Assembly (NCBI GenBank): GCA_963758525.1 | Contig: CAVWVQ010000003.1 | Location: forward strand, 832,001-896,000 | From: an uncultured Phycisphaerales bacterium | Lineage (GTDB): Bacteria > Planctomycetota > Phycisphaerae > Tepidisphaerales > Tepidisphaeraceae | Direction of reading: 5' to 3' | DNA length: 64,000 nucleotides | The notes under the pieces: generated by a model | Databases searched by the model: none | Told to the model about the DNA's origin: nothing | What the model saw: only the letters and a program-made list of their open reading frames with translations | Position numbers and translations under genes: made by a program | Shown: in pieces, positions 1 through 64,000 of the stretch | Layout: the number at the start of each line of letters is the position of its first letter | Numbering within the stretch: the first letter of the stretch is position 1

Positions 1-86
1 CGGCAGGGAGGCGGGCGACGCCAGAGCCGCTGAGCAACCTTCCGATAAACAAGAATCGCCCTTGAACCGGCGATTCCCGTCCGAAC

Positions 87-114
87 CGGCCACGGCAGCC
101 ATCTGCCGTGGCCG
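87..114. other. Perfect 12-bp GC-rich stem-loop (possible terminator or REP)
   Basis: CGGCCACGGCAG-CCAT-CTGCCGTGGCCG; no strong U-tract. Confidence 0.4.
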
Positions 115-194
115 CTCTGTTTGTGACGTACCCGAGGAGGGATTGGCGTCGCGGATCGCTCCGCCGTCGGCGTGACGGTTGCGCCCCGAGGCGA

Positions 195-719
195 TCAAAG
201 CATGTCGAATCCATGGCTCTTATGTAGCGCCAGGAGCCAGGTGACGCTAATGGCGCTGGCAGGACTGACACTTTTCCCATTTGCCGCGTTCAATTGCGCG
301 AGATCCATTGAGAGTTGCTGCTGATCGGCCTTTAAGATTGTCTCGATCTTTGCCGCATCGGCCGCGGCACTAGTTCTCGCGGAAGCCGCGTGCGTCTGCA
401 GGTTCGTTTGCGCCGTCACCAGATTTGATATGTCGGTCATCGTTTTCGCTGAATCGCCCCGATCGCGCAAAAGAGCGCGGATATCCAGCTTGATGATGCG
501 CTCGTCCGCTTTGAACGTCGCTCCCGCGGCTTTCGCATCCGCCGACACAACCGCGCGTAACGATCGCTTGTCGCTGCGCACCTGCTTTCGATCCGCGCGT
601 ACAACCAAGACCAGCATCCGGTGGTCTGCCGGTGTCACGGAGCCCGACGGAACAGCGACAGGCTGCGGGGATGCCGAGCACAGTTCCCTCGGCTCCAGCA
701 TTTCAACGATTGCGTTCAT
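195..719 (-). CDS. Small planctomycete LEPRxLL-type N-terminal motif protein
   Basis: N-terminus MNAIVEMLEPRELCS resembles the planctomycete E-x-LEPR-x-L(L) motif; AAAGGGG RBS-like sequence upstream; helical Ala/Asp/Lys-rich body. Confidence 0.6.
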   Translation of the reverse strand: MNAIVEMLEPRELCSASPQPVAVPSGSVTPADHRMLVLVVRADRKQVRSDKRSLRAVVSADAKAAGATFKADERIIKLDIRALLRDRGDSAKTMTDISNLVTAQTNLQTHAASARTSAAADAAKIETILKADQQQLSMDLAQLNAANGKSVSPASAISVTWLLALHKSHGFDML

Positions 720-839
720 GGGCCCCTTTCAGATGAGCTGCGTTATTGTACAACGCGTTGCCGTCGGCCGTGCGGAAGTGACAGATGCGCGACAGCCAGG
801 GTGCGCGCGAATTTCCGGGCCGATGGATGATCGACGTTG

Positions 840-916
840 ATCGGGGTAGGGAAGGCCGATGGAATTCGGCCTCCCCTCCCGCCAAACCGGACTTGCGGAT
901 CTCCCGCATCCGGCAT
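840..916 (-). mobile_element. Orphan group II intron domain V-VI remnant
   Basis: Minus strand reads TGCCGGATGCGGGAGATCCGCAAGTCCGGTTT-GGCGGGAGGGG-AGGCCGA-ATTCCA-TCGGCCTT-CCCTACCCCGAT, matching DV and DVI with a 3' AY end; resembles the DV at ~38455-38488. Confidence 0.75.
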
Positions 917-1167
917 TCGCCCACGACCGCAGCTAAGCACCGCGGCTCCACCCCGATTGGAGTGCTGTAAAATTTCCACGCCTTTCCGGGTGGATTTCAC
1001 GTCGGATATTGAACGACGATCGCTTCGAAAGCATTGAGAGGGATTGCTGTCGCGAAAAAAGATATTTGTTGCAGCAATGTTCGAGCTTCGTATTCTCATT
1101 GGCTGATCTACATTCGCACTACTTTCGAATGAACGCACAGGGGTGACGCATTCAAAGGGAGGATGTT

Positions 1168-1802
1168 GTGCTTCGCGGACGAAACTCAGTTTTATCGCTT
1201 CTGGTGATTTTCCAGTCGCTTCTTTGCATGGCGGGCGGATGCTCATCGCCCTGGGGAACCGCGGGGGTTGTCGTCGGCAGCACGGTCTTCGGCGCACAGC
1301 GCCGACCGCCGAGATCCATCAGATCTATTACGTCGGCATCTTCGATCCTCACGAGCAACTTCCGCCGCAGGTCTATCGGCTGACGGTTCACGGGCAGGCA
1401 AGCTTCATCAGTCTGGTGCGTTTCGCCTCCGGGTGGGTGCCGGCGCCGTTTGTCGATTCTCTCGGGTCGAGCGTGTCGGTTGACCAGGAGAACAACCTGC
1501 AATTCAAGAAAAGCTCTGCCGACACCATGGCAGCTCTGACGACAGCCCGGCGCATGATGGTCTTCGGCCCCGAAGGGTTCCGCGAAGTCCCGAAGGATCA
1601 GCGCCTGGTGATCGTCATGGGCCAGAATCCCAATGCGTTTTTTCAGGGAATCGACAACGCGATGGGATTCGCCGCGCAGGTCAAGGCAACAACGCAACCG
1701 ACCACGCAGCCGTCGGGCATGTCGTCGGCGTTGAAGAACGCATCGGTCGAGCAGGGCCGATTGCAGGATTTGCAGAACGATCTGGACTCCGGCTCATTTT
1801 AG
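1168..1802 (+). CDS. Uncharacterised lipoprotein (one frameshift near 1300)
   Basis: Signal/lipobox MLRGRNSVLSLLVIFQSLLCMAGGC in one frame continues as APTAEIHQIYYVGIFDP in the 1143..1802 frame; TTQPTTQP linker. Confidence 0.6.
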
Positions 1803-1810
1803 GGGACGTA

Positions 1811-4800
1811 ATGAAGACTCGATCCGTTGGCGCCAGATGCGCTCAGGCGTACATCACATTGCTGCTGCTGGGTATCCTCGCCGGCGGGTGTGCAGTTTTG
1901 ACGGTAGACGTGGACGTCTATAAGGGGCCGCTCTCCAACGAGCGCGTCATCCAAGTGAAACAGGTGGCCTCGATGGCCATGGCGGCAAAGCCGCTGCTCG
2001 TGAATCTGCGCGACTGGATGGAGTGGCCGGACCCGGATGTGCGCCGGTGCATGCAGGGGCGAGCTGGCGTATACAAGGCGGGCGCCATCGTTGACACTGG
2101 AACCGCCGGACCGCAGTCTTACGGCTATCATTTCCTGAACGAAAGAGCGCGTCGAATCAACGGCATTCTTGGCCTCTACGATGACAGTATCTATGGCCCG
2201 CTCACGGGGCCAGTAAGGGATGTGCGCGACGCCATCCAGGACGTGCTGGCAAATGCAGAGCTGACTCCGCCAGATGTGAAATTGCACAGGTTCGTTCCAG
2301 CGACAGCTCCTTCGACACAAGAGATGCAGACGACGAAGGTTATCGCTGGACTGCCCGATGTCACCGCTCAAGACATTTTCGCCGCACAGAACTTCTTGCT
2401 TAGCGCGCAGACGCAGCCGAGTTTGATCACCGATGCGAGCCAGGGCTGCCCGGTATTGAAGGACAGGTACATCCAGGTCGGCCCCAAGTACGACAAAGGC
2501 AACCGCCAACTGCGCCGGTTGCTATGGGCATCGACCGCCTTGGCTCAGCGATTGCTGTGGGATCCGAGAATCTCAACGACCTATCCGAATGCGGATTCGA
2601 TTCGTGACGCCGACGTCGACTTAATCGTCTCTTTGGTCAATTCGTCAGCGCTCTACACCGCGATAACAACGGACCGCGATCCGTCTGACTGCGACGTCGC
2701 CACGCTCAAAGATCACCTGGCGCGCACCGCGTGTCCGCCGAGCGCCAAATCTCTTCCTGCTGACGATTCTCTTCTAACGATGCTGAGTCGTCTGCTCAAG
2801 GCTGGCAAATTAGCCACGACCGATTCGCTGGCTAGCGGGGCCGTCCCACCAAGCTCCTTCGATCTGGAGGCTTTGCTCTTGGCCGACGCGTTCCTGCGCA
2901 GGCACGGCTTTCCCGGAGGCGTCGTAAGTCCTCAAAGCATTCGCGACGGGTCCCGTGTCGACACCCGGATGCCCACTGAGACGTTGGTCGAGACTCTCCA
3001 GACCATCGAACAAAACACAAATTCTGGTCTAGATGGCGGCCGCTTGAACAAAGGGATTGAAAGCCTCATTCGCGAATATCTGCAGAAGGAGGCCGATAAT
3101 GCGTCAGCCACGCCGCCGGCGACCGAGCCCACCGCTGAAGAAAGCACAATGAACGAATCTCTGGTGGATATGGCCGAGAAGCTGCGGTTTCTTGGTAATA
3201 ACGACGCAATATTCGAAGATCTCACCGTAGAAGAACTGCATAAACAACTCAATCCCGCAGCAACACAGCCACCGGGCTGCCCGCTGATTGCGGCGAAAGA
3301 TGGACGCGATGAAGATCCAAAGAAAAATTTCAGGACCGAGGTCATCACTCTCAAAATGTATACCCCGCTCTTACAGACTCTCGGCAACACGATACTTGTC
3401 GAAGAAAATGAATTGCAAGCCTGGGCGGATCATGACGCCCTGCAAAAGCGCGAGTTCGGCGACGCCGCACAGGCGTTTCGAACCGGTATTCTCATGAGCT
3501 CGGCGAGCACCCAGCCGAGCACGCTGCCAAGCTGCCGGCGTCCGAAGACGGTCGATTGCGATCCTTGCACGCTCCCCACGACCGACCCAGTTGCCCCGTG
3601 CATAGAAGAATTGACCTGCTCGGCGCTGCAGCCCCGCGCCGCGACGGAGCCGTCGAGCATGGAGTCTCCCAAGGAGCTGATGGATAAATGGATCACCACG
3701 CTGCAAATCGGCTATGAGAATTCCGTTCGCCGCTTCGGAACACATTCGGCCGAGGCGCAGAATCTCAGCGATGCCATCGAGGCGGCGGACAAGTTTCGGA
3801 TCGACATGATCTACATCCGTCCGCCGTCGGCGTATCTGCGAACGAGCAATCCCGCCTCGATCACTCAAAATGGCGATGACGGCAGATGGAAAAACTTGCT
3901 TCTGGACAACAGCTTCAAATCCCTTCCTTTCGGCGGGGAATATCTCGCCAATTGGCCCGGCGAATCGGACGGCTACTCAGAGTTGGACCCGAGGATGTTT
4001 TGTCCCTTTGACGCTGAGAGGTACCATCTTCCCACCCCTTTCGAGAATGCGAGAAATCGTCGATTAGTTGCCGCCGAGATCGACCGGCAATTCTGGCAAA
4101 ACATCAACACCGTTCGCGTCGACGGAACCGGGGCGACAAATTACGTCATCGCGAAAGACGACATCGGCAACTGGTACGTGAAAGACGTGGGCACGGATAC
4201 GAGCGCGATCACCCAGGCGGCAACCAACCTCTTTCTCTTCTCAGCGGCGGGCAAGACGGCAAGCCAGGCTGTTATCAAAGGCATTTCCGATCAGGTCGCC
4301 AAAGCGACAACGAGAAAGTCCGGCTATACGGGCGATTCGTCCACCACGCAGCCGACAACCCAATCTGCCGACGCAAGCGTTCGCAGCGGGCAACTCATAC
4401 AGGCGAACGACGAATTTCTCAGCCAGTCCAAACAGGATTATCAGGACGTGCAGGCCAAGCTCGGCGAGATTGCCAAGCTGGTGACCGCCGCGACGCAGCC
4501 GTCAGCGGCCGCGCCGGCTGACACAACCTCGGCCAAGCCACCAACTCAGGCGACCGTCGTCACAGTTCTCATGGCCAATGGCGATTATGAAAAGCTCATT
4601 CATACGCCGGCCACGCAGCCGGTTGAGAAGATCGCGGACGACAAGATCGACGGAGTCATTCTGGATGATCTGAATAACATGCGGCGGTATCACACGAACG
4701 TCTCGCTGGCCGCGGCCGCGGCAACGCAGCCGGCGCTAAGCGATGATGAGAAGAAGAAAGTGACGGGCGTGCAATCGTCCATTGCCGATGGATTGAAGAC

Positions 4801-4867
4801 GCTGGTCCGCCAGCGAAAATCACATGTTGACGTCTACCAGGGGGAGCTGCAGATCATCAGCCCGTAG
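1811..4867 (+). CDS. Large uncharacterised lipoprotein (1018 aa)
   Basis: Long ORF, lipobox LAGGC, several (A/S/T)TQP linkers, RBS AGGGG upstream, 8 bp after the previous gene. Confidence 0.85.
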   Translation: MKTRSVGARCAQAYITLLLLGILAGGCAVLTVDVDVYKGPLSNERVIQVKQVASMAMAAKPLLVNLRDWMEWPDPDVRRCMQGRAGVYKAGAIVDTGTAGPQSYGYHFLNERARRINGILGLYDDSIYGPLTGPVRDVRDAIQDVLANAELTPPDVKLHRFVPATAPSTQEMQTTKVIAGLPDVTAQDIFAAQNFLLSAQTQPSLITDASQGCPVLKDRYIQVGPKYDKGNRQLRRLLWASTALAQRLLWDPRISTTYPNADSIRDADVDLIVSLVNSSALYTAITTDRDPSDCDVATLKDHLARTACPPSAKSLPADDSLLTMLSRLLKAGKLATTDSLASGAVPPSSFDLEALLLADAFLRRHGFPGGVVSPQSIRDGSRVDTRMPTETLVETLQTIEQNTNSGLDGGRLNKGIESLIREYLQKEADNASATPPATEPTAEESTMNESLVDMAEKLRFLGNNDAIFEDLTVEELHKQLNPAATQPPGCPLIAAKDGRDEDPKKNFRTEVITLKMYTPLLQTLGNTILVEENELQAWADHDALQKREFGDAAQAFRTGILMSSASTQPSTLPSCRRPKTVDCDPCTLPTTDPVAPCIEELTCSALQPRAATEPSSMESPKELMDKWITTLQIGYENSVRRFGTHSAEAQNLSDAIEAADKFRIDMIYIRPPSAYLRTSNPASITQNGDDGRWKNLLLDNSFKSLPFGGEYLANWPGESDGYSELDPRMFCPFDAERYHLPTPFENARNRRLVAAEIDRQFWQNINTVRVDGTGATNYVIAKDDIGNWYVKDVGTDTSAITQAATNLFLFSAAGKTASQAVIKGISDQVAKATTRKSGYTGDSSTTQPTTQSADASVRSGQLIQANDEFLSQSKQDYQDVQAKLGEIAKLVTAATQPSAAAPADTTSAKPPTQATVVTVLMANGDYEKLIHTPATQPVEKIADDKIDGVILDDLNNMRRYHTNVSLAAAAATQPALSDDEKKKVTGVQSSIADGLKTLVRQRKSHVDVYQGELQIISP

Positions 4868-4925
4868 ATCGCGGCGGTGCGGACGTCACCCAGATTACGG
4901 AACACCCAAATCGCAATATTGGCTG

Positions 4926-5198
4926 TCACCGGCCCGTTAAAAGAAGCCACGCGCACACGCCCAAAAAACAACTGCTAATCGTGAGACCAATCCATCCAGG
5001 AATTGATCGCAGCTTGCTTGCAACGATTGCGGTAATTCCGGCGATAAACGCCATCGAAATTAACGGTACAACGAGGATCGGCGCCAAGAAGCCGATCGGT
5101 ATGGCAAGCAGCAGGCAAAGTGAAATCCAGCCCGCAATAAACCCTGTCCTTCTACGGGGGTGGAGGCGTGCATAATTTAACGTCTCGCGGTACATCAT
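4926..5198 (-). CDS. Small membrane protein
   Basis: About three hydrophobic segments; start uncertain. Confidence 0.5.
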   Translation of the reverse strand: MMYRETLNYARLHPRRRTGFIAGWISLCLLLAIPIGFLAPILVVPLISMAFIAGITAIVASKLRSIPGWIGLTISSCFLGVCAWLLLTGR

Positions 5199-5273
5199 GA
5201 GGGCGTGGGGGTGCCAACGGCACGACGCGTTCAGGCGGTAGGCCAACGAACGTTACTCCTTTGTATAGCCGGC

Positions 5274-5762
5274 TCAATTTTTCGTCTGGTTGGGATTGTC
5301 GGGCTTCCCGACATAAAAGGACATACCCTTCAGTTCAAGAACCTGCCATTTCTCGTTATCGGTTTCGTTTAGTGGCCGGCTCACCGTCAGGCGGTAATGG
5401 CCAGCGGCGCGAACATCCTGAGAAAGATCAAACTGCTTCGAAATGCTGCTGTGCGGGAGCAGTGCTGACTGCGGTGCATCCACAGCACAGCTCGGGGAGG
5501 GAAACGCCTTCCCATCCTCGTCATAGATCTCAGTGTAGAAGGGCGAAGCATGGTCCCCCCAAAACATGGCGGCTGTGTCATTATCGTTCTTGAGCACGAT
5601 GCAAGCCACAATCGGCCTTCCCACCTCATTTCGAGTCTGCAAACGGACTGTCAGAGACAACCCATCAATCGCCACTGAGTACGTCGCAAGATGCTCGGGA
5701 GCCGGCGTCGCGATCGCTGAGACGCACGTGATCAACAGCATGAGGAACAGAACGTTTCGCAT
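5274..5762 (-). CDS. Secreted hypothetical protein (possible beta-sandwich)
   Basis: Signal peptide MRNVLFLMLLITCVSAIA; GHYRLTVS strand pattern. Confidence 0.6.
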   Translation of the reverse strand: MRNVLFLMLLITCVSAIATPAPEHLATYSVAIDGLSLTVRLQTRNEVGRPIVACIVLKNDNDTAAMFWGDHASPFYTEIYDEDGKAFPSPSCAVDAPQSALLPHSSISKQFDLSQDVRAAGHYRLTVSRPLNETDNEKWQVLELKGMSFYVGKPDNPNQTKN

Positions 5763-6115
5763 TGGTAGGCCTCGCGTAGAATGTTGAACCTGGTCGAGCG
5801 GCCCGCGATGCACCCGTTTCCCATCATGGAAGCCGTGTGTGCACGTGTTCCGTTAGCGCGGAATACTAAGGTGACGCGAACGGGACGCGAACACTAACAT
5901 TGGGAAGAGCCCGGCGGACGGCGACGTGGCTGCAACCTCTGCTGCAATTGTAAGCGATGGGCGGTTTGATTCACCCATTCGTCGCCGCCGAATGGGCGGC
6001 GGTCAAGGCTGATTTTGACCCGCTTCTCTTCCGGTTCTCCTGGGCGAGTCGCGGGAAATACACCATGCGGCGATAGCGAGCTGCGCAGGAGAAGTGTTTT
6101 GGCCGGGAGTACAAA

Positions 6116-7216
6116 ATGATTCACTATGACATACGAATCGATCAGCTCGATGTGACGACGTACCGCGTGCCGACTGATCTACCGGAGTCTGATGGCACGC
6201 TGACTTGGGACCACACTGACATCGTCGTCGTTGAGGTCAAAACCGGAGAATCGATCGGGCTGGGGTGGAGCTACGCGTCCAAGGCAACAGCGGAAATGAT
6301 CACTGGAATTCTCCGCCCGGCGGTTGTCGGACAATCGGCGCTGGCGGTCGAAGGCGCGTGGCGGGAAATGAGCCACCGCCTCCGCAACGTTGGCCGTCCC
6401 GGCGCCGGATCCATGGCGGTCGCGGCGGTCGATATTGCCCTGTGGGACCTCAAGGCGAAATTGCTCGGCGTCGCACTGGTCGATCTATTCGGCCCGGTGC
6501 GCGAGTCGGTTGAAATCTACGGCAGCGGCGGGTTCACCAGCTACACAGACGAACACTTAGCCGAACAACTCGGCGGGTGGGCCAGCGACGGTATCGGACG
6601 GGTGAAGATGAAAGTCGGGCGCGACGCCGAGGCCGATCTGCATCGCGTTGAGGTCGCCCGAAAGGCAATTGGTGACAGTGTCGAGCTCTTTGTCGATGCC
6701 AATGGCGCGTACACGCGCAAGCAGGCGTTGCTGATGGCCCAGCGCTTTGCGGAGGATTACGGCGTGACGTGGTTCGAAGAACCGAGATCTTCCGACGATC
6801 TGCAAGGCCTGCGGCTCTTGCGCGATCGCGGCCCGGCGGGAATGGATATCGCTGCCGGTGAATATGGAGATACGACCGGCTACTTCCGTCGCATGCTTGC
6901 CGCCGGCGCGGTCGATTGCCTGCAGGCAGATGCCACGCGCTGTGGCGGATACACCGGCTTTCTCAAAGTCGCTGCCCTGTGCGACGGGTTTGAAATTCCG
7001 CTATCGGCGCATTGTGCGCCGCAATTGCACGCTCATGTCGGTTGCGCGGTGCATGCTCTGCGGCACGTCGAGTATTTCCATGATCACAACCGGATTGATC
7101 GCATGCTGTTCGACGGATTTCTGGAGCCAAGCAACGGCCAACTGAAACCAGATCGCAGTCAACCCGGACACGGTATGGTAATCAGGCAGGCCGATGCCTC
7201 CCATTACCGAATCTGA
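6116..7216 (+). CDS. Mandelate racemase/muconate lactonizing enzyme family (enolase superfamily)
   Basis: DIALWDLKAK, KMKVG, VDANG, WFEEP, AAGEY motifs. Confidence 0.92.
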   Translation: MIHYDIRIDQLDVTTYRVPTDLPESDGTLTWDHTDIVVVEVKTGESIGLGWSYASKATAEMITGILRPAVVGQSALAVEGAWREMSHRLRNVGRPGAGSMAVAAVDIALWDLKAKLLGVALVDLFGPVRESVEIYGSGGFTSYTDEHLAEQLGGWASDGIGRVKMKVGRDAEADLHRVEVARKAIGDSVELFVDANGAYTRKQALLMAQRFAEDYGVTWFEEPRSSDDLQGLRLLRDRGPAGMDIAAGEYGDTTGYFRRMLAAGAVDCLQADATRCGGYTGFLKVAALCDGFEIPLSAHCAPQLHAHVGCAVHALRHVEYFHDHNRIDRMLFDGFLEPSNGQLKPDRSQPGHGMVIRQADASHYRI

Positions 7217-7238
7217 AGTGCAATTGATCGGCCGAGCA

Positions 7239-9089
7239 TCAGCGAAACAAAAGCAATAAAGCGCCATAGGCCGCCATTCCGAAGGTAAACCAGGCGACGT
7301 AATCACCCACGTTTCCGCTTTGCAGCTTCCGCAAAGGCCGCATCGCTGCAATCAAGCCGCGGCCGAGCATCCAGTTTAATCGGGTTCCGAAGAGCCCGGG
7401 AAATAACGCCATCGCGGCGACAACGAATGGCGTTAGAAGAGCAACGGCACTGTCCATTCGAAATTCTGCTCGTTGAACACCGGGACTGGATCGCGGAATA
7501 TCCGTTGTGCCGTCGAGAACGGCGGCAGTGATGCTTTTCGATTGCTGAAAATGATCGGCGGCCCTCTGTACATCCGTTCTCGCTGTTTGTGGAATCGCCA
7601 CGAGACCTGCCAGGCCCAGAAGTGCAACGGCAGGCAGCCACATAAACGGCGGTGTTTTGTTGTGCTGGCCCGCGGTTTCGGTGTTCATGGGAATGTGCGG
7701 CGAACCTCGGCTGGTCGCTTCTTGCCGCGCTCCCCAGCCGAAGAAGACTCGGGCGGTAAATCGCAGAACCGCGCCGGCGGTCAGCGACCCGGCGATGATC
7801 GCGACCGGAGACAGCCAGCGTAGATGCAACCTCATTTGTGCCTGATGAATCTGCGACTGGCCGTAAAATGTGGCAAATGGCGGGGCGCCAGCCAGGGCGA
7901 GTGCCGCCACTATCAGAATCGGCGCCACGAACATCGGGCTTCCAACGCAGCGGCGCAGGTCGTATTCATCCACGCTGCCGCAGCGGTGCAGGAGAATGCC
8001 GGCACTTAAAAAAAGAGCTCCTTTGATCATGCCGTGACCGACGAGATAGACCGCCGTACCGCTCAGCGCCCCTCGATCGAGCATCGCGAATCCGATGACC
8101 ATCAGACCCAGATGGCTAATGGTGCTGAATGCGAGCATTCGCTTGAGGTGCCGTTGACCGAAACAGTAGATCGCTCCAGTGATCGAAGTCGCAGCGCCCA
8201 TCAGCAGGAATACGTCGCGAATCGCGGCCTCTGCAGCTGCGTCCAATGAGGGCGCGAACACAAGCCAGTGCAATCGAGCGATCGCATACAACCCCAGCTC
8301 CACCATCACGCCAGAGAAGAGCACGCACACGGGTGTCGGGGCAACTGCGTGGGCATCCGCGAGCCAGAAGTGAAAGGGCACTACCGCCATCTTCACCAGG
8401 AATCCGGCAATCAGGAACAAGAACGAGATCATTAGAAACGTCACTCCCGGTGGATGCGAAGTCAGGGAGCGGCCCACTTCCGCCATGTTCAGAGAGCCTG
8501 TCTGCGCGTAGAGCAGAGCGACGCCGGCCAGGGAGAGGAATGCGCCAACTGTGTTGACCACGGCAAAGTTCAACGCTCCAAGCAGGGGCCAGCTTTCTTC
8601 GGATTTGTATCCGCACAGACCCACTGCGGCAGCGGTCATCAACTCAAACCAGACGAACAGGTTGAACAGATCGCCCGTCAGGCACAGCCCGCACATGGCA
8701 GCCATAAACGTGAGCATCAGAGCGTGATACAGGGACTTCACTTCTTCGAAATAGCTCCAGGAGAAAGAAAATGCAGCGGTTGACAAGAGAGCGACCATGG
8801 CGGCCAGGCCGGCGCCAATAGGATCGATGACAAAGCAGATTCCAACTGGAAAGTGGCGGGAAGATGCGGGCATCGCGTCGGGATGCCAGTTACCGAACCA
8901 ATAGACCAGGGTTTCATGCGACGACACGTTGGCGAGAAGGCCGCAGAGGACGCACACGGAAGCTGTCGTCAGCAGCGAGACCGCATCGAGCAGCCGCCGC
9001 GGGAGTTGATTACCAACCGCTGCCAGAATTGCGGCGACGACGAGCGGAATAACCACCGGCAGCGGCGCAAGTTGGTTGCTCCAAGGCAT
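7239..9089 (-). CDS. mrpD: MrpD/MbhH-like proton-conducting membrane subunit
   Basis: TGDLFNLFVWFELM, KMAVVPFHFWLADAHAVAPTP, KRMLAFSTISHLG, HGMIKGALFL. Confidence 0.88.
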   Translation of the reverse strand: MPWSNQLAPLPVVIPLVVAAILAAVGNQLPRRLLDAVSLLTTASVCVLCGLLANVSSHETLVYWFGNWHPDAMPASSRHFPVGICFVIDPIGAGLAAMVALLSTAAFSFSWSYFEEVKSLYHALMLTFMAAMCGLCLTGDLFNLFVWFELMTAAAVGLCGYKSEESWPLLGALNFAVVNTVGAFLSLAGVALLYAQTGSLNMAEVGRSLTSHPPGVTFLMISFLFLIAGFLVKMAVVPFHFWLADAHAVAPTPVCVLFSGVMVELGLYAIARLHWLVFAPSLDAAAEAAIRDVFLLMGAATSITGAIYCFGQRHLKRMLAFSTISHLGLMVIGFAMLDRGALSGTAVYLVGHGMIKGALFLSAGILLHRCGSVDEYDLRRCVGSPMFVAPILIVAALALAGAPPFATFYGQSQIHQAQMRLHLRWLSPVAIIAGSLTAGAVLRFTARVFFGWGARQEATSRGSPHIPMNTETAGQHNKTPPFMWLPAVALLGLAGLVAIPQTARTDVQRAADHFQQSKSITAAVLDGTTDIPRSSPGVQRAEFRMDSAVALLTPFVVAAMALFPGLFGTRLNWMLGRGLIAAMRPLRKLQSGNVGDYVAWFTFGMAAYGALLLLFR

Positions 9090-9093
9090 CGCA

Positions 9094-9459
9094 TCAGCCT
9101 CGCATGACGTTGATATAGCCAGGATCGGTTGAGCCCGTGCGCTTGTGAATCTTCACGGCAATGGCCAGGAGCAGAGCGACGACAGTCGCCTCCACGACGA
9201 CATCGGTGAGCATCAGCGCCTGAATGACCGGATCGACCGTCGGGCTTCCGGGCTGCACGCCGTCGGTAAAAACGGGCGCCGGCAAATTTGGTCGGTACCC
9301 GATCACTGTCAACAGCACATACGTAGCGGCCTGGACGACGGTCAAACAGAGGCATAGGTGAATCAGATGCCGGCTGGTAACGATGCCGTAAAGCCCCACG
9401 AGGAAAAGCCATGCCGCCACACCAAAACCCACGTAAGTGACGGGATCGTCCATTGGCAT
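9094..9459 (-). CDS. mrpC: Mrp antiporter subunit C
   Basis: GLYGIV...DPVIQALMLTDVVV; 3 TM segments. Confidence 0.88.
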   Translation of the reverse strand: MPMDDPVTYVGFGVAAWLFLVGLYGIVTSRHLIHLCLCLTVVQAATYVLLTVIGYRPNLPAPVFTDGVQPGSPTVDPVIQALMLTDVVVEATVVALLLAIAVKIHKRTGSTDPGYINVMRG

Positions 9460-10214
9460 TATTTCTCCTCCTCCATCGTGAGCATCTCCTGCAGAAATGC
9501 ATACAGCAGCAGGACAAACCCCGCTGTCACTTCGATCCCAACCGCCGCGCTGATGAAAGGAATGGTGCCGCCGCTGGTCAGCTCGGTCGCCTTGCCCAGC
9601 GGAAGGATGTTGGTCAGGAACGGTTTTCCCCAGAACCAGGCGAGCATGCCGATGATCACGAACGCTGCCGCTCCGGCAGCCTCGGCAATCTCCACCATTG
9701 GATGGGTCATGATCCGCTTGAATGTCTCAAATTCATGACCCAGATAAATGATTAAAGCAGCCGTGGCGAGAATCACGCCGCCCTGAAACCCACCGCCAGG
9801 CGAGAGCTGTCCGTGGAGGACGATGTAAACGCCGAACGCGATTTTGGGTCCGACCATCGCCAGGATCCATAGCCGCATGGCATCACTGGGCCCCAGGTCG
9901 CGCCCGCGGCTGATTGCATCGGGTAATTGCCTCACTTTTTTCTCATCCGCCTGGCGGAGCAGCACAAGCGAACCCATCACCGACGCAAAAAGGATGAACT
10001 CTTCACCGACAGTATCGAAACCGCGATAGTCGAAGTTCACCGCCGTCACGACATCGGTGATGTTCCGCTCGGAAAAGGTACGGCTGGTGAGGGCGATGCT
10101 ATACCGGTTGCGCAGATCCGCCGGCCCGGGAAGCCGGGTAAAAGCCAGCGTGAACAGGACGGCGATCCCGATCGCACCTGCGAAGAACAGGATCAATCGG
10201 ATGGAGTTGTTCAT
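9459..10214 (-). CDS. mrpB: Mrp antiporter subunit B (MnhB domain)
   Basis: DVVTAVNFDYRGFDTVGE and HGQLSPGGGFQGG; real start MNNSIR at 10214 overlaps the upstream stop (ATGA). Confidence 0.88.
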   Translation of the reverse strand: MNNSIRLILFFAGAIGIAVLFTLAFTRLPGPADLRNRYSIALTSRTFSERNITDVVTAVNFDYRGFDTVGEEFILFASVMGSLVLLRQADEKKVRQLPDAISRGRDLGPSDAMRLWILAMVGPKIAFGVYIVLHGQLSPGGGFQGGVILATAALIIYLGHEFETFKRIMTHPMVEIAEAAGAAAFVIIGMLAWFWGKPFLTNILPLGKATELTSGGTIPFISAAVGIEVTAGFVLLLYAFLQEMLTMEEEK

Positions 10215-10480
10215 CCATTGTCTCGATTCTGCTCTTTGCGCAGTTTGGCATCCCGCCGCAAACTGGCCAGAGCGAGCAGAATCATCAGTGGCAAGCCGAC
10301 CGCCCCGATGACGACTTGCGAGAGCGCCACATCCGGGGCACGGAACGCCATGAACATGATTGCCAGCATCAGCCCGAAAAAGCTGATGCCGATCGGCTGG
10401 CAGAAAACATCTCGCGTCAGCACCACCGCGGTTCCCGCTGCCGCAATGAACAGCAGGATGGCGATCAGGAAGGCGGTCAT
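10211..10480 (-). CDS. DUF4040 (MrpA C-terminal/MbhD-like) small subunit
   Basis: APDVALSQVVIGA motif; 3 TM segments. Confidence 0.82.
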   Translation of the reverse strand: MTAFLIAILLFIAAAGTAVVLTRDVFCQPIGISFFGLMLAIMFMAFRAPDVALSQVVIGAVGLPLMILLALASLRRDAKLRKEQNRDNG

Positions 10481-10854
10481 CGATCCTCCGTCCCGGCTCC
10501 GGCGATACCAATCGGCTTTCCGTCCACATTGACCAGCGGCAACTGCTCGTCAGGTTTGGGCGCCCACTGTTCACAACTCCGCATCCGGATGGCGCGAGCC
10601 GTGGCATGACTGAGAGTCGCGTTGGTGAGAAAAAGAATGATGGCGATCAAAACAGCTTTGATTCGCGACTGCCATTGCGGATCCTCGACCCACACCGCCG
10701 CCACGATGAGCGCGATGCCGATCGATGCGATAGGCGACGAAAAATGCAATCGCTGATAGGCATCCCGCACGACCGCCAGACCAATGGCGCACAGCACGCA
10801 CACTGCTGCGGCCAGACCCAGCAGGCTGCCGGTAATGATCGGGTGATGCGCCAT
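10477..10854 (-). CDS. mrpG: Mrp antiporter subunit G
   Basis: DAYQRLHF...LTNATLSHATARA. Confidence 0.85.
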   Translation of the reverse strand: MAHHPIITGSLLGLAAAVCVLCAIGLAVVRDAYQRLHFSSPIASIGIALIVAAVWVEDPQWQSRIKAVLIAIILFLTNATLSHATARAIRMRSCEQWAPKPDEQLPLVNVDGKPIGIAGAGTEDR

Positions 10855-10863
10855 GAAGCCCTT

Positions 10864-11115
10864 TCACAGCCAGCGTTGTACAAACCTGGCGAACACCATG
10901 CCCCCACCGAAGCTCAGAAACGCCAGGGTCAGCGGCAGATCAAAAAACGAAGATCGATGAAACCCCTCGGCCAGTAGCAGCAGCTCAATGGTCACCAGCA
11001 GACCCGTCATCTCCAGCCCGACCAATCGATCGTTCAGATCGCCGCGGAAGCAGACAATTCCGCACGGAATCAGAGAGGCCAAAACGACCGCGGCGGTCCA
11101 TAGCCAAAGGTTCAT
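10864..11115 (-). CDS. mrpF: Mrp antiporter subunit F
   Basis: DRLVGLE...DLPLTLAFLSFGG. Confidence 0.85.
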   Translation of the reverse strand: MNLWLWTAAVVLASLIPCGIVCFRGDLNDRLVGLEMTGLLVTIELLLLAEGFHRSSFFDLPLTLAFLSFGGGMVFARFVQRWL

Positions 11116-11648
11116 GGTTCGGCTCCCAGCTTCCTGACCAAGGGCGAGAGCGGGCCGGGGATCAGCTGGTGATAAATCATCAGATCCTGATCTTCTACGA
11201 CGCCGAGCATGATCGAATTCGGCGTAGCGCTGTTGTATGTAATGGCAAGAGCGCGGCGTCCGGCATCGACTGCGAGCCGGTTGTCGCCCGCGTTAAACAC
11301 CACCGCTGCCAGCACACTTGCAGGACCGCGCCTGGCAAACAGCTGCATGGCCAGCGCCTGCAGGATTTTGACGCTGTCGGCCAAGAGGGCCCCAGGCAAT
11401 CGCAAGGCCTGCGCGAGGTCGCGAAGGCGAAATGCAAACCGCGCCCCGGCTGCGGTGGCGAAGACGACCGCTGCCCCCGTCGCTAACCCGGCGACAATAA
11501 CACCCGCGGTTATCTCTCGAAAACCGGAATTGGATGTGAATGCCAGATACAGCCACAGGTTCGACAATCCAGCCGCCCCGCCGATCAACCAACTGTGAGC
11601 CTGACGCATCGGAATGCTCCTCAGAGAAGAATCTACCTGCGGCGTCAT
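11112..11648 (-). CDS. mrpE: Mrp antiporter subunit E-like
   Basis: LWLYL...EITAG, SATPNSIM, MIYHQL; position next to mrpF. Confidence 0.7.
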   Translation of the reverse strand: MTPQVDSSLRSIPMRQAHSWLIGGAAGLSNLWLYLAFTSNSGFREITAGVIVAGLATGAAVVFATAAGARFAFRLRDLAQALRLPGALLADSVKILQALAMQLFARRGPASVLAAVVFNAGDNRLAVDAGRRALAITYNSATPNSIMLGVVEDQDLMIYHQLIPGPLSPLVRKLGAEP

Positions 11649-11713
11649 GAGCGGTCAGTATGCAAAATGTGGTTCGGCGGGAACGATCTTTCAGTTTTGA
11701 CTTGTAAGAGACT

Positions 11714-12724
11714 TCAGACCGAAGCTTCGGCATTCATGTGAGCCGCATTGGAAATGATTCTGACCGGTGGAATTCCAACAATATCGTAAGTGCTGGAGGC
11801 AATTCCAATTTTCGCCTGGTCAAACGCTTCGATGATATCGCGGCTCATTTGATCCTTCAGTTCCCGCACTCCGTGCGTGGGAGCGATAAATCGGACTGTG
11901 AGCTCGATCCAGTTATCTGTGAGCCGCCAGTAGACTTTCGGGGACACGTCCGGTGAGGCCATGAAGTATTGTTTCGTGAGTTGCTTCATCGCTTCTTCGC
12001 TCATATCGCGGGTTTTGATGGTCTGACGATTGGCAACCTCCAGCAAAATTCGCTCCGCGCGTTTTCGATCATCTTTGTATGAGATGGGCAGCCGCATCTC
12101 TTCCCAAAGATAGGGGAATTCGCGGGTGTAGTTATAAACCGGCTCGTCGAACACCTTGGAATTGGAAACAGTGACGATTCTGCCGGTGTACTGACGCGCG
12201 TGCACCCACATCGCCGGGTCGGCCTCCTGCACTGCCGGCGGCTGGCCCATTTCCATGATGGTCGTCTGCGTGAATCGCAGCGCGACCACATCCCCCCGCA
12301 CGCCACCCATGGTGATACGGTCGCCCACCCCGAATGTCTTTCCCCGCAGGATGACCAGATAACCCGCCATGGCGCTGATTGGCTTTTGCAGCGCGAACGC
12401 GACACCTGCGGTCACTAACCCCATGAATGTCGCCAGCCGGGTTGGATTATCGAACCAGACCGACAGCACACATACCAGGGTCAGAACTGAAAGAATCAGA
12501 CTGATTCCTTGCCGAACCCAGAAGACGACTGTTTCGCTGCGGCGACCTTGGAGGAACAAATTTGCAAGGCTCTTCAGTACCCGATGCAGAACGACCACGC
12601 ACACGACGAAAGTTGCCGTAATGAGCAGCTTGCGACCGTTGTCGGGAGTGAACCCGATCAACTTCGTGCCGAAAAGCTCAACTGCATCGCTTCCGCCTTG
12701 GTGAGGTAGCGTAATCACCGACAT
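11714..12724 (-). CDS. Small-conductance mechanosensitive channel (MscS family)
   Basis: GVAFALQ, FGVGDRI, VSNSKVF...VYNYT. Confidence 0.88.
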   Translation of the reverse strand: MSVITLPHQGGSDAVELFGTKLIGFTPDNGRKLLITATFVVCVVVLHRVLKSLANLFLQGRRSETVVFWVRQGISLILSVLTLVCVLSVWFDNPTRLATFMGLVTAGVAFALQKPISAMAGYLVILRGKTFGVGDRITMGGVRGDVVALRFTQTTIMEMGQPPAVQEADPAMWVHARQYTGRIVTVSNSKVFDEPVYNYTREFPYLWEEMRLPISYKDDRKRAERILLEVANRQTIKTRDMSEEAMKQLTKQYFMASPDVSPKVYWRLTDNWIELTVRFIAPTHGVRELKDQMSRDIIEAFDQAKIGIASSTYDIVGIPPVRIISNAAHMNAEASV

Positions 12725-12738
12725 ATTGCATACTCCGC

Positions 12739-12905
12739 TTAGGCGCTGTCTGAAAACCCTAAGCCCTCACGATGGGCCGGATTCGATTCGACAGCGAGGC
12801 GTCGCCCCGCAGTCCGGCTCCGTAGAGCCATCAAGGGGCGGCAACGAAGCAGGCGGATCGAATCCGGCCCACCGTGAGGGCTTAGGGTTTTCAGACAGAG
12901 CCTAG
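12739..12905. mobile_element. MITE-like element with ~50-bp terminal inverted repeats
   Basis: Left TTAGGCGCTGTCTGAAAACCCTAAGCCCTCACGATGGGCCGGATTCGATTCG vs reverse complement of right CTAGGCTCTGTCTGAAAACCCTAAGCCCTCACGGTGGGCCGGATTCGATCCG. Confidence 0.75.
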
Positions 12906-14692
12906 TGTGGAACCAGGCTCTGCACCATTCCTTTGACCGCCTGCTTGATGATGCCTGCCTCGTTGGGATCTCCGCGCAGGATCGTCTCCGTAAAATGCTT
13001 TGCCTGCTCAAATGAGATATGAGGCGGGATCGTTGGCGTGTCCGGATCGGTGATCGCTTCCACCACAACCGGTCGATCGCTGGAGAGCGCGCGGTCCCAT
13101 GCGTCGGCAAGCTGCTCCGGTCTTTCCACGCGGATCCCGCGCAAACCGATCGAGTCGGCGAAGGCGGCGTATGGGAAATCGGGCAATTCCTGGCTCGCGG
13201 CAAATTTGATGTCGCCGATCATGATGCGCTGTTCCCAAGTCACCTGGTTCAGATCGCGATTATTCAACACCAGCGTGATCCAGCGCGGGTCGGCCCATTC
13301 CTTCCAGTATTTGGAGACGGTGATGCAGGAGTTCAGGCCGTTCATCTGCATGGCGCCATCGCCGGTGACGGCAATGCAGACGCGGTCGGGAAAACAAAAC
13401 TTCGCACCGACCGCGTAAGGAACCGCGGCCCCCATCGATGCGAGATTTCCGCTGCCGCTGGCCATCATCCCGCGGCGGATCTTCAGATCGCGGGCATACC
13501 AGTTGGCGGTCGTGCCGCTGTCGGCAGAAATAATGCATCGGTCGGGGAGCTTGGGACTCAACTCCCAGAAGACCCGCTCGGGGTTGAGCAAATCGTTGTT
13601 GCCATCGGTATGAGCGCGGCCCTCCACGACTTTCCACCAGTCCTTCACATTTTCAATCACGGTCTTCTGCCATGCGCGGTCCGTCTTTCGCGTGATGAGG
13701 GGGATGAGTGCGGCAAGTGTCTGCCTGGCGTCTCCCTTGAGATTCACGTCCATCGGGTAACGCAGGCTCAGGAGCCGGCCATCGATATCGATCTGCACCG
13801 CTTTCGCCTGTCCTGCCTTTGGATAGAACTCGCCGTACGGAAAACTGCAGCCGACCACCAGGAGCGTGTCGCAATCCTGCATCAGGTCCCAACTCGGCTT
13901 GCTGCCCAGCAAGCCGATGTGGCCCGCGCAGAACGGAACTTCTTCGGGCATGGCGGCTTTCCCAAGCCAGCTCTTGGAAACGCCGGCTCCCAGCAGTTCT
14001 GCGATTTGCAACACTTCATCCTGCGCATCGAGCGCGCCGGCGCCGATGAGCATCGCTACTTTTTTACCTTCGTTGAGGATTTTCGCCGCCGCCGAAAGAT
14101 CGGCCTTGTGGGGGATCATGAATGGCACCGGGCACCCGACGCCGCTCAGCGCGTGATCATGCTTCTGCGGCGGATTGGGAACTGCCGACTCCTCCTGGAT
14201 GTCCTTCGGGAAGATCAGGCATGTCACGGTTCTCTGATCCAGGGCAATGCGGAAGGCGCGATCCACGCAGTGCCGCACCGCGGCCGGGCTCATCACGGTG
14301 ACGCAATATTCGCTGGCAACGTCTTTGAAGAGTGATTGCAGATCGACTTCCTGTTGATACTGGCTTCCGATCGCCGTGGTAGCCGATTGCCCCACGATCG
14401 CGACGACAGGCTGGTGATCCATCTTCGCGTCGTAGAGACCATTGAGCAGATGAATTGCGCCCGGCCCGCTCGTGGCCATGCAGACACCGACCGTCCCGGT
14501 AAACTTGGCGTGCGCCGAGGCCATGAAGGCGCACAGTTCTTCGTGGCGTGCCTGGATAAACCGGGGCCGGTTCTCGTTCTTGCGCAATCCGGCGAGGATG
14601 CCGTTGATCCCGTCTCCGGGAAAAGCGTAAATCCGCTTGACCCCCCATTCCTGCACGCGTTGCATGACGTATTGACCGACGGTGATTGCCAT
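12902..14692 (-). CDS. Thiamine pyrophosphate-requiring enzyme (pyruvate oxidase/PoxB-like)
   Basis: FPGDGING, ARHEE, TSGPGAIHLLNGLYDAK, GDGAMQM...LNN. Confidence 0.92.
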   Translation of the reverse strand: MAITVGQYVMQRVQEWGVKRIYAFPGDGINGILAGLRKNENRPRFIQARHEELCAFMASAHAKFTGTVGVCMATSGPGAIHLLNGLYDAKMDHQPVVAIVGQSATTAIGSQYQQEVDLQSLFKDVASEYCVTVMSPAAVRHCVDRAFRIALDQRTVTCLIFPKDIQEESAVPNPPQKHDHALSGVGCPVPFMIPHKADLSAAAKILNEGKKVAMLIGAGALDAQDEVLQIAELLGAGVSKSWLGKAAMPEEVPFCAGHIGLLGSKPSWDLMQDCDTLLVVGCSFPYGEFYPKAGQAKAVQIDIDGRLLSLRYPMDVNLKGDARQTLAALIPLITRKTDRAWQKTVIENVKDWWKVVEGRAHTDGNNDLLNPERVFWELSPKLPDRCIISADSGTTANWYARDLKIRRGMMASGSGNLASMGAAVPYAVGAKFCFPDRVCIAVTGDGAMQMNGLNSCITVSKYWKEWADPRWITLVLNNRDLNQVTWEQRIMIGDIKFAASQELPDFPYAAFADSIGLRGIRVERPEQLADAWDRALSSDRPVVVEAITDPDTPTIPPHISFEQAKHFTETILRGDPNEAGIIKQAVKGMVQSLVPH

Positions 14693-14706
14693 GATGTTGT
14701 TCCTTT

Positions 14707-15180
14707 TCAACAAAGCGAGGTTGCATCCAGTGTGGCCGGGGCGGCGTCCAGATCGATCAAGGGCAGTCCGTACTCCGGTCGAAACGATTTTCGTAAATGA
14801 GCCGGCGATTCGATGACAATCAGCTCGAGCGTCGGTCTCACCCGCCCGCTCTGGAGGTGGCCGCCATGAGCAGTCCCATCCCTTTTTGCGACGCAGATGT
14901 GCGCATGCAGGGCTGGTTTGCCTTTGGATTCGGCGACATCCCCTATGAGGCTGAGGACCTCGATCTGCTCATTGATCTCAATTGGGTGATAAGTCTTTTT
15001 TCCCAGATCAAACCATGCGACGGTCACGCTGGCGAACCCGCCGATGCCCGTGAAATGGGCCGCCTGCAGGTGTTCGGCGGCGGCGAAGTTTCTCAACTCG
15101 GCGATGACTTCATCGTCCGCATCGAAGATCAGGGCCCACTCGCGGCGTCCGCCGATATTGCTGAGCAATTTGGATCTCAT
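14707..15180 (-). CDS. PPC domain (DUF296) protein
   Basis: EVLSLIGD, ALHAHI, AHGGHL. Confidence 0.85.
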   Translation of the reverse strand: MRSKLLSNIGGRREWALIFDADDEVIAELRNFAAAEHLQAAHFTGIGGFASVTVAWFDLGKKTYHPIEINEQIEVLSLIGDVAESKGKPALHAHICVAKRDGTAHGGHLQSGRVRPTLELIVIESPAHLRKSFRPEYGLPLIDLDAAPATLDATSLC

Positions 15181-15184
15181 TACA

Positions 15185-15769
15185 TCATCCGGTTGAAACC
15201 ATCGCGGTGGGTGATTGATGTCGTAAGCGAAACTCAGGCGCAGGCCCGTGGGTGCGTCCATCGTCGCGGCCTGATTCGCAGAATCGGTCGATCATTCCGA
15301 AGGCCGCGGCTGTCGTGATGCCGTAAACGGCGTGCCGCAACAGTTCGCCCACAACCTCGGGGAAATTACGCCTCCACAGTGGCGGGGTCGAACCTGCTGC
15401 CGACAGCAGAGCGACATTTTCAACGGTGTAGAGGGAGGCGCCCAAAAGAACACCGTTCCCCAAAGCCGACCTGCGAGTTCCCCGGCCGCGCCACATGCCG
15501 TAGAGCGCGCCAAGGAGAGTACCGCAGCTCAACTTTATGATAGTTGCCGCGTGTCGCTCGACAGAATGTGGAAGCCGGTCGGCTGATCCTGCAGCTCGTT
15601 GAACTGCCTGCAGGACCGATCTGCCGGGATCCTCGCAATCGCTGGCAATCGTTCTGGGAGCGTAATGTTGATCGAATGAACGAGCTGCCATCCAACTGCA
15701 CGCTCCAGCCAGTCCGGCAGCAGCTCCGATCGCCAAGGCAGAGACAACACGCGGGTTTAATCGTTTCAT
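15185..15769 (-). CDS. Membrane protein (possibly DUF1440-like)
   Basis: MKRLNPRVVSALAIGAAAGLAG start overlaps SDR stop; GALYG and HAVYG segments; C-terminal frame uncertain. Confidence 0.55.
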   Translation of the reverse strand: MKRLNPRVVSALAIGAAAGLAGACSWMAARSFDQHYAPRTIASDCEDPGRSVLQAVQRAAGSADRLPHSVERHAATIIKLSCGTLLGALYGMWRGRGTRRSALGNGVLLGASLYTVENVALLSAAGSTPPLWRRNFPEVVGELLRHAVYGITTAAAFGMIDRFCESGRDDGRTHGPAPEFRLRHQSPTAMVSTG

Positions 15770-16791
15770 GAAAGCCAACTTTCGCGCGACGTTGGTTTGT
15801 CCTTCAGCAGCATCATTGCGCAAAGTCCCGCTCCGGCGACAATGCCGCCCAGCAGCTTCGCGCGGTTTTCCGTTGCCCACAGTTGCCAGCTGAATCGATG
15901 TGCCAGGCGATCGAACGGACCATGAGCGCCATGGTCTCCCGCAAGGGGCTTCCAGAAATTGTCCTGCTGATCTGGATCGACCTTCTCCGGCAGCATCGAT
16001 CCCTCCCACGCCGCCTTGGCCAGATAGTGATCGAGCATTCCGGGAATCACCTTTTCCCCAAGCGTTGCCTCCACGGTGGTATATCCCACCATGATCTCGC
16101 GTCGATCGTGCTCGGCGGCAAAAAGGATTGCTTCGGCCGCGACCTCGGGTTGAAAAATTGTCCCGGTCGGACGCGCCTTGTGCGGCATTTTGTTCTTCGT
16201 CCACACAAACTGTGTCGTGTTCAACGCCGGCATGTTGACCACCGAAACGCGCACGTTGCTCTTCTGGTGAATCAACTCGCTGCGTATCGATTCGGTGAAT
16301 CCCTGAATGGCGTGCTTGCTGGCGCAGTAGGCGCTTTGCAGGGGAATCGAACGAAACGCCAGCGCCGATCCGACCTGGATGATCACGCCCTGATCCCGCG
16401 GCATCATGCGCTGCAGGGCGCAATAAGTGCCGTGCATGTTGCCCAGAAATGTCACGTCGACGATGTGCCGGAATTCCTCCGGCGACATCCTGATAAACGG
16501 GCTGTACATGGAGACCATCGCGTTGTTGATCCACAGATCGATGGGCCCGAATGCCTTTTCCGCGGCGTCGGCCGCCGCATTGACCTGGTCAAACTGACTC
16601 ACATCGGCCGGAACCACCAAGGCTCGGCCGCCGCGGGATTCAACGTCGCGCCGCGCCCCTTCCAATCCGTCGCGACCGCGTGCCAGAAGCACGACGCAGG
16701 CCCCGCGCTCCGCCAAAAGGCGAACCGTTGCCCTGCCCACGCCCCCCGAAGCGCCCGTCACCACCGCTACTGTTTTTGGTCCTACCAACAT
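15766..16791 (-). CDS. Short-chain dehydrogenase/reductase with C-terminal hydrophobic tail
   Basis: TGASGGVG, NNAM, YCASK. Confidence 0.92.
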   Translation of the reverse strand: MLVGPKTVAVVTGASGGVGRATVRLLAERGACVVLLARGRDGLEGARRDVESRGGRALVVPADVSQFDQVNAAADAAEKAFGPIDLWINNAMVSMYSPFIRMSPEEFRHIVDVTFLGNMHGTYCALQRMMPRDQGVIIQVGSALAFRSIPLQSAYCASKHAIQGFTESIRSELIHQKSNVRVSVVNMPALNTTQFVWTKNKMPHKARPTGTIFQPEVAAEAILFAAEHDRREIMVGYTTVEATLGEKVIPGMLDHYLAKAAWEGSMLPEKVDPDQQDNFWKPLAGDHGAHGPFDRLAHRFSWQLWATENRAKLLGGIVAGAGLCAMMLLKDKPTSRESWLS

Positions 16792-19700
16792 CACAACTCC
16801 CGTTGAATTTCCTTTCTGCGCGTCCTGACGAATTCCATGACTGCCACGCCCGCTACCGCTCCCAAACCGAGCATGCAAACGGCGCACACCGTGGCGATGA
16901 GCTGGGCCCGCTCTCTGCGGGCGACGACAGTTGCTTCCGGACGCCTGCCGCCCAACCCATCACCTGCGACCGATGCCAGTTGCAGCACTTGAGCCATGTG
17001 CAGCGCGGTGCGACCCGTCTGCTGCTCGATCTGTTCCTGACAACTGAATCCGTCGGCAACGACCAATTCGTCTTCCCCGGCGTTTCTGACCTCAGGCAAC
17101 AGCAGCCGTTCCCCCGCGGCCACCCCGACTTCGTAGTGGTCGTTTTCCTTCTCATACCCAAACGCGCCGGCCATTCCGCAGCAGCCGGCGTCCGGGTGCC
17201 GATCCTCGATTCCCATTTTCTTGAAGATTTCCTTTTCGGCGAAGAGCTTGCCAAATTCCTTGTCGTTGAGCGTGTCGAGCGCTTTTTGATGACAATGTCC
17301 ATGGACAATCGCTTTTTTGCTCCATTTGGGGAGGGAATAATGCGGGGCTTTTGAGCGGAGAAAGTCACTGAGCGTGAACGTCAGCGACTTGAGCCGCTTG
17401 GCGTCTTCGCTGCTGGGCATCATGTTGGAAAGCTCATCCTGGAAAGCAGCCCAGCAGCTCGGTTCGAGCACCACCATCGGAATGCCGGCCTGGTAATAGG
17501 GACGCAGTTTGTCGAGAAGGTCGATCCACCAGCGTCTGGCCATATCCAAAAAGCCATAGTCATAAAGCGGTCGACCACAGCAAACATCCGCCATTGGGAC
17601 ATGGACGTGGAATCCGGCGTTCTCAAGCACCTCCGTGGCGGCGATGGCAACATCGGGATGGAAATAATTGTTGAATGTATCCGCGAAGAGGACCACCGGA
17701 CTGCCCGCGGGATTCTTCGGCTCGCGCGAGCGGAACCAGCGCTTGAATGGCTGGGGCGCAAAGGGAGGAATCCTGCGCCTGGGATGCACGCCTGCCAGCA
17801 GCTTGGCGAGGGAACGCAGCCCGGGCATCTGGGTGAAAAGATTCGCAACTGCCGGCGCAGGACGCAAGCGTCGCCCAGACGTGAATCCAGCCGAAGGCGT
17901 ACGCGTGTCTTGGCGCAGCCGGCCCTCGTAATAATGACTGAGGAATTCGGCCTTGTAGGTGGCCATATCGACATTGACCGGGCACTCTCCTTTGCAGCCC
18001 TTGCACGAGAAGCACAAATCCAGCGCGTCTTTCACCTCGTCGCTCTTCCACCCATCATCGATGACCTCGCCGTTCATCATCTCGAAGAGCATCCGCGCCC
18101 GACCGCGGGTGGAATGCTTTTCTTCGCGGGTGACCATATAGCTTGGGCACATGGTCCCGCCGCCTTCGCGCCGACAGGCGCCGACGCCGACGCAGCGAAG
18201 CGTAGCGCGGGCAAAGCTGTGCTGATCGCCGGTATACGCGAAATGGGTCGACGGCTGCGGCGGGTTGTAGTCGGGACCGATCCGGAGATTTTCTGTGATG
18301 CCATACGCGGGGCCGTCGAGGTTCACGACCTTCCCGGTGTTCATGCGATTGGTCGGATCCCAGATGCGCTTGAAATCCTTGAAGGCTTCAAACAGTTCGG
18401 CGCCAAACATCCGGGGCAGGAACTGGCCGCGGGCCTGCCCGTCGCCGTGCTCGCCGGAGGCAACGCCGCCGAACTTCACCACCAGGTCCACCGCTTCGTG
18501 CATGAACCTGGTGTACTTTTCGATGCCCGGCCTGGTGTAGAGATCAAACTGAGCCCGGCAGTGGATGCATCCCTGGCCCATATGCCCGTAGAGTGACGGG
18601 TTGTAATCATATTTATGAAACAACGCTCGCAGCTCGCGCAGGTATTGGGGCACTGCTTCAACCGGCACGGCGGAATCTTCCCAGCCTGGCCACGTGTCCG
18701 GCTGGCCCGGCACCCACGCCGTGCTTCCAAGACCTCCCTCGCGCACCGACCAGATCATCTGCTCCTGCTTGGGATCGTCATAGAGCTTCGAGTCCACCGG
18801 CGCCCGCTCGCCTAAACCCCTGACGTGATCGAGCATCCGCCGCGTCTGCTCATCGCTGTCCTCTTTTGATTCACCGCCAAACTCCACCAGTAAAAACGCC
18901 GGCCCCTTGGGTAGGATTGCGAGGCTTGCGTTTTCGTCGCCCTTTTTCTTCACATATTCAAAGAGCAACTCATCGAGTCCTTCACAGGCGGTTGGCTCGA
19001 ACTTGAGCACCTCCAACGCGCACTCGGCCGCGGTATAAATGTCCTTGAAACCCAACATCGCCACAGTGCGCGCCTTCGGCGCCGGAACCAGATGAAGCGT
19101 GGCTTCCAGGATTGTCACCAGCGTCGATTCGGATCCAACCAGTGCCCGCGCGACGTTGAAGCCATTCTCCGGCAACAGGTCATTGAGGTTGTAGCCCGAT
19201 ACGCGCCGTTCCAGTTTCGGAAACTTTTCGCGAATGAGTTTTCCGTAGCGATCCACGAGATTTTTGAGACCCGCATAAATCTCCGCGGGCCGGCCGCCGC
19301 CTCGGATGTGGGCCTCTAGCATTTCCGGCGACGTGGGGCCGACATGCATTCGCGTTCCGTCGTAAAGCAGAATGTCCAGCGCGTGCGTGTTGTCGCTCAT
19401 GCGCACGCCAAAGCCATGCTTCTTGCTCAGCAACGAGTGGCTGCCGCAGGAATTATTCCCGAGCATTCCCCCAATCGTGCATCGGCTGTGCGTCGCTGGA
19501 TCGGGGCCGAAGAACAGCCCCGCCTGCTTTTTTGCCGTTTCGCGAAAATGGTCGAGCACACAGCCTGGCTGCACGTGCCCGAGGCGCTTTTCCGCGTCGA
19601 TTTTCACCACCTGATGCATGTACTTGGAGAAATCCATCACGACGGCGACATTGCAGCACTGCCCGGCCAGACTCGTCCCCCCGCCGCGCGCGAGGATCGG

Positions 19701-19982
19701 CGCGCCGTGCTGGCGGGCGAGGCGGACCGTGGTTTCAACATCCTGCACGTGACGGGGAACCACCACGCCGATCGGCGCCTGGCGGTAGTTGGAGCCGTCG
19801 GTCGCGTAGAGGGCGCGTGTCCCCTTATCGAAGCGCACCTCGCCGTCGATCGATTGCTTCAACGCCTCCGCTAATGCCGTGGCTGCGTCAACCGGCAGCG
19901 CCGTGCGCGAATCATCTTTGTAACTGCGCTGCAGTCGCGGTCTTTCATCCTGCCGGCGAAGAACTGTTAGACTTCTGCTCAT
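16791..19982 (-). CDS. FAD-binding, Fe-S (CCG-domain) oxidoreductase, D-lactate/glycolate dehydrogenase-like fusion
   Basis: RGGGTSLAGQ, SGEHGDG, CVGVGAC, CFSCKGCKGECP, two CCG motifs, C-terminal TM helix. Confidence 0.92.
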   Translation of the reverse strand: MSRSLTVLRRQDERPRLQRSYKDDSRTALPVDAATALAEALKQSIDGEVRFDKGTRALYATDGSNYRQAPIGVVVPRHVQDVETTVRLARQHGAPILARGGGTSLAGQCCNVAVVMDFSKYMHQVVKIDAEKRLGHVQPGCVLDHFRETAKKQAGLFFGPDPATHSRCTIGGMLGNNSCGSHSLLSKKHGFGVRMSDNTHALDILLYDGTRMHVGPTSPEMLEAHIRGGGRPAEIYAGLKNLVDRYGKLIREKFPKLERRVSGYNLNDLLPENGFNVARALVGSESTLVTILEATLHLVPAPKARTVAMLGFKDIYTAAECALEVLKFEPTACEGLDELLFEYVKKKGDENASLAILPKGPAFLLVEFGGESKEDSDEQTRRMLDHVRGLGERAPVDSKLYDDPKQEQMIWSVREGGLGSTAWVPGQPDTWPGWEDSAVPVEAVPQYLRELRALFHKYDYNPSLYGHMGQGCIHCRAQFDLYTRPGIEKYTRFMHEAVDLVVKFGGVASGEHGDGQARGQFLPRMFGAELFEAFKDFKRIWDPTNRMNTGKVVNLDGPAYGITENLRIGPDYNPPQPSTHFAYTGDQHSFARATLRCVGVGACRREGGGTMCPSYMVTREEKHSTRGRARMLFEMMNGEVIDDGWKSDEVKDALDLCFSCKGCKGECPVNVDMATYKAEFLSHYYEGRLRQDTRTPSAGFTSGRRLRPAPAVANLFTQMPGLRSLAKLLAGVHPRRRIPPFAPQPFKRWFRSREPKNPAGSPVVLFADTFNNYFHPDVAIAATEVLENAGFHVHVPMADVCCGRPLYDYGFLDMARRWWIDLLDKLRPYYQAGIPMVVLEPSCWAAFQDELSNMMPSSEDAKRLKSLTFTLSDFLRSKAPHYSLPKWSKKAIVHGHCHQKALDTLNDKEFGKLFAEKEIFKKMGIEDRHPDAGCCGMAGAFGYEKENDHYEVGVAAGERLLLPEVRNAGEDELVVADGFSCQEQIEQQTGRTALHMAQVLQLASVAGDGLGGRRPEATVVARRERAQLIATVCAVCMLGLGAVAGVAVMEFVRTRRKEIQREL

Positions 19983-20166
19983 TCCAAATACTCCGATTGT
20001 TCTGTTGCAGAGTCAGATTTACAGATTCCCCCCGCGGCAGGCAGCGGGCAAAATGCCTGAGAACTTCCCATCCAACCAAGCTGAACCGGTGGAGTCCTTG
20101 CGACTACGCGACGCGGCTGGCGAAAGATAGAGAGCGCGTTCGTGGAATCGCAGATGGGACCCAAAT

Positions 20167-20970
20167 ATGTTCGCACCACGACCGACAGCGCGTCCGGAAA
20201 TTGTTTGGCTCGGTGCCACGATGACATGGATCGCCGGCTTCGTGGATGCGATCGGTTATCTCACGCTTCGCGAAATTTATGTTGCGAATATGAGCGGAAA
20301 TACGGTTGGCGTCGCCATCCATCTGGCGCACCGCGATTGGAGCCAGGCGTGGCGCCACGCCTGCCCCTTGCTGGCATTCGTGCCCGGGCTCATCGCTGGC
20401 GATGCACTGGTCGAGTTGTATAAGCGGAAAAAGCGGCGAGCGCCGCTCACGCCCGCGCTGGTCGCGGAGGCGGCCGGGCTGGGGCTGTTCATCTTCATTG
20501 CCCATCGATCGATGCCGCCTCACAGCATAGTTGAGCCGTACAATCAGTTTGCCTATGCGCTCCTGGTCGGACTGCTCGCCTTTTCGATGGGATTACAAAA
20601 CGGGGCACTCCGTCGGATCGGCGGATTGCGTGATGTTCACACCTACGTCACCGGCACACTGCTGGCCGCTGCGCATGGCTGCACGAACTATTTGTTCTGG
20701 GTTTCCCGCCGATTGCGAAAGCTGCCCCGCCGCGGGATTGGTCAGATGCTGCGCTATTCGCCGCGCCACCGCTCTCTAAGAGCCGCATCTTTCGCCGCAC
20801 TGCTTTGGATTTTGTATGTCCTCGGTGCACTCTGCGGCGCGATCGCGGTTTCCAGGTATGGAATTGACGTCCTTATCTTCGCGATCGCAATTCTGCTTCT
20901 TATCGCACTTGTGGACAGCATCAGGCCCGCGCAACGTCAGGCAATCACCAACTCATCCAGCCCGCCCTGA
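20167..20970 (+). CDS. YoaK family (DUF1275) membrane protein
   Basis: AGFVDAIGY, ANMSGNT, MGLQN, TYVTG. Confidence 0.88.
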   Translation: MFAPRPTARPEIVWLGATMTWIAGFVDAIGYLTLREIYVANMSGNTVGVAIHLAHRDWSQAWRHACPLLAFVPGLIAGDALVELYKRKKRRAPLTPALVAEAAGLGLFIFIAHRSMPPHSIVEPYNQFAYALLVGLLAFSMGLQNGALRRIGGLRDVHTYVTGTLLAAAHGCTNYLFWVSRRLRKLPRRGIGQMLRYSPRHRSLRAASFAALLWILYVLGALCGAIAVSRYGIDVLIFAIAILLLIALVDSIRPAQRQAITNSSSPP

Positions 20971-22128
20971 AAGTCTGTCAGCAGTTCCGGCCCATTCGCG
21001 CCGCAAGCCACCATCTCGCACTGCCGCATCCCGCAGTCTCCGGCGACGTAAATCGCCGGTTCGACGTTGAACACCATTCCCTCCCGCAAAACGTCGGGCG
21101 AGAGCGGATGCAGCCGTGGCCTGGCATTGTGATTGATTGCCGCGAACCCTACGCCATGGCCCAGAGGGTTCTTGAATTCCTCGCCGAAGCCGCGCGTTTC
21201 CATCAGGCTCCTCGCCGCCCGATCGACGTCAGCGCATCGCGCATCGGGATGAATCGCGGCCAGCGCCGCTTCGCGCGCGGCAAAGATCGCTTCATACATC
21301 GCCCGTTTCTTCGACTCCGGCTCGCCCAGATAAAACGTGCGGGTAATGTCGGTCCAGTAGCCATTGACGTGCGAGTTGAAATGCACCAGAACGGTGTCTC
21401 CCGCACATAACTTCCGATCGCGCGTGTGTTGAAAGAACTTATACGCCTCGGCCGCGTTTGGGCCCGACATGCAATATGCAAACCCATCGCAACGATCGTC
21501 GGGTTTCGGACGTTGCATCAGTTGCCCGCGCACCTGCGCCGCCACCTGCGTTTCGCTGTCTCCAGGACGAATGACTTCGCGCGCAACTGCGAATGCCCGC
21601 GCCGCCGCGGTGCATGCGTTTCGAATGCTGCGGATTTCCTGCGCGGTATTGATCAGCCGCAATTCCTCCAGCAGGCCGTCCGCAGGCTCGATCCGCGCGC
21701 GGCGCGATGGCACGGAGCATCTCAGCCATGCTTCCGCCGAAACTCGTCATCGCGGCATATGGCGCCGGCTGCACCCACGGGCCGCTTGCAAACCCGATGC
21801 GGGAATTCCCCAGCTTCAGCTTCTGCAGCAGGTCGCCGAGCCTTGGCTGGATCACCTCCGTCAACGACCGAAGATGCTTGAGCGATCCCAGCTCATAACC
21901 AATAACCGAATCCGCCCATCCGCGCTCCGCGAACGGCACCGCTCCTTCCGGCGATAGAAGGGTTACGGAATCCGAGGTGGCGACAGCCAGTGTGTTTCCC
22001 GCAATGGGCCAGTACCCGCTGAGCATCAACACATCACTGGGAAGCGCGCAGACGAGCGCATCGAGCCCGCATTCGAGCATTTGCCGACGAGTGAGTTCGA
22101 TTCGTTCTGTATCTCGATCGGATTGCAT
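20937..22128 (-). CDS. Xaa-Pro peptidase (M24 family), frameshift near 21710
   Basis: N-domain MQSDRD...LSGYWP in one frame; C-domain YWTDITRT, LGHGVG, FNVEP in another. Confidence 0.82.
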
Positions 22129-22382
22129 TGTGTGCCCCCCCGCCGTGCGATGCATGCCCAGCGAATCGCGACTCCAAGACCAGCATACTGATTCCAGCGC
22201 AGGCGCAAGCGCACAACAATTGCGCCGAACAGTTCGCACTCCTTCGCACTCCTGCGCGGGTGTTCCGACGCAAGCCCGAAGGTTTTTGCGCATTGTGCGC
22301 CTCTCGCTGGCGCGTGTATGTTGCTCGTGCAAGCAGCGCCTGCCATGCCCGGCGAACCTATCTTCATGGCAAAACGAATTCC

Positions 22383-24212
22383 GTGACGGATCGAGCGACT
22401 CCAACCATTGACGACTACGCGATCATCGGCGACTGCCGATCGGCAGCGCTGATCTCGCGCGATGGCGCGCTCGACTGGCTCTGCTGGCCGCGATTCGACA
22501 GCCCCGCGATTTTCGCCGGCTTACTTGATCCGGACCGTGGCGGGCGCTGGGAAATCGCCCCCCGCGGGGAGTTTCAATCGAGTCGTCGGTATCTGCCCAA
22601 CACCAATGTCCTGGAGAACCGGTTTCAGACGGACAGCGGGGTGATGACGCTTACCGATTTCATGCCGGTGGCCGATGAGCGATACTACCAGCGGCATCTG
22701 ATTCCCGATCGTTCGATCATCCGGCTGCTGCGCTGTGAAAGCGGAACAGTCGTGGTCCGGATCCGTTTTGCCGCGCGGCCCGATTTCGGGCGGCGTCGAG
22801 CCACCATCGTCGATCGCGGGAAGCTCGGCCTGCGGATGAACACCGGCGGAAATGGAATGCTGGCGTTGCATTCCTCCATTGCTTTTGAGCTCGATGACGG
22901 CGTGGCAAACGCCACCCTGTCGATGAACGCCGGCGATGAAATTCCGCTCATCCTGACGTACGCCGAATCCTCACCGGAAGTGCTGCCCGTCCTCAGCCAC
23001 GCTGCAGCATCGCTGGCGCGTACGGTTGAGTGGTGGGAAGCCTGGTCTGCAGGCATGACATACGACGGTCCGTACCGGGATGCCGTGATGCGGAGTGTCC
23101 TCACCCTCAAGCTTCTGGAATATCCCGCCAGCGGTGCATTCGTTGCCGCGCCGACCACCTCGCTTCCCGAGCGGGTTGGAGGGGATCTCAACTGGGACTA
23201 TCGCTACTGCTGGCTCCGCGACGCCTCGCTGATGATCGAGGCCCTGACCGGAACCGGCTTTGTCGTCGAGGCAGAGGCCTTCGCGGAATGGATGATGTAT
23301 TCCACTCGTCTTACGCAGCCAAGGTTGATGGTGGCGTACGACGTGCATGGCAACCACATCCCAAAGGAGCGGCCGTTGAGCTGGCTCGCCGGCTACCGCA
23401 ACTCCTCGCCGGTCAATATCGGTAACGCAGCCCGTACACAAACTCAATTGGATACTTACGGTGAAGTGGTTTCCGGCGTGGCGAAGCTGCTGAAGCACAA
23501 AGGGCAGGTTGCCGATCGCGCAACCTCCAAAGTCCTCGCGGGGTTCGGCAAATACGTATGCAAGCACTGGTGCGACCCGGACTCCGGAATCTGGGAAGAG
23601 CGCGGAAAGCCGGTCGTCCACACGCATTCCAGGCTGATGTGCTGGGTAGCGCTGGACGCGTTGATCGATCTGCATGAGCACGGGCTGATCTGCCGGATTC
23701 CGATCGACGAATTCGTGCGCGTGCGCGCGGTCATCCGCCGATCCATCGAATCTGAAGCGTGGTTCGCGACCGCCGCGACGTACTCCAGTCAACCGGGAAA
23801 GCTCAAGATCGATGCCGCCCTTCTGCGAATGGCGATCCATGGTTTCGACGACGCTTCGAGCGAGCGGATGCGCCAGACCTGCGACCGGATATGTCGCGAG
23901 CTGGGCGCCGGCGGGGCACTGCTGTACCGGAACCTTCCCGCTGATGGCAAGCCAGATCAGGGAGCATTTGGGATATGCGGCTTCTGGAAAGCCCAATTCA
24001 TCGCCATCGGGGGTGGATCCTTGATGCAAGCGGAAAGTGACTTCGCCACGCTCCTTGGAACGGCCAACGATCTTGGCTTGTTTGGCGAGGAAACCGACCC
24101 GGTTTCCGGGGCTGCATTGGGAAACTTTCCCCAGGGGTTCACGCATGTTGGGCTGATTAACGCGGCGATGGCAATCGAGACACGACGACGCTGCGGGACG
24201 GGTAAGCAATGA
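22383..24212 (+). CDS. Glycoside hydrolase family 15 (trehalase/glucoamylase-like)
   Basis: IGDCRSAAL, CWPRFDSP, AAPTTSLPE, WDYRYCWLRD, GNFPQGFTH. Confidence 0.93.
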   Translation: MTDRATPTIDDYAIIGDCRSAALISRDGALDWLCWPRFDSPAIFAGLLDPDRGGRWEIAPRGEFQSSRRYLPNTNVLENRFQTDSGVMTLTDFMPVADERYYQRHLIPDRSIIRLLRCESGTVVVRIRFAARPDFGRRRATIVDRGKLGLRMNTGGNGMLALHSSIAFELDDGVANATLSMNAGDEIPLILTYAESSPEVLPVLSHAAASLARTVEWWEAWSAGMTYDGPYRDAVMRSVLTLKLLEYPASGAFVAAPTTSLPERVGGDLNWDYRYCWLRDASLMIEALTGTGFVVEAEAFAEWMMYSTRLTQPRLMVAYDVHGNHIPKERPLSWLAGYRNSSPVNIGNAARTQTQLDTYGEVVSGVAKLLKHKGQVADRATSKVLAGFGKYVCKHWCDPDSGIWEERGKPVVHTHSRLMCWVALDALIDLHEHGLICRIPIDEFVRVRAVIRRSIESEAWFATAATYSSQPGKLKIDAALLRMAIHGFDDASSERMRQTCDRICRELGAGGALLYRNLPADGKPDQGAFGICGFWKAQFIAIGGGSLMQAESDFATLLGTANDLGLFGEETDPVSGAALGNFPQGFTHVGLINAAMAIETRRRCGTGKQ

Positions 24213-24679
24213 TGGTGCTCCGATGGATATATTGGGGCGTGATTGCCACTCTCGCGCAAATGATCTTTGAGGCGGCAATGGTGGGGCTCCATCTGACTCG
24301 CATGAGCATGCCCATGCTGGTTGGCACGATGTGGACGCCCGATCGCGCGCGGGCAGAAGTGATCGGATTTGTCACACACATCGTGAACGGCATCTTTTTC
24401 ACTCTCGTGTACGTGACGGCGTTTCACTTCATCGGCGCCGGCGGCTGGTGGCGCGGCGGGCTGATCGGTCTGGCGCAGGCGGCGTTCCTTCTCCTCGTCG
24501 GTATGCCGATGCTCCCCTCCATTCACCCGCGCATGACCAGCGAGCGCTGCGGACCGACGGCGAGGCGTCAGCTCGAGCCGCCAGGATTTCTGGCGTTGAA
24601 TTACGGCGTGAACACACCGGTCGCGATTGTGGTGTCGCACATCATCTTTGGAGTGGTGATCGGCGCATTTTGCCCTTGA
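24209..24679 (+). CDS. Conserved-looking 4-TM membrane protein coupled to GH15
   Basis: ATGA overlap with GH15 stop; HPRM, EPPGF, NYG motifs. Confidence 0.75.
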   Translation: MMVLRWIYWGVIATLAQMIFEAAMVGLHLTRMSMPMLVGTMWTPDRARAEVIGFVTHIVNGIFFTLVYVTAFHFIGAGGWWRGGLIGLAQAAFLLLVGMPMLPSIHPRMTSERCGPTARRQLEPPGFLALNYGVNTPVAIVVSHIIFGVVIGAFCP

Positions 24680-24758
24680 GCGGATCGCCGCCCGATCGCC
24701 GCCCGACGGAAAATGCTGCGGGGCGTGGAATGTCTCCTTCAATCCTTTCAACAGTCAG

Positions 24759-26269
24759 TCATTGCCGCACGATCGTGGGACCCTTCGATTTGCCGTCGCC
24801 GCGCCGCCGCGCGCCGTCATCCGCCGCGCCTTTCTGTTGTTGTGCCCGTTCGTGCGCCTCGTCCCGCTCCCGCAGTGAATCGTAAATTGGCGGATTTCCC
24901 AGCAGTTCCGGTATCGCGTACGAAGTGACCGAAGCAGCCATCATGGGCAGGATCAGCGGCCAGCTCCCGGTCATTTCCAGGAGCAGAACCACCCCGGTCA
25001 GCGGTGAGCGCACGACGGCCGTGAAGCAGGCGGCCATCGCAACGATGGCATACGGAGCCGGATCGTACGACTGGTGAAACAAGCTCGATTCGGCTGCCGC
25101 GAAGGCGCTGCCAAGCAATGCACCCAGCGCCAGCAGCGGAGCGAAAATGCCGCCGGGCGCGCCACTGCTATAGGAGGCGATGGTCAGCACGAACCGCGCG
25201 AGCAGCAGGCAGCTAAGAACTTTCCATGGAATGCTGGTCACAATGGCGGATTGCGCGACGGTTTCACCCCCGCCGACCAGAGCCGGCGCGAACCATGCAA
25301 GCAGCCCTGCCGCCGCCCCCACTACCGCGCCTTCGCGCTGCGCGGCCAGCGCGCCGCCCGGTCTGCCATCTTCATTCCCCGGATCAGGGCCAGATTGAAT
25401 GCGACCCCAAGCAATCCTGCCAGCAATCCCAACAGCAGATAACCGGGCAACACGTCGGCGGGGAGCACGGTCAATCGCAAGCTTCCGAATTCTGTCACGT
25501 TTCCCAGCATCAGTCGCAGAACGACGGTACCCGTGATGCAGGCCACCAGCGTGGCACTGAAGACGCGGGCGGAAAAGCGGTGTAACAGTTCCTCGACGAC
25601 AAAGATCACCGCCGCCAGCGGCGCGTTAAACGCCACGGCAAGTCCCGCGCCGGCGCCGGCGGCAATCAGCGTCCAGGGCTCGGGGAGGAAGCGCTTCAGG
25701 CCGTCGCTCACGAGGCGGCCGATCGTTCCTGCCATTTGAACGGTGGGTCCCTCCCGTCCCAGCGCCAGTCCGCTGCCGATCCCCAGCGCCCCGCCGATGA
25801 ATTTGACGGGGACGATCCAGAGGGCCGCTGGTCGAAGGTGGTGCCGCAGGACCGATTCAACGCGCGGGATTCCGCTCCCCGCGGTCTGCGGAGCAAGCCG
25901 CTGCGTGAGGTAACTGGCTGCCGCCGCGCCGGCGGCGCAAAGCGACATTGGAATCACCCATCCGAACCACCACAGCCCGTGGTGATGCGCCCAGAGGGCC
26001 ATTTCGGTTCGATAGTGCGCGAGCAGTGTCAGCACCATCCGAAATGCGCCGCCGACCACGCCTGCCAGAGCGCCTACCAGCGCAGCCACAATCATCAGGA
26101 AAAGCCACTGCCCAGGACGTGATGGCAGTCGATCCTCGTCGTCTGCAATGGTCTCCAGCTTCTGCGCGGCAAGTTGAGTCTTCGTCAGCACAAGCGGTAT
26201 GCCAGGCGGCCGGCGGCGCAGTCGGCGGAGCGGGTTCCGGAAATATGGCGCTTTCACAGCGGACTGCAC
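24759..26269 (-). CDS. clcA: ClC-type H+/Cl- antiporter, frameshift near 25322
   Basis: GSGIP, GREGP, AFNAPL, GGIFAP, PIYD signature motifs split over two frames. Confidence 0.88.
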
Positions 26270-26692
26270 TCCTCTTCAACTTGCCCCGACGGCACTACTG
26301 AACGATCCGTCAGATCGATAGCGGCACGACTCCCGCCGCGCCTCGTGACCGGATCCATCCTTGCTGGCCGGCCAACATAACTCGTTTGGCAAGTTCCGGC
26401 CCCATGCAATACCCAGCGCGTCACAGGGATTGAGCGCACGGCGAAAGGTTGAAATGGCTGTTGCACTGACGTTGGCCAGCCCGTTCTCCCTTGCCAGAAA
26501 CGGGGTCGTCCACTTGAGAGAGACACCGGGAAACCGCCCAATCTGCTTCAGGTTTTTGCCGGGTGCGCGAAACCTCGGCGCTCCTTTTGCATTCTCTTTT
26601 TTGGCGGAGACGTTTCCGCCGCACGCAGCAGCCACCGCCGAAAAGCGACCGAGCTCGGCTGCGTTGAATACTATTTTTTTGGAGGTCTTATC

Positions 26693-27316
26693 ATGGTCAG
26701 CGAGAATCCAAGCAATGTTGCAACTCGCTCTGACCGCGGCATCATCGCGGAAGAGACAATTGTTGCGGCATCTACCGGCGTGAATAATCTTGACGAGTAT
26801 CCGCTCCCTTCTTTCTGGGGATCGATCGTAGCCGGCGCGGTGGTCGTCATGAGCATCGGCGCCTTGTCCGAGTGCCTTATGTTCGCTTGCCGCGTTGGAA
26901 CGTACGGCAACGGTCAGGTCTACCTGGGCGCTGGAGCTGCATTCTGGATGTTCATCACCACCTGCGTCGCGTTCTTCTTCGGGGGAATGGTCGCGAGCCG
27001 ACTCAGCTTGCGCGGCGGCTGGATGCGAGGGCTGACGGTGTGGGCGTTCACTCTTCCCCTGCTGATGCTCGTCACCGCCTTCATCTCCGGCGGAGCGGGC
27101 CTCGGGTTCGTCCATAACACGCGCATCGCCGAGGAGGTCATCACCAATAACCACATCACCACCTTCTACGGCGGGGGCTCGTTCGTGAGCTACGGCGGTG
27201 TGTGGAGCGGATTTATCCTGCTTGCCTTAGGACTGATTTTCAGCCTCGTCGGCGCGTACATGCCCAGCGCAAGTCAAACGGATAGATTCGGCGCCGGGGT
27301 CAACAGGGCCGCGTAA
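26693..27316 (+). CDS. Hypothetical 4-TM membrane protein
   Basis: WGSIVAG, FFFGGMVASR, GLTVWA; GGAGG RBS upstream. Confidence 0.7.
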   Translation: MVSENPSNVATRSDRGIIAEETIVAASTGVNNLDEYPLPSFWGSIVAGAVVVMSIGALSECLMFACRVGTYGNGQVYLGAGAAFWMFITTCVAFFFGGMVASRLSLRGGWMRGLTVWAFTLPLLMLVTAFISGGAGLGFVHNTRIAEEVITNNHITTFYGGGSFVSYGGVWSGFILLALGLIFSLVGAYMPSASQTDRFGAGVNRAA

Positions 27317-27448
27317 GTTCAGGATCACCTTGACATTTCCGAGGTGCGCCTCTGTGGCGCACCTCGGGGGACAAGCAGTGGCGCTCAGCAAGGCCGAGAT
27401 TCTGTTTGTAGACGGGTTACCCTGGTTCATCCGAAGCCGCAGCAGTTG

Positions 27449-29406
27449 TCAGCTCAAGACCCCGTCGATTGTCTGGCGGCGCATGCGGCCCGGTTGACTC
27501 ATGAGCTCCCTCAGCAGCGAAAGATGGCTCTCATACACACCGCGAGGTGTGGTGTTCTGACTTATGCAGATCCAAGCTGCTTTGCCGACAATTTCGCCCA
27601 TCATTCCACAGGTCCGCATGACCCGCACCGGGCCTAATCCCTCGTGCGTGACGCTGATGTCACGGCCGGCCATGAAGAGATTGCTGATGTTCCGGCTATA
27701 CAAGCACCGGTAGGGCGACCAGTACGGTCCCTTGTATTGAAACTCTTTTCCCGCGGTGGCATGGGAGATGAACTCCTCGCCTTTGAGGCCGTCCTGAAAT
27801 TTGGAATCCGGCTCATGGAGATCGATGTGCCAGGAGCAGGGAAATGCCGCATCAGGGAAGACGCGGCCGGTCCTGAAATCGTCCACGCCCAGGACGACAT
27901 CGCCGAGCAGGCGACGCGACTCGCGCTTGCCGGCGATGAACGCCGCCCAGCCGATGCGGTGGTTCGGGTACAGCTTGTCCACGTTCTTCAGCGTATCCCA
28001 GGCACCGTACATCGCTCGCAGATTCAGGTCGCGGATTCGCTCGACATCGTTGATGGGATCCGCATCAAAGCCGCTTTCCCAGAACCAGCCGCCTAGATTG
28101 CCCAGGGGATCCTTCCCGCCCCATTGTCCTTTGAACTTGTCACGCCCGGGGAAGGGCTTGTCGCTCAGATCGATTGCCCATGGGCAACGGGGAAAGGGAG
28201 CGGCAACATTGCCGGACTCCGCCGCCATCGCCAGAGCAGTCTTGTCCTTGCATTCACATTTCAGAACCTGTTTTGAGTCGGCCACATCCAGGACGTTCCA
28301 CAGGTTGCTCATGCCCTGATGCTTCTCGCGGGTGATTTCATAGTCCGCGTTGGCGAGAAAGCCTACGGTGGCATCACCAGTACAGTCGGCGAAGAACCTC
28401 GCCGTAAGCCGGGTGCGGCGTGCGGTGTGAGTATGCTGGACGACCACGGCAGTGATTTGCCCGTTGCGCGCCTCAACGGCAAACGCACGATGATCGGTCA
28501 AAAGACTGATCCGCGACTCGGCGAGAACCAATTTGGTCTTGCGCGCGTCGTCATAGATTGCGCCGCCCCTGGCATTGCCATCGCCGGCACCTTTTTCAGC
28601 GACGAGTTCTTCCACGATGTCGCCGATGTGCGGAAACGGCTTTTGATTGGTATGGCCTTCGGGCCAGACACGCACTTCCGAACTCCCATTGCCGCCCAGG
28701 ACGGGCCGATCCTGCACGAGGGCGACCCTCAGCCCATTGCGCGCGGCCGACAGCGCCGCGCTGGAACCCGCGATGCCCCCGCCAACCACGACCAGGTCGA
28801 AGTCTCCGCCGTTCTCCGGTTCGTCCGGCAAGCCCAGCAGCGCACGGCGAAATTGGGTTAACGCGGCCAATTCGTTGGGTGGCTTGAAAGTGAGATCATC
28901 GGAAAAGAGCACCGCATCGCATCGGCCCTCGAACCCGGTGAGATCGTGCAGCGCCACCGTCGTCTGGGGACCCAGGTCGGCGGTTCCTCCATCCTGCCAG
29001 TGCCAGTCAGCGCCTTCGGTGCCGAACGTCACCGCAAGCGCGTGGCCGTTGATGAGCAACTGAAACTTTCCCGGGGCGCCGGCGCATTCCACGGCGCGAC
29101 CCAGTCCCTGGTGCGAACCCAGACGCGGTACTTCCCCGGCGAAGAGACCGTAACCTTGGTGACCGCATCCCTCACCGGCACACCCAGGCCGTGCGCCAGC
29201 AAATAAGGTGAGCCCATCTGGTCCATCGACTGCTGATCGGTGTCCCAGCCGCCGGTATCGGCGAACTGCTCGGCCTCCAGAAAGAGCAGGTTGGCGCCCT
29301 TTGCGGGCGCGGTGTCGCCAAGCACGCCAGCCAATGGCGCCGGCAGCAGCCCCGCAAGCATCGCCCCGCCCGACATCCGGACAAACTCGCGACGTGTGGT
29401 TTTCAT
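27449..29406 (-). CDS. Tat-exported FAD-dependent oxidoreductase, frameshift near 29090
   Basis: Tat motif MKTTRREFV; VVGGGIAG, GGNGSSEVR, RESRRL, MAGRDIS, RVMRT. Confidence 0.85.
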
Positions 29407-29429
29407 AGGGATTACAGTGAGTCTCAGGA

Positions 29430-30163
29430 TCCTTTTTTTTATAGTCAAGACGCCGCCGGGTGTTGACGAGGATCCCGCCGCGGGTTCCCAGCCTATGAAG
29501 GTGACCAGAGGCAATTCATGGTTCCGAGGCGTCTTTACGCTCAGCGCGAGCCAGACCGACTCCATCCTCCAGGCGCCGACATTCGGGCTGGCCAAGACGC
29601 TCGTGTACCTTAACGGGCAACCGGTCGAGGAGTCGGAGCAGGATGTCTCGAACATTCTCGTCGCCGGCAAGAACACGGTTCTCATCGAAGTCCAAAGCAG
29701 GTTGGGCGATAGCGGAAACCTGCTTCTGTCGCTCTGGCACAACTCGCCGCTCACTCACGCGACGTGGTATTTTGAGCCCGGCTTGGATGATCTTCATGAA
29801 ACCGCGGTCATCGGTCGTGTGACCAACTGGGACGACTTCCTCCGCCACGAGCCCTGGCAGCCCGGGGAGTCAACATCCGCGCAGCAGCCGACGTTCTGGA
29901 AGTGCAGCTTCAATTACCACAAACTCGTCGGTTGGCAGCAGAGCATGGGCCTGTTGACCACTGGATTGAAAGCTGGACATGTCTGGCTCAACGGCCACAA
30001 CCTCGGCCCATCGCCGCAACCCTTTCCGATGTACATGCCCGAGTGCTGGATACGCGACGGGCAGAACTCGCTCGTGATTTTCGACATGGAAGGAAGCAAG
30101 CCGGGACAAGTGACGCTTCAGAGTTATGAGGCCCACCAGGTCCTTCAGGCGTCGCGACGATGA
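29430..30163 (+). pseudogene. C-terminal fragment of a beta-galactosidase-like (GH35 jelly-roll) protein
   Basis: PTFWKCSF, KAGHVWLNGHNLG, YMPECW, NSLVIFD; no catalytic domain or plausible start. Confidence 0.6.
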
Positions 30164-30265
30164 ATTACTCCCAGTGACGATTGTGACGATTACAGATTTT
30201 CAGCGAACTTATCGTCGAGCGCGCGGTGCTGTCAGTGCTATTCTGGTGCGATCAACCGTCTTCCC

Positions 30266-31789
30266 GTGGGAGATCGATGGATGGCACAACGAACTTCTTC
30301 TCTCACGCACTTACCGCTGGTCTATCCGCTGGTCAGCGGGCCGGGGATCGCCAGGTGGTTGGTGGCTTGCCTTCTGGGCTTTATTGGGTGGGCATTCGTT
30401 GTGTTTTCGATCATGGCGATCCCCAGCGCCCTGCAGGGGAACTTTGACGGGCCGTCGTTTCTGCTCGGAGTTTTCTTTCTGATCGGCCTGGGAGTCCTCG
30501 CCGTCGCCATGGCAACCGTATTGTATCGGCATTGCATCGTCATCGACCTGCGCACGCGAACGGTGACCCGCCATCGAACGTGGGGGCCGATCACGCGCAC
30601 GCGCGCTTTGGCCTGCGATGAGGTCCGCGCCGTTCGATTGATGCACGATACGCGTCGCAGGGAAGGCAAAAAAGGCGGCAGCTACTCCGGCGGCTCCTAC
30701 ACCGTGTGCGCGATGAAGCTGGTGAGCCGCAAGGGGGAAGTCTGGCATTTGTGCGAACGGCCGACAGTGGGGGAAGCAATGCGCCGAATGCTTCCATCGG
30801 TCGTCGGGCGCATCGCCACGGACTACGAGCAACTGCAGCGCGACGAGGCGACCAAACTGTGCGCTGCGACGGGCTGGCGGCTGGAGGATCGGCTGGAGCG
30901 AAGCACGACGGGATGGGTTCCCGCAGCCAGCGAGCCGTGCGCGCACAGGGTCGAAGACATCGGACCGTCGATTCGCGGGATTGATGCGCCCGCCTGGTTG
31001 CAACGCGCGGTTCCGCGGCGGGTGCGCCGCCGCTGGCAGACGGTGCTGGTCAGTCTCCTGGGCTGGGGCGTGATCGTCGGGCCGCTGCTGGCAGCAGCGA
31101 TCTGGGTCGGCGCACGCTACCGCGACGTGCAAAGCATGCGGACCATCGACGCGAAGGTGATCGGCCTGGCGCACGACTGGAACCCCGGGGGCTATGGCGT
31201 GGATTATCGATTCGCGGTCGATGGTCGCGAATACACCCGTTGGGAGATGAATGTTTCACCAGCGATATGGGCCGAAGCGCAGTCGCGCGAGTCGATACAG
31301 GTCAGCTATTTGCCGCGCGATCCGCGGCAATCCAACCTGGGGCTCCCACCGCCGGTGCTGGTCTTGCCACAGAATTGGATGGTCATGGGCTTGGAGCGAA
31401 TACCGTCCTTCCTGGTGGCGATCGCGGTTGCGGTGGGAATGTGGAGGCGTGCGAATCGCATCGCCCGCGCGAAGTTTTTGGGAGAGCGGGGATGCATGAG
31501 GCAGGGAATGGTTTTCCGCCGGGCACAAAAAGTTGGGGTAAGGCGAACGCAGTCGCGCCTGACGATCAACGGCGTCACGCTCTTCAACCCGTGGACATCG
31601 CCTGAGTATGAGTCAAACCAGATTCGCTACGAATTCATCGTCGACGGCAAGAAGCAGTTTGGGTATGTACCGGCAACTTCGCTGGGTATTTTCCGTCGCG
31701 ACGGGCTGGTCGGCGTGATGTATGACCCGCACTTTCCGGAAGTGCATCTGCCGCTGCCAGCCGTCGAGCGGTATCTGGCATTCGATTAG
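30266..31789 (+). CDS. Membrane protein with DUF3592-like domain(s)
   Basis: TM pairs; YRFAVDGREY...VSYLPRDP and YEFIVDGK...VMYDPHFP. Confidence 0.65.
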   Translation: MGDRWMAQRTSSLTHLPLVYPLVSGPGIARWLVACLLGFIGWAFVVFSIMAIPSALQGNFDGPSFLLGVFFLIGLGVLAVAMATVLYRHCIVIDLRTRTVTRHRTWGPITRTRALACDEVRAVRLMHDTRRREGKKGGSYSGGSYTVCAMKLVSRKGEVWHLCERPTVGEAMRRMLPSVVGRIATDYEQLQRDEATKLCAATGWRLEDRLERSTTGWVPAASEPCAHRVEDIGPSIRGIDAPAWLQRAVPRRVRRRWQTVLVSLLGWGVIVGPLLAAAIWVGARYRDVQSMRTIDAKVIGLAHDWNPGGYGVDYRFAVDGREYTRWEMNVSPAIWAEAQSRESIQVSYLPRDPRQSNLGLPPPVLVLPQNWMVMGLERIPSFLVAIAVAVGMWRRANRIARAKFLGERGCMRQGMVFRRAQKVGVRRTQSRLTINGVTLFNPWTSPEYESNQIRYEFIVDGKKQFGYVPATSLGIFRRDGLVGVMYDPHFPEVHLPLPAVERYLAFD

Positions 31790-31896
31790 TCTGTCTGAAT
31801 CAGGGAAGGCCCGCCATCACCAGGCATCTTCGACAATTCCATATCTTCGCGATCGACGGCCAACACCTCTCGATCCGCGGGTCGAAGAAGACCGCG

Positions 31897-32412
31897 GTGG
31901 TAGGCATGTTGGTCGGAGGCGTTTTCGTCATCGTCGCCGTAGGCATGGCGTACAAAATGCTCACCGTGCCCAGTTCGGCTTGGACGCCCAACTGGCAAAA
32001 GACAGGCCCGATGTACCCGCTGGCGCAGCATTCCACGGGCGATCGATTCGCCACCTACGCGTTCATCTTTCTGTTCTGCGGGTGTTTCCTCGTCGCCGGC
32101 AGCGCCGCCGCGGTGGCGTCATTGCGGACGATGCTGCGGTGTTGGTTGTTCGACAAGGACGCCGGGGTCGCGACGCTCGGCAAACGAAGTTGGCCGCTGG
32201 ACGAGATCCGCTCGCTGCGTCTGAAAGCCGACATGATTCTGCAGTTGCCCCTGAGCGTGAGTCTCATGATGGAACTGGCGAGCGGGAGCGAGGTACGCGT
32301 GATCCGCAGTGCAATCCCCAGGGGCAGCACGCTGCACGATCAGCAGGCTCGTCTGGAGCCGGTCGCCCAGCAGATGGCGGAGTGGCTGGCGGTGCCCCTG
32401 TATTGTGGCTGA
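31897..32412 (+). CDS. Hypothetical membrane protein
   Basis: Two TM helices followed by a PH-like tail; start uncertain. Confidence 0.55.
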   Translation: MVGMLVGGVFVIVAVGMAYKMLTVPSSAWTPNWQKTGPMYPLAQHSTGDRFATYAFIFLFCGCFLVAGSAAAVASLRTMLRCWLFDKDAGVATLGKRSWPLDEIRSLRLKADMILQLPLSVSLMMELASGSEVRVIRSAIPRGSTLHDQQARLEPVAQQMAEWLAVPLYCG

Positions 32413-32472
32413 GCGCGGACTGCCCGTCCGATTTTGTGCAGTTCAGTGCATGATGGCATATCGACGGTAAGG

Positions 32473-34005
32473 CTACCAATCATCCGATCGAAACGGTCCG
32501 GCGGGGAGATCGTCTTTGTTGTAGAGATTGGCGGATGAGCCGTTGCGCCAGGCGTAGCGAACGGCGATGGGATGCGGAACCTGGGCCGACGTCACGCGCA
32601 GCGTGTCGCCGTCGATCACGGCGCCAGCCGGATGGAATTGCCTGTCGTCGCCGGCAAGAGTGAACTCGTTCAGCTTGTCGCCCTTGGTTTTCAATCCATC
32701 GGCGCCGCGTTTGAAGTGCACGATGATCGCATTTCCATCAACGGTGGCGGAGCCGAAGATCGGGCCCTCGTACGGCACGTTCATTCCATACACTTTGGCC
32801 TCGGCGATCCACGCGAGCCGCTGGGCGACGGGCTGCTTCTTTTTCGGATGGACGTTCAAATCCTCGCCCACATCGATGGTGACGGCCATGCCGGTGTCGG
32901 GCAGCGATAGCGCTTCAGCCTGCACCCCGCGCATAAACGCCCAGGAGGTGCTGTTGGCCCCTTCAGAATTGTGATTCGGAAGCTGCACGAAAAGAAACGG
33001 CAAGTCGCCCTGCCCAAAATCGTGCCGCCACTGCTTGATCATCACGGGAAACCAACTGCGATATCGCGCATATTTGGACGCATCCTGCTCGCCCTGGTAC
33101 CAGACGATCCCTTTGTAAGCGAAATGCATGATCGGAAAGATCATGCCGTTGAACAGTCCGCCCGGCGCGTTGCGATCATTGGGCCCCGGCGGAGGCAGGG
33201 GCTTCTTCACCGTGAACGGCGTTCCCGCGGCTTTCGCGGCGGCGGCCTGCTTCTCCCAATCGGCCAGCTTCGCATCGTATGCCGCCTTGGCAGCGGGATA
33301 GCTTGCCATCTGCTTGTCCCAGTCCTTGAGCACAGTCGCGCAGACCGGATCGGCGGCAAGTGCATCCGTGCTGGTCCACGCATTGACGCCCGTGCCGCCC
33401 CATGAGCTGTTGACGATGCCGATGGGAACGTGAATCGCGTCCTGAAGATCGCGGGCAAAAAGGTAAGCGACGGCGGAAAACTGCGGCACCGTCTCGGGGG
33501 ATGCAACTTGCCAGCCGGCGACGGTCTGGGTCTGCGTCATCGGCGTGCCGGCGGTTACAAGCTTCATCCGCACCTGGCGAATCTGCGGTCGATGGGCCGA
33601 GGCAATCTCTGCTGCCGCGTTCTCAACCGCGTTCAGCTCGAATCCCATGTTCGATTGTCCCGAACAGAGCCACACATCGCCGACGAGCACATCGTTGACA
33701 ACAACCGTGTTCTTCCCCGTCACGGTCAGCGTGCCTGGGTCGCCCAGCGCAAGATTCTTCAGATCGCAACGCCAGTTCCCATGATCGTCTGCGATCGTGC
33801 CCACCTTTTGATCGCGGAACGAAACGGCGACGCCTTCGCCAGGATCGGCCGTACCCCAGACGGGATCGGCATCCTCCCGCTGCAGCACCATGTGATCGGC
33901 GAAGAGGCCGTTCAGTTGCACGTGAGCGGGGGCGACTGTGACATCAAAAAACGCTGAGAAAAAGACGACAGCGCCGGCCGAGGAAAGCAGACTTTGCAGT
34001 TTCAT
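32473..34005 (-). CDS. Sialate O-acetylesterase (SGNH) family, secreted
   Basis: DHMVLQR, GDVWLCSGQSNM, WYQGE, FVQLP, VHPKKK, VRYAW. Confidence 0.93.
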   Translation of the reverse strand: MKLQSLLSSAGAVVFFSAFFDVTVAPAHVQLNGLFADHMVLQREDADPVWGTADPGEGVAVSFRDQKVGTIADDHGNWRCDLKNLALGDPGTLTVTGKNTVVVNDVLVGDVWLCSGQSNMGFELNAVENAAAEIASAHRPQIRQVRMKLVTAGTPMTQTQTVAGWQVASPETVPQFSAVAYLFARDLQDAIHVPIGIVNSSWGGTGVNAWTSTDALAADPVCATVLKDWDKQMASYPAAKAAYDAKLADWEKQAAAAKAAGTPFTVKKPLPPPGPNDRNAPGGLFNGMIFPIMHFAYKGIVWYQGEQDASKYARYRSWFPVMIKQWRHDFGQGDLPFLFVQLPNHNSEGANSTSWAFMRGVQAEALSLPDTGMAVTIDVGEDLNVHPKKKQPVAQRLAWIAEAKVYGMNVPYEGPIFGSATVDGNAIIVHFKRGADGLKTKGDKLNEFTLAGDDRQFHPAGAVIDGDTLRVTSAQVPHPIAVRYAWRNGSSANLYNKDDLPAGPFRSDDW

Positions 34006-34207
34006 GAAGTGTTTAGTTTACCGTTGAGGGCGCATGCGTATCCAATGATGCTGCTCACATCATCACGGTTCCTGCGACGAAGCCGCGCTCTCACTCCCGA
34101 GTCGGAGCCGCTATCCGGAGCCACGGCGGCAGGGAGATCGACAAAAGCCAAATTCCGTGGCGATACCCAGTGTGGTATGTTGCCGGTGTCTTTGTGGCAG
34201 GCATCCG

Positions 34208-34432
34208 ATGGAGCACACCTTGATCGTCAGTGGGCGATATGCTGGACGGACGTTCATCCCGAACGAGCCGCTTCCCGACGCGGAGGGCGCGGCCGAACTG
34301 GTTATCACCCCAGCCCCATCAACGGCACGCCGCTCGGTCTCCGATGCCTTCGGCGCTGCCCCGGCGCTGCGGAGCGGGAATGACATCCTTGCGCAGCTAC
34401 GGGCTGAGCGCGACGAGTGGGGTGAGCGCTGA
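34208..34432 (+). CDS. Putative antitoxin of a VapBC-like pair
   Basis: 74-aa ORF ending ILAQLRAERDEWGER, overlapping a PIN-like N-terminus. Confidence 0.55.
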   Translation: MEHTLIVSGRYAGRTFIPNEPLPDAEGAAELVITPAPSTARRSVSDAFGAAPALRSGNDILAQLRAERDEWGER

Positions 34433-34509
34433 TCTACCTCGACGCGAACGTCGTGATCCGGGTGGTTGAAGATTGCTCCTATTTCAACTCGTTAATGCAG
34501 AAGCTATGA
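34429..34509 (+). pseudogene. Truncated PIN/VapC toxin N-terminus
   Basis: LIYLDANVVIRVVE, with a stop after 26 codons. Confidence 0.6.
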
Positions 34510-35329
34510 AGACCCCCATGGTTTTAAACCTTTTTCGAGGACTTTTCCTTCTTGGGAATCTAATTCTATCGTGCGACGTGGTACTGGCCAGAGATCCGGC
34601 CGACTACGTCAATCCTTTGATTGGGACCTCCAGCATGAATCCGACGAAGGAGGAAAGAGCCCGGCTCCCAAAGATGGACTCGAACTTCGATGGATTTCAC
34701 GGCAAACTCTTTCCCGGCGCCGCCATGATCCAGCTCGATGGCGGCAAGGATCTTTTCATTGCCAAGCTGCGCGACTTCTTCGAGCGCACGCCCGACTTCA
34801 GCTCCTGGAGCCCCTACAGCGGCATCCCGCATCCATACCACGCAAGAGGCCAGGAGCCGTGGTGGAACCCTTATAACAATCCGGTCAACGAACCGACTGA
34901 GCTGATCTCCCTCTTGTTCAATCGCGCCGTGCGCCGTGGCTGACGCAGAAATGGGTGCGCGAATCGATGAAGGTCTACCTCACCGGCCCCGAGGGCATGC
35001 CGGGCGACGACGATTGTGGCCAGATGTCCGCCTGGTACGTCCTCGCCGCCATTGGCCTGCACCAGATCTGCGCCGGCGATCCCCGCTTCGAGATTTTCAC
35101 GCCCATTTTCGACAAGGTCACGCTCCCGCTCGACCCGAAATACACGAACGGCGGCACCTTCACGATCACGACGAAGAACAACTCACCCCAAAACATCTAT
35201 ATCCAGTCCGCGACCTTCAACGGCAAGCCGTTCAACCGATGCTGGCTGAATTTTGCAGAAATTTCGGCAGGAGGAAACCTTGATCTTGTCTTGGGCCCGC
35301 AACCAAACAAAAGCTGGGGCGTACAATAA
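34506..35329 (+). pseudogene. Internally deleted GH92 alpha-mannosidase
   Basis: Signal + DYVNPLIGT...FPGAA joined directly to C-terminal YNNPVNEP, GDDDCGQMSAWYV, NIYIQSATFNG. Confidence 0.8.
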
Positions 35330-35334
35330 TATAA

Positions 35335-35600
35335 TCAACCACCAGCCGGCCAGTTGAGCTTCGCTTGAGATATGATTGAGGCCGACCAGAAGGGCCGGCA
35401 GACAGACCGCAGCGACGATGTTGATGCTGTTGCTGTTGAACGCCTCGCTGATGACCGCCGCGCCGCGTCCATGCCAGGCCAGGCGAAGCGCCGCGAGTGT
35501 GTTGGGCAGTCCGGTGAGCGTCGCCAACACCAGAGTGCCCACAATCAGATGCCGGATATGCCAGGCTGCCGCGAGATGACGCTCGACGCAGCGCTGAGCA
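35335..35600 (-). pseudogene. Na+/Ca2+ exchanger family fragment
   Basis: IVGTLVLATLTGLPN...AVISEAFNSNSINI alpha-repeat-like segment only. Confidence 0.6.
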
Positions 35601-35646
35601 GAAGCGCGCCGACAAAAATGACAACCGTGAACCAAACCATTCTCGC

Positions 35647-36351
35647 TCACATCTTTTCCTTGATGCCACTGCTCACGAGCCACCAGTTAATCGGATAGCT
35701 CGTCAAAAAGCCGAAGATCATGGCGAGCTGCATCATGAACCAGAAAACAGGGGTGGTCTTTGGAAGCTCTCGATGAAAGAGGCAGAACGCCGCTATCGCC
35801 ATCCAGCCATACATTCCCACCTGCCAGGCGAGCAGCGACAATGTATCCGCCTTCACCGCCGCCCAGAGCCCCCTGCCCGGTGAAAGGCCGCGCATTGGAA
35901 CGATGGTGAAATATTGAAAAGCGATTCCGAACACATAAGCGGCGATGAAATCGATGATCCACGCGTTGAACATCTTATTTTCGAACACCAACGATCCTAA
36001 TGCCGGGAAGAGAACCACTGACCATTCGGCGACAAGATCGCCGAGTGTGCATCCCGCTCCGCAGTGGGTCGTGGCAACGGCGACGATCTGTGGAAATGGC
36101 TTCTGTTTCCCCGGCGGCGGTTGATTCTGCCGCATCGCTGCCCTCGCCGTTTTTTTGGTCGACAGCCGCCCGATACGGTAGTAAGCCCAAAATGCCAGAG
36201 GCCCGGCGTAGAGCGCAGTCACGGGCCAGACGATGTTCATGATCCACATGTTTTGCCGATGCCCCGCCAACAGGTCGATCGCAATAATGATCGCACAGGT
36301 GAAGCCGGTTCCAAGACAAATCCACGCGAGATCAGTTAGCCAGTAGGACAT
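35647..36351 (-). CDS. DUF4396 domain membrane protein
   Basis: MWIMNIVWP, HCGAGCTLGD, FQYF, WQVGMYGWM, YPINWWL, GIKEKM. Confidence 0.88.
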   Translation of the reverse strand: MSYWLTDLAWICLGTGFTCAIIIAIDLLAGHRQNMWIMNIVWPVTALYAGPLAFWAYYRIGRLSTKKTARAAMRQNQPPPGKQKPFPQIVAVATTHCGAGCTLGDLVAEWSVVLFPALGSLVFENKMFNAWIIDFIAAYVFGIAFQYFTIVPMRGLSPGRGLWAAVKADTLSLLAWQVGMYGWMAIAAFCLFHRELPKTTPVFWFMMQLAMIFGFLTSYPINWWLVSSGIKEKM

Positions 36352-36379
36352 GGGAGAGCCGCGGGTCCGGCCATGGGTT

Positions 36380-36688
36380 TTAACGATCCTTCGATAAGGC
36401 CCGCATCGCCACGCGAGCTTCCGGTGCGATCAGCGGGATGCTTGAGAAAGTGGCAGCGGCAGCGATGACAGACCAGAAACACCATGCGCGGCCGATGCGT
36501 CCACCGCATCGGAATCCATCATCGGTATCGGCGGGTTGGGCAGGTGGAGGATCAGCCCGGTCTGATAGAGCGAGACCAACCCCCATCGCAGCCCCGGCGG
36601 CGAGCGAAACGCATATGACGCCGCGCCGACGACGCATCTCGTCGTCGGCGCTCTCACGAAGATATCGGCTCAGTTGGCGCGGCGTCAT
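36380..36688 (-). pseudogene. Internally deleted VKOR-family protein
   Basis: RRRRGV, LYQTGLILHLPNPP, DSDAVDAS, then abrupt jump to WCFWS (CxxC degraded). Confidence 0.55.
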
Positions 36689-36722
36689 TTTCGACACGAT
36701 TGCTGTCCGTTTGCAGTGAGGG

Positions 36723-37577
36723 CTACTTGGATTGCGGCGTCGGCCTTCCATATGCCGCCATTAACACGCGGTGCGCGTAATAGCGATAACCCTCATGCAC
36801 GTCCCCGGGCCACTGATCGGGGTGCTCGCCGATATCGGTCAGGGCCGTCAGCAGATTATCGTGCAACATCGGGCCCGTGACGTTGTTCGGCAGGTCGACT
36901 CGCCACTGATCCGGCAATTCATGCACGAGCGAAACCGTCATCGCAGGCAATCCGAACTCCGACGGGAAACGCACGAGTGCTGCATTGCGGCCATCGCTCA
37001 AATTCGACTGGCTCACGTCCTTGTTATCACCTTTGCCTTGATCGTCATGGACGACCTTGCTCGAGTCGCTGAACGGAGCCACGGGGAACTCTTTCACGGC
37101 TTGCGAGCTGTTGGCAACTTCCCCCTGCAATATTGACACGCTCTCTGGGAACACTTTCTCTTCTTTCTTGATCTCAAACTCCTGGCCGTATTTGCTCTTC
37201 CAGGCCTTCTGGATTTGAGTGATGCGGCCGTCGAGTTTTTTCGTATCGCGATCCTTGTAGTCGCCGATCCGGTTGCGATCCTGATCGACAAAGTTTCCGA
37301 CGAAGTTGTCGAAATGACTCGTTTGGGCCGCGTCCTCCGTCAAATTGGCCAGCTCCGATCGGATGTCAGCGGCCTCGTTCATGTCCGGCTTCATTTTAAA
37401 CCCGGCGGGAAACGCCAGGTCGGCGGTGTTTGTCCGGCCATTTTGCCCCTGATCAGCCTGATGTTGCTCGCTCGCGTTCGCGCTAGTCGCTCTGTCATCC
37501 GCCCGCACCGGCGCCGTGAACGCGATGCCGCTCAGCGCGGCCAATGTCAGCACACCTATTGTTCGCTGCTTACGCAT
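36723..37577 (-). CDS. Secreted hypothetical protein
   Basis: Signal peptide ending VRA; AAAGGAG RBS upstream. Confidence 0.75.
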   Translation of the reverse strand: MRKQRTIGVLTLAALSGIAFTAPVRADDRATSANASEQHQADQGQNGRTNTADLAFPAGFKMKPDMNEAADIRSELANLTEDAAQTSHFDNFVGNFVDQDRNRIGDYKDRDTKKLDGRITQIQKAWKSKYGQEFEIKKEEKVFPESVSILQGEVANSSQAVKEFPVAPFSDSSKVVHDDQGKGDNKDVSQSNLSDGRNAALVRFPSEFGLPAMTVSLVHELPDQWRVDLPNNVTGPMLHDNLLTALTDIGEHPDQWPGDVHEGYRYYAHRVLMAAYGRPTPQSK

Positions 37578-37749
37578 TTGAGACTCCTTTGAGTAATTCA
37601 CCACCGCGTCCGACGCTCCACAGCGTCAACCGGTTGATCCCATCGTCAGCAGCGCCCGAACCACGGAAGCTTGCGAAATTACTCAGAGGAGCCGAGTAAT
37701 TTTCTCGCGCAAAATAGGCGAGGATAAGCTTCGCAGCGCGCGTCCAACT

Positions 37750-38012
37750 CAACACCGGCTCTGGGGGCGTGCCCCCCGCCGCCGTTGCCGTCCTGGTCCA
37801 CGGGGAACCTGGGACTGACGGGTCTGATCGTGTCCGTGAACGACGCGGGTGGACCGGAAGAATGACGTCTTGTCCAGCACCTTCTCCTGGAAGTCTTCGA
37901 GGATCAGATAAATCACCGGCGTAATGATAGTGTGATGAACTGAGATACAGTTACTTCGCCGATGATTACTACGGGACGACGGCAGTCGGCGTCGTTGCCG
38001 ATGCCCAGGCCA
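37750..38012 (-). pseudogene. C-terminal remnant of an RND efflux permease (AcrB/MdtB-like)
   Basis: GLGIGNDADCRRP-VVIIG...VSQFITL / ITPVIYLILEDFQEKVLD across a frameshift; cut off at the 390-bp repeat. Confidence 0.65.
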
Positions 38013-38405
38013 GTCGGCTTTGGGAGATTCACAATCAAGGCGGATTGCCGTCTGCGGAATCTGTTAGAAACAGATTGAATGGACAGTCCATCATGGACGG
38101 CGGAGAGCGCCGTCGAGGATTCTCTGGGAAGTCGAGGAATGGTCCGCACGGCGGCTCGACGCTGTCATCGATTCGGAGCCCACGCTGGAGCCGCCGAGCG
38201 GACCCTGCGCCTCGAACAGACCGAATCGTTGCCAGAGGAGAAATCGGAGGTCAATCAATGTCGCACGGGGTCGAGCGAAAATGATACGTGACGCAATCAC
38301 AACAGATCGGCGGGGACAGCCGCGGGTTCAGCACCAAGGCGCACTGCGGTTGACGACGTGCGCAGACCATGGCCGAGCGCATCGGAATCAATGAGCGAAT
38401 GGCCA
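38013..38405. repeat. ~390-bp non-coding element, copy 1
   Basis: GTCGGCTTTGGGAGATTCACAATCAAGG...GGAATCAATGAGCGAATGGCCA, closely matching 49010-49402 and 49598-49993. Confidence 0.95.
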
Positions 38406-40055
38406 GTAGAGTAGAGAACTGACCGGCCCGATTGCCGATCAGTTCTCCCTCTTCGAACCGGACAGGCGGATTTCCCGCATCCGGCTCTCACGATATCGTT
38501 CTTCTCAAGCATTCACGGACCTCACCTGTTATCACAGGGGCTGTAACCCAAGCAGATGCAGATGAGCGTACCAACTCGTCTCGCCGGTGCCCCGGTAAGG
38601 TCGTTGGCTCCGACGTTTCAGGTGACGGATCAGTCGTGTCTGCACGAAGCTGTTGATCTGGCGGAACGCGTTGCGGGGATATCCTTTGCCAAAGTAGTTG
38701 CTCCAGCCAGCCAGGTGCTCGTTGATCTGATAGATCAACGCCGGGATGGGCAGGAAGCATCGCTCCGGTCCGGTCATTTCCCGCAGCTTATCCCGTTCAC
38801 GCTGCATCGCCTTCTTCGAGGGAAAGAGGTTCAGGTAGCGGTGGGCGCCGCCTTGGCGGTCGCGGTCGTACCGGAACGTATACCCCAGAAAATCCAGACG
38901 CTCGCCCGGCTGATTCAGCTTCGCCGTACGCGTCTTGTCGCGGTTGACCGTCAGTCCAAACCGCCCTTGCAGCGTCTGTTCCACGAACGACTCGATCTGC
39001 CTGTCAACATACCTTGCCAGAATCACAAAGTCGTCGGCATACCGCACCAATCGGGCGTTTGCCCAGCGGTACGGCCCGTCAGATCGGTGGAACAGCTTAT
39101 CGAACCAATGCAGATACAGGTTGGCCAGCAATGGGGAGATGACCCCGCCCTGCGGCGTCCCCTGTTTGCTCCGGCTGGCCTTGGGCGGGTCGCCGGGACC
39201 ATCGCCCCGTTCCACGATCACCGCTTTGAGCCACATCCGGATCAGCTTCAGCACGCTTCCATCCACGATGCGCTTCTGGACACATGCCATCAGCTTCTCG
39301 TGGGGGATCGTGTCGAAGTACGACTGCAAATCCGCGTCGTACACTTCCCGCCGCCCCTGCTGGAGGTTTTCCTTGATCTCCTCCAGCGCATCGTGGGCCG
39401 AACGACCGGGACGGAATCCGTACGAACAGTCCAGGAAGTCCGCCTCGAAGATCGGCTCCACGAGCAGCAGCACCGCCATTTGCACCACACGGTCTGTGAC
39501 CGTGGGGATGCCCAATGGGCGGAGCTTGCCGTTGGCCTTGGGAATGTACACACGCTTCACCGGCTGCGCGCGGTAGGTTCGGGTCTTGAGCGATTCTTGA
39601 ATTTCGCCCAGGAATCCCGTCACGCCGTGTTCGGTGTTTCGCACCTCGTCGATGCTCACACCGTCCACGCCAGGTGCGCCGTTGTTGGCGGCCACCTGTT
39701 CCCATGCCGCACGCAATACGTCTGGCCGGCAGACCGTTTCATACAACGTGTAGAAACGGAATCCCGGCTCCCGCTTGGCTTTGAGGTATAGCTTCTGTCG
39801 CAGAAGAAAGACTTTCCCCGGCAAACCCTTGCCGTTCACCTTGAAGTGCACGGGCAGGTCGTTCGGCTCTTCCGTCCTATTCCCAATCTCTCGGGACAAT
39901 CGGGCCTCTCTTCCTTTTACATCCGCTTGATATCGTCAGGACTCCTTGGCTCCACGGGCATTACGCCGTTTCATCGCGACTATGAGCCCATCCGACTCCT
40001 CGCATGACACGCCTGATGGTTATGTCTTCCCATCCAGCGTCCGCGGTTGCCCGCC
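38406..40055 (-). mobile_element. Group II intron, intact 3' end, 5'-truncated
   Basis: DV GAGCCGGATGCGGGAAATCCGCCTGTCCGGTTC, DVI hairpin and CTCTAC 3' end at 38406; only ~150 nt of intron-like sequence upstream of the ORF and no GUGYG start seen; 40055 is approximate. Confidence 0.88.
38532..39899 (-). CDS. ltrA: Group II intron reverse transcriptase/maturase (no endonuclease domain)
   Basis: [52 protein letters not shown], domain X GWSNYF. Confidence 0.96.
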
Positions 40056-40224
40056 GAAATTGCGGCCTGATGCGGCCCTGAGCGGTCGGTCAACATTTAC
40101 TGCCAAACGCTCGCGGCCGCATTACAGTAACCCCCCCGTATAATGTCGGAAAACGTCGGAAAACGTCGGATGGATGGGTCAAAGTGGATAGTGAAACCAA
40201 TACGTTTTACTGCGACGCGTGTCT

Positions 40225-41052
40225 ATGATGGGCGAGCAACCGCCTCGACCCCGCAAAGCCGTGATGAAAACGATTAGTGAAATTCGGCTGCCGTTTGACA
40301 ATGCGGCCCGCGACGCCGCGCAGATTTTTGCGGTGGTGGCGACGGTTTTGATGGCGATGGTCAGGCCGGACACCTGGCGACGAACCGTTCGGCTGGCGCT
40401 GGCCCGGCAAATCTTCCAGTGCGGCGTGGAAGCGGTTGGCTTCACGTCGGTGATGGCCGCGATCGTCGGAGTGCTGGTCGTGGTGCAGGTGCAGTTGTGG
40501 CTTGTGCGCGTGGGGCAGACAGCACTGCTGGGGCCAGTGCTGGTGACCGTGGTGATTCGCGAGCTGGGCCCGCTGCTGGCGAACCTCGTTGTGCTGGCGC
40601 GCAGCGGGACTGCCATGGCGGCGGAATTGGGGAATATGCGCATTGCCGGCGAGGTGCGGGTGCTCGATTCGCAGGGGCTCGACCCGCTGTTGTTTCTTGT
40701 GCTGCCCCGGGCATTGGGTTTTACCATCAGCGTCTTTTGTCTGGCGATCATTTTCATTCTCTTCGCGCTGGCCAGCGGCTATTTGTTTGGCGCTTTGGCG
40801 GGTCTGAAGGTTGGAGCGGTGGGGGGATTTGTCGAGAGCATCGTGCGATCGATCGGTCCAGCGGACGTTTCCAATCTGATTGCCAAGACGTTGACGCCTG
40901 GTTTGTTCTCCGGGACCATCTGCTGCATTGAGGGCTTGCGGGCCGCCGAGAGTGTCATTGAGGTGCCGCGGGCGACCTCGCGGGCCGTGCAGCGATCGGG
41001 CTTGGCGGTCTTCCTCATCATTGCTGTGGTTTCGCTGGTTACTTACCTCTGA
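40225..41052 (+). CDS. mlaE: MlaE-family ABC permease
   Basis: RELGPLL, ARSGTAMAAELGNMR, GE...LDSQGLDP, VPRATSRAV. Confidence 0.88.
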   Translation: MMGEQPPRPRKAVMKTISEIRLPFDNAARDAAQIFAVVATVLMAMVRPDTWRRTVRLALARQIFQCGVEAVGFTSVMAAIVGVLVVVQVQLWLVRVGQTALLGPVLVTVVIRELGPLLANLVVLARSGTAMAAELGNMRIAGEVRVLDSQGLDPLLFLVLPRALGFTISVFCLAIIFILFALASGYLFGALAGLKVGAVGGFVESIVRSIGPADVSNLIAKTLTPGLFSGTICCIEGLRAAESVIEVPRATSRAVQRSGLAVFLIIAVVSLVTYL

Positions 41053-41055
41053 TTC

Positions 41056-41787
41056 ATGAATTCATCCCACGCGCCGAACAATGAGGTGCTTCGCCTGGAG
41101 AACGTGACCGTCGAAGCGGAGGAGACCTATGATTCGGCCATTTGGGACGTCAGTTTTTCACTGCGTGAAGCGGAGTTGATGTTGTTGCGGGTTGAGCGCG
41201 AGCGGGCGCACCTGCCGCTGGCGGATGCGGCCGTGGGGCTGATCAAGCCGCGCGAGGGACGGGTCAAATTTCGCTCTGAGGACTGGCAAGAGATTGCGCC
41301 TCGACGAGCGGATGATTTGCGGGGGAAGATCGGTCGCATCTTCACAGGCTGGGGATGGGTGAGTCATCTGAGCGTCGATGAGAATATTCTGCTCGCTACG
41401 GTTCATCACACCTCCAAGCCGCGCTCACGAATAGAGGACGAGTCGGCGACGCTGGCGCGGGCGTTCGGGCTGCCAGGACTTCCGCGTGGACTGCCGGGAA
41501 AAATGCGGAGGTCGGATCTGGCGCGGGCCGCCTGTGTTCGCGCGTTTCTCAACGATCCCCGGCTGCTTATCCTCGAGACGCCAACCGACGGGCCCAACTC
41601 TTCGCTGATGTCAGTGCTGGTGAACATGACGGCAGCGGCACGGCGCCGTGGCGCGGCGGTGCTGTGGACAACAGCGGAAGCGCGAGTGTGGTCGGATCCG
41701 GCCCTGCGGCCCACGGCGCGAGCGATCATGTCCGGATCACAAATGCTGGTCACCGCGATGGAGACAATTCATGGCTACAGCGTTTAA
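41056..41787 (+). CDS. MlaF-like ABC ATPase homologue with degenerate Walker A
   Basis: ABC-fold cues (VSFSL, GRVKF, LSVDENI, RAFLNDPRLLILETP) but no GxxGxGKS. Confidence 0.7.
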   Translation: MNSSHAPNNEVLRLENVTVEAEETYDSAIWDVSFSLREAELMLLRVERERAHLPLADAAVGLIKPREGRVKFRSEDWQEIAPRRADDLRGKIGRIFTGWGWVSHLSVDENILLATVHHTSKPRSRIEDESATLARAFGLPGLPRGLPGKMRRSDLARAACVRAFLNDPRLLILETPTDGPNSSLMSVLVNMTAAARRRGAAVLWTTAEARVWSDPALRPTARAIMSGSQMLVTAMETIHGYSV

Positions 41788-42849
41788 GTTTCGTCATGTC
41801 AGTCAGATCAGCGGGATATTCGTCATTGGCTCGATGCTGATCATCGTGCTCGCGGTGGTGGCGACGGCCAGGAGCCAGGGTTGGTTCAGGCCCATGTCGC
41901 AACTGACCATCGAGCTGCCCGAGGAAGGATCAGCCGGACTCAAACCCGGCGCGGATGTGATGGTGTTGGGAACCGCGGTTGGCGAGGTCAAAACGATTCG
42001 AGTGGAAAATGAGCGGATGTTTGCCGATCTGCGGATACGCAGTGATTTCATGAAGTTTCTGCGGATCGATTCAGCCGCTTCAATTCAACGAACGCTTGGC
42101 CTGGGAGATGCCTACGTGCAGATCTCCCGCGGAAAGTCCAACAAGAGACTCACCGAGGACGCAACCATCCCGGTCTCGGTCAATGTCGCGCCGCGCAAAT
42201 GGTGGAGGAAACGCTGGGGCAGGTTCGCGAAGAATTGATTCCCGCGGTGCACGAACTTCGGCTCGCGGCAGAAAAATACGAGCAGCTCGCGGTGTTGCTG
42301 AGCGATCCGCGCGGCAACCTCCAGCAGACGCTGGCACACGTGCAGAATATCAGTGAGCGGCTGGACAGCGGCAATGAAACCCTCGCAGGCCGGCTGCTCA
42401 ACGACCCCAAGCTCGGCGCCAGCATCGCCTCTGCCGTGCCGAGGCTCGGGACTCTGCTCGACCAGACGGATCTGATTCTGCGCGATCTGAAGAAAACGAC
42501 CGCATCCCTGCCCGACCTTGCCAGCTCAACAGATGAACAGATGAAGCGGATGCCGGAGCTGATTTCGCAAACGCAAGAATCGATCAAGCAGCTTCAGGCT
42601 GTTCTCCAGCGCGTCGATCGCGGCACCGAGCAGTTGCCGGCGCTGATCGGATCGATCAAGCAGACGACCGACGCTCTCCCTGGATTGGTGTTGCAGACGC
42701 AGGAATCTTTCCGGCAGTTTCAACGGCTGATGGAAGCGGCGCAGCGAAGCTGGCTGGTGGGCCGGGTGAATCCGGAACCGCAATCGGGTGGCGGACGCAT
42801 CGGCGAAGATGATTTTGCGCCGGAGCCGGCAAATGAAAGGTTTGTCTAA
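41771..42849 (+). CDS. mlaD: MlaD/MCE-family protein, frameshift near 42190
   Basis: N-terminal TM, GLKPGADVMVLGTAVGEV, LGDAYVQISRG; helical C-terminus in a second frame. Confidence 0.8.
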
Positions 42850-42955
42850 ACGAACGTGCGCGATTACACGCCCGTGCGAGAAGCAAGCTGCCCAGAGGGC
42901 AGCCGCTAAACGGTTTTTGGAAGCGCGTAATCGCGCAAGGTCATTTAGCTGCGGA

Positions 42956-43844
42956 ATGCTGTTGTGGGCTGTGCTCACGGTCGCGGGATGTGCGGCCCGC
43001 GCGCGACGGCGCTTCCGGGAGATATCGAATTCGCGCAGTCCAGCAGCGCCGCCAGAGCGGCCTTCGATCGCGGCGACAGCAAGCTTGCCGCTGTGCTCTA
43101 TGAGCGCGCGGGTGCGCGGGCGCGTCTCATTGCCGAGGCGCAATCCATAGCGGATGTGGATTTCAACCAGGCGTGGTGTGAGACTGAGCTGGGTGATTAT
43201 GACCGGGCGGACGGTCTTCTTCTCGAGGCGGGATATGAGGCGGCGCGCTGGGGGATGGCGGGACCGACATTCAGTTGCTTCGCTGCCGGGTCGCGCTGCT
43301 TCGCGGGGATGTGGATGAGGCGGTTCAGCGGCTCAACGCATTGCTGAAGAACGCATCGGTGTCAGCCGCCTATCGACCGCGGGTGTTGGTGCTGGAAGGG
43401 AAGATTCAGTTGGCGCAACATGACATTGCTGCCGCGGATGTCACGTTGGGGCAAATCCCGCAGAACGGTCTTTCGCCGCTGACTCGTGCTGATGTGGAGG
43501 AGCTGCGCGGGGAGATTGCCGTCGCTAATCATCGCTGGCTGAACGGAGCCAAAGCTTTCGATGCGCAAGCGGGCCTGCTGCGCGGCATCCATCGCTATCG
43601 TGCGATGGCGCTGGCAATCAGCCGCGCGGCGGCGGCGTATGAGTCGGCGGGCGACAATGAACTGGCCGCAGATCGCTACTGGCGAGCCGCGCGAAGTCTA
43701 AACGAGCAGGAAGACAATGCAGCCGCGCGGCGCGTCACCGAGGCAGCGGATCGTTGTGCGAAACTTGCTGATAATCGCGAGCTGATGAAGCTGATCAGTC
43801 GGGAGCAAACTGGTTCGAAAGCCGCGCACACCGACCCGCCCTGA
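42956..43844 (+). CDS. TPR-like lipoprotein (two apparent frameshifts)
   Basis: Lipobox VAGC, then Ala-rich helical repeats spread over three ORFs. Confidence 0.55.
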
Positions 43845-43852
43845 TCATTGCA

Positions 43853-45007
43853 TCAACGTCGTCGGCCTTCCAGCAGGTATGTTTCGACGTTTCCGCTCCC
43901 CTTGATGTAGAACTCGCCGCGCTCTTCGAAGAGATAACGGTCCTTGAGCTGCGCATGGACGGCGCCGCTGACCTGAATACTTCCCGGCAGACCCATGGAC
44001 TCCATGTGGGCGGCGGTGCTCACGGTCTGTCCCCAAAGGTCGTAGGCGAATCGCCGCTTTCCGATGACGCCTGCTGTGACCGGACCGTTGTGGATGCCGA
44101 TTCGCAGACTCATGACCTGTCGCGACCCGGCCGAAATGCGCCCGATGGCCGCCTGCATATCCAATGCGAGATCAGCCATCGCCTGAAGGTGATTGGGGCG
44201 CGGGTCGGGCAATCCGCCGGCGACCATGTAGGCGTCCCCAACAGTTTTAATCTTCTCAAGCTTATGACGGTCCACCAGTTCATCAAAGGTGCTGAAGATA
44301 TGATCGAGCTGCTCGACCAATTGCACGGGTGATTCGCGGTCGGCAATGGAAGTGAAGTCGTCGATGTCGGCGAAAAGAATGCTCACGTGATCGAAGCTGT
44401 CGGCGATGTGCTGCTCTCCGCGCATCAGCCGGCGGGCGATGGATTCGGGCAGAACCGCCAGCAGAAGATTCTCCGAATCCCTCTGGGCGCGCTGCAATTC
44501 ACATTGTGTTTGCCGAAGCCGTGAAACCGTCCGGCGCAATTCCAGATGGGTCACGACTTCCCGGCCCAGCGCCTCAAGCGCTTCCCGCTGGCCCGCGGAC
44601 AATTCCCGCGGCACGCGATCGATCACACACAATGTGCCCAGTGCGCACCCATTATCCATCACCAGCGGTGAGCCGGCATAGAAGCGAATATTAGGATCTC
44701 CGCGCACGAGAGGATTTTGCGAGAACCGTGGATCTTGTTCGGCGTCGGGCACGATGAACAGTCCCTGCTGATCGATGGCATGGGCGCAAAACGCCATGTC
44801 GATCGGCGTTTCGCCAACCGCAAGTCCCACCCGCGACTTGAACCACTGGCGTTTGTCATCGAGCAACGTCAGCAGGGCGATGGGCGCTTCGCAGATGTGG
44901 GAGGCCAGCAGCGTCAGATCATCGAGCGCCTTCTCCGGAAGCGTATCAAGAATTTCGAGCTCTTTGAGTATTGCGAGTCGTTCGGTTTCCTGTTGCGGTG
45001 CGGCCAT
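43853..45007 (-). CDS. GAF-domain class III adenylate/guanylate cyclase
   Basis: GAF (FCAHAI, IRFYAG, GTLCVID) plus FADIDDFT, KIKTVGDAYM, YDLWG. Confidence 0.92.
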   Translation of the reverse strand: MAAPQQETERLAILKELEILDTLPEKALDDLTLLASHICEAPIALLTLLDDKRQWFKSRVGLAVGETPIDMAFCAHAIDQQGLFIVPDAEQDPRFSQNPLVRGDPNIRFYAGSPLVMDNGCALGTLCVIDRVPRELSAGQREALEALGREVVTHLELRRTVSRLRQTQCELQRAQRDSENLLLAVLPESIARRLMRGEQHIADSFDHVSILFADIDDFTSIADRESPVQLVEQLDHIFSTFDELVDRHKLEKIKTVGDAYMVAGGLPDPRPNHLQAMADLALDMQAAIGRISAGSRQVMSLRIGIHNGPVTAGVIGKRRFAYDLWGQTVSTAAHMESMGLPGSIQVSGAVHAQLKDRYLFEERGEFYIKGSGNVETYLLEGRRR

Positions 45008-45084
45008 ATTGGATTCGCCTGAAGAGAGCTGTTCGCCGTTAAATGAATTCGGATGTTGTTGGAGTTTATGCCCGCTCGCTCTTC

Positions 45085-45540
45085 TCATTCTCCAGCGCCC
45101 GCTGCCAGCGCGGGAACCGCTTCCCAGGCCGATTGGTACGTTGCCTCCAGAGGGAGCGGGACATAGATGTCGGTCGTCAGGAACAGCGGCATTTCGGGAA
45201 GGGTCGAGCCGACGGAGACCGGCTCGATGAAAGCCTCCTGGCTGGCGCCGCCCATATAGGATGCGACGGTCAGCGGCCGATCCGTCGGCAGAACGAAATC
45301 ACTCGAATCCAATTCATCCCAGATCAGTTTGGCGATCCCCTGCGGGTCACGCGGGGTCGGAGGAAACGGATCGATGACGAGCAAGTGAATTCCGCCGCGT
45401 AGCTTTTGCGAAGCTTTCTCAGCGAAGGTGCGGATAGCGCCGGGCGAACGCTTGTTTCCGGGAGAAATGATTTCAATGACGGCAATCGTGCGATCGTTGC
45501 TCACGTGCCGAACGACGACTCGACTGGCCTTAATGGCGTA
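45085..45540 (-). pseudogene. DUF4058-family protein, N-terminally truncated
   Basis: IAVIEIISPGNK, IHLLVID, LPEMPLFL, PLEATY. Confidence 0.65.
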
Positions 45541-45548
45541 GGAAGCTG

Positions 45549-45944
45549 TTAAGGTGACATCCACCGTTTTTATTTGCCTTTTTCCGGCATCTTCGGCCTG
45601 CCTCTCGGATTCAGAGTGTACTGCAGCCCCATCCGGCCCGCCATTTTCAGGGTCCAGGGATCGCTTCCCAGCGGCCGGCCACGCTCGAAGCTAAGTGCCA
45701 CCCGTTTCACGGCGGCCGGATCCATCGGCTCGTTCACCAGCGCCGTCCAGTTCCGCGGGCGGTCGATCGGCCAATCGTCGAGCAGTTGTCTCGCCAGCTC
45801 TTTCTCGCAGCCCAGGCTCGACCGGTGCCAGTCCTGCGCCCGCTCCACCATCTTCGCCCGCAATGGATTGGCTTCCACATAACGCAGCAGTGTCAGCAAA
45901 TGCCCGTCCTCCTGGACAACGAAGCTCTTGTAGCGACCCTGATA
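45549..45944 (-). mobile_element. REP-associated tyrosine transposase (RAYT, IS200-like) C-terminal remnant with flanking REP-like end
   Basis: YQGRYKSF, YVEANPLRA, WHRSS, PRGRP; followed by GGTGGATGTCACCTT. Confidence 0.75.
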
Positions 45945-46672
45945 ACCGCTTCATCCATCCAATCGTCGCTGATCTTGTCGGCCACACGCGGGTCCTCTTT
46001 GATCGCCGCGAGGTTGGCCGTGGCCATCACCAGCGTGTCGGTCACCGTCGCGGTATCGCCCGCGGCGGCATCGCACACGTTCACCGCCAGGATCGCGCCG
46101 TGACGCCGTGACCCCCTTCGGAGAGGTCCACCGCGTGCTCGGCCTTGTGGGCCAGATGCGTCGTGCCGTCCTTCATCTTGGTGATCTTCGCTTGGGGATC
46201 GCGCGGGTTGTGCCAGTCATCGTTGCTGGCCTTGTTTTTCCGCTTCTTATCCAGCTTGGCCAGTTCTTCCCGCGTGGGCGTTTCGATGCCGCTCTCTTTG
46301 GCCAGACGGGTGAGGAACTCCTGATAACCCTCGCCGCTGTCCCGACGCACGATCGATCGCATCGCCGCGTTGGCCTCCAATGTCGTGGAGTCCACGCCCG
46401 CGGTTTTTCCCTGGATCAAGTCGTGGTTGGCCAGAATCTTCAGGATGTGAGTGAACACCTCGGCGTGAGTTTCGATGTCGATCAGACGCCGCGTCCGCGA
46501 GATCGTCGAATGGTCCGGGGCGGCCTTGTTCACCGGGATGCCCAGGAACAGCTTGAGTGAACTGCTGTCATTGCAGCGCCAGTCGATCCCGCGTTCGGAG
46601 TCGATGCCCTCGAAGTAGCCCACCAGCAGGCAGCGGAAATACACGCCCGGAGCAACGCCCGGCCGCCCGCCC
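45945..46672 (-). mobile_element. IS1182-like transposase fragment, truncated at both ends
   Basis: GRPGVAPGVYFRCLLVGYFEGIDSERG, PDHSTISR, VDSTTLEANA, HLAHKAEHAVD. Confidence 0.8.
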
Positions 46673-46679
46673 TTGGCAC

Positions 46680-47040
46680 CGTCATCGATTTTGCGAGCAA
46701 GCCCAGCTTCTCTGACAAGGTTCTGAAGGTGCTGGTCACAGCTACGAATAATGGAACGAGCACCTATTCGGGATACCGGCCTGAGGTCGAATTATATTGG
46801 GGTACTTTCGACGTGCAGTGGGAACATCGGTCGCATAAGGCATTCGCATTGCCCGCCGACTGGGCCAAGATGTCCCCCGGCCAGTCACGACAGAAGGTTG
46901 TAGAACTGCCATTGCCGGCAGCCGGAGATTACAGCGTCTTCGCCACGTTGGACGTCTTCCGGAATGAAAAGGGCGAAAACCTGTACCTGGTCGGGGCGGG
47001 CTCGGGCCACAGTGATGCAAAACTGCTGCACGTTCCATAA
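46680..47040 (+). pseudogene. C-terminal fragment of a secreted beta-sandwich protein
   Basis: Coding-like open frame without start, directly abutting the IS fragment. Confidence 0.4.
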
Positions 47041-47058
47041 GCTGCCGCCGCGGCATGA

Positions 47059-47541
47059 TCATGGGCCCGGCTTTCTGATCTCCAACGACTTTGGCTCAAC
47101 CGCCTCCAGAGCAACAAATGAGAGTGCGATTTGCCAGCCCAACTGACCCACGCTGGGCCGCGGCTCGCGGCTCAACTTGGCAAGTTGTTCATACGCCGGT
47201 GCTTGGCCGACCATTTCCATCGTTTCGTAGCCTCGGATCGCACAACGCTGCTCCTTTGGCAAATCGACATTCTCGATCCAGACAAAGGTTGGGGAAGCCA
47301 CTGCCTTCCCGTCGATTTTCTCAATCTTAAGAGTTCCGACGCCACTCTTGAACTGGTCGTATCTGGTTCCTTCCAAAAGAACCAGTTGACCGAGCGGAAC
47401 GCCAAGCCCGCCGATCGGCACCATGCCCGTCTGCACCGTGATTGGACTTTCGTCCTGCGGCTGGTCACTGGATCGGACGGCGTTGCAACCCGCAACCAGC
47501 AGTGCGACGAGCATCAGTATTGAGCTTGGTATGGGGCACAT
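47059..47541 (-). CDS. Hypothetical lipoprotein
   Basis: Lipobox LVAGC. Confidence 0.6.
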   Translation of the reverse strand: MCPIPSSILMLVALLVAGCNAVRSSDQPQDESPITVQTGMVPIGGLGVPLGQLVLLEGTRYDQFKSGVGTLKIEKIDGKAVASPTFVWIENVDLPKEQRCAIRGYETMEMVGQAPAYEQLAKLSREPRPSVGQLGWQIALSFVALEAVEPKSLEIRKPGP

Positions 47542-47614
47542 AACGCAAACCTTAATTTTGCAGATTTCCGCGCTGGTGCGATTCAAAATAAAATCGCACA
47601 TGTTGCTTTTACAC

Positions 47615-48236
47615 TCACGTCGGGCTGATGGGAACCGCACCGCATTCTGGACACTGATCAGGCGTGCCGCGCATGTCGTAGCCGCAGGCGTGGCACAGCC
47701 CCCGACGCGATCGGCTGCAGGATGAATACCGTTGGCGTGCGCAAGGCAAAACGGCCCACAACGAATCCGGGCAAACTCGCAAAAAGGCCCGCGAAAACCC
47801 AGTATGGGATAAACATCCGATGCCCCCAGCTCGGGTTGCGGTAACCGAAGTCCCAGCGGTTGCAGAAGCCCAGACGGTTTAAAAGAGTGATTGGCGCCAT
47901 GACGTATTTGGTCGGGCGATCTTGTTGCCAAAACCAGTGTGATGTGTGGAATGAAGGGAATTTTCTCCTGTCGATTGCGAGTTCACCGAAATCTGAACTA
48001 TTCCCGCGCTGGACATCGTCCTCGGTTATGCATTCAGTGAACGCCTGCGTGCAGATCAAGTCTCCATCATCGGATTCGAACCCCTCGACCAGCATCCAAA
48101 CGGGAGTGACATGGGTAAAGTAGCGGACCACTACGACGCGATCCGCGACTTGATAGCTGCGGATCCAGAACGCAACGAACGCCGCGCAACAGATAATTGA
48201 AAGCACCGTCAAGAAGTGGAGGAATGACCGTTTCAA
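47615..48236 (-). CDS. Membrane protein with C-terminal CxxC-CxxC zinc ribbon (frameshift near 47730)
   Basis: MKRSFLHFLTVLS...WIRSY N-terminus; alternative frame gives GLCHACGYDMRGTPDQCPECG then stop. Confidence 0.7.
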
Positions 48237-48399
48237 TTTCGATCATCATATCGCCGTCGTAAGTTCAGGCCCATGGAGCCCCGTAGCGCATCCCGACCGT
48301 CACATCCAATAAGCGGGATTACCGGCGCACCGGGATAGGGGCGATGCAACCGCCTCTCGGCCGCCATCTACAAGGCAATGAGCTCTAACATCAGAACTC

Positions 48400-48679
48400 G
48401 AAATCAGGTAGGATTTCCGACCCTGCGAAGACGCAAGGTCCTTCTTCTGACTTTTTCATACAGCAACCGGTCATTGCCTCGAACCTGGTGGTTTCTGAGC
48501 CCAAGCTCATTCTGTTGCTTGCTATTTTGCCCGTCTGCTGGCTTGCGATGTTCGCACGTCGTAAATGGCATGCCGTCGAGTACTTCCGTCGGGTGTCTGC
48601 CCGCGATGCGGATACGACCTCCGTGCCACCCCGGATCGCTGCCCCGAATGCGGGGAGGTGGTCGAGCGGAGTCCGTTGA
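48400..48679 (+). pseudogene. C-terminal fragment of a second zinc-ribbon membrane protein
   Basis: LILLLAILPVCW TM, then [21 protein letters not shown] in a shifted frame. Confidence 0.65.
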
Positions 48680-48824
48680 AGAGCGAACGACCGCAACCGC
48701 TCGCAAAGTAAATGATGTCCTTCTAAATCGGAAAAAGAAAAACCCTTCTCAGTCATTACGGCATGAGGCCGCCTGCGGCGACACGGCGGGCATGCCCACC
48801 GGCTAAACGAGGAGGGAAAATAAT

Positions 48825-48861
48825 GTGCCATTTCGTGCCATTTCGTGCCATTTCGTGCCAC
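48825..48861. repeat. 10-bp tandem repeat (GTGCCATTTC) x ~3.6
   Basis: Read directly. Confidence 0.9.
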
Positions 48862-49009
48862 TTGACGGGGAAAGCTGGGGCCTGGACGCTCTGATTGCAA
48901 ATTCGGGCGGCAGTGAACGTCGCATCGCGGATGGTCATTTCAGCAAGGAGTCAGAAGTTCGGACAATCGGGCTGCGGCCCAGGCGCAGAGCAATTCCGAC
49001 GGACGGTCC

Positions 49010-49538
49010 GTCGGCTTTGGGAGATTCACAATCAAGGTGGATTGCCGTCTGCGGAATCTGTTAGAAACAGGCTGAATGGATAGCTCATTATGGACGGCGG
49101 AGAGCGCCATCGAGGATTCTCGGGGAAGTTGAGGAATGGTCCGCACGGCGGCTCGACGCTGTCATCGATTCGGAGCGCACGCTGGAGCCGCCGAGCGGAC
49201 CCTACGCCTCGAACAGACAATCGTTGCCAGAGGAGAAATCGGAGGTCAATCAACGTCGCATGGGGTGCAAGCGAAAGTGATACGGTGACGCGATGACAAC
49301 AGATCCGCGGGGACAGCCGCGGGTTCAGCACCAAGGCGCACTGCGATTGACGACGCGCGGAGACCATGGCCGAGCGCGTGGGAATCAATGAGCGAATGGC
49401 CACAAAAAACACAAAAACACAAAAAGGAAATAGAGAGGCCACGCGCAACAGCAGAAAGTGAATCGGAAGCTGCTCTCGTCCTCAGCCTCTCTTTTTTTTG
49501 TGTCGTTTGTGCTTTTTCGTGGCAATCACTCTTTTGGG
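49010..49538. repeat. ~390-bp element copy 2 plus 125-bp A/T-armed palindrome (49399-49523)
   Basis: Direct repeat of 49598-50131; arms GCCACAAAAAACACAAAAACACAAAAA...AGAGAGGC / GCCTCTCT...TTTGTGTCGTTTGTGCTTTTTCGTGGC. Confidence 0.95.
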
Positions 49539-49541
49539 AAG

Positions 49542-49591
49542 AACTAAAGGTGACGCGAACCATAATATAAACGTTCGCGTCACCTTTAGTT
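49542..49591. repeat. REPIN-like perfect 19-bp inverted repeat
   Basis: AACTAAAGGTGACGCGAAC-12 nt-GTTCGCGTCACCTTTAGTT. Confidence 0.85.
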
Positions 49592-49597
49592 ATTCGC

Positions 49598-50131
49598 GTC
49601 GGCTTTGGGAGATTCACAATCAAGGTGGATTGCCGTCTGCGGAATCTGTTAGAAACAGGCTGAATGGATAGCTCATTATGGACGGCGGAGAGCGCCATCG
49701 AGGATTCTCGGGGAAGTTGAGGAATGGTCCGCACGGCGGCTCGACGCTGTCATCGATTCGGAGCGCACGCTGGAGCCGCCGAGCGGACCCTACGCCTTTG
49801 GAACAGACGGAATCGTCGGCAGAGGAGAAACTGGCGGTTAATCAATGTCGCACGGGGTCGAGCGAGAATGATACCGTGACGCAATCACAACAGATCGGCG
49901 GGGACAGCCGCGGGTTCAGCACCAAGGCGCACTGCGATTGACGACGCGCGGAGACCATGGCCGAGCGCGTGGGAATCAATGAGCGAATGGCCACAAAAAA
50001 CACAAAAACACAAAAAGGAAATAGAGAGGCGACGCGCAACAGCAGGAAGTGAATCGGAAGCTGCTCTCGTCCTCAGCCTCTCTTTTTTTTTGTGTCGTTT
50101 GTGCTTCTTCGTGGCAATCACTCTTTTTGGG
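49598..50131. repeat. ~390-bp element copy 3 plus palindrome (49990-50115)
   Basis: Direct repeat of 49010-49538 with clustered central differences. Confidence 0.95.
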
Positions 50132-50623
50132 CTGGCGCGGCAGGAGGGCGGCGAAGGAGGTGCAGCGTGAACGGCCAGCGTGCGGGATACCCCGTTTTCG
50201 GCAAACGGCGCGCAACTGTTGCGCGCGGTGTCGCGCGGAGGCGGGAAGTATCCCGCGCCATTGCAAGGAGTTGGAGGCCGGATGCGACATGCGGCGCTGC
50301 AAATTCTGTCGCGCGATGTCGCATGGGGAAGGACGGAGGCAGTCGGCGATTCGACAGGCAGGGCAATTCCGACGAGGATCCGTCGCCTTTGGGAAACTCT
50401 CAATCAATCTGAAATCGCGGATGCAAAACCTGGAAGAGCAAAGATCGGGTTGTCGAAGTGGAACGAGAGGGGCTGACGTGCGGGCTGTTTCGGACAGATT
50501 TGTCGCCAACCTCCGGGATGTAAAGAAACGTCAAAGTTTGTAAAGGAGAGCGGATATGGGGGCCATTGGAATTCGCATTTCAAGTAGCGGATTGCACATT
50601 GCAAATTGGGTATCATCGCGCTG

Positions 50624-51655
50624 ATGGCTGACAGTTATCAATCCATCCTCGAGGCACTGGCGAAGTGCAGGAACGTGCTGATCACGACGCATGTCCGCCC
50701 CGATGGGGATGCGCTGGGGAGCAGCGCGGCGCTGGCGATGGGACTGCGGAATAAGGGAATCGCGGCGAAGGTGTTGCTGCTGTCGCATTTGCCGACCAAG
50801 TATGCGTTTGTGTTCCGGGACAATGAGATTGCTCATGTTGACGCTGAAAGTGGGTGGCCGGGCGGGTTGTCGCTGGATGCGTTTGACGCGCTGCTGGTGG
50901 TGGATACGGGGACATGGTCGCAGTTGCCGGGGCTGCGCGAGCGGGTGGAGCATTGGCGGGGGCCGAAGCTGGTGGTCGATCATCATCTGACGCAGGAGAA
51001 CTGGGCGGACGCGAAGCTGGTGGTGACGGAGGCGGCGGCGGCGGGAGAGATCGTGGCGGAGCTGCTGGATCGATGGGGCGTGGAGCTGGACCGGCCGATC
51101 GCGACGGCGCTGTATCTGGCGATCGCCAGCGATACGGGGTGGTTTCAGTTTTCCAACACGCGGCCGTACACGCTGCGCCTGGCGGCACGGTTGATGGAGG
51201 TGGGCGTCGATACCGACAGGCTCTACCAGGCCCTTTACCAGAATGAGCGGATGGAGAGGATCGCGCTGCAGACGCGGGCGCAGGGGTCGCTGGAGCTGTT
51301 GTGCGACGGCCGGCTCGCGGTGATGCGGATTTCGCGGAAGGATTTCGAGGAGACGCACGCGGGCGTGCCGGATACGGAGAATCTGATCAATATTCCGCTG
51401 CAGATTCGGACGGTGGAGGTGTCGCTGGTGTTCACCGAGCCACGGGAGCCGGGCCCGGTGCGGGTGAGCCTGCGGAGCAAGGGGCAGGTCGACGTGGCGC
51501 GGTTCGCGGAGAAATTCGGGGGAGGCGGGCATGCGCGAGCGGCGGGGTTGAAAGTAGAGGGGACGCTGGCGGAAGTGCATGATCGGGTGGTGAGGGCGAT
51601 GGCGGAGAGGATAGGGATGGAGGGGCGGGAGGCACGAAGGCACGTAGGCACGTAG
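50624..51655 (+). CDS. nrnA: DHH/DHHA1 phosphoesterase (NrnA-like oligoribonuclease/PAP phosphatase)
   Basis: HVRPDGDALGS, VVDT, DHH, SDTG, SLRS, GGGHARAAG. Confidence 0.9.
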   Translation: MADSYQSILEALAKCRNVLITTHVRPDGDALGSSAALAMGLRNKGIAAKVLLLSHLPTKYAFVFRDNEIAHVDAESGWPGGLSLDAFDALLVVDTGTWSQLPGLRERVEHWRGPKLVVDHHLTQENWADAKLVVTEAAAAGEIVAELLDRWGVELDRPIATALYLAIASDTGWFQFSNTRPYTLRLAARLMEVGVDTDRLYQALYQNERMERIALQTRAQGSLELLCDGRLAVMRISRKDFEETHAGVPDTENLINIPLQIRTVEVSLVFTEPREPGPVRVSLRSKGQVDVARFAEKFGGGGHARAAGLKVEGTLAEVHDRVVRAMAERIGMEGREARRHVGT

Positions 51656-51742
51656 GCACGAAGGGTGAGGAAGGGGATTGGAAACGGAGGGGGAATTGCA
51701 AATTGGGGATTGCAAATATTGCAAATTGCAAATTGCAAATTG
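51631..51742. repeat. Short arrays: GGCACG(A/T)A x4 and (GCAAATT)n
   Basis: Read directly; GCAAATT-like units also at 50591-50607. Confidence 0.8.
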
Positions 51743-51813
51743 GAACTACCGCGAAGGGCAAGCTACTTCGACACCGTCGGCGAGTTCCAGATCATGCGAT
51801 GTCGGCAGTTCCG

Positions 51814-52202
51814 CCTTCGTCCCTTCGTCCCTTTGTCCCTTCGTCCCTTTGTCCCTTCGTCCCTTTGTCCCTTCGTCCCTTTGTCCCTTTGTCCCTCCGT
51901 CCCTTCGTCCCTTCGTCCCTTTGTCCCTTCGTCCCTTCGTCCCTCCGTCCCTTCGTCCCTGTGTCCCTGTGTCCCTTCGTCCCTTCGTCCCTTCGTCCCT
52001 TCGTCCCTTCGTCCCTTCGTCCCTTCGTCCCTTCGTCCCTTCGTCCCTTCGTCCCTTCGTCCCTCCGTCCCTTCGTCCCTTCGTCCCTTCGTCCCTTTGT
52101 CCCTGTGTCCCTCCGTCCCTTCGTCCCTTCGTCCCTTCGTCCCTTCGTCCCTTCGTCCCTTCGTCCCTCCGTCCCTTTGTCCCTCCGTCCCTCCGTCCCT
52201 TC
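51814..52202. repeat. 8-bp tandem array (consensus CCTTCGTC) of ~48 units
   Basis: Units TCCCTTCG, TCCCTTTG, TCCCTCCG, TCCCTGTG; intergenic between convergent genes. Confidence 0.97.
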
Positions 52203-52238
52203 CCCCTTCCATCACCTTCCACCCTCCACTCACCCGAT

Positions 52239-53200
52239 TCAGGGCGCGGGGTGTTCGGGACGGCGGCCTTCCAGTACCTCCATCACGTCTTTCACGACCC
52301 AGCTCATGTTTTGCAGGGCGGTGTGAGTTCGGGCGGCGAGGTGAGGAGTGAGCAGTACGTTGTCGAGGCCCAGAAGGGGAAAGTCGGGGGCGGGAGGCTC
52401 GGGCCAGTAGACGTCTAGGGCGGCGCCGGCAAGCTTGTTGCGCGCAGGGCGCTGGCCAACGCGGGGGCGTCGAGGACTTCGCCGCGGCTGGTGTTGATGA
52501 GGATGGCGGTGGGCTTCATCTGGGCGAGTTCGGCGGCGCCGATGAGGTTTTCGTTGCCGGGCAGCATCGTTACGTGGAGGGTGAGAATGTCGGCCTCGCG
52601 ATAGAGCCGGGGCTTGTCGACGGGAGTCGCGGGAAACGTCAATGCGGAGGCGACATCGAGCAGATCGTTGTAGATGACATTCATGCCGAAGCCGGCGGCG
52701 CCGATTTGGCCGACGCGGCGGCCGACGCGGCCCATGCCGAGGATGCCGAGGGTCAGCTCATTGAGCTGGCGGCCGCGAACGGTGTTGCGGATGCGTTTGA
52801 ATTCCCTGGGGTCATAAACGGTTTCGCGGAAGAAATTCCACGGGCGCAGGAGTTGGAGGATATAGCCGAAGACGAAATCGCCGACGGCAAGCGTGTTGGC
52901 GTCGGGCGTGTAGACCACTTCGATGCCGCGGCGCCGGCACGCGGCGACGTCGATGTTTTCGAGTCCGACGCCGCCGCGTCCGACCACTTTCAGCTTTGGC
53001 GCGCCGTTGAGAAAAGCGTCGGTCACTTTGGTGTAGGTGCGAACAAGCAGCCCCTCGGCCATGGCAAGATGTTGCGGCAGGGAGACGGAGTCGAGCCCGG
53101 CTTCGATGACGTTTGCGCGCTGCCGAAGCCAGTCGAGGGGAACGGGGTCGGAGCCCTCGGTGACGAGGATCGTGGGGCGGTGAGAGGTGTTGGCCGTCAT
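52239..53200 (-). CDS. D-isomer 2-hydroxyacid dehydrogenase (SerA-like), frameshift near 52440
   Basis: GVGLENID, GILGMGRVG, INTSRG; C-terminus ALDVYWPEP...LTPHLAA in a shifted frame. Confidence 0.87.
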
Positions 53201-53225
53201 AGGGATGCCGGGGGTGTTGGTGAGG

Positions 53226-53882
53226 TTATTTGGAAAATCCCGCGGCATTGCCGCGGGTGAGTGAGATGCGTCGCGGCTGATGGGCGACGAGCGTGAGCAT
53301 TTGATCGTTGATGATTCGGCCGTAGCGGGTGACGGTCAGTTCATAGGTTCCCGGAAGATGGTATCCGATGGCGGTGTAATTATTGTCGTCGGCCAGGTCC
53401 GCGGCGGTTGAACGCTCGCCATTGCCGGTGATTTGAACGTGCGCACCGGCCATAGACGCGTCTCCCTCGACGATGATGGCGGTCGGAAGAGCGAATGTGG
53501 CATATTGAAAGCTTTGAACGTGAAATTGATCGGCCAACAGCACGCGGCCGTGCAGATCGACCTCGAGCTCATACAGGCCCGGCTGAAGGAGGATGTGGGC
53601 GATGAAGTTATTTTGCTCTGAGAGCGTGGCAGCGGCGACCTCCCGATGACTCGACAGCACCACCACGCGGGCACCGTCAAACGAGGGATCGCCGGCGACC
53701 AGCACGGCTGCATCAGGTTCGATGATCGACTGCGATCGAAAAAACACCAGCGACATCATCCCCAGCACGAGAACGGCGGTGAGACAGATCATCGTGCGGA
53801 CAAACAGAGGGCTGATTCGAGCGCGTGGATCGTCAAGCTGAGAACGTGTCCGGGAGGGCGTTGCGACTTGGGTCTGGTTCAT
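53226..53882 (-). CDS. Membrane-anchored protein with two repeated beta-sandwich-like domains
   Basis: One TM; internal repeat GDPSFDGARV..NNF..PGLYEL / GDASMAGAHV..NNY..PGTYEL. Confidence 0.7.
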   Translation of the reverse strand: MNQTQVATPSRTRSQLDDPRARISPLFVRTMICLTAVLVLGMMSLVFFRSQSIIEPDAAVLVAGDPSFDGARVVVLSSHREVAAATLSEQNNFIAHILLQPGLYELEVDLHGRVLLADQFHVQSFQYATFALPTAIIVEGDASMAGAHVQITGNGERSTAADLADDNNYTAIGYHLPGTYELTVTRYGRIINDQMLTLVAHQPRRISLTRGNAAGFSK

Positions 53883-54062
53883 CGGTTCTCGAGGCGCGGC
53901 GACGGAACAGCAAGGTACAGCCGAGTTATCGGCACAGGAATGCCACGATGGTCAGATTTGTCTACTGACATTCCGTTTGGATGGCGTACACTCTACGACG
54001 ACCGCCAGTGTATCTCCCCGCGCCTGCGGGAGCGCTGGAATGTTTTAGGACAAGGAGCCTCC

Positions 54063-54566
54063 ATGTTGAAGCCCGTATTTTGCGTTTCGTTGGCGCTTGG
54101 CGCTGCGACGCTGGTTGGATGCAAGGATGACGAGACGAAGACCCCGGCGCCCGCCGCCGTGACGCCCCCGGCGACGATGCCGGCGGCTTCCGATGCAGCG
54201 ACACCGCCTGCAACGCAGCCCACGGCGGAAGTTCCGGCTGTGCCCCCCGCACCGACGGTTCCGGCGGTGACTCCGCCGACCGCTCCGGCAGTTACCCCCC
54301 CTGCTGCTCCCGCAGTTACCGCGCCTGCTGCTCCAGAGGTAACCGCGCCGACTGCTGATGCGGTCGATCCCGAAGCCAAGGGCTTGATGGATCAGGCCGA
54401 GGACGCGATCAAGAACAAGAAGTGGGACGATGCGTCCGCCGCCCTGAAGAAGCTCGAAGCAATGAAGGACAAGCTCCCTCAGAGCTGGCAGGACAAGTTG
54501 AAGAGTCTTGAAACGGCGGTTGACGCCGGCAAGCTCTCCAGCAGCATTCCGGGATTCGGCAAGTAA
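54063..54566 (+). CDS. Pro/Ala/Thr-rich lipoprotein
   Basis: Lipobox LVGC; repeats of PAVT(P/A)P(A/T)A; helical C-terminus. Confidence 0.8.
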   Translation: MLKPVFCVSLALGAATLVGCKDDETKTPAPAAVTPPATMPAASDAATPPATQPTAEVPAVPPAPTVPAVTPPTAPAVTPPAAPAVTAPAAPEVTAPTADAVDPEAKGLMDQAEDAIKNKKWDDASAALKKLEAMKDKLPQSWQDKLKSLETAVDAGKLSSSIPGFGK

Positions 54567-54598
54567 ACCCGATCATCAGTTTGCTGAGTTTGAACTCG

Positions 54599-54642
54599 AT
54601 CCTCCATGGCTGGGTTGCAGCCATGGAGGATTTTCTATTTTT
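54599..54642 (+). terminator. Intrinsic terminator between convergent genes
   Basis: ATCCTCCATGGCTG-GGTTG-CAGCCATGGAGGAT followed by TTTCTATTTTT. Confidence 0.8.
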
Positions 54643-55246
54643 ACATCTTCTGTCGGCCGCTGATTGCGTCGGCGAGGATGTTTTTGTTTGCGTATTCGAT
54701 ATTGCCGCCGGTCGGCAGACCGCGTGCGAGACGGGTGACAGAGACGGCGGGAAATTGAGCGTTGATCAGGCTTTGCAGATACAACGCCGTGCCGTCCCCT
54801 TCGAGCGTGGGATTGGTTCCCATGATGACTTCGCGGATTTGCCCGGCGGCCAGACGTTCGGCCAGCCGATCGATGGTGAGATCGGCCGGCTCGACCTGTT
54901 CCAACGGGGAGATTCTCCCGAGCAGGACGTGATAGACCCCGTGATAAAGCCCGGCCGACTCCAGCGCCAGCAAATCCTTCGGCTGTTCCACCACACAGAC
55001 GACCGTCTGATCCCGACGGGGATCCTGGCAGATGGCGCAGGGGTCGTCTTCCGTGAGGTTTGAGCAGATCGAGCAGTTCTTGATGCGGGTTTTGACGTCA
55101 CGAATCGCATCTGCGAGCTTCAATGCATCGGCTGGCTGCTGCTTGAGAAGGTGAAACGCGATCCGCTCGGCAGAGCGCATGCCGATGCCCGGGAGGCGGG
55201 AAAGCTCGGTCATCAGCGTTTGGATGCTCTGGGTGTAGCTTGCCAT
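54641..55246 (-). CDS. recR: Recombination mediator RecR
   Basis: LPGIGMRSAERIA, CSICSN-C..C zinc finger, VCVVE, EGDGTA, RLARGLP. Confidence 0.97.
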   Translation of the reverse strand: MASYTQSIQTLMTELSRLPGIGMRSAERIAFHLLKQQPADALKLADAIRDVKTRIKNCSICSNLTEDDPCAICQDPRRDQTVVCVVEQPKDLLALESAGLYHGVYHVLLGRISPLEQVEPADLTIDRLAERLAAGQIREVIMGTNPTLEGDGTALYLQSLINAQFPAVSVTRLARGLPTGGNIEYANKNILADAISGRQKM

Positions 55247-55283
55247 GAGGCGGATTATAGCCGGTGAGGGTTTGGGGGGAGGT

Positions 55284-55331
55284 GTCAGGGGTCAGGGGTC
55301 AGGGTTCAGGGGTCAGGGGGAAGGGTTCAGG
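55284..55331. repeat. 7-bp tandem array (GTCAGGG)n
   Basis: About 6-7 imperfect units read directly. Confidence 0.85.
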
Positions 55332-55467
55332 AAATGCGGGTTTCGGAGCTGCAGTAAATGCTGCATCCGCTCGGATGATTTGAGTATATGACGGTATGCA
55401 GTCGATGCCGCCGACGAGGCCTGCGGGTGGGGCTGGGCACTTCCACTGCGGGGTTCCCCGCAGGAGC

Positions 55468-56496
55468 TCAGCTCGCCCTCACCGCCTGGCGAGCCTTTGC
55501 CTCGGTGAATTCGCCGAGCTGGCGGAATTTTTCGTAGCGGCGCTCCAGCAGGTTCTCGATCTTGCTGAGCTTCAGGTTGCGGAGCGTCTTGGAGACGTGT
55601 TGCCCGAGGCTATGAGCGGCGCTATGAGGATCGCGGTGAGCCCCGCCAAGGGGCTCGGGAACGATGGACTCGATGACGCCAAGCTGGCGAAGATGCTTGC
55701 TGGTGAGGCGGAGACTGTCGGCGAGTTTTGGGGCACTGTCATTGTTCTTAAACAGGATGGCGGAGCAGGCTTCGGGGGAGATCACCGAATACCATGCGAA
55801 TTCCATCATCGCCACGCGGTCGGCGACGCCTATTCCCAGCGCCCCTCCGGAACCTCCTTCGCCGGTGACGATGCTGATAATGGGGGTGCGAAGACGGGAC
55901 ATTTCAAGCAGATTGCGGGCGATGGACTCGGCTTGTCCACGTTCTTCAGCTCCGATGCCGGGATAGGCGCCGGGGGTGTCGATCAGGGTGACGACGGGCA
56001 GGCCGAACTTCTCGGCCAGCTTCATGCAGCGGAGCACTTTGCGGTAGCCTTCTGGATGGGCAAGGCCGAAATAGCAGCGGATCTTCTCCTTGGTATCGCG
56101 GCCTTTGTGATGACCGATGAGCATGACCTTGTGCCCGCCCATGCGAGCCAGCCCGCAGCGGATGGCGGCATCATCGCCAAAACAACGGTCGCCATGGACC
56201 TCGCGGAAATCGCGGCAGCACATTTCGACATAATTGTTGAACAGCGGGCGCTGGGGATGACGCGCGACCTGGACCGTCTCCCAGGCAGTGAGATTTTCAT
56301 AGGTCTTGCGAAGCAACGAGGTGTAATTCGCGCGAAGCTGGCGAAGCTCTTTCGAATAATCGATGCGTTTCTGTGCCTGCAGTGCTTCGAGCTCCTGGAT
56401 CTGCACCTCCAGTTGGACAATGGGTTTTTCAAAGTCGAGCGAGACTCTGGTGGGAGACTTCTCGGATGGTTCCGCAAGGTGAGTCGGCGTAGCCAT
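55468..56496 (-). CDS. accA: Acetyl-CoA carboxylase carboxyltransferase alpha subunit
   Basis: LDFEKP, ARHPQRP, PEGYRK, IDTPGAYPG, GEGGSGGAL, YSVISPE. Confidence 0.97.
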   Translation of the reverse strand: MATPTHLAEPSEKSPTRVSLDFEKPIVQLEVQIQELEALQAQKRIDYSKELRQLRANYTSLLRKTYENLTAWETVQVARHPQRPLFNNYVEMCCRDFREVHGDRCFGDDAAIRCGLARMGGHKVMLIGHHKGRDTKEKIRCYFGLAHPEGYRKVLRCMKLAEKFGLPVVTLIDTPGAYPGIGAEERGQAESIARNLLEMSRLRTPIISIVTGEGGSGGALGIGVADRVAMMEFAWYSVISPEACSAILFKNNDSAPKLADSLRLTSKHLRQLGVIESIVPEPLGGAHRDPHSAAHSLGQHVSKTLRNLKLSKIENLLERRYEKFRQLGEFTEAKARQAVRAS

Positions 56497-56709
56497 AAGC
56501 GTTTCATTCGACCGGCACCTAGCGCCAGCCGCCTTGAGAGTCACTTTTTGAAATCCCCGTCAAACCTTTATCGGGGGCACATACGATATCAATCGAAGGC
56601 GATACATCAAGATCGGCCTATTCCCCTACCGGGCTCGGCTATACCAGCCGGAGCGGAAATCCCGCCGGGTGGTTCTCGCCATCGGCGTTGCCATTGTTAT
56701 TATCGGACT

Positions 56710-57576
56710 ATGCAGCTGCGGACCGTGAGCATCCTTGGTGTTGGGCTTCTGGGCGGTTCCATCGGCCTGGGCATCAAAAAGCGATTAAAGTCATGCAGAG
56801 TCGTCGGTTATGGCCATCGGAAACCCTCGTTGGAGGCGGCAGTAGCCTGCGGCGCCATTGATGAAGGGTACGATGATCCGGCGCGGGCGGTTCAGGGCGC
56901 CGACCTGGTCATTCTGTGCACGCCGGTCGGGGTGTTCGGGGAGATGTTGCGTTCCATCGCGCCAGTGGTTGCCAACGCTGTTGTGACGGATGTGGGGAGC
57001 ACGAAGCGAACGATCGTCAAGTTGGCTGAAGAGATATTGCCTGTGCCGGGCCGATTCGTCGGGAGTCATCCCATGGCCGGCAGCGAGAAACGTGGTGTGG
57101 AGTTCGCGCGAGGCGATCTGTGCGATAATGCTCTATGCATGCTCACGCCGACGGATCGGACCGATCCGGCCGCACTCTCGGATGTTGAGGCATTTTGGGG
57201 GCTTTTGGGGATGCGGACGCTGCGTCTGACGCCCGAAGATCACGACCAGCGCATGGCCGAGATCAGCCATCTCCCGCACGCGCTGGCGGCAATCATCGTG
57301 CAGTCCGCGGGCGCCAAATCACTGGAACTCGCCGGCAAGGGGTTTCTGGATTTGACTCGAATTGCCGGCGGAGACGGAGGGCTTTGGCACGACATCCTCG
57401 TCGACAATCGCGACAACGTGAGGGAGCATCTTGCGCGTGTGCAAGCGGAACTGGGCCGGTTTGCTGACTTGCTGGGCCCCAGCAAGGGCAATGAGTTACG
57501 CGAATTTCTCGATCAAGCCGCCGACAAACGGGCGCGGCTCGGGACCCGCAAGGGAGTGCAGAGCGGCGATGCATGA
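56710..57576 (+). CDS. tyrA: Prephenate/arogenate dehydrogenase
   Basis: GVGLLGGS, TDVGSTK, HPMAGSE, SHLPH, TRIA. Confidence 0.93.
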   Translation: MQLRTVSILGVGLLGGSIGLGIKKRLKSCRVVGYGHRKPSLEAAVACGAIDEGYDDPARAVQGADLVILCTPVGVFGEMLRSIAPVVANAVVTDVGSTKRTIVKLAEEILPVPGRFVGSHPMAGSEKRGVEFARGDLCDNALCMLTPTDRTDPAALSDVEAFWGLLGMRTLRLTPEDHDQRMAEISHLPHALAAIIVQSAGAKSLELAGKGFLDLTRIAGGDGGLWHDILVDNRDNVREHLARVQAELGRFADLLGPSKGNELREFLDQAADKRARLGTRKGVQSGDA

Positions 57577-58037
57577 CGAGAGAGCGGGCTTTGGGAGTCG
57601 TTGCGATGGCGAAAGATGAGGCAACCGATTTTCAGCCGCCGGTAGAGGTTGCTTCGAACCGGCCGGAGCAACGAGGCCAGCACACTTCGGATCATCTTGC
57701 CAACGAGCGCACGTTTCTGGCCTGGATCAGGACGAGCATCTCCGTGATCGGGCTTGGCTTCGTTGTGGCAAAGTTCAGCGTATGGCTTCGAGAACTGTCG
57801 ACCCGCATTGACGCACCGATTCACGCCCGGCATACGGGACTCTCTTTGCCAATCGGTGTGGGAATGATGGTCATGGGCGGACTCTTCGCGATCGCGGCGG
57901 CTTGGCGCTATCGCCGCGTCCGGCAGGTGATCGAGCACGGCGGCACCGCTTCGGACGAGCGAACGGTGGCAGTCGTCACCCTGTTGATCCTGGTGATGGC
58001 CGCGGCGCTGGTGATCTACATGCTGGTCGCTCGATAG
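57573..58037 (+). CDS. YidH/DUF202 membrane protein
   Basis: HLANERTFLAWIRT. Confidence 0.9.
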   Translation: MTRERALGVVAMAKDEATDFQPPVEVASNRPEQRGQHTSDHLANERTFLAWIRTSISVIGLGFVVAKFSVWLRELSTRIDAPIHARHTGLSLPIGVGMMVMGGLFAIAAAWRYRRVRQVIEHGGTASDERTVAVVTLLILVMAAALVIYMLVAR

Positions 58038-58236
58038 GTCGTTATTCGTGCGCGGGCACTTAGGGGAGTCCCCGATTGATCGTTGGTTTGCACGCGGGAA
58101 ACCCGCATCACTTTAGGAGATATCCTGCGGAATTTGGTCCGTCGGAGGCAAATATGAAAGTAGCCCGCACACCCGTCCGATACCGTCTGCGGAGAGGCGT
58201 CTCGAATTGCCGACGGCTCCGTCGACAGAGACATCT

Positions 58237-58307
58237 GGCCGAGTACCCAAGTGGCAAGGGCATGAACCGCAAGTTCGTGTACGTTGGTTCGAATCCAACC
58301 TCGGCCT
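58237..58307 (+). tRNA. tRNA-Cys(GCA), atypical; CCA not encoded
   Basis: Acceptor GGCCGAG/CTCGGCC, D-arm CCC..GGG, anticodon loop CCGCAAG, T-arm GTTGG-TTCGAAT-CCAAC, U discriminator. Confidence 0.8.
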
Positions 58308-58538
58308 TCCCTTCAAGATTCCGCGAAAGACAAAAGGGGAGGCAGTGTGACATACGCGGATTTCCCAATCTCCGCCAAAGTGAGCGACCTCGAGCGCTGC
58401 TCCTGCGATCGCTGAAAGCGGGGGCGCTTCCTACAATGTTGCCAAGCGCCGCCGAGCGTGTATTTTATCAGGGCGCAAGCCGATGACGTTTCATGGGGTC
58501 GAACCGGGCAGCAGTCGGCGACGTGCAGCGTCCAAAGA

Positions 58539-60148
58539 ATGGAAAAGCCTCCAGCCTATCTCGAAGACGCGGCACGCCTGGCGGCGCTGCAGCAGGCTTC
58601 GCTGCTGGACACGCCCGCGGCAGAGGCGTTTGACCGTCTGACGCGCATGGCGTCGAAAGTGTTGGGCGTCCCGATCTCAATGGTTTCGCTGATCGATGAT
58701 CGTCGCCAGTTCTTCCAGAGCGCGGTTGGGCTGCAGCAACTGCTGCCCGCGGGCGCGAAACGCCGCTGAGCCATTCGTTCTGCAAGCATGTCGTATTGTC
58801 CGGAGAGCCGTTGATCGTCTCGGACGCCCGGGAGCATCCGCTGCTCAAGCACAACCCCGTGGTTCCCATGGGCGTGGTGGCGTACGCGGGGATTCCGCTG
58901 GTCACATCAGACGGGCTGGTGCTGGGGTCATTCTGCGTCATCGACTCCAAGCCGCATGCCTGGACTGACGAGCAGATTGGAATTCTCCGCGATCTGACAG
59001 CCGCAGCCGTCACCGAAATCGAGCTTCGCCGGACCAACAATGAATTGCATCGGACGAACCGGGCGAAGGACCGCTTCATCGCGATGTTGAGCCATGATCT
59101 TCGTACGCCGCTCTCACCGGCCCTGATAACCGCCGCGGAGCTCTCGCAGGATCCGAACTTGCCGGAACAGTTTCGGGAGGATGTCAAACTCATCCACCGC
59201 AATGTCGAGCTGGAAGTTCGGATGATCGACTCGCTTCTCGACCTGACCACGATTACCAACGGCAAGCTCCGCCTGACGATCGAGGAGATCGACGCGCACG
59301 CTGTCCTTCGTGAATCAGCGGCGATGTGCAGCGCCGAAACGTGGGCGAAATCAATCCACGTGCAGTTGGACTTCAGGGCCATGCGACATGGAATCAAGGG
59401 CGATTCCGCGAAGCTGCAGCAGGCCTTTTGCAATCTCTTGAAGAACGCGATCAAGTTCAGCGGCAACGGGAGCACGATTTCCCTTCGCACGAGAGACGCC
59501 GAATCCTCGATGCTGAAGATCGAGATTTCTGACACGGGCGTCGGTGTCTCGCCGGATCTGCTTCCGCGAATCTTCGACGCCTTCGATCAGGGCGACGGAG
59601 CCACCGGGCAGCGATTCGGCGGCCTGGGGCTTGGGCTGGCAATCTGCAAGGGAGTCATCGAAGCACACGGCGGCATCATCTCCGCATTCAGTGAAGGACG
59701 CGGCAAGGGCACGACGATGACCATCGAACTGCCCTGGGCGACCATTCCGCGGAATCGGGAGCCGGAGCCCGCGGTGGCGGTGGGACGCGCAAAAGCCGCC
59801 ATGAATATTCTGCTGGTTGAGGATCACGAAGATTCGCTGCGCGCCATGGCCCGGCTGTTGAGAAAACTCGACCACCGCGTTGCAACCGCCACCTGTGTCA
59901 GCGAAGCGCTGGCGGCCGCCAAAGCAGAGAATTTCGATCTGGTCATCAGCGACCTGGGGTTGCCCGACGGCACCGGCCTGCAGCTAATGAAGGAACTTCT
60001 GGCGCGACGTCCGATGAAGGGGATCGCTCTCACCGGCTATGGCATGGATGCCGATATTCAGCTCACCAGGGACGCGGGTTTTCAGAAGCATCTGACCAAG
60101 CCGATCAATTTTCATGACCTTGAGAAGGCCATCGGCGAGATGGGATAA
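58539..60148 (+). CDS. GAF-sensor hybrid histidine kinase with receiver, frameshift near 58760
   Basis: GAF; SHDLRTPL, NLLKNAIKF, DTGVG, GLGLGL; REC with VEDH, SDLGLPD, TKP. Confidence 0.9.
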
Positions 60149-60166
60149 TCTGCCCGCGAGCAAAAG

Positions 60167-60652
60167 GTGGGAAATATGACACTCAGGTTGCAGGACGCCA
60201 AAGACTCACGCTTGCCCGTTGAATGCTGCGGTATTCGCTGCTCGGAACAAAACCTCGCCGAGATCGACAGCGGCAGAATCATGGTCATCATTACAAAAGC
60301 AGGCATCCAGCGGATAACGCTACGATACGGGCTCCAGGCGCCCCATCCGATCCGACAGACACTGATCGGCGTAGTCCTGACCGCATTCGGCTATTACCCA
60401 GCTCTGTATTTGCTACGTTGGGTGCAACGTGGCGGTGTCTTGCTGAGCAGTGTGCTTTGGATCGTACCGATTGTCGTAATCGGAATCGCCACGATCTTCG
60501 GCGCCTTTAAGCGCGGACACTTTCTGCACGTCGAAGGACGGCAGGGAGATAAGCGGCTTGCCTTCCGACGCAAACCCGATCCAAGAGAGTTGGAAATTTT
60601 TCTTGCCGCAGTGGAGAGCTCTTACCGCCTCGAGATTTCAAGGGAAGTCTGA
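60167..60652 (+). CDS. Hypothetical 2-TM protein
   Basis: ORF with two hydrophobic segments. Confidence 0.55.
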   Translation: MGNMTLRLQDAKDSRLPVECCGIRCSEQNLAEIDSGRIMVIITKAGIQRITLRYGLQAPHPIRQTLIGVVLTAFGYYPALYLLRWVQRGGVLLSSVLWIVPIVVIGIATIFGAFKRGHFLHVEGRQGDKRLAFRRKPDPRELEIFLAAVESSYRLEISREV

Positions 60653-60737
60653 AAATGGTAGGCCGCTTTCCGCACGGACCCGGGACGACCCGACTCATCA
60701 CGGCGAAGGGCCCGCGAGACAGCCGCAACCGGGCACT

Positions 60738-61769
60738 TCAGGTCTGCGGCGTGGGGCTGAGCTTCGCGGCAAGCCGTGCCGCGTCAGGTACGCGGACTTT
60801 CCAGGCGAGCCGGAACAACTCGAGTGCGCGAATGACCCAATAGCTCACGTCGATCTCCCACCAGCGCAGCCCGTGGCGGGCGCTGGTTGGAAAGGCGTGG
60901 TGATTATTGTGCCAGCCTTCTCCCATTCCGATGATGCCAAAGACGAAGTTGTTGCGGCTTTCATCGTGGCTGTCGAACGGACGGCTGCCCCACAGATGGC
61001 AGATCGAGTTGATGCTCCAGGTGATGTGGTGAAGCAGGAAAACGCGAACCAGGCCGCCCCAGAGGAAGCCGCAGAGAACTCCGGTCCACGAGAGCGTGAT
61101 CACGCCGCCCAGAACGGCGGGGAGGATCAGACCGATGGCGGCCCAGAGAAACCACGTCTTGCTCACGCCGCGGAGCAAGCGGTCTCGGAACAGATCGCCG
61201 ACATAACGGGGCAAATCCGCCGGATCTTTATCGAGCATCCATCCGACATGGGCGTGCCAGAATCCCAGGAGCAGTCCCTTGAGCCCAAAGCCGTGATGGT
61301 GCGGGGAATGCGGGTCCTCGATGTCGTCGCTGTGCTGGTGGTGACGGCGATGCACCGCCACCCATTTGAGCATCGGCCCTTCCAGAGCCATGCTCCCGAG
61401 CACGGCCAGGACAAACTTGACGATCGGAACGGTTTCGAAGGATTTATGCGTAAAGAGCCGATGGAAGCCGACGGTGACACCCAAAGCGGTGGCGATGTAC
61501 ATTCCAAGCATCAGGCCCAAATCAACCCAGCGAAAGCCGCGATCCCAGAGCATGACGATTGCGACAACCAACCCCGCCAGGGGAAGCACCACCGCAGCCA
61601 TCGTCGTCGCCCGAACCAGCAGCGAAGCGGCTTCCCGATGGTGCGAGGAAGCCACCATCGGGGTACAGGGCTCTTCCGACGAGGCGAGCGTCGGTTCACA
61701 AACGGTTGATTGTTCCAAGACTATCCTTCCACGAGCCAGGCACGACGAGCGAAGCCGCGTCGTGCGCAT
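60738..61769 (-). CDS. Acyl-CoA (delta-9 type) fatty acid desaturase; start uncertain
   Basis: His boxes HRLFTH, HRRHH, DPHSP, GEGWHNNHH. Confidence 0.92.
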   Translation of the reverse strand: MRTTRLRSSCLARGRIVLEQSTVCEPTLASSEEPCTPMVASSHHREAASLLVRATTMAAVVLPLAGLVVAIVMLWDRGFRWVDLGLMLGMYIATALGVTVGFHRLFTHKSFETVPIVKFVLAVLGSMALEGPMLKWVAVHRRHHQHSDDIEDPHSPHHHGFGLKGLLLGFWHAHVGWMLDKDPADLPRYVGDLFRDRLLRGVSKTWFLWAAIGLILPAVLGGVITLSWTGVLCGFLWGGLVRVFLLHHITWSINSICHLWGSRPFDSHDESRNNFVFGIIGMGEGWHNNHHAFPTSARHGLRWWEIDVSYWVIRALELFRLAWKVRVPDAARLAAKLSPTPQT

Positions 61770-62144
61770 GGCCGGTAAACGTGGCAAGAACGTGACGGTT
61801 TCCTGCTTCGCACATTGATTATACGGTTTCTCGACAATTGGTGTTTGAACTTTCGCAATAAAAATGCGCCGGCGGATTTTCTGTCTATCGGCATGCTGCT
61901 CCAACTGAGGCTGAATCTTTTTTCCCAACGCCCAGGTGCGACATAACCACTGCTCGCAGCAGGGCCGGATGCCGTTCGGCATTCTGTTGCTCCTCGCGAC
62001 TGCCTTTTGATGGCGGCGCGAACCGGTGTTTTCAGTAGATTTGTGTCGATGAAACCCCGCGTGCCCGACCCGCGGCCGCCATGGCGATGGCGGTCTGCAT
62101 CTTGACGTGCCGGATGTCGCTCCAACTTTGAGCGTCTGCCCCAG

Positions 62145-63434
62145 ATGTTCGACGAAAAACAAATCACCACCGGCCGGCGCGGGCACATCCTTTCCAACGC
62201 CGCGGTCTGGTCGCCGGACGGGGAGTGGATCGTCTATGACGTACGCTCCGACCCGCTGGGCACCCGCTTTGACGGCACGCGCATCGAACGCGTCCACGTC
62301 GCGACCGGACGGGTCGAAGTTCTCTACGAATCGAGCAACGGAGCGTGCTGCGGTGTGGCAACCTGCAGCCCGATTGACGAGAAAGTCGCGTTCATCCTCG
62401 GGCCGGAGAAGTCGACGATCGATTGGCAATACTCGGCATGCCATCGACGAGGCGTGATTGTGGATACGCGCGAACCCGGCGTCGCGAGTAATCTCGATGC
62501 GCGCGAGTTGTCACCACCGTTTCTGCCCGGGGCGCTGCGCGGCGGGAGTCATCTGCACTTATTTAGCGCCGACGGGCAGTGGGTGAGCTTCACGTATGAC
62601 GATCACCTCCTGGCGACCGGCGCCGCCGGCAGTGAAGTCAATCAACGCAATATCGGTGTGACCGTGCTCGGGCATCCGGTTCACGCGAGCAGCAGGCACC
62701 CGCGAAATCATGACGGCTGTGGATTCAGCGTGCTGGTGACGCGAACGGCGCCCGAGCCGAAACCGGGCTCGGACGAGATTTCGCGGGCGTCAGAAGAGGC
62801 ATGGATCGGAACCGAGGGATACATCAAGGCGGATGGATCGCGCCAAAGACGAGCCATCGCGTTTCAGGGAGAAGTGGCTTCGCCGGACGGCACGAAAAAC
62901 CTTGAAGCGTTCGTCGCGGATATCCCGGAAGACGTCACAATTCCCGGCGATGGGCCGCTGGAGGGAACAGAAACCCTTCGACCCCGGCCGCCAAAGGGGA
63001 CAGTGCAGCGCCGACTGACGCACACCAGCGACCGCAAATTTCCCGGACTTGCCGGCCCGCGCCACTGGCTGCGGAGCAATCCGCGGGGAACGCAGATCGC
63101 CATGCTGATGCGGGACGAGGCGGGAATCGTGCAACTGTCCTGCGTCTCACCCGCCGGCGGCGTGCCGAGACAGATCACGCGAAATCCAACGAGCGTCACC
63201 TCGGCGTTCACGTGGAACCAAGACGGCAGTCGCATCGCCCACGTGATGGATAACAGCGTGTTTGTGACCGATATCGAGAGCGGCAAGAGCGAACGGCGGA
63301 CGGAACGATCGGATGATGCCCGCGCCCCCCTGCCGCTGGCGTGCGTCTTCTCGCCGGACGGGAGGAGCGTGGCTTACTTACGCAACATTGAACGACAGAA
63401 TCAAATCTGTGTCGCTGGTTTGCAGGACGGATGA
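62145..63434 (+). CDS. DUF3748/YidR-like beta-propeller (PD40 repeat) protein
   Basis: WSPDGEWIVYDVR, GALRGGSH, SFTYDDH, QRNIGV, FSPDG. Confidence 0.82.
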   Translation: MFDEKQITTGRRGHILSNAAVWSPDGEWIVYDVRSDPLGTRFDGTRIERVHVATGRVEVLYESSNGACCGVATCSPIDEKVAFILGPEKSTIDWQYSACHRRGVIVDTREPGVASNLDARELSPPFLPGALRGGSHLHLFSADGQWVSFTYDDHLLATGAAGSEVNQRNIGVTVLGHPVHASSRHPRNHDGCGFSVLVTRTAPEPKPGSDEISRASEEAWIGTEGYIKADGSRQRRAIAFQGEVASPDGTKNLEAFVADIPEDVTIPGDGPLEGTETLRPRPPKGTVQRRLTHTSDRKFPGLAGPRHWLRSNPRGTQIAMLMRDEAGIVQLSCVSPAGGVPRQITRNPTSVTSAFTWNQDGSRIAHVMDNSVFVTDIESGKSERRTERSDDARAPLPLACVFSPDGRSVAYLRNIERQNQICVAGLQDG

Positions 63435-63462
63435 AATAGACGCCAATTGCGCGGCCTTTTCT

Positions 63463-64000
63463 CTACTTAGCCGTAACGGGACCGCTGTATCGGTGCCGGA
63501 AGGGGCGTTGTCGAGTCGTAGATACCTCCAGGAGACCATCGCGCACGGATAAATTTATCCAACCGTCGGGCTCCAACCATCCATCGATTTTGCCAGGTTT
63601 GCCGCCCACTTCGTAAGGCACGGTGAAGTGCGAGTTGTCAGCCGAGTCGGTCTGACCGGCGAAGAATTTCAGGCTCTCTTCATTTATATCCGCGATCGTG
63701 AAAGTGCCATCCCCCGCGGGGCTGCTTCGGGCATCCGGGGGATCTCCAAGTCGCGGAGTGTAACACGAGAAATCAAGCTGGGTGCCCATCCGCCGCTCGT
63801 ATTCGATCACCACTAACTGTGGCTTACCACCCACGTGCTGCCGGGAGTGAAGATAGAGCACCGCCCGCTGATGCCGGATCACGGGCCACCCAACATACGG
63901 CTGCAGTTCGACCCAACATTTCAGCGGCCCGACTGCGGAGATCGGCGGCGGCCACCGAAGCGGCGAGAGCATTGGATAATACGTCGGGGTCTCTTCGTCG
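63463..64000 (-). CDS. Hypothetical protein, partial (runs off window)
   Basis: FFAGQTDSADNSHFTVPY...IDGWL C-terminus; frame open to the window edge. Confidence 0.6.
   Translation of the reverse strand, partial: DEETPTYYPMLSPLRWPPPISAVGPLKCWVELQPYVGWPVIRHQRAVLYLHSRQHVGGKPQLVVIEYERRMGTQLDFSCYTPRLGDPPDARSSPAGDGTFTIADINEESLKFFAGQTDSADNSHFTVPYEVGGKPGKIDGWLEPDGWINLSVRDGLLEVSTTRQRPFRHRYSGPVTAK

Follow-up and report, generated by a model that had tools for sequence, protein, structure and literature searches.

A truncated group II intron in a planctomycete genome and the tandem-repeat arms that house its relatives

The intron relic with its filled and empty sites

The window, the whole stretch of 64,000 nucleotides analysed here, carries on its minus strand a 5'-truncated group II intron (38406..40056) comprising part of domain II, domain III, domain IV with an open reading frame, DV, and DVI, as judged from its likeness to the sister intron L072, with which it is 86% identical over 1652 nt starting from L072 position 324 (window 40056). 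The GUGYG 5' end and domain I, both present in full-length relatives, are absent from this copy, and blastn returned no match for domain I in the window's own genome (G000). This loss of domain I and of the 5' exon beyond 40056 leaves the window copy a relic that has no EBS sequences. DV and DVI (38406..38489, minus strand) end in CTCTAC and match RF00029 over the whole model (positions 1-77, 52.9 bits, 38489-38406), the match stopping exactly at 38406; the terminal AC agrees with the AY rule for group II introns. DV has an AGC triad, a GAAAT loop, and one gap relative to the Rfam consensus. Domain IV holds an intact reverse transcriptase (RT)/maturase frame of 455 aa with a YADD motif (38532..39899, minus strand), which scores 388.9 bits against TIGR04416 (cut-off 300) and in which RVT_1 and GIIM are the only Pfam matches, with none to an HNH endonuclease (En) domain. 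Class C (IIC) introns have a CGC triad and a short DV. The AGC triad and the domain content thus bear out the original prediction of a non-IIC intron without an endonuclease domain; that prediction had also called DV full length, which it is not quite, as it measures 33 nt with a 5-nt loop. A second DV-DVI relic lies at window 840-918 (minus strand), its DVI end related by eye to another G000 intron family. There is also a further G000 group II intron family of 1895 nt (40% identity), present in several copies (C1 202060, 204907, and 207354; C2 270179; C3 3035337) after GCAGCGGTTTAG and before TTCAAC, at sites that look like attC-type sites in a cassette array.

Read on the minus strand, the intron end ...GTTCTCTACTCTAC meets TGGCCATTCGCTC at 38406/38405, so that the 3' end is joined to TGGCC at the coordinates given earlier. 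The 3' exon is the left 395 bp (38011..38405, plus strand) of a dispersed repeat of ~530 bp that the intron interrupts at GGCCA, and it is 93% identical to two empty copies on the plus strand. The first of these (49006..49540) contains a 125-bp palindrome (49399-49523) with TTTTTG|TGGC at 49403/49402 of the minus strand as the predicted target, the bar marking the insertion point; the second (49597..50130) contains a palindrome at 49990-50115 with a predicted target at 49994/49993. Both read ...TTTTTGTGTTTTTGTGTTTTTTG|TGGCCATTCGCTC across the equivalent sites 49402/49403 and 49993/49994, and both continue into the A-rich palindrome arm at the same point, in agreement with the proposal that the window holds one filled and two empty sites. 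The 395-bp left part occurs in G000 in 16 copies of at least 300 nt, the filled copy included, and the other 15 all continue with the A-rich sequence GCCAC(A)n that forms one arm of a ~125-bp palindrome. The palindrome at 49399-49523 folds at -34.1 kcal/mol (z -5.5; 0/200 shuffles as good), and a looser form of the target pattern is found 24 times in G000 versus 2 for the reversed control. In four reading frames of the ~530-bp unit, nothing exceeded the Pfam cut-off, and Rfam gave no match either.

The full-length sister L072 has CAAAA as EBS1, A as EBS3, and TTTTTG as its 5' exon, which together predict insertion at TTTTTG|T, as found in the window's empty copies; the EBS/IBS pairing that was to be checked in a full-length copy is present in L072. 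That 38405/38406 arose by deletion or by a faulty join in the assembly is hardly credible. Such an origin would fit with the break at 40056, the element's other end, which is a rearrangement, and no public run crosses 38405/38406. No RNA run was listed among the public data and no run contained half of the sequence words, so that these runs speak neither for nor against the junction. However, the join sits at the exact last intron base, where RF00029 ends, and at the exact G|T step predicted from EBS1 and EBS3 of L072, and CTCTAC|TGGCC recurs at the independent loci L020, L038, L067, and L089.

Several other features were observed in the window. A short perfect inverted repeat (AACTAAAGGTGACGCGAAC...GTTCGCGTCACCTTTAGTT, 49540-49596) links the two tandem empty copies. 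Between the filled and empty sites, 45088-46644 contains DUF4058 gene fragments, a DUF772 transposase, and an open reading frame without a Pfam match that by eye resembles the C-terminus of a tyrosine transposase. A long 8-nt tandem array at 51726-52230 adjoins a short tandem of the AATTGCA type (51694-51753) beside a DHH-family gene, and an inverted repeat with 56-nt arms that are 91% complementary lies at 12740-12904.

Relatives of the intron and the repeats that flank them

An RT query identified 46 loci in genome contigs, to which added genome searches contributed further loci, and a DV-DVI pattern blind to the flanks identified 56 loci in metagenomes; in viral contigs, no relative of the window RT was found. 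FastTree placed 63 of 96 proteins, the window copy included, in a single clade (SH 100) with hosts among the Planctomycetota, Acidobacteriota, Gemmatimonadota, and Nitrospirota and in one archaeal bin. FastTree and quick trees pair the window copy with L072 as its sister (support 98-99, 86-87% identity). The clade is sister to a group with plasmid introns that bear the label F(g2-g5) in the PMC8919778 supplement, with a support of only 83 in a FastTree that has long branches and from which basal-F references are absent; these plasmid introns form a separate clade and do not reside in tandem arms. At the level of RT identity, the clade is closer to F (41-43%) than to C, D, E, g1, and CL1A (28-36%). 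The AGC triad is present in 85/87 loci in addition to the window copy, as opposed to the CGC triad of class C, and the DV loop has 5 nt in 83 of the 87 loci with a pattern match. A mostly acidobacterial subclade (L019, L020, L022, L023, L025, L029, L034, L037, L151, and L170) has the non-canonical 5' ends GTACA, GAACA, GAATA, or GTATG instead of GTGCG.

We obtained 65 clade 5' junctions, twenty of them with 5' ends set by hand from shared intron starts; 60 had at least 20 nt of exon and, with genome G301 counted once, gave 48 sites, all of which are survivors of selection. Scoring a tandem unit wherever the final five bases of the exon recur at a lag of 7-11 nt, we found one at 40/48 clade sites compared with 0/17 outgroup introns (24 tried, 7 dropped without a 5' end), the background in G000 being 480/3000 random positions (16%) and 538/2998 motif-matched positions (18%). 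The enrichment anticipated in the flanks of RT homologues is thus present, in the form of tandem arms with units of 8-9 nt. In G301, 13/13 near-identical copies are preceded by GCGCCTCTG and 12/12 with a 3' end are followed by CG, while the empty 11-mer occurs 51 times versus 8 for the reversed control. Other clade arms read TCCGTGTTCATCCG|TG, TCTGCGTTTATCTG|CG, TTGGCGTCTTGG|CG, and TTCGTGCCCTTCG|TG, and 83/90 of the 3' exons, a set that includes the 12 G301 copies and the window copy and leaves out three duplicates and two distant loci, begin with CG or TG.

The original prediction had named the GCCAC(A)n palindrome family as the home of the lineage. This holds, with the family written as GCC[AG]C(A)n, for the sister exons: L067, L089, and L079 show no difference from L072 in the final 95 nt, have the 3' exons TGGCCAA, TGGCCAA, and CGGCCAT, respectively, and carry an A-rich arm of the GGCCGC..AAAAACGCAAAG type 20-40 nt beyond each 3' exon start. 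For the clade it is too narrow, as the targets extend to a whole superfamily of 8-9-nt tandems. A few introns have moved to other palindromes, namely L068 and L046, which lie in TTTCG|TGCTTCG arms, and L151, L154, and L170, which lie in arms of the CCGCTCCCTCACGGTCG|CGG type. No tandem unit is present at 8/48 clade sites, among them those of L154, L170, L106, and L017, the last of which looks intragenic by eye. In L069, two tandem intron copies have one 8-nt unit (TGTCTCTG) between them, which suggests successive insertions into neighbouring units of one arm.

The repeats are also associated with a gene family. In G000, each of the four PF13366/GxxExxY genes has such palindromes on its flanks, which for one gene belong to the GCCAC(A)n subfamily, and in a set of 34 GxxExxY loci, one dropped for want of a tblastn hit, an arm pattern derived from the introns lies within 250 nt of 32/33 genes and on both sides in 31, whereas 14% of random window pairs have it. 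That nearly all of these genes carry arms makes it tempting to speculate that the introns of the clade live as dedicated parasites on an undescribed mobile element, with GxxExxY nuclease genes framed by its tandem arms; the introns would read two successive units, retune EBS1-3 for each subfamily, and maybe use nicks or single-stranded DNA made by GxxExxY for priming or for travel across phyla. Against this rather unlikely scenario, the incomplete genome G301, with its 13 recent copies, has no GxxExxY match and a scan of the intron flanks for the GxxExxY motif found none; the introns show no evident reliance on the gene.

EBS/IBS pairing and the role of the hairpin

Pairing was scored in 29 introns with both exons, 33 having been aligned and 4 dropped for short exons. 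EBS1 forms Watson-Crick pairs with exon positions -5 to -1 in 130/145 cases (shuffled 93.9 +/- 4.8) and EBS3 with position +1 in 28/29 (shuffled 13.6); none of 20,000 shuffles reached either score, although shuffling ignores kinship, so that p values overstate. For EBS2, the effect in a single fixed register is modest (51/116 vs 44.4, p 0.007). The complement of its core (CGC or CAC) lies one unit upstream in 14/29 introns in registers -6 to -8 (shuffled 6.6) and in 21/29 when register -9, added afterwards, is included (shuffled 10.9). The EBS1 consensus is five bases, C-N-R-A-N, and the core of EBS2 corresponds to G-Y-G in the unit before it; moreover, the middle base of EBS2 equals EBS3 in 24/29 introns, which is what one would expect of two elements that read one and the same position in consecutive units. 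EBS1, EBS2, and EBS3 change together with the repeat subfamily. Among 30 introns, EBS1 takes the form of 12 different pentamers, and matched EBS/IBS switches separate the well-supported sisters L075/L083, L081/L102, L016/L017, and L012/L063/L103. In L106, EBS1 pairs at only 1/5 positions. The EBS1 and EBS2 segments lie in loops of a weak consensus fold.

A short recognition sequence raises the question of whether the repeats are truly targeted, because insertion might occur at any EBS1/EBS3 match and survive only in harmless intergenic repeats. EBS1 and EBS3 together span only 6 nt, and motif-matched sites number 13,705 on one strand of G000 contig C3 alone; splicing in vitro can do without EBS2 according to the available text of PMC3753933, and a few sites fall outside repeats. 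Survival alone, however, would permit any intergenic 6-mer, yet the EBS2 core covaries with the preceding unit, 13/13 recent G301 copies share 9 exon bases rather than 5, and 0/17 outgroup introns, several from the same host families, are in tandem sites. We regard untargeted insertion as decidedly improbable.

Targeting of the repeats could still proceed through the hairpin itself, and the original prediction indeed took the hairpin foot as the signal, in the manner of IIC or attC sites. This is not supported: the empty site in the window palindrome lies 4 bp inside the paired stem, and 21/35 clade sites have no upstream arm that folds back. In DNA folding, the 14/35 clade sites that fold back exceed the background (31/200, p 0.002). 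A hairpin or cruciform might nevertheless be required in addition to pairing, as in IIC-attC introns, if today's solo arms lost their partner after insertion. Besides the excess over background, this idea draws on the window's empty sites, which are strong hairpins, and on G301, where 11/12 filled sites fold back. However, the empty G301 sites do so nearly as often (34/42, Fisher p 0.67), the majority of clade sites lack the fold-back, and for seven sites (L012, L014, L023, L025, L026, L037, and L048) the upstream 750-1500 nt contain no partner that has fewer than 3 mismatches over 12 nt. With L072 and L084 left out, a near-perfect partner lies within 150 nt at 8/39 sites. In addition, IBS bases within a hairpin would be paired and hidden from the EBS. 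A further structural requirement therefore seems unlikely, and the hairpin is probably not needed for insertion. With fold-back at only 14/35 sites, the data favor EBS/IBS homing over stem-loop targeting of the IIC type, and the position at the foot can be explained by IBS2, which needs a unit upstream, so that the final or penultimate unit of the pyrimidine-rich arm is used.

A model for homing and its relation to known systems

Altogether, the sequence comparisons support a model, to which we assign a probability of about 0.8, in which the window element is the relic of an En-less, class-F-like intron whose relatives reside in pyrimidine-rich tandem arms and likely home there through RNA-DNA pairing alone. 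In this model, the repeat period would fit the IBS2-IBS1-IBS3 spacing, and any two successive units would then constitute a homing site irrespective of a partner arm. By analogy to RmInt1, the intron RNA might reverse-splice into single-stranded DNA at the replication fork, with the nascent strand priming cDNA synthesis. The window copy would once have inserted into a TTTTTG|TGGC arm and may have lost its 5' exon and domain I in a subsequent deletion, after which it would no longer splice.

A lagging-strand bias has been reported for class F introns in the accessible part of PMC8919778. On G301 contig C2, eight consecutive copies between 1.30 and 4.27 Mb are in plus orientation and three outside are in minus orientation, a blocked arrangement with a chance of 11/165 = 0.067 (by hand) that is suggestive of a fork-strand bias. 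The replication strand is difficult to read in this genome: GC skew is noise and uninformative, and there are two dnaA genes with dnaN beside neither. The position of dnaN at 0.95 Mb fits the orientation switch, the parS-like sequence at 4.61 Mb does not stand out from its control, tRNA loci agree with the blocks in 22/35 cases (hand count, p 0.09), and in a strand check rpsC agrees and 16S rRNA disagrees. The same contig contains a tRNA array at 3.70 Mb.

Among known introns, the basal class F group formed by Ge.ur.I1, So.us.I2, and Pe.th.I2 is the most similar in the available portions of PMC3552965 and PMC3753933, with the same RT-X without En, a length of ~1.9-2.05 kb, a 5-nt DV loop, and EBS1/EBS2/EBS3. 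The clade likewise combines an RT-X lacking En with a 5-nt DV loop and EBS1, EBS2, and EBS3; the loop is a class F trait that is also found in class E, as stated in the portion of PMC3753933 at hand. In Ge.ur.I1-1, splicing also takes place at additional 5' sites that lie 9 and 19 nt upstream and follow AUUCG and CAUUCG, with CGUGU as IBS2 (PMC3753933, available text); these motifs agree with the ATTCG|TG subfamily of arms in which L063 and L098 reside, and the upstream sites fit a 9-nt tandem arm. The motifs quoted in PMC3753933 suggest that the clade may be basal class F. The accessible text of PMC3552965 describes the location of basal class F introns as 'putative non-coding sequence', that of PMC3753933 never uses the word 'repeat', and in neither is a repeat named as the target. 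Our model offers testable answers to why Ge.ur.I1-1 would mis-splice 9 and 19 nt upstream, namely because its exon is a tandem arm, and to why IIF introns would retain an EBS2 that is dispensable for splicing, namely because it reads the preceding repeat unit in homing.

The clade thus combines ordinary homing chemistry with the attachment of a whole lineage, spread over Planctomycetota, Acidobacteriota, and further phyla, to a single superfamily of non-coding repeats, with repeated retargeting through changes of 1-3 EBS bases. It provides natural intron-target pairs for the study of En-less homing with short recognition sequences and draws attention to the unstudied GxxExxY-linked repeats. 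REP/TIR repeats with their RAYT/TIRYT transposases are also dispersed extragenic palindromes that flank a dedicated small gene, as described in the accessible sections of PMC3733652, where introns are not mentioned. Unlike these, the clade arms are 8-9-nt tandems, and the gene is GxxExxY (TIGR04256, PF13366) and not a tyrosine transposase.

RmInt1 (IIB3, class D) is similarly En-less, uses EBS/IBS pairing to home into a multicopy element that is abundant (ISRm2011-2), and prefers the lagging-strand template, as set out in the available text of PMC8914252; its target, however, is one IS coding sequence, whereas the clade targets a non-coding tandem-repeat superfamily with EBS sequences retuned in at least 12 ways. 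IIC and IIC-attC introns are also En-less and also have a lineage-wide preference for a class of palindromic sites. They differ in lacking EBS2 and part of EBS1 (PMC3753933, in part), while the clade has a 5-nt EBS1 and a covarying EBS2, and in inserting at terminator or attC motifs (PMC4424553, in part), while more than half of the clade sites have no local hairpin. A full-text literature search, with most subscription papers and theses beyond its reach, returned no description of such repeat targeting. Finally, we note that the available text of a 2015 review distinguishes three target specificities of bacterial group II introns, namely homing sites, terminators, and attC (PMC4424553). Against this background, the homing chemistry of the clade is the standard one, and its new part is a lineage-wide and repeatedly retuned preference for a tandem-repeat superfamily.
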